Assembly (NCBI GenBank): GCA_013239625.1 | Contig: MU053629.1 | Location: 3,065,567 to 3,129,566 of the forward strand | Length of the DNA: 64,000 nucleotides | Direction: 5' to 3' | From: Lama guanicoe | Taxonomy: Eukaryota | Shown here: positions 1 to 64,000 of the stretch, in pieces | Numbering within the stretch: position 1 is the first letter of the stretch | Layout of the letters: each line of letters starts with the position of its first letter | Notes under the pieces: generated by a model | The model's input: the letters and a program-made list of their open reading frames with translations, nothing else | What the model was told of the DNA's origin: nothing | The model's database searches: none | Made by a program: the position numbers and the translations under genes

Positions 1-392
1 ATCTAGTGAAGGCAAAAAGCATATGACCTCGCCCTCACCTCACTGAAATCATCATTTTTAAATGTAATTTAAACCATCTGTCTTAGATTTTAAAAACTAA
101 CTTTTTATTCCATGGATGAAGAAAATATACAAGTGGAAACCATTATTTTCTCCATGGTATTTAAAAATAAACACCTTAACCTCTTTTTGAATGTTATTAT
201 GACATAAAATACAAACTTTATAAGTCTCCTGTTCAGCTTCTAAAACCTTTGCTTTAATGCTCATGTACCTTTAAGATTGTAAAAAAAACACACTTTCCTT
301 TCAATAAACACTATCCTTTTACAAGTAAGGCAAAGTATTCGGAATCCTTTCTTCAGATTAAATTACTTCCTTCAATTAAGTTATACACTTAC

Positions 393-493
393 ATTTTGCC
401 AGCTGCTGGTGCAAATTATTCAGTGTGTTCATCAGATTTTTACATGGTTTCTTTGGAAGTATCTTCCAGGCTACATTTTTCTTGTCACCAGTT
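393..493 (-). CDS. DENND4A: DENND4A coding exon 10 (101 nt)
   Basis: [33 protein letters not shown]; aatctcag acceptor, T|gtaagt donor. Confidence 0.95.
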
Positions 494-849
494 CTGAGAT
501 TAAATGACAATAATAATATATTTGTTAGGTGGGCCTTTTTTTGAGGGAGGTGTGGGTACATACCTGTTTTATATAAAAAGAGGAAAAAAAAACACACTGA
601 ACAAAAAATATTCTACATATAAAATATTTCAATTAACAGGAGAAAAATACTATAGGGGTAAATTGGAATATTTAATATTTAAAGATTAATTTATATAAGG
701 GTAGAATCTTCTACTAAATATAGCTCAAAAACTTATAATCATGTTTATATCAAGTCATTTCCACCTGCATTGATATCATGGAAACCACTACAAAACTTAA
801 TGTGGTGGTCATTACTCTTAAACTCACTTAAGAGTCTTTAGATACCTTT

Positions 850-1310
850 AAAAAAAAAAAAAAAACCAAAACCAAAAAAAAAAAATAAAATAAGAAAAAA
901 AAAAAAAAAAAAAAAAACGACAATTTGAAACAACATTGTAAAATGACTATAACTCAATAAAAAAATGTTAAAAAAAAAAAAAAGACAAATGAACTTAACT
1001 ACAAAACAGAAACTGACTCACAGACATAGAAGACAAACTTATGGTTACCGGGGGAAAGCAGGTAGGAAGGGATAAATTGGGAGTTTGAAGTTTGCAGATA
1101 CTAACTACTACATATAAAATAGATAAACAACAGGTTTTCTACTGTATTTCTCAGGGAACTATATTCAATATCTTGTAGTAACTTATAATGAAAAAAATGA
1201 AAATGAATATATGTATGTATATGTATGACTGAACTATTATGCTGTACACCAGAAATTGATACAATATTCTAAACTGACTATACTTCAATAAAAAAAGTAA
1301 AAAAAAAAAC
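850..1310 (+). mobile_element. LINE-1 3'-UTR fragment(s) with A-rich tracts
   Basis: Closely resembles the 3' end of the L1 at ~28420-28735 (ACAAAACAGAAAC..ACTCACAGACATAG...GACTATACTTCAATAAAA). Confidence 0.85.
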
Positions 1311-4291
1311 CACACTATCATTTCTGATAAGTTATAAACATGCTAATGATAAAAATAAAGATTTGTTTAAATTTTTCTTGAAATTAAACAACTAAACAGA
1401 AAACATAGATAAATTGAAGGCTAAAAAAAAAAGAGATTTTAAGACACCTTAATATTGGGAAAATCCTACTATAAAGAGATTTTTTTCTTACAGACTTTAA
1501 GAAAAGGCACTATAGAAGACTTTCAATGAACTTATGACCTAAAAAGCTTATCAAAACACTTTAGTATATTTAAATATTTAGTTTCTTAGTTCCCTAAAAA
1601 TGTAAGTAAAACTTAGTTTTGTTTCTTTCAGAAAAGAAATAATCTGTAATACTAGATTATTTGAATAAAGTTTAACATTCCAAAATACTTTTATAACTAT
1701 GAAAGAGGATATTTGCTTGAAAGTGATATCTTTGTTTCTATGATGAACTCCTATAATTTTCTTTATTACAACTATTACAACATAGCTGTTTTTTTTAACT
1801 ATATGTGGAGTCGGGGAAGAAAAGAGCATGGTGATAAAACATGATAAAGCTTCTGGACTTAACTATAGTTAAGCTTTGTTGATTCCATTCTTCATTTATT
1901 AGATCTTTTTTTTTCTATTTCAAAAGCAATACATATTCATTCTAAGAAACTTGAAAAATGAAGAGAAAAAAAAGAAGAAAAGTAAATCACTCATGTTCTA
2001 ACCACCAAAGACAACAACACAGCACAGGTGCAGAATGGAACTTGCTGAACTTTTTTGTAATGTTCCCTGAACTTCCCACAGAAGCAAAAGGGCAAATATC
2101 TCTTTGAAAACTAAACAAAGGAAAAAGAATGGATGGGAAAGCTTAAGCTGACAAAGAACAACTGTCTTGGAATCTTTCCTATCTTTCCACAAATGAGAAT
2201 ATAAAAATGCAGATAGGGCAGGGTCAAATTGCAGACGTCCTGCTACAAGGTTTTATTTCACTTATAGCGTGATCAGGACTAGGAATCCTGGATTACAGTG
2301 AGAATACAATGTAGAAACACTTTTTACATTATGTTCTTGCTAAAACTTTCAACACAGCACTCCCAATGAGCCTTCTCATCACTGTGTGCATGCCTGCCTT
2401 GCTAGACAAGATTATTAGCAACTAAAGAGAAAGGAGTGTACTTGGTTTATCCTTTTATTCTGTGTCTAGCAAAAGAAGGGTGCTTAAGAGAAGTCTGTAG
2501 CATAAATGAATGAACAATATCTTGGTTGCATTTCATTACATCAAATTACTGTTATTTACTCACATAATTTCCTCCTCTTGCCCCTGACATCTTCACTTTT
2601 AAACCTGGCTGGGGAGGAGAGTTTTATCTAGTGTCTGAGTCTGGATCTATATCAGCCTTCTGAATTTTTATTCATTGCGACTCCCATTTACAAGATTGCT
2701 ATTATGTAAGTTATATTATTATTATATAGTTACATTATTATTAGCCAATAATGAACGGCAGAAGTATTAGTTATGGAGTCAGACAGTGATGGTTTCAAAA
2801 TCAGTTCTGGCAGGATAAGTTATATGCCTTTTGACAGACTACTTAAAAATCTAAGCTTTGGTTTCCTTATCTGTCTTCCAGAGGGGTTAATAAAAACTAC
2901 CTCTGAAACTACAGAGAAAAATAAGAGACAGCTCAGGCTGTGCATACAGCTCTACCCCTAGAATATACTGGATAATGGTTTCTCTTTCTTCAGAAATGTC
3001 CTGACATTCATAACATACTCTTCATTATACATATTTATGAGCTAGAGAGAGGAAAAAGAAACCACAAATTTCATACTTAGGATTTCTTTTTCTTTCAAAT
3101 TTCAGGTTGAGACTCCAGAACTTTGGGATGAAGGAAAGCAGAAAGCTGTTAGTTCATTAGCTCAGTCCTCCCATAGGTTTGGAAGGGTGATGATACCAAG
3201 ATGGAAGACTACTGATCAGTGTAATCGACTCGCGTTTCTTTGATAGTAATCAAAGATTCTTAAGTAAATCAAAGATAAAATAATAAGGAAAAATTCTTTT
3301 AATAAACTGAGGAAAAGTACAAAAAGAGGGAAAATGTAATATATTACCATAATAAATATAATATATACTCATTTACCACCCTGAATTTCAATTTTTAAAA
3401 ACATTCTGTCATGTAACATTAACAACTGGCAAAAAAAAAAAAAGAGAGAGAGAGAGAGATACTACTTAAATATTTAAAGAATTAAGTATTCCTGGTAAAG
3501 AATGAAATGTTCATAGTAAAGAATCTTTGGCTCTATCCATCCTATGTATAAAATGGCTTTAATGCACAAAGTATGTCCCATGTTTTCTTGGTTAGGCTTC
3601 TGACAGCCACATGCTTTATAACAGAAAATTATTTTTTGCTGAACTCATCTAACGGTTCCAGCACTTGAGATTTTGACATATGACAAAACCAGAATTAAGT
3701 AAGATTTCAGAATTAAGTCAAAAGGCTTTAATATAAAACATGTTCATTTAAAAGTGGGAAAAAACCTATTTCACACAGACATATTTAAGTTGTAAAAGGT
3801 ATACTAGCTTTCGAGCTTTACTGATTAACTAACTCGTAGTTATTTTAAGTATGTCCTGTGGATGCAATGTGGTATTGCATCAGTTTCCTCTCCCCTGAAG
3901 AGCTTAAGTATGGTTAAACTGAAAATAAGGGATACAAGAGAAACACTGAATTTTCTTTAAAACTGTAAATATATGGCTCCAGTAGCTACAACTTAAATAT
4001 TACCCCAATAAAGAGAGAAAATTATAAAATCCTTACATTCCTTATATAAATTTCTAAGTAAGCCTAAGATCATAATGTTTCTTAAATATTTAAAGATCTG
4101 TGGATTAAACCCTTCACTAATAAACTATCCCACCAAAGTATAGCAAGAACTGATTCAAAGATGGTAAAAATCCTAAATATAAAAACAATATAGCTCAAAG
4201 AAATTCCTGTTAGTATTCACAAAACATACAATTACATACATATATTACAAAGTTGTAAATTACTGGGTGTAGAATCACTAAAATGTACTTA

Positions 4292-4522
<231 letters not shown>

Positions 4523-4725
4523 TCATCAGCACACACACTGAGTTGTCTTTTAAATATTTATACCCAAAGTAGCCTAATGCTTGTTAAATCATTACAACTA
4601 CTGTTAGTGGTCAGAAAATTGAAGTTCATTACTCTGAATTTTAGTTAAGCATTAAAATAGCTTCAAATTATATGAATAATTAGGCTTAAAACAAAACTGA
4701 TTGCCAATAAGAAACTGATACTCAC

Positions 4726-4870
4726 AGACACTAATGCTTCTGTCACACTGGTAAGCACAGAAGGCCGTAGGGAATGAATGAGAATCTTATGTTCTGTTAC
4801 TGCAAACACCAGTAGTGTCACAGCATTTTCAGGACCTAAATTCTGAAGTAGTGTTGAAAACTTGCCACCA
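4726..4870 (-). CDS. DENND4A: DENND4A coding exon 8 (145 nt, cDENN)
   Basis: [48 protein letters not shown]; ttgacag acceptor, TCT|gtgagt donor. Confidence 0.96.
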
Positions 4871-5554
4871 CTGTCAATCCAAACAAAAACATATAATTAA
4901 AAAAATAAAGATCCAAACACCTCACTATCCAAAATAATGAAGAAAAGTTCATGATTAGAGTAGGATTTATACTGTATATTCAACTTTAAACACGACTGCT
5001 GCTCTTATATAGGGAAAACACTGCATCAGAAACACACTATGAAAACAAAGTTTTCTGAGGTTTTGAAATCATTTGATATTTCTGCATTATATTCAATACG
5101 GAAAATGAAAAGTCATCTGCTTCATTTTATATAAAAAGATCTGCCATGTAGGTAACATTCAAATAAAAAAGTCAATTTCTAAGAGAAATGCTTTGATTGG
5201 AAGCAAATCGGTTAATGGAAATCTCAACATGGCTTATCTTCTACTGTAATTATCAGAAAAATTCCATGAACCTTAAGATAAATACTCATCTTAAAATTTG
5301 GATACACAAATAGCTAGATTTCTTTACTACTGAAAGAAAGTAGTAGTATCAAGAGCTACCCAGTGATGTAACAAGCCATGTATACAAAGTAAATTAATAA
5401 CAAAAACTTAAACATTCTGCATGTTAATGAAATAGTAGATTAACAAAGTAAACAGTTCAGTAAGCCAACCAGTATTTTGTGTTTATAATGCCAAATTATT
5501 GGCTTCACTGAATTAACTTTTTTTAAAATAAAGCAAAACTAATTAAGTCTCTTG

Positions 5555-5785
5555 GAGAAATAAAAACATATGTCCACAAAAAAACTCGTGCATGTTCATA
5601 GCAGCCAAAATGACACATGCCAACTGATAGAGGGTAACTGCTAAAGGGTACAAGGTTTTTTTTTTTGGAGAAAATGTTCTAAAATTGAATATAGAGATAG
5701 CTGCAGAACTCTGAATACAATCATTGAATTGTATGGTATGTGAATTATATATCAATAAAACCACTACCAAAAAAAAAAAAGAAGA
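5555..5785 (+). mobile_element. L1M 3'-end fragment
   Basis: AAAACATATGTCCACA...ATGTTCATAGCAGC and TGTGAATTATATATCAATAAA + A tail. Confidence 0.7.
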
Positions 5786-6527
5786 AGAAGCTTCTTGGGT
5801 AATTTAGAATCATTTTTACATAGTCTCAGTCAGTATTTCTAGTTTATTTTCAGCTCACACAAAGGTTAAGAAAACACTAGTCACATTGGGTTGAGACCTG
5901 GTGATGAAATAATCTGCAATTCTTACAAAATTAATGTCAAAGATGGCAGCTGGTCTCCCTTAGGTATGTGCTACAAAATAATTGAATTATACTGTAACTA
6001 TTTCCCTGCTAGAAAAATTACACAGCTAATTAAACTTTAAGAAAAAATGATACTTTAGAAAAAACATATTTCAAAATTTCTGTGAACTTTTAAGGTGATG
6101 AAATACACTGTTCTATTCCGTGGTTTAATATTTATAAGTATGTTTTCACTTAGGGGTTAAATTTAAAATTAATTGCATTTAAAAAAATAAATTAAAAATA
6201 AAATTAATTGCATATGACTGTTCTTCAGAGGATAAGCTAAAAATAATTGTTTTCATTATCTACATAAATATATATATACCTCTTTATGTAATTGTAAGTA
6301 CTTGATCATAATAAATGGACACACAAAATACCAAACGCTATTGTAAAAGTTTTTGTTTTCTTTAAGACCTTCAACCTAAATATTAAGTAAAAGAAATTTA
6401 GATAAGAAACAATTAAGTAAGAAGTATTTCCATCAACATTTGAAATTTTACTTAGGAAAGAGAGAAAATACTTGAATGTTACTTTAGCTCACACTAGATT
6501 TAGAGAAACAAGTGAAGCTTTACTTGC

Positions 6528-6586
6528 CTTAGCGGAAGAGGTGAAGAAACAGGCTGACTGAGAATCAGATTATCATGTGGTGATAA
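6528..6586 (-). CDS. DENND4A: DENND4A coding exon 7 (59 nt), GC donor
   Basis: LSPHDNLILSQPVSSPLPL; tctttcag acceptor, AAG|gcaagt donor; frame joins next exon as Ser AG|T. Confidence 0.92.
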
Positions 6587-6887
6587 CTGAAAGAAGATTT
6601 AAAGCATTTGAAATATAAACTTTAAAACACTACTTTCTGGTAAAAAAAAATATAGATAGATAGATAGATAGGTAGATGCCAATAAAGTTTCAATATCCCC
6701 ACTCACCAGGATAGAAACTGTCTATATCACTAAGATCCTGAAAAATATGTCCTGACGGCTGACCTCTTCTAAACACTAACAAGTCTTCTTACTTTGAACT
6801 CTCTCTCTTCTGTTTCTCAGCATTTCCCTGATGCCATTTTAACAAATCTGTATTGAAAGACTAAATTATTCATTTAATACCATAAAA

Positions 6888-7109
6888 CCAGGGTTACCAA
6901 TTCTATGGCCTCAGGGCAAATCCATAGGGTACCCGTTTTTATAAATAAAGTCTTTCTGAAACACAGATATGAGCATCTGTTTACGTATTAGCTATAGCTG
7001 CTTTTGTGCAATGAAAGCAGAGCTGAGTAGTTTCAGAGAGACAGTATGGCCTGTAAAGACTGAGTATTTACTATTTTGTCCTCAAAAGAAAAAAACTTGC
7101 CAACTTCTG
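6888..7109 (+). mobile_element. hAT-Charlie MITE (MER58A-like)
   Basis: CAGGG...TTGCCAACTTCTG termini, GTTTTTATAAATAAAGT core, ~8-bp flanking repeat C(C/T)ATAAAA. Confidence 0.7.
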
Positions 7110-7968
7110 CTATAAAACAAACCTTTTATATATATTTAAACTGAGTGTGCTATACATATATTCTGGCACCAAATACCAAGAAGTAAGACAGAGGTGGTAT
7201 GTGCACACTCCTTTTATAAAGCTTATCAAAAATGATATTTTTCTAGACATTTTATCTGTATCAATTTAATAATGCAATTATTTAAATCTACATTTTCAAA
7301 TTTATGTGGATTCACACAGGTTTGTAGACATTATTTACCAACTGATTTCTAATTTTGAATGCTACTCCATTAAGGGCTGTGTTAAATACAGTGAGGCATA
7401 TAGAGTGATAATACATGAAATATTTTCTCTATACAAATCACTTATAAATGATTAAATAGAGAGACAACTTACATATCAAGAGCACAAAGAAAAAAGAAAA
7501 AAAGGAAAGACAAAGCCAACTGGGAAAAGAGATAGGGAAAAGAATTTATGTTCACTTTAAACTTCTCCCTGTCACAAAGGTATGAGCAATCCTTCCTGCA
7601 ATATATGAAAACACACAACTTTTTCTTACATCTATTCTAATACATTTAACTTAGGGAATAAATGCCAAAGGCACAAATTTTCAAATACCTAGAACAAGCA
7701 GGGAAAGAAGTCCCTTTTTGTGTGTTCAAAATGTCTACTGCTGTCTGCTGTTTAAACTCTGCAAGCCTTTATTTAAGAGGCAACACTAGATGTCTGCCTG
7801 GGAGGCAGTTAACAAAACCATAAGGGTCCAAACTCCAACATGAAATAACATCTGGTTCTCTTTTGATTTCATTTTGATTCTTCCCCCCATATACAATTGT
7901 TAGTCTTGTGTTACAGTCTCACAGAGTCAATAATCATTCAACAGAGCCTTCTATTGAGGAAATCTTAC

Positions 7969-8035
7969 CTGAACTAAAATCCTTGGTCTCTGAGGAGATG
8001 GAAAAGGAACTTTATGCATAAAATGAGAAATATGC
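7969..8035 (-). CDS. DENND4A: DENND4A coding exon 6 (67 nt)
   Basis: [22 protein letters not shown]; ttttaag acceptor, CAG|gtaaga donor. Confidence 0.95.
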
Positions 8036-8934
8036 CTTAAAAACAAACAAACAAAAACCCAATTGATTCCAAAGCAAATACCATATGCTATAAAGGGCAA
8101 CATGTCACAAGTCCGGACTGAGTCAAAAGCTCTGTGTACCTTAATTTTGAAATATCTGCTACTACAAAAAAAAGTGAACTAACGAGCAAAAACCATTTGT
8201 CCCATTAAAGTTGTTTCCATCTAAATCCCATAACTTTTCATATTAATACTTTCTCACATTCAACAATGTTTGTGTTATTAATGTCTCAAAAGCCGTTTTA
8301 ACTTTTACCTCTCCGTAAGTAGATAACAAACAACATACCAGAGATGTGGACTCTGTCAAAGAAGAGTATTGCATTGTAATATACTTGTTAGTCAATTGCT
8401 CATATTTTAAAAGTGAAACAATCATTTAGAGTACTCCAGAAAAAAGAGCTTAACTGTTTCTAAAATATGAACAATATACTTTCTATTAACAACAGTTAAA
8501 AATTCTGTTGCTGATTTTACAGATTTTTTCCTGGAAGAAAATAGATAAAAAGTTAGATTGATGAGTTTTGTTTTGAACACTATGGAAACGAAAAAAGGCA
8601 ACAATAGTGAAAAGTCCTTTTTTTTGGAATGGGGGGTTCTGCATGCTTTTGTTTTAAATTGCTTCAGAATCATCTTGGTTTCAGAACTGAGATGATTTCA
8701 ATTGGATAGAGAACAGAAGAGAAAATTATTAATTCTACAAACATGTTTTGACGATGTGCTATACGTAAGGCACTGTAATACATGATAGGAATTACTTTAA
8801 AAAGGCATATACTATCAGCTTCTACCATTAAGGTACTCGCAATCTAAGGAAACGAAAAGAAAAGGGGAATGAGTTCCAAAGGACTCACATCTGCTTGAAT
8901 TACATGAAGTAGTTAGAACAGCAGAAAACAAAAT

Positions 8935-10290
8935 GTAATCCACAAATACCTAACGATCCCCAAAGCCCCTTCAGGGAAGATCCACAAGGTTAAAAATATT
9001 TTATTTTATGTTTATAATAATACTAAGACACTAACTGCCTTTTTCACTGGGTTGACATTTGCGCTGATAATGCAAAAATTGTGGATAAAACTGCTAGCAC
9101 TTTACTATGAATCAAAGCAGTGGCACCAAACTGTATTAGTAGTTGTTGTATTCAGTTTCACTTAAAAATGTCTTGGATGAAGCAGTAAATATTATTAACT
9201 TTATTGTATTTTGATCCTGTAGTGTATACTTAAAAAAATAATCAGTGTGATGAAAGGGGAAGAAAGCACAAAGCACTGGTGCTGTATGCAGGAGTAAGAC
9301 AGTTGTCTTGAGGAAAAGAATTTGTTTGACTGAGTTGTAAATGAATTAGCTGGGTTTCCCATCCCCACCCCCACAGAATGCCATTTTTCCTTGAAAGAAT
9401 GATTGACAAATTAAGATTATCCAATACTGGATATTCAGAAGGTAACTTCTATATCAGAATGAATGGTGAGCCTATTGCGTCAAGAAAAATAAGTCATGGC
9501 ACTCGCTGCCAATAATTAAAGCTTTCAAGTGAAAATTAAAATCTTACCACCATGAACCTGACAATTTCTCAATACTCAAATTTTTCTGATGAGATAGGTG
9601 GTGATATTAACAAATACGGTTTTTTAAATTTTGATAATGAAATATATCTATGTTAACTCAGTGAATCAGTATTTTCCAAATGACCAATGTATGATGCTAC
9701 AAAATCATGCATGTGTAAAAATTTCATACAGACCAATAGATTTTAACACAACAGAGAAAGAAAGTTCATCACTAAAATTTTAGATTACAAATTGCAAGTA
9801 ACATACAGTAAATAACACTTGTCAAGTTGGATGCCAGTGTTAAAAAAGAAAATCCACAATTTTCTCAAAAAACTATTCAAATGCCCTCCCATTTTCACCC
9901 ACATATTTGTGTGCAGCCAGGTTTTTTTTTTCATTTACTTCAACCAAAACAACGTATTGCAACAGACTGAATGCACAAGCATATATGAGAGCCTAGCTAT
10001 GTTCAATTAAGCCAGACATTCGAGATTTGCAAAAAATTATAAAACAATGTCACTCTTCTAACTTTTATTTGTTTGTTTTGGAAAAAGGTTATTTTTCAAA
10101 AAGAGATATTCATGTTAACATGCTACAGGTTTAAAAAAATAAAATTAATAAATGTTTTTAAAGTTCTCAGTTCTAATTTCTAATATAATACTGACAGATA
10201 GAACGCATAAAGAAAAGCTTCTTGGTGGGGGGGTCCTCATTTTGTAAGCGCTTAAAGTGGTCCTGGAAACAAAAAATTTGAGAACTGTTG
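8935..10290. mobile_element. Charlie1-like hAT DNA transposon remnant
   Basis: Motifs GAATCAAAGCAGTGGCACCAAACTGT and TATTTTCCAAATGACCAATG; ends TTTGAGAACTGTTG. Confidence 0.65.
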
Positions 10291-10952
10291 GATTAGACCA
10301 CTGAGATGAGAGCAGAAAAGTGCAAGGAGAAATTAAAGAGTCATACTGTTGACTGAATGTTCTTATGGTAATTCCATCACTTTCAACTGTCATTAGAGTC
10401 AGAATTCTGCCTAAGAACACACAGAGCTTAAGTAACAGAAGGGATAAACGCTAGTCAAATAGACAGTGGTGATGTTTAGATCTCATGTGCATCAGATCTT
10501 ACTGCATTAAAGCTTACTCAGTTTTAGAGATCTTAAAGTAAATCACTGAAATTTTAAAAAGAATTAAAAACGCATGTATCTCATTTTTCCTTTAAATTCA
10601 TATTATCTAAAAATACTATGAAATACTTTCAAAGGTTCACAATAGACCCAAACTACATGTAAAATAACAATTACAAAACCTGTTAAAAAAAAAATTCCAA
10701 TCAGGATCTCCAAACTTTGCAACAGCATCAAATGCTGAAACATTCCATCTTGTTAAAGATAAAATGATTGAAAAAAACAAAAATGTAAAAGTGTAACAGA
10801 GAAATATAACCACACTGAAACCACCTTTCTCTTTTTCAAATAACTCTTGAAAAAGAGAGTATCCATATAAAATTTACTCAATTACCAGTACAAATATATC
10901 ACACATAATGGAAAGAGCTACCAAACTTTGGACCAAGAAGGTTCTAACTTAC

Positions 10953-11194
10953 TTCTCAATTGGAAGGACATGAGGTCCAGAGATGGAATAACGGTACAGG
11001 AAAGTCAGAAACTTCCTGAATGCATCAAAAAAAGGCCAATGAGAAAGAAGACAGATGCATTTATTAGTGTGAATTGTTTTGGAACTGTCAGACTTCTCGT
11101 CTGCTGATGATGCTAAACCCAACAGAAATCTCTGTTTTTCCGTGAGATTCTCCTCAGGGTATGGTTCATAAAACTGAATAGCAGCACCATAGAC
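10953..11194 (-). CDS. DENND4A: DENND4A coding exon 5 (242 nt, uDENN)
   Basis: [12 protein letters not shown]...[10 protein letters not shown]; tttttcag acceptor, AA|gtaagt donor. Confidence 0.97.
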
Positions 11195-11949
11195 CTGAAA
11201 AACAAGTAATATATTTAATAAATACACCTTACAGCATTTATTCCAATCACATCATTAGTTAACTATTTAATGGATGAGCCCTTATGAGCCATTATATGCC
11301 CACGAGCTAGGCAAGGTGCCAGGTACCAGAAACACGTTGTTAAATAGATACCCTTGCTTTCCTGAAGTACATGGAAACAAACACTACACAGTGCTACTCT
11401 CACAATCTCCTTATTATTGAAAAAAAAAAGCCATTTAATTAAATTGCATTAGTTTAGAAAGAGTTGCTTTTACAGCAATTGTATCAACATATTCTATAGG
11501 AAAATAATTTATTATAATTATTTAGTAGACAAGAGGACAGAATTTTACATATGGAAATACCAATTTCGACTTCAGGCAATTCACTGAATTTCTCTGGATC
11601 TCAATTTCCCAATATATATTTAATGAAGACAGTAGACTAGATGATTTCCAAAGTCCATTCCAATTATAACAGTCTATGATTCTAAACAGCACTGCATATT
11701 TAATAATGTCTTTTGTATTACTTTCAAAGCATCTGTATCACCGAAAATGAAGCAATTAAGGATCATCATGTGATGATGAAAAATCTTTCTCCATATTCAC
11801 AAAAAAGCATTTGGGTATATGGGACAGAATGAAAATTCTCTTTGCCTATGTCTTTGGATATAGTTACCTCAACCAAATGGAAGAGGTGTGCATAATAGAT
11901 TCAATTTTACCAGTTAATTTTTTCCATTGTTCCTTGCACTATATAAAAC

Positions 11950-12198
11950 TTAATACTTGAAAATGTAAAGAAATCTGCAAATATCACTTGTTAACCATTT
12001 AATATCTTTTCAGCTGAGGCTCCAGTTAACACTAAAGTAGAAAAGACAGGTAGAGGGTATTTGCTGTTTGGTGTTAATACTTGAAAATGTAAAAGAAGTT
12101 TGCAGATATCACTTGTTAACCATATAATACCTTTTCAGCTGAGGCTCCAGTTAACACAAAAGTAGAAAAGACAGGTAGAGGGTATTTGCTATTTGGTG
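11950..12198. repeat. Tandem duplication (124 + 125 bp) covering the 3' half and donor of coding exon 4
   Basis: Copies 11950-12073 and 12074-12198 differ by 7 substitutions and 1 indel by my count. Confidence 0.95.
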
Positions 12199-12300
12199 GC
12201 CAACATTCAATAGTTGCACCCATTGGTAAACAAAATAGGGGAACAGATTCTGGGAGTGAGAAGGATTCATAGTCTTCTTGAGGGTATCTACAAATTAGAC
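12131..12300 (-). CDS. DENND4A: DENND4A coding exon 4 (170 nt, uDENN)
   Basis: [56 protein letters not shown]; ctttatag acceptor, AAG|gtatta donor; cumulative 801 nt. Confidence 0.95.
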
Positions 12301-13708
12301 CTATAAAGACAATAATAAATATTAGCTCATCATTTCTTGAATCTGGGTCCTCGTAATTTGAATGATTTTAAAATGCTTTATTATTTAACACACTTGGAAG
12401 ACAAAACATTACATTATGTTCATCAAGTAACTGTGAACGCTTTAGTAGGATACATACAGACTAATCTTCAAACTATTCATATTAACTGCTTAATATTTAT
12501 CAAACTTCATCCATAAAAGTTAAGTAAGGCAAATAAGAAAAAAATCACTCTAAAGAAACATACACAAATAAACACACTCCTGAAAATTCATTTTGTGGTC
12601 ACACTACCTTAAAGCATAATATGTTATTTTTTAAAAAATTTCAATATGGTTACCTACATATATCTACTTCATTAGCTTTCAGTAACTTTCCCTCAGGGTT
12701 TTTTTTTTTTTCACACGTTAAAATAGATATTCCATAGGACTATATATGTAATTTCTGCCATAAATACAAGAAAAATACATATAAAAAATGGAAGAGTCAC
12801 ATATTTACAATGTCTTCAAAATAGTATCAACTTAAGCTTGGCTTCTGAATAATTTTAGGTTATATGACGTTTCAAGTGGCCTTAATTTTATGTTAAATAG
12901 ATGAGTCTAGAAAGTGGTCTAGGCATCTTCTATTGAACACATCCTAAGAACAAAGTCTTATATTAGATTTTGTGAGACTGGAAACAGAAAATAGGTTCCC
13001 CTACCTTGAACCCTTAGTCAAGTGGAAGCCATCACCAGACAAGAAGTTAAATATAAAATGATAAAACAGGAAATATAAATGATTGCCCTGCCACTAATAT
13101 CAGTTTGACTCTGGACAAATCATAAATCTAAGGGCTCGGGTTTTTGCATCTATAAAGTGAGATGAACTAGATATACTAAGGTCCAAGGCAGTTCTAAAAT
13201 CCTCTAATTATATGCTTGGCAGCCAGTTTGAATCCCATGAGGATTTACAGTTAATTGTCCATTACTCTCTCAAGTCATGAAGTAACAGTACAGCCTCTAA
13301 GAAACTACAGAAATAGTGATGAATTGTGGATCCTAGAAAATCACAGGTAGAAGAAAAAGGTAGGAGTCTAGACATTAACTTTAAAAATATATTTTTAAAA
13401 AGCTGTATCTGCTCTTTTGTAAATAATACCGATATGTTTGAAATTTTGAGGTTTCTGGCGATTGAAAATTTCAATGCATTATAAAATCACAAATTAGTTT
13501 ACAATATTTCAGATTATTTTGTAACATAATTACATATAAACTATAAATTTGACTAAATTTAATATAAATATTAAGAAAACATTAATTTAAAAGGAAAATA
13601 AACATTTTCCCACATTTTCTATTGATTCAAAAACTTACAGAGAACAGTATCTACTTTTTTTTAAACCTAAAAAAACCCTGTCTTCTTTTCAAATTAATGT
13701 TTTATTGT

Positions 13709-13839
13709 GGGGGAGGTTATAGCTCAAGTGGTAGAGAGCATGCTTAGCATGCATGAGGTCCTGGGTTCAACCCCCAGTACCTCCACTGAAAAACCAAATA
13801 AATAAACCTAATTACCTACCCCTTGCAAAAAAAAAAAAA
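13709..13839 (+). mobile_element. tRNA-derived SINE (camelid Vic-1-like)
   Basis: A box TAGCTCAAGTGG, B box GGGTTCAACCCC, polyA tail, approximate TSD AAATT(T)AATGTT. Confidence 0.85.
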
Positions 13840-14021
13840 TTTAATGTTCCATTAACTATCCAATAAAGTACGGATGAAGACAAAACAGAATCTAAAGACA
13901 TGGATTATAATCCCAGTCCTGACACTAACACATTGTTATACAGGTTCTGGTTTTTTTCTTTAATCTTACTGGTCCCATAATACATTTATATATTAAATAT
14001 TCCATGAAAAACTATACTTAC

Positions 14022-14091
14022 CAGCTTTGTAAGATATAGTGTTAGTCTTTGCCACTGATTTTTTATAACATAGGTACACTGCTGATCCCCA
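14022..14091 (-). CDS. DENND4A: DENND4A coding exon 3 (70 nt)
   Basis: [23 protein letters not shown]; ttaattcag acceptor, G|gtaagt donor; not in ORF track, found by reading. Confidence 0.95.
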
Positions 14092-14539
14092 CTGAATTAA
14101 AAAAAAAAGGAAATATCACTTAATTTTAAAAGGTAGTAACTTAATAAAATGGAATCTCTTTGATCTCTCCAGCATGCATTATCTCAATGTAGTGACAGAG
14201 TTCTATTTTCAACTGGTTATCTTGTTAGCATTTCAGTGGAGTTACTGCCCTCTTTTCTTTCAGAAGTAAAATATATTTTCCCCTGCAACAGCAATAACAT
14301 GAGGAAAATCGGAGCCTTTCAAACAAAAGAAAGTCATAACAATTTAGATTTGATTCTAAGTCCAAATTTTTGGCAGAAATGATAAACATAAGAAATATCT
14401 ACTCACGTGGATTCCGTAACATCTTTCAGATATTGCCAGGTTTTTCTGCAGTTTTTTATACCCAAATTCAAGAGTTGTAATTTGTCATATCCATTTCCTT
14501 ACTTCCTATTGTCATGAATTCATTACAAGCCACCTTAAT

Positions 14540-15500
<961 letters not shown>

Positions 15501-16287
15501 GGAATAAATGTGACAGGATGTGTTTGTGCACACGTGAAAGAGAGTGCCTGCAAGGACCAGTATACGAGGACAGATTCATTTACTGAGAATAATATGTAAA
15601 GAAAATAAACTTACCTTAAGAAATATTTTTTAAATAGTAAGAGACTACCAGAACAAACACCCATTTACTCACCACCTAGATTTAACAAATGTGGCTCCAG
15701 AAGAAGAGAGAAGGAGAAAGGAAAGCCGGAGTGGAGGAGCTCCATGATTCTTCTCCAAGGTATTTCTAAATGGGCTTAGGAGATTAGCTTCATTTCCAGA
15801 ATATTTCTACAGTGATTCAGGACCCACATCCCAGGGATGGCAACCCACAAATAAGAGCAATATTACAATCATATAGGTCTTCCCCAAGGAGTCCAAGGCC
15901 CACACTGGGTTCCCCAGCCTGAGGACCCTGCATTAGGAGGATAAGCCCCCAGAACTTAGGGTTTGAAAATAGAAATAAACACAGGGAACTGTATGAAACA
16001 GTAAGACAGAGGACTATGTTCCTAATGGAAGAATAAGACATAACTTCAGAAGAAACAAATTCCTTATTGGACAGATTCCTTAACATAATGATCATAAAGA
16101 TGTTAAAAAGAACTAGATTTAACAAATGTTAACAATTTCCCATATTTGCTTCAGATATTTTAATGCATAAAGAAACAAAAAATTACAGATTTAGCTAAAG
16201 GCTTATCTTCCCATCCCTTTCAGTCCTCTGGGGTTTACTTCTGGCCTAAAGCTAGTGCATTTCATTTAAATGCACTTAAAATTTTTC

Positions 16288-16290
<3 letters not shown>

Positions 16291-16333
<43 letters not shown>

Positions 16334-16334
16334 A
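16291..16334. repeat. (TA)n(TG)n microsatellite
   Basis: Directly visible. Confidence 0.95.
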
Positions 16335-18329
16335 TCATTGTTTTATATGCTTTATAATTTTACACAAATGGTGATGTACTAAATATATGCTTTTATGGCT
16401 TGTTTTTTCACTCATCAATATGTTTTTGAGAATGAGTTAAGCTGATACAGATCTACTTGCTTCATCTGAACTTCTGGATAGTATTCTATTCATGAATGAA
16501 ACAGAGTTTATTTTATCCATTCCCCTACTAAGGGACACTTAGGTTGTTTCCTTTTGTGGGGTGAGGTGGGGATTATTATAAACAACAATGCAATAAGATG
16601 ACCCCTCATCTAGAAATTTTCCACTTTATTAAACATTTTTAATGTGTCTCCAGCAGATTAGTTATGTTAACTCATGCTTAGGACATTAAATCATGCTCAT
16701 GGCTGTGCTGGGATTCTGTTTTTAATAAATGTTTTAATATTTTTGCATCAAAAGAATAGATGTATAAAATTCAAATGGAAATTATGAATGTAGGCAAACT
16801 GGACTTTTAGTTTATCTGGCGGGTAAAAAATTTATAAAGGACCCTCTACTGCGAAGTCCCAACTCTAGTTTCCAACAAGCCACATCTGTAAAGCTAACAA
16901 AAATCTTCAATAACCTCTGTGATGATAAAAAGGGAACTATATCTAACCATGTGGATATGGTAGAAACTGAAAGCAATATTTTAAAATAAAAAACAAGGAC
17001 TTAGAGATAAAGTAAAAGTTATGAGGCTCTATGAGGAAAAGGGCCATGGATATTCAAACTACAGGAGGGTTTTCTAAATTTTTTCATATACAAAGGTTCA
17101 GCAAAAAACAAAGTAGGAAGAACTGCTGTTCTAAAAATGCTTTAAATGTTTAACCATAATATATCCATATTGTGGTGTACCATGGCAAAAACATACTCTC
17201 AGATGCCCTTTCTTCTGGAATTAGGTACATGATTGACCTACCTTCTTTGTTAGTAATTTCACTTTTCTAAATGAACCTGCTAAATCAAACACTGACATTC
17301 TTGAAAGGTTGTAAAACAAGAGCCATCTGTATAGAATATTTTTTAAAATACGCTCAATGAGTTAAAAACTGAGGAGGGAGTCCCAAGTTAGCCAAAAATT
17401 TGCTATGTGAATCAAAGCACCTGGACTAAAGATCCTTAACTATGAGTTTTTGCAGTTTGGGACCACATGACCACTCTTAAGTTCTCTTCCAACTCTGAAA
17501 CATTACTATTCTACTCTAATCAATTAAAGTTCAAATCAGTCAAGGCTTACGGTCCAAAGTTTAAAAACTATTTCCATAAGCTTTTAATGGGAGGCAGAGA
17601 AGTGGGGGAGATTTTTTTTTTTGAGGCCAAAGCTTTAAGCTTGATATAAAAATCACATGGGAACTTGGGGAAAGATTCAACACACATTTCCTCATGTCTA
17701 TTAGACTGCTGTGTTTTTTTTTCTCCTGGTTTAGAAAACTAGTAAGTAGATGCTTTGATTCAAGCTACCTAATCTCCCACAACAAGAATAAGCTATAATA
17801 ACTATACTAACTTTATTCCTAACCACTTCCTGATTCTTCATATATATTAGACAGATATGAAAACAAGTTTCCTACATTGCATGTCTATTTTACTTTTTCT
17901 GAAAGAGTTAGAAGGCACTGTACAACTACTCCAAAGATCAAAATTTGCTTTTACTACCTTATAATCAATGGAAACAAAGACTGTTAGCAGATATAAACCA
18001 CAACTCATTGCTTAAAAAAACAGACATCTACCACTGATACTAGATTTAAGAATAGGAAAATAAACATTTAAGAGGGTTTTATTCCTGAAATGCTTCTTAA
18101 AAGAACCTGAGAAACACGAGGGCAAAAAAAGAAAAAAGAAAAAAGAAAAAAGCTCTTCCTTGCTGTAAGTCAGTTATACCTTAGTAAAACTGAAAGAAGG
18201 AGAAAGAAAGAAAGAAGGAGAAAGAAAGAAAGAAAGAGAGGGAGGGAGGGAGGGAGGAAGAAAAGCTCTTCCTCAGTCATTAAATACACACAAATGGGAC
18301 CAATTAAGCAGAGTTAACTAAAGGAGTAA

Positions 18330-18575
18330 TTAATAATAACTAATATTTACAATAGCACTTACTATGTGCCAGGCACTATCCTAAGTTCTTTATAAACAGT
18401 AATTCATTTAATCCTCACAAAAAGCCTGTGAAATAAAATACTACTTTATCCCTGTTTCATGAATGAAGAAACTGAGGCACCAAGAATCTAACAACTTATC
18501 CAAGACATGCGTCTGGAATTCAAATCCACCCCTTTAGCTACAGTCCATTCTGTTCACACCATGTTACACTGCCTC
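18330..18575. mobile_element. MIR SINE
   Basis: AGCACTTACTATGTGCCAGGCACT...GAAGAAACTGAGGCAC core. Confidence 0.8.
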
Positions 18576-19249
18576 TTTATTCCTTCTGCAGAGAATTAAT
18601 GTTTTCTAACACACTGGAACCAGTATGTCAGGGTAAGGAAAAACAGAAACTTGTGTCTCTGGTTTTGGTTTCAAAGCAACAAGTCTACCTTGAACACTTC
18701 GATTAACTAGTAAGACCTAGAAATGGTTCTAATGACATTGTCAATTTACTTTGAATCCAAAACCAACAAATCTACAAAATAAATGGAAAATTCACCAATG
18801 GGAAAACCACAAGCATCTATGAGCCTGAACAGCCTTGCTAAAATACCAAACCAGATCTGAAATAAGGGTAAGCTGGACATCACATTATGGAAGGGTTCAA
18901 AAACCCTTTTTGCTATCACTATCAGTACCACCTAAGACCTGTAAAACTTATTTGCTCCCATGATCTTCTTCCTGTACCATAATCTCACCACTGTCACATG
19001 TCATCACCAAACCGAAACTCAAGGATGGCATGAAAGAATAGGGCATTTTGTATATGAGTGACCATTGACAAGAAATGGTCATCTCAGGGGTCAACGGCTG
19101 CAAATAATTCCTTTAGGATATATAACTGAGATATTGTCAATATGAATTTTTTGGATGACCTATTCAAACATTTTAAACAAACACTGCTACTACCTTAAAA
19201 TTGCAAATTTTTCTGCCAGAAAATTTGGAATTGAAAGATACTTATAGAT

Positions 19250-19490
19250 AACAAGCTAACACATACATAGTGCTTTCTTATCTGTACTGAGACATGATTC
19301 TAAATTCATTAATCATCATAATAACTTGTAAGGTAGATGCTATTATCACTCTCATTGTACAACTGTGAAACTGAGGCACAGAGAGGTTAATTTACTTGCC
19401 CAAGATCACACAGCCAGTAAGTGTCTGAGATGGGATTCACATCCAGACACTCTGGCTCCAGATTCTGTGCTCTGAACCATTCAGCTATCC
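19250..19490. mobile_element. MIR SINE
   Basis: GAAACTGAGGCACAGAGAGGTTAATTTACTTGCCCAAGATCACACAGC core. Confidence 0.85.
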
Positions 19491-19984
19491 TAATCTTAAC
19501 CATTACACAACACAGATCTATTTCACTATCTTATTGAGGGGGTTTCCCAAATATTTTCAGGTTCCCCAAATTTGCATTTTATCCAGTCACAATTCCATAT
19601 ACTCCAGTTCTTTATCCTGTAGCTTTATCTAAAGCTTCAGTATTTCTCATGTTGCTAGCTTAAGAGAAGATAAATAGTTTTAAAAACTTACCATGAAAAT
19701 TTAATAAATGATGAGATGCGTGTAAAACTTTTTAGATTTTAGCAAAGTGTTAATTTACATAGTTATAATAGGAAAAAACTGTACATATCTGCCCTAGGAT
19801 CATTAAGAAATTAAATTTGAAATTTTGCGATGTGTCAACCCAATTGTTGACAAAATCATACTTAAAAAAAAATCAATGCTTTCATATTTTGTTGATTAAA
19901 CTTTTCTGGATAAAGTTTTTAAAACATACGCTCTGATCCAGAAATTCTAGGACATATCATAAGGAAATAGTTTAGCAATGCAGA

Positions 19985-20215
19985 ACAGTGTTTGGAAGTT
20001 TGATTCTGGAGTAATACAGTCTGACTTTGAATCTTGGTTCAACTGTTTATCAAAGGTATGACCTTGGGCAAATAATAATCTTTTTAACTCTCAAATTTCC
20101 TTCTCTGTAAAATGAGGAAAAACATCACTCAGGGTGGTTGTGAGGATTAACTGATTTAACGGATGTGAAACACTCAGAACAGTAATATAGCACATAAGGG
20201 CTCAATAAACACAAC
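19985..20215. mobile_element. MIR SINE
   Basis: TGACCTTGGGCAA...TTTCCTTCTCTGTAAAATGAGG core. Confidence 0.75.
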
Positions 20216-20239
20216 TTATTTTAGTGAAGATGTAGTTGT

Positions 20240-20960
20240 AACTATGTTCACAACAGCTTTGCTTGTAATATAAAAAAATTAGAATCTAAATGTCTTACAA
20301 CAGAGGATGGAATAAATTGTGTCACATCCTTAATGCAGTAATATTCAGCCATTCAAAGCTGTTATATATGTTAAGATGCTAAACCTCCACAGTAATCAAA
20401 GAAATGCAAATTAAAATTAGAATGATTACTTCTTACTATACAGTTAGTAACTAAAAAAAAGGGACTGATAATCACCAGTTTTGGTGAGGTATGGGACCTG
20501 GGAAAGGCATTCTTATACAGTACAGCTGCAGGGAGTATAAACTGTCACAACTTTTTCCAAGTTGGCAGCAATATATCAACACTTTTCAAAATGTAAGGTA
20601 CACCATACTCATCAATTCTACTTGCAATTATTTATTCTTCCAGAAACACTCCAATAAATATACAAAGAAAAAGGCACAAGATTGATTAAAGTAGCATTAC
20701 TTAGTAATGGGAAAAACTGGAAGTAACTTGTATTCATCATTCTTCATTTGTACTTTCTGGAATACCATACAATCATCAAAAGAATCAAGTAAAGAGTTAT
20801 ATTAATTGATAAAGATGGATAGTGGAAAAAGTTTCTATCAGAATATATTAAAATATCCAACTTTTGAAAAACAAAACATGAATTTATCCATATCATACAT
20901 ACTCCACATATGTGCACACACAAGAGTCTGGAAAGACACGAGCCAAATTGTTCATTGTTC
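20240..20960 (+). mobile_element. Ancient L1ME-like fragments
   Basis: GTAATCAAAGAAATGCAAATTAAAA and related degenerate ORF2-end motifs. Confidence 0.6.
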
Positions 20961-21129
20961 ATCCTGGCAAAGGATCACAAAAGATGGGAGCAGGAACAAG
21001 AACTTTCACAATGTACATCACAGATCTCCAATTTGCTCCCCCTCTTTTTTTTTTTTTTTGAGTACACATTTCTTTCAAAAATTTAAAACAGCAATAAAAG
21101 AACAAAGATAAATATAATTATAGATCATG

Positions 21130-22380
21130 CACAGCCTTAGGCTATTGGAAGACTTTGGCTTTTACTAAGAGCTAGACAGGAAGCCATTAAAGGTTGTAAG
21201 CAGAGGAGTGATTGATCTAATTTATGTTTTAACAGGATCCCTCCTGCTGCTATGTGAAGAACAGGTTGTAGGAGGCAGAAGTGGAAGTAATGATCAGTTA
21301 GACCAGGGGTTTGGCAAACTATGGCCTACATCTGACCTGAGGCCTGTTTTTGTAGAACTGAGTTAAGACCTGTTTTTACATTTTTAAAGAGCTGTTTTTT
21401 AAACAAAGAAGAATATTCAACAGAGACTGTATATGACCTGTAAAACCTAACTTACTATTTAGCCCTTTATACAAAAGTTTGCCTAACTCCTGAAATACAA
21501 GGCCATTGCAATAATCCCATTGAGAGATGATTATGGTGTAGACCAGAGTTGTAGCAAGCGGAGAAGTTGAGAAGAACTCAAGTTCAAAATACATTTTGAA
21601 ATTAAAGTCAACAGAATTTACAGAAGAACTGGATGAGAAGCAGAAGATAAAGGTTAAGGATTACTCCAAGGGTTTTTAGTCTGAGTAACTAGAAAAGTGG
21701 AATTTCCTCTTATTAGATGAGGAAGACTATGAGGATAAGCAGGTTTGGAGCAAGACATCAGGAGTTCAGTTTGGGGCATGTTAAATTTGACATGACCTAT
21801 TTGATAAGATATCCAAGAAGAGATAATGAATTAGAAAGATCCAGGCTACACACATAAATTTAGAAGTCATCCACGTATAGCCTGCATTAAGTGATTAGAT
21901 CATTGACAAAGTGAGTTTAGATTACGAAGATAAATAGTCTGAGGACTGAATCGGGGGCACTTCATTGTGTAGAGGTTAGGGAATTGGGAAGGAATTAGCA
22001 AAGGCAGAGAGGGAAGGACTAGTGAGGTAGGAGGAAAAAGCAAGAGAGTATAGAGCAGAGACACTGTGTCTTCTCTTCCTGCCACTATTTCAAGAAGGAA
22101 CAAGTGATCACTGGTATATAAATCCACCGAAAAATTAAGATGAAGGACTGATCACTGGGTTCAACAAGAGCGATCCTGATGGAATGACAAAGACAAAAGT
22201 TAACTGGAAGGAGTCAAAGTGAGGAAGGTGTCAGAACGTCTTCTCAGACGTTTTACTGTAAAGAACAATCTAGTGGGTGAATGGATGGATATAAGGATCA
22301 AGAAGTTCTGTAAAGAAGGGAGGTACTGCAACATGCTTTGCATGCTGGAGGAAATAATCCATGAGACAGAGAAAAACTGA
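21130..22380. mobile_element. L2 fragment
   Basis: Purine-rich L2 motifs (GGAGTTCAGTTTGGGGCATGTTAAATTTGA). Confidence 0.7.
21304..21492 (+). mobile_element. hAT-Charlie MITE (MER58-like) inserted in L2
   Basis: Terminal inverted repeats CAGGGGTTTGGCAAACT / AGTTTGCCTAACTCCTG. Confidence 0.75.
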
Positions 22381-22405
22381 AGATTCACAATAAAGTAGGG
22401 AGAGT

Positions 22406-22508
22406 GGGGAGGGTATAGCTTCGTGGTAGAACACATGCCTAGCGTGCACAGACAGGGTCCTGGGTTCGATCCCCAGCATCTTCTTTCAAAAAAAATTAGT
22501 AAGTAAAT
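22406..22508 (+). mobile_element. tRNA-derived SINE (Vic-1-like)
   Basis: GGGGAGGGTATAGCT...GGGTTCGATCCCCAG, A-rich tail, TSD-like AAAGTAGG(G/A)AGA. Confidence 0.8.
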
Positions 22509-22836
22509 AAAGTAGGAAGAATTGTTGAAACCATGTCCTCAAATAGGTGAGTATATGAGTGTTAGTAGACATTTGGAGGGCTTAACCTCGGCTAGCGCAT
22601 TACTTTCGCAGTAAGGGGGGAAAATTATTTTTTTGCTTTAAAAAAAAAAAGAAAGCTTTCTGCACCGCTCCTTTTGAAAGTAAAACTAAATTACTTTTCT
22701 GAAAATAAAAAATTCAACATCTTCAAAACCATATTTTTTAATTCAGTAATTGTGCTGTGCTGTTTTCCAAAGATTTATTTTAAATTATGCTCTTTTCATC
22801 GGTGGCTAACTTTGTCAGTGCAAAAGAGTCACTTAC

Positions 22837-23086
22837 CATACTGTTATTGAGATTCTTGTCAACTTTGCAGAATGTGTGTGGTGGACTTTCTCCTTTACTG
22901 GGTATAATAATACATATGTCTGTAACAGCCAGCGTATTCTGAGTCATGTTTTCAGAGGCTCTTCGGTAAGTGATATAAATTCTTTGTGATGAGGTACTGC
23001 CACTAATATTTGCAGGGCGTCCATAGGGAGTACTCTGAATAATTTCACACCCTTGTTTCAGTCTTTCTTTCCAGTCATATAAAACC
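22837..23086 (-). CDS. DENND4A: DENND4A coding exon 2 (250 nt, MABP domain region)
   Basis: [16 protein letters not shown]...VDKNLNNSM; ttttttag acceptor, ATG|gtaagt donor; cumulative 561 nt, phase 0. Confidence 0.97.
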
Positions 23087-24262
23087 CTAAAAAATGAATT
23101 AAATAAATTAGTACACAACTACAAAGCACCCTCAAACATAAAAGGTAATATTGGCAGGTATCATAAACTGATTCTTAAATGTAGTAGATATTTCAATCTC
23201 ACTGGAAGTTTGAATTCCATAGGTCCATATAAAATTAAATAATAACTGTTGTCCCTACCAAAAATTAAAATAATGTAAGGAAAATTCAGATTAACCTATG
23301 TTTGTTGACATAAACCACAGAACAGCAATTCTATGCAAAGACACTTGTTTTAGTATTCCATTTAACAGACAGATGTCTGTCTGTCTGTCTGTCTCTAAAA
23401 TCAAGCATCATCTTTAGAAAAAGTAACTTTGTATTTTGACCAAGGTTAAAATTTTACAAAAGGCTCCTTAACATACAGTACAGAACCTGCCTGCATGCTT
23501 TTACCTCCAATACTTCCTTCAGGTTTAAGAGAGCATTTCAGGTTTTCAAAAAAGAAAATGACCTCAAATCTATCTTTAATCAAAAGTATAAGTGAAAGTT
23601 TTCCCCTTCTCCTTTATGGTAAAATCATAGGCTTTTAATAAAGGGCAGGCCAGGCTTCTATTCCTTAAAATTTCTAAATATTATTACGTAAAGTACTTGG
23701 AAACACAAAGAAAACATCGTGCTTGAATAATATTAGTTTATTTCTTCACAGAATTCACTAATTTGAACTTTAACGCTAAGTCCTTGGCATTAGTCAAAAA
23801 CAGATTTAAAGCCCTACTATATTAAATGTGTTTCTGCAATTTGCTATAAAAATTATTATAGCAGTAATGTCCCCCAAATCAATCTGTATTTATAAAATCC
23901 CATTATACAAATAAATTTAGTGCCAGAAATGGGTCAAATTATTTCTTTCTAATACAATTTTTAATTTCCCTTTTGTCCTGGTTGTCAGCAAACTTAAATT
24001 TTTTTTTCCTTTCAACATTTTATTGCGAAATTTGATGCTTAAGCATAGTAGCTATGTATATCCTAACATTAGCTTAATTGCTTATTCCTCCTTTTTAATC
24101 TTGTTTTTCTGTCTTGCCTTTTCTTAATCTTAAAAAAAGCATTGTAACAGAGAAGTTAGACACATCTAAATTCAAATTCCTACCACTTGTTTCCAGCTGT
24201 TTATCTTAGGCAGTTACTTAACTTCTCTGAGCCTTTGCTACTCAGCTATAAAATTTAAAATC

Positions 24263-27200
24263 TAACAGCTATATGGCAACAAACTGGACAACTTAGAAGA
24301 AAAGTCCATTTCTAGAAACATACAGTCCACCAAAGCTGAATCAAGAAGAAATAGATAATCTGAACAGAGCAATCACTAGAAGTGATACAGAACCAGCAAT
24401 AAAAAACCTCCCTGCAAGGAATAACTCTCCCAGACTTCAGACAATACTATAGAGCTACAGTCATCAAGACAGCATGGAATTGGTAGAAAAACAGACATAT
24501 GGGCCAATGGAACAGAATAGAGAGGCCAGAAATGAACCCACAAACTTTTGGTCAACTAATCTTTGACAAAGGAGGCAAGAATATACAATGGAATAAAGAC
24601 AGTCTCTTCAGCAAACGGTATTGGGAAAACTGGACAGCAGCATGTAAAGCTATGAATCTAGAACACTCCCTTACACCATACACAAAAATAAACTCAAAAT
24701 GGATCAAAGACTTAAACATAAGACAAGATACAATAAACCTCCTAGAAGAAAATATAGACAAAACATTATCTGACATACACCTCAAAAATATTCTCCTAAA
24801 ACAGTCTACTCAAGCAATAGAAATAAAAGCAAGAATAAACAAATGGGACTTAATGAAACTTACAAGCTTCTGCACAGAAAAGGAAATCATAAGTATAAGA
24901 AAAAGACAACCTACAGAATGGGAGAAAATTTTTGCAAATGAAACCAACAAAGGCTTGATTTCCAGAATATATAAGCAGCTCATAAGACTTAATAAGAAAA
25001 AAACAAGCAACGCAATTCAAAAATGGGCAGAAGACCTAAACAAGCAATTCTCCAAAGAAGACATACAAATGATCAAGAGGCACATGAAAAAATGTTCAAT
25101 ATCACTAATTATCAGAGAAATACAAATCAAAACTACAATGAGGTATCACCTCACACCAGTCAGAATGGCCATCATTCAAAAATCCACAAATGACAAATGC
25201 TGGAGAAGCTGGGGAGAAAAGGGAACCCTCCTACACTGGTGGGAATGCAGTTTGGTGCAGCCACTGTGGAAAACAGTATGGAGATTCCTCAAAAGACTAG
25301 GAATAGACTTACCATATGACCCAGGAATCCCGCTCCTGGGCATATATCCAGAAGGAACCCTACTTCAATGACACCTGCACCCCAATGTTCATAGCAGCAC
25401 TATTCACAATAGCCAAGACATGGAAACAGCTTAAATGTCCATCAACAGGTGACTGGATAAAGAAGATGTAGTATATTTATACAACGGAATACTATTCAGC
25501 CATAAAAACCAACAATATAACACCATTTGCAGCAACATGGATGCTCCTGGAGAATGTCATTCTAAGTGAAGTAAGCCAGAAAGAGGAAGAAAAATAACAT
25601 ATGAGATCGCTCATATGTGGAATCTAAAACAAAACAAAACAAAAAAACAAATAAAGCATAAGTACAAAACAGAGACAGACTCATAGACATAGAATACAAA
25701 CTTGTGGTTGCCAAGGGGCAGGGGGTGGGAAGGGATAGACTGAGATTTCAAAATTGTAGAATAGATAAACAAGAGTATACTGTATAGCACAGGGAAATAT
25801 ATAAAAGATCTTACGGTAGCTCACAGAGAAAAAAAAAGTGACAATGAATATTTATATGTTCATGTATAACTGAAAAATTGTGCTCTACACTGGAATTTGA
25901 CACAACATTGTAAAATGATTACAAATCAATGAAAAACATTAAAAAAAAAAAAAACCTCCCTGCAAACAAAAGTCCAGGACCAGATAGCTTCAATGGAGAA
26001 TTCCACCAAACATACAAAGAAGAATTATACCAATCCTACTCAAACTCTTCCAGAAGACTGAAGAGGAGGAAACACTCCCAAACTCATTCTATGAAGCCAC
26101 CATCACCCTGATACCAAAACCAGACAAAGACACTGGCAAAAAAGAAAATTACAGGCCAATATTGTTAATGAACATAGATGCAAAAATTCTCAACAAAATA
26201 TTATCACAGAATCCAACAGCACATAAAAAAGATTGTACATTATGATCAAGTTGGATTCATCCCAGGGACACAAGGAAGATTCAACATACGCAAATCAATC
26301 AATGTGATACAACACATCAACAAAAGGACATAAATCACATGATCATCTCAATAGATGCAGAAAAAGCATTTGATAAAACTCAACACCCATTTATGATAAA
26401 AACTCTTGCCAAAGTGGGCAAAGAGGAAACATATCTCAACACAATAAAAGCTATTTATGACAAACCCATAGCCAACAAATACTCAGCAGTGAAAAGTTAA
26501 AGCCTTCCCACTAAAATCTGAAATAAGACAAGGATGTCCACTCTCATGACTTCTATTCAACATAGTATTAAAAGTCCTAGCCATAGCAATCAGCCAAGAT
26601 AAAGAAATAAAAGGGATTCAAATTGGAAGAGAAGAGGTAAAATTATCACTATATGTGGATGACATTGATACTATATATAGAAAACCCTAAAGGCTCCACA
26701 GAAAAACAACTAAAGCTGATCAAAGAATTAGGCAAGGTAGCAGGATACAAGATTAACATACAGAAATCAGTTGCACGTCTTTATACTATCAATGAAGTAT
26801 CAGAAAAGGAAAGTAAAAAAAAATCTCTTTTAAAATCACATCAAAAAATAAAATAAAATACTTGGGAATAAACCTGACAAACGAGGTGAAAGACTTACAC
26901 ATGGAGAACTACAAAACATTAAGTAAATTAAAAATGATTTAAATAAATTGAAAGATATCCCATGCTCCTGGATTGGAAGAATTAATATTGTTAAAATGGC
27001 CATACTACTCAAAGCAATTAATCTACAGATTTAATGAGATCCCTATCAAATTACCCAGGATATTTTTCACAGAACTAGAACAAATAACCCTAAAATTTAT
27101 ATGGAATCACAAAAGACCCAGAATTGCCAAAGCAATACAGAAGAAAAAGGACGAAGCTGGAGGAATAACCCTCCCAGACTTCAGACAATACTACAGAGCT

Positions 27201-28734
27201 ACAGTAATAAAAACAGGATGGTACTGGCACAAAAATAGACAAATGGACCAATGGCACAGAATAGAGAGCCCAGAAATAAACCCACAAACCTAGAGTCAAT
27301 TAATATCTGACAAAGGAGGTAAGAATATACAATGGAGAAAAGACAAGTCTCTTCAGCAAGTGGTGTTGGGAAAGCTGGCCAGATGCATGTAAATCAATGA
27401 AGTCAGAACACTCCCTCACACCGTGCACAAAAATTAATTCAAAATGGCTTAAAGACTTAAACATAAGACAAAACACTATAAGCCTCCTAGAAGAAAACAT
27501 GCAAAACATTCTCTGACATAACCTTAACAATGTTCTCCTAGGGCAGTCTACCCAGGCAATAGAAATAAAAGCAAAAATAAACAAATGGGACCTAAATAAA
27601 TTGATAGGCTTTTGCATAGCAAAGGAAACTATAAACAAAACAAAAGGACACCCTACAGAAAGGGAAAAAGTATTTGCAAATGATGTGACTGACAAGGGCT
27701 TAATTTCCAGAATATATAAACAGCTCATACGACTTAATAACAGAAAACCCCAATTCAACCCAATCCAAAAATGGGCAGAAAACCTAAACAAGCAATTCTC
27801 CAATGAAGACATACAAATGGCCAATAGGCACATGAAAAAATGCTCAGTATTGCTATTTATCAGAGAAATGCAAATCAAAACTACAAAGAGGCACCATATC
27901 ACACTAGTCAGAATGGCCATCATTCAAAAGTCCACAAATGATATATGCTGGAGAGGATGTGGAGAAAAGGGAACCCTCCTACACTGCTGGTGGGAATGTA
28001 GTTTGGTGAAGCCTTTATGGAAAACAGTATGGAAATTCCTTAAAAAACTAAAAATAGACTTACCATATGATCCAGCAATCCCACTCCTAGGTATATATCT
28101 AGAAAGAACTCTAACTCAAAAAGATATGCACCCCATGTTCAAACAGCACTATTCACAATAGCCAAGACATGGAAGAAGCAACCTAAATGTCCATCAACAG
28201 ATGACTGGATAAAGAAGTTGTGGTGTATATATATATATACATATACATACATACATACACACATACACACAAGGGAATACTACTCAGCCATAAAAAGAAT
28301 AAAATAATGCCATTTACTGCAATATGAATGGACATGGAGATTGTCATTCTAAGTGAAGTAAGCCAGAAAGAAAAAGAAAAATACCACATGATAACACTTA
28401 TATGTGAAATCTGAAAAAAGACACCAATGAACATATTTACAAAACAGAAACAGACTCACAGACATAGAAAATAAACTTATGTTACCAGGTGGGGAAGGGG
28501 ATGGAAAGGGATAAACTGGAAGTTCAAGATTTGCAGATACTAACTACTATATATCAAAAAGATAAACAACAAGTTTATATTGTATAGCTCAGGAAAGTAT
28601 ATTCAATATCTTGTAGTAATCTATCATGAAAAAGAATATGAAAACAAATATATGCATGTATATGTACAACTGAAACATTATGCTATATGCCAGAAATTGA
28701 TACAACATTGTAAACTGACTATACTTCAATTTAA
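24263..28734 (+). mobile_element. Older 5'-truncated LINE-1 (degenerate ORF2 RT region to 3' UTR), interrupted by the younger L1
   Basis: L1 ORF2 peptides ([49 protein letters not shown]) with frameshifts; sequence continuous across the inner TSD. Confidence 0.93.
24418..25948 (+). mobile_element. Young 5'-truncated LINE-1 (ORF2 C-terminus + 3' UTR + polyA)
   Basis: 290-aa ORF 24499-25371 typical of L1 ORF2p C-terminus; polyA; perfect 17-bp TSD AAAAAACCTCCCTGCAA at 24401-24417 and 25949-25965. Confidence 0.95.
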
Positions 28735-29874
28735 AAAATTATAAAATCGAATTCATAGGATCTTGGCAGAATGAGAAGAGAGCATAAGTAGGATTACTGC
28801 CTGGCACACAGATGCTCAGGTAAAACAAAAACACAACACACACAGAACAACCATTTATTACATCGAATTCTTAAAAGATATGGAATGTAAGTACATTTGA
28901 TACATAAACTACCTATTTTCTTTCATCAGGTATTGTGCTGTTGTATATATTACTTGTATTACTATTTTCAATTTTTAAATTGTTGGGTAACTTTTCTTAT
29001 CCATTTAAACTGTAAGCTTTTTAAAGTCAAGAATGATGTCATATCCTCCACAATGACAAACACATGAGGACAGCTATACGAGTGGTTAATTTATTCATTC
29101 CACTTCAAGTCCTTTCCTATTGGGGAATTCTTCCAATGCTTGGAAAATTCCTCATGTCTAATCTAGGCTACTCCAACACCGTAAAAAGAACCTGCAACAT
29201 TCCCTTCAGTTTATTTGAAAACTAGAATTCTGACAGTGATCAGTGATCACAGGAGTAACTTAATCTAATTTTTTAAAAACAAGATCTAACAGATGGCTTA
29301 TTTCTCCAAGCCATTTACTAAATACGTAATCTTTATATGAAGCAATATAGTAGCTGTTCTGAAATTACTGCAATTAATTCATGAATTAATACAATAAAGA
29401 CTGAATTTAATATAACTTTTTGATATTAAACATTGGATAATAGAATTTTAAAAGTAGAAGAAAGTTAGGAGCTCTTCCAATTCATCCTATCTCCCCTAAG
29501 GCATTAATAACATGACTTATCTACTTTCAGACTTAATATATTAGAGGATGGAATTTTTATAACCCTTCTGCTGAATTAGTAGAGACATTGATATCCTCCT
29601 TATTTTTAACCAAAATATTTTAAGTTAAGCCCATCTCCTTTTGCAAAGAGAGCCGTGGAAACAAGAAGGCTAATCTTCATTCCACGTAAGCTCTTCATCT
29701 ATTATGAAGACATTATTAAAGCTACTCCTAGACTTCCTTTGGCCTTTTTCTTTTAGTTTTTCAGGGAGAATCTTATGTATATATATATATAAATAAATAA
29801 ATACATATGTATGTATACATTTATATTTTTTACATTTATGTATTCCTCTTTTATATATATATTCCTCTTTAAAA

Positions 29875-31410
29875 AAAATCTTTGTAGAAACTGACAAGCT
29901 GATCCTAAAATTCATTTGGAAATTCAAGGACGAATAAACAAAACAATGTTGAAAAATAAGAACAAAGTTGAAGACTCACACTTCCCACATAAGTAATGTA
30001 AGTAAAAACTTACTACAAAGCTACAGTAAACAAAACTGCATAGTACTAAATGGGAGAGACATACAGGTAAATGGAACAGCACTGAGGGTCCAGAAATAAA
30101 CCCAAACATCTGTGGCCAATTAATTTTTGAAAATGGGAAAAGAATATTCTCATCAGCAGATAGTGCTAGAACAGTTGGATATCCACACGCAAAAGAGTAA
30201 GGCTGGACTCTTTTCTCAACCATATACAATAATTAATTCAAAATGGACCAAGGACATAAATATAAAGGCTGAAACTATAAAACTCTTAGACAAAAACTTA
30301 AGTGTAAATCTTCATGACCTTGGATTAGTAAAAGCCTTCTTAGATACAACACTGAAATACAAGTAACAAAAGAAAAAATACATAAATCAGATTTCATCAA
30401 AATAAAAACTTTTCAGCTTCAAAGGATACTATAAAGAAAATGAAAAGACAAGGCAAAGAATGGGAGAAAGTATTTGTAGATCACGTATCCGATAAGGAAC
30501 TTGCGTGTAAAATATATCAAGAACTTGAAAGCTCAACAATAAAGTCAACCCAATTAAAAAATGGGTAAAGGATTCTAAAAAGACATTTCTCCGAAGATAT
30601 ATATGGCTAATAAGCACACAGAAAGATGCTCAACATCATTAATCATCAGGTGAGCACAAATCAAGACCTCAATAAGATATCATCTCACATCCACTGGGAC
30701 AGATACAATCAAAATGACAATACAAAATGTTGGCTAGGATGGGGAGAAACTGGAAGATTCAATTACTGCTGATGGCAACGCAAGGTAGTACAGCTACTTT
30801 GGAAGATAGACTGGCAGTTCCTCAAAAAGTTAAACAGAGTTACCATATGGCACAGCAATTCCACTCCTAAGTATATATACAAGGGAAATGAAAACATACA
30901 TCCATACAAAAACTTGTACATGAGTATTTCCACTAGCATTATTCATAATAACCAAAAAGCAGAAACAATTTACATGCCCATCATCCTATGAATGGATAAA
31001 TAGGTTGTGGTATATCTGTAAGATGCAATATCATTCAGCCACATAAAGGAATAAAGTAAAGACACACACTACAATATGGATAAACCTTGAAAATATTATG
31101 CTAAGTGAAAGAAGCCAGCCACAAGATAACCATATATAGTATGATTCCACTGGTATAAAATGTCCAGAATAGGCAAATCCACAGAGACAGAAAGTAGACT
31201 GGAGACTGCCTAGAGCTGAAGGGGTTAGGAGGAATTAGATAGCAACCAAAATGAATACGGAGTGGTTTATTTTCAAGGCACAATAAATGAAATTTATTGT
31301 GGTGATGGTTTCACAACTCATTCAATATACTAAAAACTATTGAATTCTACAATTTAAACGGATGAATGGGATAAAATGAATCATAACTCAGTAAAGCTAT
31401 TACATAAAAA
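29875..31410 (+). mobile_element. Ancient L1M-type LINE-1 3' portion
   Basis: Degenerate ORF2 C-terminal motifs (PYTIINSKWTKDINIKAETIKLL) and L1M-type 3' UTR. Confidence 0.85.
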
Positions 31411-31866
31411 AGGAGTCCCAAGTTCAATATAGTATCCTAAGTAAAGCACTAACTTACCAACATCTTTGTTTGATGCACACAGGCTTAAGCATTCAACTAT
31501 AATGATCTTTATAACTGATCCTCAAAAGTCATCCCTTTCTCAGAATTTAAAAATAATTTAAAATTTTATGATCAGGATAATACATTAATTTTGGGTACTT
31601 TTCTGTAAATGCTTTTCAAATTTTCTCCCCTACCTTTAATTTAAGAAAGAAACTCAGACAAGATGAGACTGTTGGAAACCTGCAGGACAGAGAGACACTG
31701 AAAAGATATAAGGAACACAGGAAGCGAATACACGATTCTGGATATAAACGGGTCTATTTTTCTAAAGCTGGCCTGAATCTATTAAACGAATTGAACAATT
31801 AACTTCAAAATCCACAAGGAATATTATTTGGATTAATAACAATATTTCTTTTTAAAAAATACTTAC

Positions 31867-32177
31867 CCCAGATCTGTAAGTGGAGGTTTATCTCTTCCTC
31901 TTCTATAGCAAAGGAAAATCTGTGGCCCCACAAGACTCCCATTGTTGAGATCAGCTGACAATCCAGTTGGGGTAACGTCAATACAGGTATAATCCCGTGG
32001 CACTTCCTCCCCCAGAGATTTAATAATAACTGAAACATCTGTGATAGGTTCTTTTGGTTTAGCTACTTTATGACAGGCATCATTGAAGTGAATTTCTTCT
32101 TCAAGAGGCTTTGAAACATCAGTTAATCCTGCTACAACAAAGTAGTCAGCAACACGAGGCCCCTTATCTTCAATCAT
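31867..32177 (-). CDS. DENND4A: DENND4A coding exon 1 (start ATG; exon itself begins at 32199), 311 coding nt
   Basis: [17 protein letters not shown]...[10 protein letters not shown]; acceptor ttccttttag at 32200-32201, donor GG|gtaagt at 31865-31866; phase 2. Confidence 0.97.
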
Positions 32178-33501
32178 CTTCCATTACAGAAGGTTACACC
32201 TAAAAGGAAAGTGAAAGACTAGTATTCTCCTATAATAAACCAAATAAATGTAAGTGGTTTGTGTACAAATAAGAACGAAAACTACAAAAAAGAGCACTAC
32301 CTCCCTGATAAACACACTAATATTATAAATTCATTTTCATACGTAAAAAGTATGTCTTTTTTTTAAAAAAATAGGAATATACTTAGTCTTTCTTAAATTT
32401 TAAAAGTAATGCATGAATTTCCATTTTTGGCAATACTTAGATTACCTAAGTAGACAACAAAAACACACACATCCTTTTAAATGCATAGACTGACTTGTAA
32501 AAACGTAAGTGAAATTCCCAGGGCCCAAAAACAGTAAGGAAACAGAGGCCAGAATGCAGTGTATAAGCTGATACTGGGTGGGTGAAATTTTCTGATCTTA
32601 GTAATTAAAGGGCTTGTGTTTTAAAAGGTATTTACAGGGACAGGATACAAAGCCTTGGGACCACATAAGATAGGAAATTGGAATTGAGACATCTGTATAA
32701 AGCCAAGAGCCTTGAAGGACTATATCCTGAGTTAAAGAGTGGATTTCAAAAATCCATCCACTGGTACAGGGAGATATCAAGTCTGCTTCAGTCTGGGCCC
32801 ACCTTTGGAGGCAGGGGTGGGTACATAGTCTCTTCTGAGAATGTGTAACAATAGGCCTACTCACATGTGGATTTTAGGTTTGACCTTAAGTCATCTGCAT
32901 GGTCCCAGAAAGCTCCAAACTGAGATGTTAACAATAACTGTGTTCCCAGGCTAGTGGTACTTCTGGGGAAGCAAATGCAAAAAAGTTCCAGAGGGTAAAC
33001 CCTCAACACAGGTTTTCCACAGGTAACGCCCTGCTGAAGATGACCTCCTATTCCTAAACTACAAAAAAACAGAGAAAAACTACCCTGAATGAGTTTCAGC
33101 AGATACAACAAACAGAAGAACTTCAAATAATGAAAGTAGGGCAGAGATTATAACAGTAATGCATGCTTATAACAAATTCAAAGAAAAAAATACAGAGTAG
33201 AATTCATAATGTATTTGCAAACACTTTAATGGTAAAATCTCCTTTAGTTGACTAGTATCAATTAAACCTTACTTGTTTCTTGAACTAGAAGAACACAACC
33301 CCCCCCAGCAGTATTGTCATCACTTACATAACAGTTAAAGGAAAAAGTTTAACCTAAAACAGAAATCTCCCAAATGTGTCTCATGTTAGATTTATCTCCA
33401 ATAAATGCAAAGAAAGAATTCCATGAAAAAATAAATTAGGTATATATACTACATGCCTCTTTAATATATTTATAGTATACATTAAAATATTCAAGCCCCA
33501 G

Positions 33502-33680
33502 TTAAACAAGAAGGTCCTACTGTATAGCACAGGGAACTATATTCAATATCTTGTAATAGTCTACAATGAAAAAGAACATGAAAAGGAATATATGTACGTA
33601 TAATTGAATCACTATCCTGTACACCAGAAATTAACACATTGTAAATGTCAATAAAAATAATTTTTAAAAATAATTTTTTA
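33502..33680 (+). mobile_element. Short LINE-1 3' end
   Basis: TACTGTATAGCACAGGGAACTATATTCAATATC motif; 18-bp TSD with 2 mismatches (33484-33501 / 33681-33698). Confidence 0.85.
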
Positions 33681-36600
33681 AAAATATTAAAGCCTCAGAA
33701 GTTCTTTGATAAAAGTATTAGATTAGCTTCGCTTAGCCCAGGATTTCCCAAGTCTAATTGAACAATTAACCCTATTTTCCCATTTAAAAACTAGAAAAAA
33801 CCCTCAGACCACACTTTAGAAAATGCTATTTAAAAAGAACAACCTTCCTTGTAGACTATAAAATACCTGAGGGTGAAGAAACTCTCATGTAGGATACTTG
33901 TTTATAACTGTCGCCATTTTCATCATAATCCCAAAACTTTTAATTTTCTATATTGCCAATGTTATGAGTTTTTCAAATTCATGCCACATTTCTTTGAATC
34001 TGTATCCATTGCTCAAATATACTCTATATTCTCACTATTTGCTTAGAAAACAAGCCTGAACAAGGATCAAATGGTCCTACTTGTTTTATTTAGATATATA
34101 TGACTCCTATGTGGCAATTCCCTACATATAAAGATTTCTGCACAAAATAAAGGGCTTAGGGTTTTCAGAAATGCCTCTGAGACTGACAGTAAAGAAAAGG
34201 TAATAACTTGTTCTCCTGAGAAGACCTGGTTAAATATATTGAATAGCCACTCTCAGCTGACTGCATATTACAGGTGCTCTACAAAAAAATTAAAAATAAA
34301 AATAACAGTTGACCATCTATCCATCTTTTTTAAGTAGGAGAACAAAAGCACTTTTAAAAAAAACATTTTTATATTTAACTTTGCTTCTTCATTAAATAGT
34401 CTTTGAAAATTATTTTTAATGGCTGCATAGTATTTTATTTTAATGGCTGTAATATTATTGACCTATTTCCTTATTATTGATCATTAATTACATCTACTTA
34501 CTTTGCTAGTAGTTTTTAAATGCTAAGATGAATAACCTTAAACATAAACCTCTAGTTACAGCTCTTATTATTTCTTCAGGATAAATTTATTGAAGTAGAA
34601 TTATTGGGTCAAAGTTACACATACTAACAGCTTCTGTAAGTGTTTATGTGCTTTTATGCGTGTATAAATTTTAAATTACATGCTCTTGATAGACATAAGT
34701 CTTAAAAATTACCTTGGTAGAGCACTTTCCTTTCATTATAATGAAAAGATTTAAATATTCTTTTTCCTAGATTCTAACTTCACATTATTTAAAATAAAGC
34801 ATACGGTCACTATTACATACAATGAAGTTTAACATCTTGCTATGCAGAAAGAAGGGAGACAGAATGCAAACAGTATTATGATGAAAACATATCTATATTT
34901 AATAGGTTCTTTTGAAAGCTACTACCTTAGCCATTGGAAATAAACAGCTATTATACTATTAAGCAGGTATCTAGGAAAAAACTATATGAATCTTGTTTTT
35001 GTTAGATCTTCCTGGTTCACAAATTTTAATAATTTGCTCTGATTCACAATTAAATACATTAAATAACCACTAAAAGGGAACGAGTTATTGTTCTTCATCA
35101 ACACGTAAAAGAAAAAAAAATCAATTTTAAAATAATGATAAAATCCTCTTACATTTATTGACAGAAAAGTAAACTGTATTATTACTCCAGTTCTCTTGCC
35201 TTGATGTTCTTATTGTTGTTTTCCATTTATTCATTTAGGGGTGGAAAGTGGTAAGGAAGGTAGACAAAGCATTTTAAGGCACTGCTGACAAAGTATATAA
35301 AGCCAAGAGAAGAGGTGGCAACATTCCAGGTGACTTCTAGATCTAAATGCTCTTTAATTCACTCAGGAAGAGTCTATAATACTGAAAATGTACCTCTACC
35401 TTTTATTTTAAATCGAATGTTTTTAAAGTAAGTTTGAGGTTTGGAAGCTGAGGGAAGAGACTGTTACAAATTACAAGACAAAGAAAACACTGAAAATCTT
35501 CAATATAGACATGAATAACGAACACAACTTCCTAACAATTTCAATAAACCAAGAGACTTCCATTTGCAGGGTGAAATTTACAACCCTCATGGAACACACT
35601 AAACACATATTAAGACAAAATGCTTTGTGTTGGCAAGAGCCACCAAAAATTACTTGGAAAGAGCATTTGAGGAAAACATTCATAGTCAACATACAAAACT
35701 AGGACCTTAGTGTAAGTACATCTGAGCAAAATCCCCTAAACAATTAGGAGGTAAATTTCTTTAAAATCATTTTGGAAACTGGGGGCCACACAAAACAAGC
35801 ATTTGATCCAACAGTTCTCTAATCATGGTAATATAAAACCCTAAAACAACTTTACTCAAGCTCAAGTAACAATACTACACCATTAACCAGTTATTGGTTT
35901 TTTAATTCTTTATTCAACATGATACAGACAATTTAAGAGTTAGATCACAAGGTATTTACAGGCATCTTCTTAAAATTTCAGATACCTGCTTGACTAGTAT
36001 TTCGCTTCAAATTACATCTATTTTCTTTGAGACTAGAAAACAAGAAAGATGTGCTCTCAATTCCTAAAAGGTTCATGAGAACTAAATTGAGAAATCATTA
36101 TGAGGAAGCTCTTATCCACTCAGCAACTAATGGAGACTGACCTGTTTTTCTCCCTTTCAATCTCTGCCCAGTCAATTCAGAATCTTTTTTATTTCTTCTA
36201 CCACTCCATTAGGTCAAGCAGTAAAGCATTTGCTATCTAGGCTAACTCTAAAGACACAAAAAGGCAAGAGTGGAAATCAGAAGTAACATTTTAAAGATAC
36301 ATGAAAAACAAAAAAATCTGAACATAATAGTTTTGCAAAATTATAAACCATTACTGAAATGGTAAAAGGAGCAAAGGCTTTCAGAAAGGGCATAATAGTC
36401 ATAAACTCAGGATTATACATGAAAATGCTTGGAACACAATGGACCAGTTCAACTCCCCCTCACCTCAGTTCACTTAAAGAAATAAGCTAGAATAAATTTT
36501 CTTTCTTTCTTTTAATGCAATTTCACAGTTAAAAACCTAACAGCTCATCTTTTCTCACACTATCAAAACTAAACTAGAGACCCTCATTCCCATCTTTTCT

Positions 36601-38310
36601 AAACTTCACCTCTCATTCTTCTTCTAACCAAGGTTATTTATCTACTGTTCTTCTAACACAGTTTTGTTCTTTTCCTCTTCGATGATACACTATTACTTTT
36701 TTCTAGTCAATATATGTTCATTATATTTTCCCAAACAATTTAACTTTATGTGGATTTTCATTTAAACTTTAAGAATTGTACAGAGAGAAAAAAAATTCAA
36801 CAATTCTATTCACAATAATAAATCTGGTTTATATCTAACAATGTTTCCTACTTTGAGAACAGAAAACAGCCTTCTAATCCTCATGCAGTTATAATATAAA
36901 TATTTATATTTTTATTTAATAACCATTATTCTAAACTGTTAAAATCTTCATAAATATACAAAATGATTACATAACATCCCATCAAATACACTATAATCAG
37001 TACTTCATTTCTCCTTCCCCAGCTAGTACCCAAAGTATGGTAGGTTTAAAATTTTTTAAGTGAATGAATAGTTAACTTTATAACTTTCCTCAAGTATATT
37101 TTACTAAATGTAATGTCTTTTTTCTATAATTCAGAATCAATTTTTTGAACCTTAATTACCTTAAATACTGTAGTTGTTAAATGTAGGATAAACATAGATA
37201 AACTAGCTAATTTGAATCTAACCACCAGGGCCTTGGGCAAAACTAGAAATTTACTAAGTAACTGATTCACTCATTCAATGAATTTTTCCTAAACACTTTT
37301 TAAGGTCTGACACTATTCTAAGAGCTGGTGACGATACTGATGAAAGCCAGTCTCTGTCTTCAAAGAGTTTCTTGTTTAATTTTTTCACATCTCTTTTCTA
37401 TACTTTTATTCCACTTCTAGAAATCTTTCCTCCTACCACCCTTCCAGATCCCAAGGACTTGCCTTCACTCAGCCCAAAGTTTTTCTACCAGTTTCTCCCC
37501 AAAGCCCCAAGTACAGATGTGATTCCTACTTTTTTGTTCCTTTCCCTCATCTCCATAAAAACTGGCACTCCTTCAGCATCAACATTCTATGGAGATTGTG
37601 AAAGGGGAGAAATCTTATGTGTATATCATATTTAATAGTAGGTTTACTTGCTTTTAAAAAGGTTTAACCTATCCAAGCCAAACTTGACTTTTTAAAAGTA
37701 ACTGTTAGTAGCCCAAATTGATGGACTATGTTGGGCAAATTTCTTGACCAAAGGGGGCTTATTTATCTTCTAGTCCACTTTGGAATCATCTCTTCTCTCA
37801 ATACCTATTCCCAAGCAGAAACCAACAACAAAAAATCAAAATGCAATTGTGTAATCTAACAGCTCCCTTTTGAAAGATTATCAACCCCTGATTTATATAT
37901 TTTTAAAAAGTTAAGATAGGAGTAACAGACATTTAAAGAGGAAGAGATCTTTTCATTAGTGATAGTCTAATGCCTTATTTTATAGCTAAAGGAACTTAAG
38001 CACAGAAGGTGGCTTAGTTAAGGATATCCAGCTAGTTAGTGGTTGAGCCTGGTTAAGAACTCAAATCCCTTTAACCATATCTTTACATTTGGAGATGTTG
38101 TCTCTCTAGTAAATGGTGTTGAATTAATACTGACCCCAAACATCTTTTCAATAAGTTATTTTGTGTCACTTGTTACTCATAATCATTGTTTGGTGAATAT
38201 ATGCCAAATTCTTGTTAAGAGATCTGGTAAATAAACATTTCACTGTGTTTATATAGAAAATAGCTAATAAAAACAAATAAAATCAAACAGACATAAAAAA
38301 AATTACTTAC

Positions 38311-38389
38311 ACATTACTGAAAGCCTCTCTCTGAAAATGATGCCAGGTCTCAATTTGTGAATTATGCACACCTCAGAGTTTGAGAAACA
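38311..38389 (-). other. DENND4A: Probable DENND4A non-coding exon 2 (79 nt)
   Basis: Polypyrimidine acceptor ttcttttcaatacag (AG at 38390-38391) and donor TGT|gtaagt (38309-38310); size agrees with my unverified recollection of a second 5'-UTR exon in human DENND4A. Confidence 0.65.
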
Positions 38390-41300
38390 CTGTATTGAAA
38401 AGAATAAGAATTGAGCTTAAATTAATTCCAATCAAATATTTCCCCCTAAGATGCCTGTGACAACTTAAAAGTTCTGTTAACAATGATAATTATCAAACAA
38501 AATGATTGCATATATTGTTCTCACACGGTTAAGAGTCAGTAAGTAATTTTTATACGCCAGCTCTTCTAGAATACCATTTCAGTCAAGAATAAACATTCTT
38601 AAAAATAAAAAAAGCAGATAAGGGAGAGAAAGATAGAGAGAAATAAAAGAATAAGTAGGACACAAAAGAGTAAATGTATATAGGAGCCAAGAGGAAGAGA
38701 AACATGCCTATTTCTGAGGCATTATATATAGTATCTCATTCCTAGAAGAAAAATATAAGCACAAGCACAAGAGGAAGAAACCAGAGCTTTAACCAATGTG
38801 GACTATCTACTAATGACAGGGAAGTAGCAGCAGTAGGAGACACCAGATTTACCTAATTTGGATGGTCCTTGGTTTGTGTCTGTGGAAAGTGGGAGAGAAA
38901 TGGGGAAAGGCCCAAAATCATCTGAGCCAAGATTTGATTAAAGTGTCTTAGATTGGAATGAAGGGTGAAAAGGATGAATGAGAAAAACAACAACAGTACA
39001 ATCATGTTACATTTTAGACTGCTAAAAAATGGTCCAGATATGTGTTTTAAAAATTAGTATACCACTCCACTTCAGATTCACTGAATATTTTCAGTCAGTA
39101 AATATGGAGTGGCACAAATATATACATATATATTTCAAATATTTCTAAAATCTTATTGCTGACAGGTATCAATCAAAGAGATAATGTAACTACTGACCTG
39201 CTGGAACATTTTCTAAATTCAACATCAAATAATCACAAAAATGCTCTAGTTGAAATAATCTATGTATATAAAAATACTTGTAAATTTTGAAAACTACAGC
39301 TCATATTTTATTAGTATAATATCAGATTGTTTTGATGCAATTATGAATTATGAATGTACTATATAACCAATTCCAAATAAATTTTCTGCTACATTAAGTT
39401 TCCTAATACAGTAAGAACATTGTTTTGATAATGACTCCGTGCTCCACTAAACTCAACATTTGTTTGTTACTCAAAAAACAAAGCATTTTCTTCAATGCTG
39501 AAATTTTAAAATTAATTTATAGCAGTATTCACAGTATTGAATGTTTCATCTTTGACAGAATGAACTTCAAAAACCTTTATTTTGATTTCATGAATTGTAT
39601 GAAATAAACTGACCCATTTTTAGAATTTAACTGATTTCCTATTACAGAGAAGATGAGACTGATAAAAAACTACAGAGTTTTTTACAGAGTTCTGCTACAG
39701 GAGACAACACATTATAGCTAGTGCTTCACTTACCATACGTGCAGAAAATTTACAATGAAAAATGTGTAAAATCTATTTGGTAAAGCATCTTTTGATGGAA
39801 ATGGAAAGTCATGCTACTCAAAGTGATATTCCAATGTGTTTCCTGCAGCTACACCTGTTAGATTATCTTTCAGCACTGATTCCTTTAAATTGCTATTATT
39901 TTTAATTGAATTTTTTATTTTCAAATAATTGTAGATTCACATTCAGTTAAAAAAAATAATAGAGGTCTAGTATATTTTTTTACCCAGTTTCTCCCAATGG
40001 TAACATCTTGCAAAACTATAGCACAATCACAGGCGGGATTGTACATTGATGCAATCCCCCTTATTCTGATTTCCCCATTTGCATTCATTTGTGTACGTGC
40101 ACGTATGTATGTATGCGTATTTGGTTTTATACAATTTTATTACACGCGCAGTTTCATTTATTTATCACCAAAGTCAAGATACAGAGTAGTTCCATCGCAA
40201 GGATCCTTAGCGTTGACCTTTTCTAAGTATGCCCACTTCCCTCCTGCCTCTTCCTTGCCACTGTGCCTAATCCTCATGGAGTTACAGCATATAGAGCCAA
40301 TGAAAGGAAAAGACGATGTCTCTAAAAGCAATACCCCCCTCACAAAATAGGTATGGCAACAAACCAGAGAAAAAAAGCATATATGATGTGGAAAGACTTG
40401 CTGGTCACATTTACTCAACCATCTGGAACATTTTATTTGAACATGATTATACAAACATATAAATGCACAGACATATGCATGCATACAGAAGATAGGCACA
40501 GAGAGTGATCATTTACTAAATCACAATGAAGATGAATCTCCTTAGCTCTGAGATAAATTTTCTTATCATGAATAAATTCCAGGCTGGAATCAAGTGAACA
40601 ACATAAAATAATGCTACAGAACAGCTACAATGGGGATTCCTAGATGTATAAGAAAATAAAAAGGAGTCTTTCAGTGTGTTCAGGGGCAACTCTGCCCCTC
40701 CCCAAGAAATGAGGTTTGAACTAAAGTAGCTGGTATTCCCTTGAGAATATGGATCTGGTTTGGAGAGAACAGGAACTATTTCTAGTCCTAGAAATAACTG
40801 AGGGTTAATATGCAGATACCTCTTGTCTCTCTAGACAGGCTATGAACAATTGAAAAGCAGGAACTCTGTCTTTTATTTCTTTTGATTCCTTCACATAAAT
40901 TATAGGAGTTATAAACACATGGTAGGTGTATAAATATTTCTTAAATGAATGAGGTCAGCACAGTAGGAAAAAAAAAAAAAGAAAGACACCACAGAATCTT
41001 AGGATTTTAGAGCTAGGAGGGTTCCTGGAGATTTAGCTTTATAAGTGAAGAAACTGAGGCAGAAAAGTTAAACAGCTCGTCTAAGACCAAATACATCAAT
41101 TTATGACTCAACTCTCATGGCTTTTAATTTGGAATTCTACTATACCATACCTCAATTCAAGAAAGAAAGAGAAGAAAGTAATTCCCTGAGGAACCCTGTG
41201 TGTTAATTAGTGAACATGTGCTTTGATGGACCAAAAAAGTTAATAGGTAAGTAGAAGTTAAACTGGCTGAAGAGAGTGGGGGAAATTGGTAGGTAAGAAA

Positions 41301-41517
41301 AAAAAAAATGAGTGACCAAAAATCAGAGAGAAAAGCAACACAGAAAAGAAAAGAAATTGAACAAAGAGAGATGGCAAGAAAAGGAATAAAAAGATGAGTA
41401 AAAAATTGTGCAGAAATGGGAAAAAGAAAGGTGAGAAATGGTTAAAGAGGGATGGGGAAATGGTATCTGGAAAAGTTTTAAAGCTACTGACATTCTTTTT
41501 AAATAAATAAACTATGA

Positions 41518-41704
41518 AACAACAAGTTCACACTATAGAGCACAAGATATTCAATATTTTATAGTAACTTATGGTGAAAAATATGAAAAGAAATATATGT
41601 ATGTTCATGTATGACTGAAGCACTATGCTGCACACCACATTGACACAACATTGTAAACTAACTATACTTCAATAAAAAAAATATATATATATACACAAAA
41701 AAGG
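41518..41704 (+). mobile_element. Short LINE-1 3' end
   Basis: Same 3'-UTR motifs as the other L1 tails; AAACTA(T/C)GA flanking repeat. Confidence 0.8.
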
Positions 41705-43696
41705 AAACTACGAGATTTACGATTCCTATGGAGAAATAAGATTCCCTATAAACTAACAATAATAAAATCAACTACCAGTCTAGTACTGAAAATCTGTTCA
41801 TATTCAACACTGTACGTGAAATGCAAATATATGGTGCTTACCAGTCTAGAGTGAGAGGGAAGTCTGGTTTTAAACTGTCTCTTGCACTACCTTTTTTTTT
41901 AACTTAATTTTTACTCTTTTACTTAATTTCCCATATGAATAACACTCCCATATCACGAAGTTCCTTTCTAAATTATCACAAACATTCGTTAGGCTAGGTA
42001 TCTAAAATGAATTGTTGCCATCAATGGAATCTTCCCAAAGTTTCTCTCAAACACACGATATCTGATTTTTCTTCTCTATTTCACAGCTACTCGAAATAGT
42101 ACTCATTGGGGTAATTAAAAATACATTTACAGAAGACAAGCAATCTAAAATTCACCTCTATTAACATATAGTAATAATGAGAACCATTGATTAAAAATAT
42201 CACCCTTCCTGAAAAGTATTTATAGTCTGTCACTTGACTCATGTTGAACATTTCAATTCCTCAATGATTTCATTTCACCACCTATTCAAATATACTACTT
42301 TAAGCCTTTTAAAAAATCTCTTTCTACTTTTTCCCACAAACTGTAACAAGTAACATCTTTATTTGTTAATAAGCACCTGAAATTACACTTATTCATTTTA
42401 TTTATTATCTGTCTCTCTTTCCACAATATGTTAATTTCAACAGGAATTATTGGAATTAGGAATTATTATTGGAAGTAGGAATTATTCTGTTTTGGTCACT
42501 GCTATACAATCAGCACCAGTACCTGGGATAGTATGTGGTCAATTTGTTGAATGAATAAAGAAAGAAACTGAGGTGTCCATAAGCAAAGGAATCTTCTTAA
42601 AATGTGGTGGATACTACGATCTGAATACCACACAGCAGTCAGAAGCAATAATAGATGTAAACATAAGAACATGGATAATTTTTTTTAAATGTAGTGTTGA
42701 TTTAAAATAGTAGAAAACTAAAAGGAATCTACAGCAAAATATCATTTGTATAAATTAAAAATACATATCCAAAACTGCACTATAGTTTTGAAAAATATAC
42801 TCAGCATATGCTAAGTAAACATATTAAAGTAGATACCTAAGAGGAAAAGGGAATGGGAGTGAAGATGGAGGATAAAGGAAGATAAAATAATATTAAAGCA
42901 GGGTGCACACAGATCAATGATGAAAGTGTACCATGAAATAATAAATATGACTAAATCATTGATTAAATCAATTTTCTACGCTGGAGGTGCTCTCACCCCA
43001 CTTCCACCAAAGGCAGATACTTAACCACTGATTTCAGCAAAACTCAAATCACTGTGACCTTGAGAAGACCCATTTCAGTAAAGTGTAAGTGAGAAGGAAA
43101 GCCCAACAGGAATGAGCTGAAGACAGAATGGAGGTGAAGAAGTATACACATCCCTTTGTAGGAGTTTCGATGTGGAGAGGAGGAAGGAATGGAGTGGTAA
43201 TTTGTAGATGACATAGAAGACATAGACTCAAATGAATGAAATTAAGGGGAGTATGCCAAGGGCAATCATCCAGCAGAGACAGAAATGAGGATGAAGGAGA
43301 AAAAGATAACTGTAAAAGCCTTGAGAAAGGATGAGGGGATGGGATCTAAAACACAGAGAATCTGATCATAGAAACAAAGACGTATTATCACTACAAAACA
43401 AGCTTTCCATAGTATGTTGAACAATGATTTTTCTGAATATGCAGGCTTTGGAGATGTGGGTTCTTAACTTTTTCGGGGTCATGAAGCTCTCTGAGAATCT
43501 GATTAGTGATATGGATCTTCTCTACCTTAAAATACCCGGATATTCAGCTGGGTCTTTACATACAACTTCGGAGGAAGGGGTTCAATGAGTCACGCTCCTC
43601 AAGTGCATCCTCATACAAGTCTGTTTTGAGGCGGGAGGGGTTTGGTTTGTTTTTGCTTTTTACCTTTCCCTGCCACAAAGGAATTATTTTTGGCTC

Positions 43697-43784
43697 TTTT
43701 TTTTTTTTTCCCTAATGGAGGAACTGGGGATTCAACCCAGGACCTTGTGGATGCTAAGCATGCACTCTTCCACTAAACTATACC
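43697..43784 (-). mobile_element. tRNA-derived SINE (Vic-1-like)
   Basis: Reverse complement of the same SINE head, preceded by polyT. Confidence 0.75.
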
Positions 43785-44097
43785 TATCTCTCAGTTAAAC
43801 TTTTTAATTAAAGCATAACATACATATATAGAGAAAAGTACAACTCCAGGAAAGTGAACACAATACCACCATTATAAATACCCCCCAGATCAAGAAATAG
43901 AACAGAACCAGTAACAGGAAGCCCCCAATCCCCCTTCAATCTTTCCAAAAAGAACCACTATTTTGACTTCTAACACTGAATTAGTTTTGTTTCCTTCTTA
44001 ACTTTATATAAATGGAACGTGGAAGGATTCATACAGTCTGTAATCTTTTGGTCCAAGTGTTTTCACTCTACAATATGTTTTTGAGATTCAGTCATTC

Positions 44098-44871
44098 TAT
44101 AACCGAGCAGGACCCTACTGTCATCATTGGCGACCAACTGATATCTGTAATGGTGTTTGTAACTGTTTATCTGGATAATGGTTTAAAGGGTTTTTTCTCA
44201 TGCTCTTGCTAATCAGGGTCAGGATGGAGAGGAGGGAGGCTTGGGTGGTCCGCCCAACCCCGTGCTGCACGTAGGGATCATGCTCAATGTCCTGCTCTTG
44301 CCCCTAGTGTCCTACTCTTGACCTCAACACCTCAGAAACAGCAGTTGGGTGTTTTGTGCATCTTGTTGTTCATAACTCATCCCAACTGCACATGTCTGCA
44401 ATATTTTTAGCCCCTTATGGTTTCCTTGTACCCTGTTGTTCAAGGTGCAGGCCTCAGCCTGCCTAAAAATGCTAGAAGCATTTATCAACCCGATTTTAAA
44501 CTGTGCAAGTTTTTCTCTAGATTTTGCCACAGACCCCCTCCCTAAGCATCCTTTGTTCTAGGCACCAGAATATTAGAAAAGTTCCAAAGTCGGAGGTGAA
44601 CTTCATACCCAGCAGAGGGTAGGGGACCTCTGCATCTGCAAAAACAAGAACAACTTTGCAACAACTTGTTACCCTGTATGCGATCTCTATGGAAACTAGC
44701 TCCACATCCTGAACTTTGACTGTAAAACCCCCTGCCTTCTCCCCTCAGCTGGCTCACAGTCTTAGAGGTGTTAGCTCACTATGATCTCCTCTGCCTTTTC
44801 TACTTCATCCAAAACTCTGTCCTCAAGTCTCAATTCAGTAAGTGGGGTACAGAGACTGTGTTTTGGCAACA
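44098..44871 (+). mobile_element. LTR-like element (ERV solo LTR) interrupting a minus-strand old L1 (~43800-45130)
   Basis: Begins TATAACC (TGTAAC-like), ends ...TTTTGGCAACA; higher GC than flanks; flanks read as one L1 fragment; no clear TSD. Confidence 0.55.
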
Positions 44872-45699
44872 GTGCTCATTGTGTAGCAATAGTTTTTCAT
44901 TTTGAGAATATCAGAGTATTATTTATTCATCCTATTGTTAAGATATTTGGCTTCCTATGTTAGTTATTATAAGTAAATATAAAATCAAGTATCAATTATT
45001 GTACATGTTTTTTGATGCACAAATGTCTGCATTTTAAAAAATACCTATGAATAAAAATGCTAGGATATAGGGAATATGTATGTTCAACTTTGGAAATGAT
45101 GCCAAATAGTGTTCCAGAGTGGTTGTAACAAGACCTTATGTTTAATGGGGAAAATGGCTTAGAAATAAAAACTTCATTTCACAAGCAAAAACATTCCTCT
45201 GACTAAGCTCTTAAAAGTATTAGTTGTTGTTTTTGTTTCAATTAATTGCTGAATACAACTATACAAAGACTACAAAAAGAGCAGTAAAGTGACCTGGAAT
45301 TAGTTTGGCTAAGTTCAAATCCTGGCTCCATTCAGCATTAGATTATCATATAAGCCAATATCCATGTGCTTGGAATATTACAAGAAGGGCACCAAAAAAA
45401 ATTATTTGAATTAAATTCAAACTTCACTAATTCAAAAATGAGGTATCACCATTTTAAGAAATAAGTTTACTGATTTTGCTTTTCTTTATTTTATGGTTTA
45501 GAATGGATTTTGTTCTGAATTACAGAAGTAGCACCATAATCATTTCATGTCTTGTTGATGTAAAGGTTTAGAAACAGGAAATTATGACTGATTGTCTCAT
45601 TCATCTAATAAACACTTACCAATGTTTATCTAAAAGAACATGTGTCAGTTTTATTTTTGACTGTCCAGCATCTGAACTCCTTTCTTATGTTCAGAAAAT

Positions 45700-46160
45700 C
45701 TGCCACTTTGTGTGTCTTGGAAGGAAGCTGAGCCAGAGAGTCAACCATATGGAAACCAAAAAGACCAGATACCTGCTTCCCTATGTAGGGACCAGGAACT
45801 ACTGGTCGATTAGATGCATTCATGCAGAATTTGAATCTAGAGCTAAAGTTGCAAAGACAGTTTAAAATGCATCCTTAGGGCAGTGACACACGGTTCCCAG
45901 TGGCAGTGTTCCAGCAACGGCATCCAGTGCACCGTGGAGGAGTCAATGGTGTCTTAAACAGAAAAAGGACATTTCTGCGGCACAACTTTGGCTATGGTCT
46001 ACCTGTGAGGTTGGCTGGTTTCCTGTTTGTTATCAGAGTCTGGTTCTCCAGTCTTCCAATCTTTTCTGTAAGCTAACTAATATTCTTCCAGTAAATTTCT
46101 TTCCTTTTGCTTCAGCTAACCGAAGTTGATTTATGCAGTTTGCAACCAAGAATCCTGAAA
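45700..46160 (+). mobile_element. MaLR (MLT1-like) LTR fragment
   Basis: Ends with MLT1-like TTGCAACCAAGAATCCTGA after AGTAAATTTCTTTCC. Confidence 0.5.
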
Positions 46161-49100
46161 TGGTAACCTTGCCATGTGCCAGGCTCTGTACCGGGCACTG
46201 GGGACACAAAGACAAGCAGACCACGGCCCTGTCTTACAGGAGTTTAACGGAGAAGACAGAGAAGTAAACAAGCAATTACTATCAATGACATGTCTATAAT
46301 AGGAGTAATCACAGAAAGCAGGTTAGGCTTGAGGAGTCAGGGAAAAGAGAGAGATCATCTAAGTCCTGAAATATGAGTAGGATAACAGAAGAGAGATGGA
46401 AAGGCATCCCAAAAAAAGGAGTGACAAGTAGAAGGTGTAAGACCTTTTCTCTGCTCAACACCTCTTTCCTACACGTATCAAAAGTGTGTTTGAAGGACAA
46501 AAGTGACAAAAGGCAGATTGACAGATCTGTGAAAGGGGATGAGAAACAGTTACCATTTACGACCTGGGTGAAAACGCTGGTATTTTCGAGCATGCTATAG
46601 GAAAACCCCATGGTTGAAACACACCCCTCTCCCCACCATCGCTACTGCCACCACCACAAAGCTGGCCACAACTGTCTTCCTTTTCTCTCCTCCTCACCTA
46701 TCTCAGTCACTTCTCAGAACAGTCAACTCTGAATTTGTTTTTTCTTTAATTTTTTTTAATTTCGTTTGGTTGGTTGGTTATTTGTGATGAGGGTGGTACA
46801 GGAATTATGAATGAGTGGACACAGGAACTGAAAAGAGAAGTAAAGGTGTAAAATCAACTGATCAGAGTAGTGAGGCACAAGGCATTCTGCCAACTTCTCA
46901 CACTACTTTTGCTTGAAGGTGGATACAATTCTACAGAAGTAAGAATAAAATAATGTAAAATATTTTACAAAATAATGGTGTATGTGTATACTCCTTCCTC
47001 TAAAATAAAATTTCAGTACTGACACAGATTATTTTTAGAGATTTATCTTTTACAATTACATTAGGCTTGTACTATAAATTGTTTCCACTACTTACTTTTA
47101 TGAAAACCATAATCTTTATAAGTTATATAAGCTCTAGCATTTTCAGTCACACATGGTATGGAGTTCTGTACTTGAATAGGAGAAAAATCACCATAAAATA
47201 AACTAACCAACCAACTAGTGTTAGAAAAATTTGATAAAAGAGGCTAAAAGCAAACGATAAGTGAAATCTCACTGTCAAAGTTATAAACAAAATGACTTGA
47301 GCACTCTAAAATCTATAATTTTCCTTTGAAAAAAGAAGTATCCACTATCATGTAAAGGACATATATGCAAAAATAAGTTTTCATTGTAGTTTCGTTAAAT
47401 TGAACAGTGTAAAAATTCACTTTGGTCATATCAAACTCCACAGTACCTTTGTGAATTCAGTTCTTTCTGCCAGAATGCCCCTGTTCAAAGGGCCAGCTCC
47501 TATGTCATATCTGAGACCTGCTCTTCCAAGCCTTTCCTAATCCCTTCCCTAGGAACTGTCATCCTCTTCTCATGCTTCAAGACCACCCTGTGCACATCTC
47601 TTTTATGATTATCACATTAACACTGTAATCATTTCTTTGAACATCTATGCTTCTCAACTAGATTAGAATTCTTTGAGAATAGGCAATGTTACATCTCTGT
47701 CTCTGTAAATATCTGTTTTAGCACAATCCTTAGCAGAGGATGGGCAGTCAGCAAATGCTTGTTGAATAGAAAATGACACAATGTATTAATAATAATATTA
47801 ATATAAGGTCACTTGTGTTCATGAAATAGCATGACTCAAACTTGAAATTCTGTATGCAGAAGCTAAAAAAATCAGCTCCGCTAGCTTTTTTTCTTTTTTT
47901 GAAAAAGGGAGCTATTTCTATAGTTTTTACAATAATCATCTATGGATTGGGGATGATATAATTTAAATTTTTACTACTACATAAAGATAATTCTCTTTTT
48001 TACTTCAAAAATATCTTACTTTTATTTCACATTATTTAGCAATCACTTTTGTAATCACTACCTTTTAGGATATCTATGTAGCCCTCATACCTCTCCTCTG
48101 AGAGTTGTTAAGCCTTGCATCCACTCCCCTACCGTAAAAATGGGGCCTGAAATGTTCTCTGAAATCTTGGTTTCATCCATCATAGCTGATTGGACCAGAA
48201 TGGACGTTTGTCTCAAACTGCACTTTTTTCCCAGTGTTTAGAATGGGATCACAGAGCCACGAGTGAATATTAGAATTTAAGAGTTAGAGTACTTGTTCAG
48301 TCATGTGCAGTCTTAAAAGACAACATGCAAAAAGAGAAAAATGAAGTGGACAAGTAGGGAGAAGGAGAAGAGGTCATGCTGCCCCAGAGCAGGGAGAATA
48401 CAGCTGCTTGAGTTACTGCTGGGTTTCTGGTTCCGGTTTCCCCATGACCCCCACTGTCTCCATGAAGCCTGGCTGTACTTTTATTTTCAAAATACTGTGA
48501 AATCCCCAGTATTCTTGCCATTAACTTTAATCCCCATCCCCTTTTTTTTTTGAGTAAGTTAGTTTCAATTTGGTTTCTAATACTTACAAAGAAAGAATAT
48601 TTGATTTTAGAAACCTCAGAAAAGAAAAGGTCAAGTAAGAATATCAAAATGTCAGTTAACCACTGGAGGAAAACACCCTTTGTTAAAAAAAAAATGGCTG
48701 TTACATTGGTATCTTTGGCCATTTCTCTGCATAAGAAAATGAGAAATATTCACCAACCATAACAGGTTCAAACAACATCCTATAAATCCAACTTTAGCAT
48801 AGTTGTGACTCAGTAGGAATAAAATTCTGTTTCAAAGTACAGAAAAAAATGAGAGATTAAAGAATAGGAAGTATCTTAGAGCTTATGAGAACAAATTATT
48901 TTTTGAAGAGAAATAATACCACTTATTAGAATTCTGACCAAAAACAGGATGGGAGTATGTTTTTTCGGTGATAACACCTAGTCCTATCTAAGAAAACTGA
49001 GTGTTACTATACTGTTTTCCCCATCCATCTAAGGCTGTTTTCCCCATCCATCTACACTCATTCTTCTTAAAAACATGCCACTTCAGAGTCCTCAACTAGA

Positions 49101-50469
49101 AGTCACAGTGGTAGATGACAGTAACCTTTAAAAAAAGGAAGCATCCCCAATAGCACAGTCATTATGTAGCATTAGCTTCTAAAACAGGACGGATATATTA
49201 GATTTTCTATTTTTCTTTGCTATTTATTAATAAGAAGTTTCTTTTGGCAACACAGACTTTAAAAAACAACAACAAATTTGTTTCTTTAGTATCAATTTTC
49301 AAAGGGATAGTGAAGACAGAATACCGGTAACACACTGTTCTTAGGTTCAAAACAAGACAAACTCACATTTATAAGAAAAACTACTGAGATTTTATATTAT
49401 TTTGCTTATTAGGGGGTAGGCATTCATATTTATGGACCCTTTGTGGCCTTGATATATGTGCTAACATGAAAATAAATTTAAAATAACTAAATAACTTATG
49501 CTATTAGATTTGGATAGAAGTATGGTTGAATTTTTATGGAATAACAGCCTTTTACAGATATTCTTAATTTGTTTTGACAAAAGCAAATCCAAAATTTCAA
49601 TTCTATTTAGGATTAGAGCTAGTAATGATGTTAAAATATAACAATTATGAGTGATAGAGCATAATATTATAAAGTTAGGTTTAAATAATGCTAATAAAAT
49701 ATGATTTGGGGAATGAGATCAGCTGAAGTGAAACTTGGGAAACATTGACTCTTTTTCTAATTTCTTTCCGATTATATTTCACATAATCAAAATTTAGCAA
49801 GACTGGGAAAATCTACAAATATAACAGCAAGTTCAGAGGTAAAAACAAACAAAACAAAACAAAACAGTATTTCTATCAAGTTTTCCAAGATTATATAGAC
49901 AGTTCTGGTATTCAGAAAAAAATGAGACATTACATTTAAAGTGAAAGGCAAGGTTTATGAAAATTAAACAATGATTGTCATAAAAAAGATTTTAAGTAAA
50001 CAAGTCTTAATTGTTCACAATAATGAAAGAAGGTAGAGGCACTGATCATTTTTAATGACTTATATTGCCTCTGGACTGCATTTACTGAAATTACATTTGA
50101 CTATGAGTGTCCAATATTTTGAGAATTTATTTTAAACCAAATAGTGAAGAGACACTGTGCAGGTTTGACTCTGAAGTAGTTGGGAATTTTCCCAATTTCC
50201 CCATTCAGCTCCCTTGTTCAATCTTTCTCTACTACATACTTCAGTTTATCTCCCAAATTAATAAAAGCACAATATTAGCAGAGCTACCACCCTCACACCT
50301 TAATCGATAATAGGAAAGGCCAGTTAAATGCTACAGACACACTATATGAAGATTAAGAGTAAATAAAGGGCACTCCTAGAGACAGAGTTAATAAACAGAG
50401 TTATTAATAAGAAAAGTGTGTGGAAATTTAAATAACTAATTAAGTAGAACAATTAAGAAATGCTAGTCA

Positions 50470-51162
50470 ACAACCCAATCCAAAAATGGGCAGAAGACCT
50501 AAACAAGCAATTCTCCAAAGAAGACATACAAATGATCAAAAAGCACATGAAAAAATGCTCAATATCACTAATTACCAGAGAAATGCAAATCAAAACAAAA
50601 ATGAGGTATCACNNNNNNNNNNNNNNNNNNNNNNNNNNNNNNNNNNNNNNNNNNNNNNNNNNNNNNNNNNNNNNNNNNNNNNNNNNNNNNNNNNNNNNNN
50701 NNNNNNNNNNNNNNNNNNNNNNNNNNNNNNNNNNNNNNNNNNNNNNNNNNNNNNNNNNNNNNNNNNNNNNNNNNNNNNNNNNNNNNNNNNNNNNNNNNNN
50801 NNNNNNNNNNNNNNNNNNNNNNNNNNNNNNNNNNNNNNNNNNNNNNNNNNNNNNNNNNNNNNNNNNNNNNNNNNNNNNNNNNNNNNNNNNNNNNNNNNNN
50901 NNNNNNNNNNNNNNNNNNNNNNNNNNNNNNNNNNNNNNNNNNNNNNNNNNNNNNNNNNNNNNNNNNNNNNNNNNNNNNNNNNNNNNNNNNNNNNNNNNNN
51001 NNNNNNNNNNNNNNNNNNNNNNNNNNNNNNNNNNNNNNNNNNNNNNNNNNNNNNNNNNNNNNNNNNNNNNNNNNNNNNNNNNNNNNNNNNNNNNNNNNNN
51101 NNNNNNNNNNNNNNNNNNNNNNNNNNNNNNNNNNNNNNNNNNNNNNNNNNNNNNAAAAAAAA
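50470..51162 (+). mobile_element. Young 5'-truncated LINE-1 spanning an assembly gap
   Basis: [21 protein letters not shown]...; polyA after gap; TSD AAGAAATGCTA(G/A)TCA at 50455-50469 and 51163-51177. Confidence 0.9.
50613..51154. other. Assembly gap (542 N)
   Basis: Run of N. Confidence 1.
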
Positions 51163-51609
51163 AAGAAATGCTAATCATCGTTAATGCCGGTTTCAAATCT
51201 GTGACAGAACACCAAACGTTGGAGCTACTAGAAAGACTAGCAGCTCGCCAAGACGTTCTCAAAAGCCAGGAATTTATCTTTAGTTTTAAAACCCAGGATT
51301 AGTTGGTTTGTTCATTGATTTGCTGATTCTAAGATAGTGTGGGGACACAAATACATAAATTAAAACATTCAAAAGGCAACAACAGCTATAATAGGTTATT
51401 TACTGAACACTTACACTAAATAGGAGTCTCTGGTCTACATGCTTTAACTGCATGAATAAACTTAAGCTTCACAAAACTATTTTAAAGACATCATTGTCTC
51501 CATTTCACAAGGGAAGAAACTGAGGTACAGTCAAATAGCAAAACCAGGTTTCAATCCCAAACAGTCTGGGTCCAGAGCCAACTACTTTATACTGCCTCAG
51601 TGATACTAC

Positions 51610-52830
51610 AATCATTCATTCAGCACATTCTTACTGAGTGTCTTCACTGTGCCAGACATTGTTCTAGGTGCTTGAGAGTTGCTAGCACATTATTTCAGAA
51701 GCGATTTGATAATCCAAACAATAGTATGGGCCTGAGAGGCTTTCTGGAGGAGATAATGGCCTAAGCTAAGTCTTAAAAGGAGTCAGAGTGGCAAAAAGAC
51801 AAGGGAAAAAGAAAATGAAGCCATTCCAAGCAGAAAGACTACATGAGCAGTGGTCAATAATTCAGAAATAGCATGTACATTCAAGGAGCCTTCAAAAAAG
51901 TAGTTCTATGTGGCTACAGTAAAAAATGGAAAGCAGAAATGATAAGAGTTAAGATTAGAGAACCAGTCAGAGGTCAAATCATGGTAATGATTTGGTAAAG
52001 AGTTTAATGACCTGGGAAAAGAGTTCAGGCTTTATTCCGTTGACAATGAGGAGTCGATAAAGAATTTTCTAACTGTGTTTTTGACATACCAGTCTGGCAA
52101 TACTGAAGTGAATTTCAGGGAGATAAAAATGAAGACAGTGAGAAGGTACGGAGGTAGTTCCTAATAAGGCAGTGATTGGAACAGGGATGCTAGGGTAGTG
52201 ACCAATTCAAAAAATATTTAGGAGGTAAAATCAGTAGAATGCATAGTAAAAGAATGGATGTGAGGAGAGAGAAAGCAAAGGAGGGATCATAAGACTCCTA
52301 AGTTCCTTGGATGATGAAGTCAATAGTCCAAGATGTCTGTGAAAGACAAAAGATCAAAGAAAAACTTCAAGTAAATAAGTTCAGTTTGGACAATAGAGTT
52401 TGAAGTGAAGACAGGTAAACAGATAATACAATCTGATGTTCTGGAAAGATACTAATGACGGACAAACAGCTTGGGGGGTGATTGGTAGATCCGTGGTAAC
52501 TGAAACCACAGGGGTAACTGCGACTTGAGTACTGTAAAGGCTGAGAAGAGCAACTGGCTAACCCTAAGACCCTTACTTGTTTTGGAACAGGCAGAGGAAG
52601 GCAAGCTCTCAAAGGAAATGATCAACATACTGAGAGGTTCCAGGATAAACAGAAGAGGGCGGCATGGTGGAAGTCAAGGTGTAGAGTTTCTTGAGAAAGT
52701 GGTCAACAGTATTACAGTCGTTGGCTACTTTAGTAAGAGCAAGTTTAATTACATAAGTAGAAATTAGACTGCAGTGGGACAAAGAATAAATGGGAGAGAA
52801 AAGAGGTAATTTCAACCAGTGCAGATTACC
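51610..52830. mobile_element. L2 fragment
   Basis: CATTCATTCAGCACATT...TGTGCCAGACATTGTTCTAGG end followed by purine-rich L2 body. Confidence 0.65.
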
Positions 52831-53209
52831 CAGTCGATTTCCTCATCTATAAAATTGAGATAAGGGGTTATTCTGAGCACTAAATGACTCAGTGGAGACT
52901 CACCTACAGTAAGTGCGACAGGCCTTCATGCTCACTACACATAGCCACGCTGGGTGCCTGTCTGTTCTAACCTCCAACACCTTTACGTTGTAAGGCTTTG
53001 CATCTGATGTTCTCCCATAAGGATCCCTCTTTCCTCAGCTCTTCACATAACTGGTCCTTCTCATCTGTGAAATATCATCTCCTAAGATATAAGATCTCCT
53101 AAGAGAGGACTTTCCTAAGAAGTTCCCTGAGGACAGTCATTCTGTCACGTCATCCTGTTTTATTTCCTTTTTAACTCTTACCACACTTGGAACTTTTCTT
53201 GTTTATTTA

Positions 53210-53470
53210 GAGGTAATACAGCAGAGTGATTGAGAGGCAGGCTCCACAGTCAGACTGGCTGTATTCAAATCCCAGCTCTGCCAATTTACTAGTTATGTGA
53301 CTGTGAACAAGTCGCTTAATCTCTCAAGAGTCTTAATTTCCTCACCTTTAAAAAGAGCAAAATAACAAAGTACTTACCTCACAGACTTCTTGAGGGAATT
53401 AAAGAGGCTAATCCATATAAAGTTATGATAAGAATACAGGTACATTCTGAACACTCAAATATTACGTATT
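53210..53470. mobile_element. MIR SINE
   Basis: TTCAAATCCCAGCTCTGCCA...TGTGACTGTGAACAAGTCGCTTAATCTCTC core. Confidence 0.8.
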
Positions 53471-53869
53471 TGTTTACTTACAAGGATTTTAATGCTCCAC
53501 TGAACTGCATTTCTGAATATGTACTACTAAAAAATATTTGAAGCTGTAATAACTCTTAGTCCAAATCATAAAAATACCAACCAATAACCAAATGAAGAAG
53601 TACTATTCTGACTAAACCTCAGGAAGTATTACTTTCAGAAAGGGTTTTTTGGGTTTTTTTTTTTTTGGCCACAAAAGTCAGAGAGGGGGAAAAAAACCAT
53701 GCAGAGCTAAGGCTTTGTAATTAAGCCAGTGAAAGTTTTGTTAAGTCTTATATATATAAGTATTACTATGTAATTTTGACTAGCCCTTAAAAGGTAAAAT
53801 TAAAATATGGAGAATAGGGAAAAAACGGTCCTGAAAGGTTCTGACCTAAGTAACTTGAGAAAACAGTCT

Positions 53870-55275
53870 TCTGCCTGAAAGACTAAAGACAAGAGGAACT
53901 GTACACAGAACTTCTCTAGGCGGTAAAGTCGTTTCTCATTTGGATATGGGTTAACAATTATGAAACTGTACACGTATAATGAAACTGAACAAGTAAATGG
54001 ATGGTGAGAATAAGGTTTCTCAGTTCTAGAGAGTGAGGTTACAGATAAGCAAGGAGGTAAAGCCAGAATGAACCACGTGGTACTGAAGTAGAGTCAAAGA
54101 TATCAGTACGAACTCATGTTTAACTTCATATAAATACAGAGGGATGGGTTCAAAAAAAAGTTATATGTTTGTATGTGGGTTAGTACGCATGTATGTATTG
54201 CCTATGTCTGTACACTGAGAGGACCTAAAAGCAATCATATCCTAATAGCAGTGAGCACATCCAGTGTCCATATATTTCTAATATTTAGTTTCTAATATTC
54301 TCTAATAAAAGTAACCAGGGATCCTTGAAGAAATGGTTTACCATAGGGCTGGGGCAGGGAATATAAAAGATGAGCCTGGAGCATCCTGTAGTGCCAAAAA
54401 GTACGAATGTGCTTAAAAAACAAAACAATGGTTTATGTCCTGTTGGTCACAGGAGCCAACCTGAAAGAGGCGAAACAATCTGAGCAACAAATGAATGTAG
54501 TATAGGAGTGTAACCCACGTTTATAAAATGAATATCCATGAATCCATACTGATACAAATAAATGACTGAATAGACGATTAAATGGAGGAGAAAAGAAAAC
54601 TCCTCCTTAAAGAATTCCAAAATAATTTGGTAGATATTCACCCCTCAAGGTGTTGGAGCTTAACTTCCTACCCATTGAGTATGGTCTTCACTGTGTGACT
54701 TGTTTCCAAAAAGGAGAGTATGGGAAAACGTTACAGTAGAGAAACCTGGCAAACACTACCTCAGCCAGATGATCAAAGTTCACAGTATCAGTGGTATAGA
54801 TGGTCTGTACCTTTGATAGAATGAAAACGGCATTTTACCTATGTGGTCGTCCCCCGTCCCCCAAACCTATAACCTCAGTCTACGAGAAGAACGTCAGACA
54901 AACCCAAATTCAGGGAGCTTCTACAAAATATCTGACTCATACTCCTCAAAACTGTCAAGGTCATCAAAAACAAGGAAAGTCTGAGAAGCTGTCACAGCCC
55001 AGATGCGTCAAAGGGAACATAACCACTAAATGTAGTGTGATATTCTGAATGGGATCCTGGAACTGAAAAGGACATTAGGGAAAAAACTAACGAAATCCGG
55101 ATAAAGTATGGACTATAGTTAATAGCAATGTTCCAATTTTGGTTCCTGAATTGTGACAAATGTAACAGGAAAGTCGGATATTAGCAATAGCTGAAACAGG
55201 GTGCACAGTATGTGGTAACTCCCTGAAACTTTTCTGTAAATGCAGAACTATTCTAATATTAAAAGTTTAATTAAA
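53870..55275 (+). mobile_element. Old L1MC/L1MD-like 3'-UTR
   Basis: Motifs such as CTCCTCAAAACTGTCAAGGTCATCAAAAACAAGGAAAGTCTGAGA recognised from L1MC-type 3' UTRs. Confidence 0.7.
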
Positions 55276-58200
55276 TACATTAACAAAGATAATGATAACA
55301 GGGAAGTTATTACCTTAACCGGATGGATTTTAGTCCTTAAAGTCATGTGTAGTGGGTTGGACAAAAACAGAAATAGTTAGTACTATGTAAAACAATCTCC
55401 ACACTGATGAACAGTTTATAATATTGCACATGTAAGTGCCTAATTTCAAATGTGTATATTTTTATTTCTTAGCTGATAAGCACTTTAGTAGCAGAAAACT
55501 CTCCTCTATGCAGAAGGTCACTCAAATTGTAGACTAAAGCAAAATTGTGGTGCTGATTATTATTAACAAAAATTCTACAGGGCTTTTGAAGTCCATAAAG
55601 TTTACACAGTTTTAGTTAAAACATATTCACAGTACAGTACTGAAACATTTACTCATGAATTTCAGGAGAGGAATATAACCACATATTTTAAGAAAGGACA
55701 CTGGGAAGTTAGCTAATAACAATAAAGTACAATGTAAAATTTAGAATAACTTGGGTCCATAATGGTCATTGTTCAAGAGATTTGGAAACTCCAAAAGTAA
55801 AAACAAACTTCAGTAACATTTGTCACTATGTTGAACATATTTAAAAACAAACAAAAAACCTCTTGCAGATCCGTAAGAAAAAGACAGTCCAGCATAAACT
55901 GTGTAAAGGACAGGTACAGGCAAATCATTGAAGAGATAACCTAAAATGTTCAAATATACGAAAAGATGAAGGGAAATAAAAATAGAACGCAAATGAAAAG
56001 CCATTTCACAACTCTCAGATTGGAAAAATCAGAGTCTGACAATACCAACTGCTGGTAACGATATAGAGAAATCATTAATATCCTATAAATATCTCATAAA
56101 GGGAAAAAGGCTTATATACTAAGACCCAGTAATGTGACAATCAAGTGTATGACCTGGAAAAACTCTTGGCATGTTGCTTGAGGACATACAAGGATTTAAG
56201 GCACTATTTATAATGTATTTTAAAAATGAAAGCAATCTAAATGTTCATCAATAGAAGAGATACATTGCAGCATATTTATTCAATAAAACAGTACACACCA
56301 GTCCAAATGAATGAGCTACACCTATGGTGCCAACAAGAATTGAGGGGGGAGAAAAGTAAAATAATGAAACCAGGTTTCAAAATATGTATACCATGACACA
56401 ATCGTATTAATAGCTGATAAAATTTACGAGCACACTTTTTTTAAGTGCCATGCACAGCCAGAAAAAGAAAGAAAAATGCTGTATATTACTTATATGTGGA
56501 ATCTAAAAAAGGGACACAAATGACTACTTATTATTTATAACTTAGATGATTGATTTTTTGAATATGCGTAAGCACATTTGACTGTCCTCTATGATTGGAT
56601 TACTGTATTCTGTTGATTCTTATTTTGTGGTTGGCTTTATGCCTTTGACAACTATGTAAGTTTAAAAAAGCTAAAGCTCTAAATTCTTTTTAGAAACAAT
56701 GAACAGTACATATATGTAAATTTTTTAAAAATATGCTCGGTATATTGTATATATGTATTTACATGCAATATATTGTATATGTGCAGTCAAATTGTAACAA
56801 TTCTACCTAATAAAACTAAAAAATGAAAAAATTAAAATATCACAAAGGTCTGACAGAAGTCACATTTTCAAGGATTTTTCCTCACACATAAACTGTTGAT
56901 AACTGAATTTGCATGTGATTAATCTTCCCGAATGAAAAATAGAAGGAAAAAAGTTTTAAAAAATAGTGCCAGGCACAATTTTCAGCACCTCATACTAATA
57001 AACTCATTTACTTTTTACAACAACCTTAAGGGGTAGACATTTCTAATATCAGTATTTCATAGATGAGGACACTGAGGTATGGAAAGACTTTAAAACTTGT
57101 CTAAGGTCACAAAACTATTTAAGTAGCACAGTCAAGATTCAAACCTAGGAAGTATGGCTCCGAAGTCCACACTCTTCAAAAGCATCCAAAGCAATGCCAT
57201 GTACTACTCATGTATACAGTTGATTAAAAGTTAAATTGGAAGGATATACAACAAATTCATCACAACAGGTGCCTCTGGGAGGGGATATATCAGGAGAGAG
57301 GGAAAGAGGATAAAACTGGAGAGAACAAAAGGGACTTTAATTTGATCAACAATGTTCAAGTATAAAGCCCTATGCTGCTCTTTTAGAATTCAGTGTGATA
57401 CCTATGATACACGTAGTTCTTTTATAATAAATATATCTCAAGCAAAAAATTTTTAACGTCAACATTTTGTATGGAGGGTACGTACACTGTTTACCACTTA
57501 ACTGTAATTTTCTGTATTTTTCAAACATGAAAAATATTACATATAGAGGAGACTTTTCAAAAATATTACATTATAAGAGATACATATATCTCCTCTATAA
57601 AATATTATAAGAAAAATAAACAGAAATTTAAGAAATTTCCAATCTCCGTATTTCAGCTCTTACTTGGAAATGAAAACAGCTAAACTGTGAGTTAATGTGT
57701 ATATACACACATTTACATATGGAAAATGCATTTTTACATGACTCAAAAGAGATATACTGAAAGGGTATACCAGAAACAGTAACTCTTACTGTACCATTTT
57801 GATGACTCACCATTCTCAGTGAAAGTGAAGTACATATAGCACCAGCAGGAAACGCTTGAGAGCTTCCTACCTCTTTTTTCTGCTCCTTTCTATCTGTTTG
57901 TGCTTTCTAAAAGAGGGAAGCAAGAAGGTACCAAGGAATTGTCACATACTTTAAAAAAATAACAGTAACAGCCATAGATGAACATATAAGCAGCCCTTCA
58001 GAACGTAAGATTCCCATACAATCAAGAAGTGTTCCAAAAATGTATTTGCAAATTGATTGTCTGGAAATCAGAACATATCTTCCCCTAAAGAGAGTTAAAA
58101 GAGCATGTGAGCACCAGGAAAAAGACACTGCCTGAGGTGCCAGGGCATGAGCCGTGAGACAGGAAAAGCAGAGTCACAATATGTACTGATGACACAAGAA

Positions 58201-61079
58201 GAAAAGCGTTCTCTGCCAGAGTTTGAGGTTAGAAGCCACGTTACATTCATTCACCTTTGTATCCTAGGTGACTTAGCAAAGCACCTGGCACCTTATAAAC
58301 ATTCAAAAACCGCAGCTTCTGCTGATGAGGTAATGAGGGAAAGTCTGAGGCAAGCAGTTCATCAATAGGTGGCACTGTCAATACAGAACAGCTGGGGTGT
58401 AAGACGAACAGAGGTTGGAAAGTAACAATGTGGATTAACAGGTGCATCCACATATATAAAATATTAGCAGGCTGGTGTGCTAACTACGAGAATGTCTTCA
58501 CCTAAATTATTAGCAGTTTCCATTACTGTGTATATCGCATAATGTATCACAAAGTAGTTCCTCAGTTGGAGCAGAGGTTATGTGGGATTTTTAGGATTTT
58601 CTCCTGGGATGAAAATATTTTGATGCCATTTTTGTGATTATTAGAGTAATACTATTCAGAAAACAGAAGAGAGAAAAGTAAAAAAAAAAAGCATAAACAC
58701 TAAAATAAGGATTATCTATAATCTTATCATCGAGAAAACATCTTTTAATATATTCTGTATTTTCTGCCAATCATTTTGTCATATATATGAGATTTATTAT
58801 AAATAATAACATAGTATATAATTCCTCATGTTCTGATTTTACCCTCAACATTATACTGTGCTTTCTCATGTTAGTAAATATTTTTTAAAATATGACTTCT
58901 AACAACTGCATTCACCCCATTGATTAACCATCATTAATTCCACAAATCCTCTATTACATGGCATTGTAATTATTACAAATTTTCACTACTATGTTACTAC
59001 ATTATATAAATTAATCCTTTCTTATGTATAAAGTTCTACATTGCTGTTTTAGAATTCAAGGTGGTAATTACGATACACAGTAATTAGGATACACAGTGTG
59101 GAATGCTTGACTTCCCCCCAACCCACAATTCTACTTGGCACTAATCAATAGAACGCTGAACAAACAAACAAGCAAGCAAGAAAGAAATTTTTTTTTAGGA
59201 AAGAAATTTTTATCAACTGTACATCAGTCATTCTCTTCATCTACATCTGGTAGGAAAGAGGAAAGTCCTAAAAGACAAGTCTCTGATATCAGAGAAGACA
59301 AGAATTACAAGCCAATTTTCCTGCTAGAGCCACTTCTGTTTTCCACTTAGAATAATGAGCCATTAACTTAAATAGGAATAAATAAGATTTATAATATACC
59401 AAACATCTCTATTTGTATTGGTGCTTAAATCCAGGTTTTCAGAGTAAGGAGACCACTTAGAGAAATTCTGCAAACAAAAAAGATAATGTAACTAATATTA
59501 CTCAATGAGAAAACAGTAAGTTTTCTTTTATAATTCTGCCATGGCTTTTATTATTGTTTGAATTAATTAGAAAATATCATGTATTCTATCTCTTTCTTCT
59601 TACAGCCTCCCAATTATCCCAAATTTTATTCAAGTTGCCATAAATAGGCCAACAGCTCCAGGAGCTTAAGAATCAATAACTATTTAAGCCAGTGGTTATT
59701 CATGTGGAAAAGTTCAGAACAAATCAGCATCAACTGCCTGGCTCTCGTGCACAAACGAAAAATTGGCATCGCTTCACCAATTTTCAAAAGTGTAAATTCG
59801 TGTACATAAATGTAAAACTCTAAATTTTTCCTTCACTTGTTGAAGTGAAGGCCAAATTTCACGTATATTTATTCCCAGAACTGGGCTGATGTCAAGATCA
59901 ATCGACTTTCCTAACAAGTAGTTTCTTATAAAATTCCACAATGAAGTTAAATCTGTGTCTAAGCATTCAGGAAAAGAAAATCATGTAACAATATAGTATA
60001 TACAGTGATGATGATGATGATATCGGCTATTCCAGACTCCTACTGACAGCTTGCAGTCCAAAGGGAAAATGTGAAAATGAAGTAAAAGTTACCCCAAAAG
60101 TTTAATTCTGGCCAAAATAAAACGAAGTTCAGATAAAAAGAAGCCAAATAAAATCTTTTGTTTCATTCTAAGTTCAAACAGGGTTCAAATAGCTCAGAAA
60201 TTATGTATATTTAGGTTTTCAAGAACTGAATCCCAGGATCTACTCTAAACATAAACTGAATAACTTGCCCAAGAGCCCTTACTTATTACCCAATTTTAGG
60301 TTCCCCAGAGACGACTTTTTACGATAATCTCAAATGTACTACAATAAATTAGTGTAACCTGGGCTACACTGTTTACAGGTGTCTGCATCTCCTCCCCCCA
60401 AGAGGAGAGAAGAGGGCAAGCAGAAAATAGACTATATACACCCAACAACAGCTTGTAATCTTGTAAAATTGCTCCTTTTACACTTGGACCATGATTTTCC
60501 TTAACGGGTAGAATTTTAAAGAATAACATATTCACGGAGTAATACAATTTCTTCCCTCACGAGTCTCCAGCTAGCTGACACGCGTTTTCTCCTCTAATAA
60601 ATACATGCCTGTCCTGCTGTTGCAAACAAGAAATAACTGTCCTATAAGACAAAAACCCTTCTCTGAGTCTCCAGGCGTAACCATACGTTTGAATTAAAGC
60701 CACACTGGAACAATAACAAAAATCTTCCAGCACATCTGTCATTTAAAAGCACGATAATGAAAAGCCGTCACTGCGACCCAGTTTTAGGTCACAAGCTTTT
60801 TTCCCTCCTCCCCCTAGAAAGCGATAAACTTCAAGGAGAATGGTGGCGACCAAGAATTGTTTATCCCCCGCAAAAACCCGCCAGGCTCCCGCTGCCGCCT
60901 GTTTAAAACATCGAGCAGGTGGGATTCCGGGAGGCCACCTCCGTCTTACGTAACGGGCTTGTCAAAATCCCAGCTCCAGGACCTCCCTTCTCACCGCCCC
61001 CGCCCCCACCCCCACCTCCCAACAAGAGCCCCAGGCCAGCCTGGAATAGAAAATCCGGAATGAAAACACAGGAGCCCCT

Positions 61080-61990
61080 CAAGCATCCGATGCAGAGGCG
61101 CCCGTGCTACTCTCAGCACCACCGCGCCAGCCGGAGCGGACCCAGCTCGCGGAGAACGGCCAGGCTCCGAGAAGCCCCCGGGCGGAGGTCGCGGCCATCC
61201 GCGCCACCTCTCCGAGCCCTGCCGACCCCGCTCCCGCGCCCACGGCTGTCACTACTCCGGGCAGTGACAGCTCCACATGCCACCGCTGTCCGCGCCGCCG
61301 CCCCCGCACTTACCTCACCGCTGGCTCCGGCGCGAACAGCGGGTCCAGGTTTGAGAGCGGTGCCGGGTCCACTCACGAGCGGCGGCAGGACACGAGGGGC
61401 TGAATGCCGCGGCGCTCCGAACCCGCTTAGCTCATCCCTAGCCCGGCGCTCCGCCCTGCGCGGCACCCCCGCCCGCCCAGGCCTGCCGTCTCAGTCAGAC
61501 GGGGTTCCCCTCCCCTCGCGGCCGCCGCTGCCTCCGCCTCCTTCCCTGGCTCCAGCCGCCGCGGCCGCCGCCGCTGCGACCGGCGCCATCTTGGCAGTGA
61601 CGGAGGGGGCGGAGGCGGGGATCGCGGCCTGCAGGCGCCAATGGCGGGTCAGGCCCGTGCCCGAGGGGGCGGGATAGGACTGGGTTGAGGGTCGTGGGGT
61701 CCTAGCGCCTGATCGTAAGCGGGGCGGAGAAGGTGGGCGGGGCTGCGCTGCGTTCTCTCCTGACGCGCGGTTTAGTTGGGGAAACGCGCTGTGGTTCCCC
61801 TTTTGGCTGGAAGATCCGGAGCCTGAGGAGAGCGTGGGTGACACACACCTTCCCTTCCCCTTTCACCACCTCGAGGGTCAGGGATCCGTCCTGGGCCAAC
61901 TGACCTGTTTCTTCCTTCCTCCCCAGCAGCCGCAGGAGTCCTGACATTGCCTAGCCAAAGCTCGTCGCGTCTGCCTGAGCGGCCGCTCCT
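61080..61990. promoter_or_regulatory. CpG island / TATA-less promoter of DENND4A
   Basis: Abrupt GC- and CpG-rich island in an AT-rich window; several GGGGCGG GC boxes (~61605-61742), CCAAT at 61638-61642, YY1-type CGCCATCTTG at 61584-61593. Confidence 0.9.
61314..61600 (-). other. DENND4A: DENND4A non-coding exon 1 (5' UTR), TSS approximate
   Basis: GC-rich segment in CpG island ending in consensus donor GAG|gtaagt (61312-61313); YY1-like CAAGATGGCG near the 5' end; GC boxes just upstream. Confidence 0.75.
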
Positions 61991-64000
61991 CTACCAAAGG
62001 CACTAAGATTCCCCAGGAAACCCCCTGAGGGGCTAGCAGCCTCCTACTAGTAGGTTTCGGTCCCAAGATGCTGAAGGTCAGGTAAAATGGGGAATTCAGG
62101 GGGGTTCTATGAAAACTACGTTGATAAAACACCTATTGTTGACTGAAGGGGTGTAGATTACATTGGATTAATGGGATATGGCCCAGCTGTGGTTCCACCA
62201 TTAGTGGCTTTTGGCAAGTTGCCTCTGAAAAAATGAGGATAATAAAGATTAGTTACTCCTGCAGGGTTGCTCTGAGGGTTAAATGCTATAATACATGTGA
62301 AGTGCTTAGCACCGTACCTGAAAATACTCAATAAATGTTAGATATTATTACATGAACAAGTGAAGGGAAAAATAAGACCCTAAAGGTTTCAAGTGAACTT
62401 TCCAAAATTGTGCAGAATAGGCATTAGTCCCTCCCTATTTCCTGTCTCCACTTCTTCCATTATATTCAGTCAATCAACAAACATTCACTAAAATCGAAAC
62501 AGAGGGGACTCACTGGTGAGGGAAGCAGAAAAGGTCTGGCTTCATGGAGCTGATTGTCTAGTGAGAAAAAGAGAGACAATAAATAATTCATCATATTTTG
62601 AGGGAAATATGCTTAAAAGGTTATGGACAGAATTCTGGGAGCAAATACCAGGATAGCTTAAAAAAAAAACAGAGTATTCAGGAAGGGCCCATCTGAGGGA
62701 TGAGAAAGAGCCAGTAATGTGAGAAATGCCCTGGGGAATTGTTTAAGGCATGGCGGGGCATGGCTGTACCAAGGACCTGTGGTAGGAAGGAACTTGACTA
62801 TTGGAACTGAGCAAAGTCCATGGTGCTGGGAAATCCGTGGTGCCAGGAGGAGCCTGTCCTGAGATTGGAGAGGTAAGTGAGGGTTTATTCCCTCAGAGCC
62901 TAGGAAGACTTGGAAACAAGATTGGATTTTATTGTAATTGCAGCTGAAAACTGTTGAGTAAGGCGTGACTGTTAGAGCAAGGAGGTGGAAACAGTGATGT
63001 TTGCGGTAAGATATATCTATTTCAGGCAATATATGGGCCAAAGAAGTGGATTTAAAGTAAAACAAAACAAGACAAAAAACCCTGGGGTTGAGCCTTTTCA
63101 ACACTAAATTGGTCAGATTATATGTTCTGATCTTCAACTTCCTTATTAATAAAAGAAAAAGTGATCATCACATAAGACTGAAAATTGTTAAACAATGTAA
63201 TTTGTTACTAAGTGTTTTGTGTCATGTTAGCCTCGTGTATAGTTGCAAAATCAGTGGTATTTCATAAATATATTTATTGGTTTTTTAACTGATTAAGTAG
63301 TAATCCAAATCAGTGATTCTTACTCATTTTTGCAGAGTGATCCTAAAGGAAAGAATATGTACTGTTATGAATGTGTAGCTTATTGACGCTATAGTTCCAA
63401 ATGTGTTTAAATGCTTAGCTCTGCACTTTCTCATGAAATTTGCTATCAAGACACGAATTTTTTTAAAAATTGTAAAATGTGCAAAACATAAAATTGACCA
63501 TTTTAAGTATTTTTAAATTACAGTTCAGTGGCATTAAGTACGTGGTTGTGCAACCATCTCCACTGTCCATTTCCAGAACTTTTTCATCACCCTAAACTGA
63601 AACTCTGACCCAGCAAATGAAAATTCCTATCCTACTTTCTAAGACGTGTATTTTTTAAAGGTATCTGGTGAGTTCCCCCCACCCCCAAAAATGGCAATGG
63701 CTTTGGTGATCAGTAGGATTGTTTGCTTCCATTCAAGGATTTATTGGACGATACCCTATAAGTTTAGAAATCGCTACCCAAGAAATAAAGATTAGTGGAA
63801 GTTTTTAGCTCAGATGGCTAACGTATCATACTAATGAGGAGTACTAACATAGGACCAATTAATTTTAACACTGAAAAATTGTCTTACGTAGCCATGAAAT
63901 GTGCTCTGTGGTCTTGCATATATGCTCCAAGATGGCCCAGACAACCTGCCCCTTTATTTTTGTATGGCTACTTTTGTGTGTATCTTTTTAATGCCATTAA

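Follow-up and report, generated by a model that had tools for sequence, protein, structure and literature searches.

The minus strand of the window, by which we mean the whole 64,000-nt stretch of guanaco (Lama guanicoe) DNA analysed here, carries the 5' half of DENND4A within a 2.05-Gb mammalian assembly, and its repeats are presumably of camelid type. The first 79 codons were 95–100% identical to C-myc promoter-binding protein, or DENN domain containing 4A, in the 120 listed matches of a total of 1,617, and the names of these 120 bore out the gene identity given in the first-pass annotation. The mapped features of the gene itself were as follows.

61314..61589, minus strand: exon 1, in a CpG island, with the donor GAG/GTAAGT at 61314.
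32178..32199, minus strand: untranslated part of the ATG exon, 22 nt, with an in-frame stop at -9.
32174..32177, minus strand: main DENND4A ATG, overlapped by the TGA that terminates the junction uORF described below, from translation of the predicted spliced leader.
32199, 23086, 14091, 12300, 11194, 8035, 6586, 4870 and 4468, minus strand: coding exons mapped here.

The acceptor of the ATG exon (32200/32199) lies 22 nt upstream of the main ATG (32177), and the in-frame stop at -9 prevents any N-terminal extension of the main ORF. Within the coding part, the 59-nt exon 6586–6528 (minus) has the GC donor AAG/GCAAGT, that is, a GC-AG intron, and a 125-bp tandem duplication at 11950–12198 (two copies, 93% match), either genuine or an assembly artefact, covers the 3' end and donor of exon 12300–12131, so that a second copy of this donor stands 125 nt downstream. 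By exon 4468 the coding positions exceed the human ones by one codon (c.1315 versus c.1312), and we presume that the extra codon lies in the 242-nt exon 11194–10953 (minus). Repeats were also seen: 24487–28307 (plus) holds what we take, from the translations, to be broken LINE-1 ORF2-like fragments antisense to DENND4A, and 33830–33690 (minus), in intron 2, resembles what is presumably an old hAT/Charlie-type remnant.

Between exon 1 and the ATG exon, a 79-nt segment with acceptor and donor signals had been proposed as a further leader exon, and the segment and its signals were confirmed from the sequence.

38311..38389, minus strand: candidate internal 5'UTR exon, 79 nt, proposed on splice signals and human numbering.

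The acceptor has its AG at 38391–38390 and 13/17 pyrimidines, and the donor reads TGT/GTAAGT, with GTAAGT at 38310, a hexamer common to four other mapped exons (exon 1, E4, E5 and E7). A crude splice-signal rule, applied to 29,114 nt of intron, was satisfied by four candidate exons in the sense direction, this segment included, and by two in antisense, so that the signals alone cannot settle exon status. The human gene provides a second line of evidence. Position c.1361 of human DENND4A is placed in exon 11 of GENCODE v24 in the available part of PMC8933504, where a T>A change at this position is described as creating an acceptor 51 nt inside that exon. The guanaco exon at 4468, which is the ninth coding exon, begins at c.1315 and carries a Leu codon CTG at nt 49–51, and it corresponds to human E11 with a number one codon off the human one. 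As the ninth coding exon is numbered 11 in human, exon 3 must be the human ATG exon and two leader exons stand upstream of it, and the human numbering in this way implies one additional, putative leader exon. We take this second human leader exon to be 79 nt long. A human DENND4A circRNA of 1,509 nt (PMC8924452, as far as available) equals, by arithmetic, 22 nt plus c.1–1487, in agreement with the 22-nt offset of the exon 3 acceptor. On this anatomy, segment 38389–38311 is probably a genuine internal non-coding leader exon of DENND4A that would be spliced in guanaco, with a modest extra damping when included. Folding of the 79-nt segment was unremarkable (z -0.51; 54/200 shuffles fold equally well), and the idea of a hairpin or mini-palindrome was rejected. 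A literature search that reached few subscription journals, with genome-browser annotation outside its scope, returned, among the papers listed, no description of the 79-nt exon or of DENND4A leader uORFs.

The predicted joins were then translated for upstream ORFs, and two upstream ATGs were found close to the main start.

38312..38314, minus strand: uATG at -26, start of a nine-codon junction uORF, with G at -3 and T at +4.
32170..32184, minus strand: uATG at -7 and four-codon ORF (MEDD) overlapping the main start, with G at -3 and G at +4.

In the predicted 38311>32199 join, the uORF from 38314 runs for nine codons (MCVTFCNGR) and stops at +1 on the main ATG, as ATGA, just as first read. 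The 61314>32199 join is without this uORF, and the earlier statement that exon skipping deletes it is thus correct, as is the statement that ATGs in three frames converge near the start, which were located at -26, -7 and 0. With the predicted splice, the ATGs at -26 and -7 are both out of frame, and their ORFs run through the 5'UTR to stops at +1 and +5, respectively, which places both among overlapping uORFs. The -7 ORF, whose AUG stands in a strong context, occurs in both predicted isoforms, so skipping takes away just one of the two overlapping uAUGs. The main start itself has A at -3 and A at +4. Exon 1 contributes two more uORFs to both predicted isoforms, of 32 codons from 61589 (to 61491) and of two codons from 61435. 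The 32-codon uORF has a strong context, and its start matches the annotated mouse 5' end, so that it may be too cap-proximal for use.

The striking part of this arrangement, the ATGA overlap, was compared with chance. MIEDK is the N-terminus in 120/120 listed orthologues, and since all Ile codons begin with A, any uORF that enters in the corresponding frame must end on the main ATG. As a null, 19,580 slices of 79 nt were drawn at random from introns 1 and 2 in the sense direction, and each was joined to the ATG exon. An ATG was present in 77% of these slices, a junction-spanning uORF resulted in 51%, and 19% gave a junction uORF that stops at +1. The ATGA overlap simply follows from Ile at codon 2, and the arrangement as a whole lies within chance.

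The mouse leader offered an outside comparison. The mouse Dennd4a 5'UTR has been cloned from MN1 cDNA with listed primers (Table S9 of PMC6326785). The forward primer begins at an ATG matching 61589, and in the reverse primer 21 nt are homologous to the leader part of exon 3 and 17 nt come from further upstream. When we aligned these 17 nt with the end of the 79-nt exon, no likeness was found (p 0.26, n 4,899; 0.49 with another cut). They matched intron-2 positions 36132–36116 at 16 of 17 positions, for which a hand estimate of the chance probability in 29 kb is about 1e-4, and the primer was accordingly dropped as evidence for an orthologue of the 79-nt exon.

36116..36247, minus strand: intron-2 region, homologous at its 3' end to the exon that adjoins the ATG exon in the cloned mouse leader, from the mouse primer match.

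The cloned mouse transcript therefore has another exon adjoining the ATG exon. The AUG at the end of that exon falls at -25, shares its frame with the -7 ORF and gives no ATGA overlap. At the guanaco site, which is single-copy in the genome, GT is missing from the donor homologous to that of the mouse exon, and GTG stands in place of the mouse ATG; the mouse-type exon at 36116–36247 is a candidate in guanaco. A pyrimidine-rich acceptor at 36247 and a CAG/GTCAGT donor at 36142 would delimit a possible 106-nt exon with two short uORFs. The leader anatomy as first read thus held in its uORF arithmetic and overlooked the different mouse leader exon.

These results bear directly on whether the 79-nt segment might be a pseudo-exon, intronic here, with exon 1 joined to the ATG exon either directly or via, for example, 36247–36142. 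The different exon ahead of the mouse ATG exon counts against the leader-exon reading, as do the three other sense segments, next to the two antisense ones, that satisfy the same crude rule, and no DENND4A retrocopy was found in the genome that could display a spliced form. Against a pseudo-exon stand the two leader exons of the human annotation, a GTAAGT donor identical to those of exon 1, E4, E5 and E7, and the loss of GT from the guanaco donor homologous to that of the mouse exon. On balance we regard a pseudo-exon as unlikely, and a genuine leader exon remains our preferred reading.

We further compared the leader with more distant sequences. A protein-led scan of 348 stretches gave two loci, one of which, L056, is a DENND4A orthologue with 85% identity. 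Going by its repeats, L056 is presumably bird-like. In this locus, too, 22 nt separate the acceptor from the ATG; the last 11 nt of the leader are identical, and the stop at -9 is kept. L056 has a four-codon -7 ORF with the same end point despite a different codon 2, and since it reads ATGG, no stop/start overlap exists there; the ATGA overlap is thus missing both from this locus and from the cloned mouse leader. No homologue of the 79-nt exon was detected in 4.8 kb upstream in L056 (p 0.45, 200 shuffles), a contig that may be too short for this. The mouse primer retains the -7 ATG together with the G three positions before it, and it has a stop at -9. An elephant-shrew model (P0062) begins two residues earlier with ME, which suggests that its extension is the -7 ATG shifted into frame. 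Of the leader features examined, the -7 AUG was the best conserved, being present in L056 and mouse and, in frame, in P0062. These three outside comparisons are too few for statistics, and the -7 AUG is a better candidate for reporter tests than the 79-nt exon. In the second locus of the scan, L057 (1408–1427), which we take to be the paralogue DENND4C, 17 nt lie between acceptor and ATG, with no upstream ATG among them and none at -7. In the search for orthologous DNA, an exact 33-mer had 0 matches in metagenomes, prokaryote genomes yielded 0 of 230, and viral contigs gave one weak match (L059).

The first-pass annotation had also read the start of the 79-nt exon as a transposon end that may supply the acceptor AG.

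38357..38392, minus strand: hAT/MER5-type terminus-like stretch that takes in the acceptor CAG, with a repeat-end word as its first 16 nt and a marginal match over the next ~20 nt.

We take the family to be a MER5A/B-type hAT-Charlie MITE. The 16-mer from 38392 has 196 copies in the genome versus 2 for the reversed control. An internal seed was used to pick 21 loci, of which L033 (same place as L012) and L044 (a short near-duplicate of L048) were left out. On the end profile built from the remaining 19 copies, the 16-mer scored 19.5 bits, and 15 of its 16 nt agreed with the majority letters. The exon start was the top of 285 prefiltered window sites at 24.4 bits; one of five shuffled windows gave 26.7, and all 21 copies picked by the seed, of which 19 are in the profile, scored 27.7–61.9 versus the 24.4 of the exon start. 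Past the 16-mer, the match added 2.9–8.4 bits over three gap settings, with p 0.03–0.11 against about 1,950 intron slices and 0.06–0.14 against 1,000 shuffles. Ranked by this extension among 30 loci with the 16-mer, the exon was 16th with 4.9 bits, while 12 of the 29 others were clear copies at 10.9–33.5. The only non-self 23-mer match of the exon start is a full MER5-like copy, and 6/9 non-self 20-mer matches were MER5-like by eye. A whole-element profile (20 copies, nhmmer) gave no match at the 79-nt exon, the 36-mer with up to three mismatches matched only itself, and neither element body nor far end was found, the exon tail giving a lowest p of 0.03 against 38 loci, with 3/38 under 0.05. 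By eye, no 8-bp target-site duplication was visible around the exon, which has no far end for comparison. The claimed transposon end thus stands for the first 16 nt, is marginal beyond them, and is plausible as the source of the acceptor AG on the 16-mer, with a weak extension and no body on the other side. We put roughly even chances on a decayed hAT/MER5-type terminal remnant of at most ~36 nt supplying the AG, because the repeat-end word sits exactly at the acceptor. The likeness stops by about nt 36 from the CAG, and the uATG, at exon nt 76, is outside it; a transposon source of the donor and the uATG has no support.

If included, the 79-nt exon would place an out-of-frame AUG of moderate context 26 nt ahead of the main start. 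Ribosomes initiating at -26 would translate nine codons, stop on the main AUG and be lost to the main ORF, whose initiation would rely on scanning past -26 and on competition with the -7 AUG present in both isoforms. The predicted net effect of inclusion is a modest additional damping of DENND4A output. In yeast, AUGs compete when they lie within about 17 nt of each other, and an out-of-frame uATG is more inhibitory at -25 than at -7 and may provoke NMD (PMC9743702, available part). A short uORF overlapping the main start excludes translation of the main ORF in the sections available of PMC10275272. The yeast spacing data and the mutual exclusivity of overlapping uORFs together lead to the expectation that inclusion should divert part of the scanning ribosomes at -26. 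In mouse, Dennd4a has a log2 TE of -1.43 and is down 0.31 upon Denr depletion (adjusted p 0.22; values from the available tables of PMC6547434), which is compatible with active uORFs and not significant. A search by gene name found DENND4A 0 times in the six supplements to a study of human sORFs by Ribo-seq (PMC10032668), an absence that counts against active uORFs, and the supplements available for PMC11057154 held no DENND4A rows.

The first-pass annotation had gone further and proposed that alternative splicing of the exon switches DENND4A translation. This proposal was not sustained, with the overlap forced by Ile2, common by chance and absent from L056 and mouse. A regulated switch in the strict sense, in which tissue- or condition-specific skipping removes the -26 uORF and substantially raises DENND4A translation, would draw on the facts that skipping does eliminate the junction uORF and that the mouse intermediate exon likewise terminates in an AUG, at -25, where stronger inhibition than at -7 is expected from yeast (PMC9743702, in part). 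In addition, mouse Dennd4a has skipped exons sensitive to hnRNP A1/A2B1, their position unstated in the available portion of PMC13408116. Set against this are the -7 AUG, retained in both forms; the presence of an ATG in 77% of random slices, which makes it the default for such an exon; and the one mapped DENND4A cassette in the literature examined, which is coding exon 4, at 23086 (PMC5991522). In the accessible text of that study the cassette is ADAR-sensitive, and ADAR1 editing of its human 3' splice site leads to skipping; the guanaco acceptor at 23088–23086 (minus) corresponds to that site. We consider the switch rather improbable; if true, it would allow DENND4A dose to be adjusted through splicing. 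The gene has been proposed to drive the death of motor neurons, and TDP-43 represses a reporter with its mouse 5'UTR (PMC6326785, in part).

Slightly more doubtful still is a broader scenario, in which an ancient pair of AUGs, spaced by 7 nt and kept from a bird-like amniote to mammals, would set DENND4A dose, and mammalian lineages would independently have recruited different leader exons that end in an AUG at -25/-26 (the guanaco exon from a DNA-transposon end, the mouse exon from another intron-2 site), with regulated inclusion tuning translation and NMD by tissue. Least credible, and in our judgement to be set aside, is a coupling of termination to main-AUG reinitiation by the ATGA overlap, as in caliciviruses and influenza B: the overlap seen here, though of the stop-start type of TURBS, is imposed by Ile2 and absent from L056 and mouse, the 79-nt exon shows no TURBS-like upstream structure (z -0.51), and UGGGA, which we take to be the TURBS core complementary to 18S, is absent from the exon plus the 22-nt leader. 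Viruses do employ AUGA and UAAUG overlaps for reinitiation, but these cases require a TURBS element and follow long ORFs, and after short uORFs the reinitiation start is downstream of the stop (PMC10275272, as available).

Our preferred reading, a probable leader exon with a modest damping effect, makes the 79-nt exon one further case of a common class, the uAUG-bearing mammalian leader exon. A uAUG occurs in 42.5% of 18,764 MANE 5'UTRs and an overlapping ORF in 15.0% (PMC11057154). With the overlapping uORFs of mammalian 5'UTRs (the available parts of PMC11057154 and PMC10275272), DENND4A shares an out-of-frame uAUG, a stop not upstream of the main start and a bypass by leaky scanning; unlike in the typical case, two predicted ORFs (-26 and -7) converge in DENND4A, one of them across a splice junction. 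The DENND4A pair 7 nt apart falls inside the ~17-nt range of closely spaced AUG competition, for which the data come from yeast libraries, HeLa reporters and in vitro systems (PMC9743702 and PMC4770231, in part), whereas the DENND4A pair is read from the sequence. Transposon-derived uATGs (TuATGs) have been described (Kitano 2018, as cited in the available text of PMC13690279). The -26 ATG differs from them in lying outside the transposon-like stretch and not within transposon-derived sequence. Alu exons in 5'UTRs were reportedly the subject of work by Shen in 2011. What DENND4A may share with TuATGs and Alu leader exons is a repeat-derived splice signal that brings a uAUG exon into the leader and lowers translation; in contrast to these, its likeness is to a DNA-transposon end, not to a SINE or LINE, and concerns at most the acceptor end. 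Compared with MER5A/B-type MITEs, the exon lacks the internal body and the far end and extends the match by 4.9 bits versus 10.9–33.5, consistent with at most a short terminal remnant at the acceptor of a probable leader exon that otherwise belongs to a familiar mammalian class.
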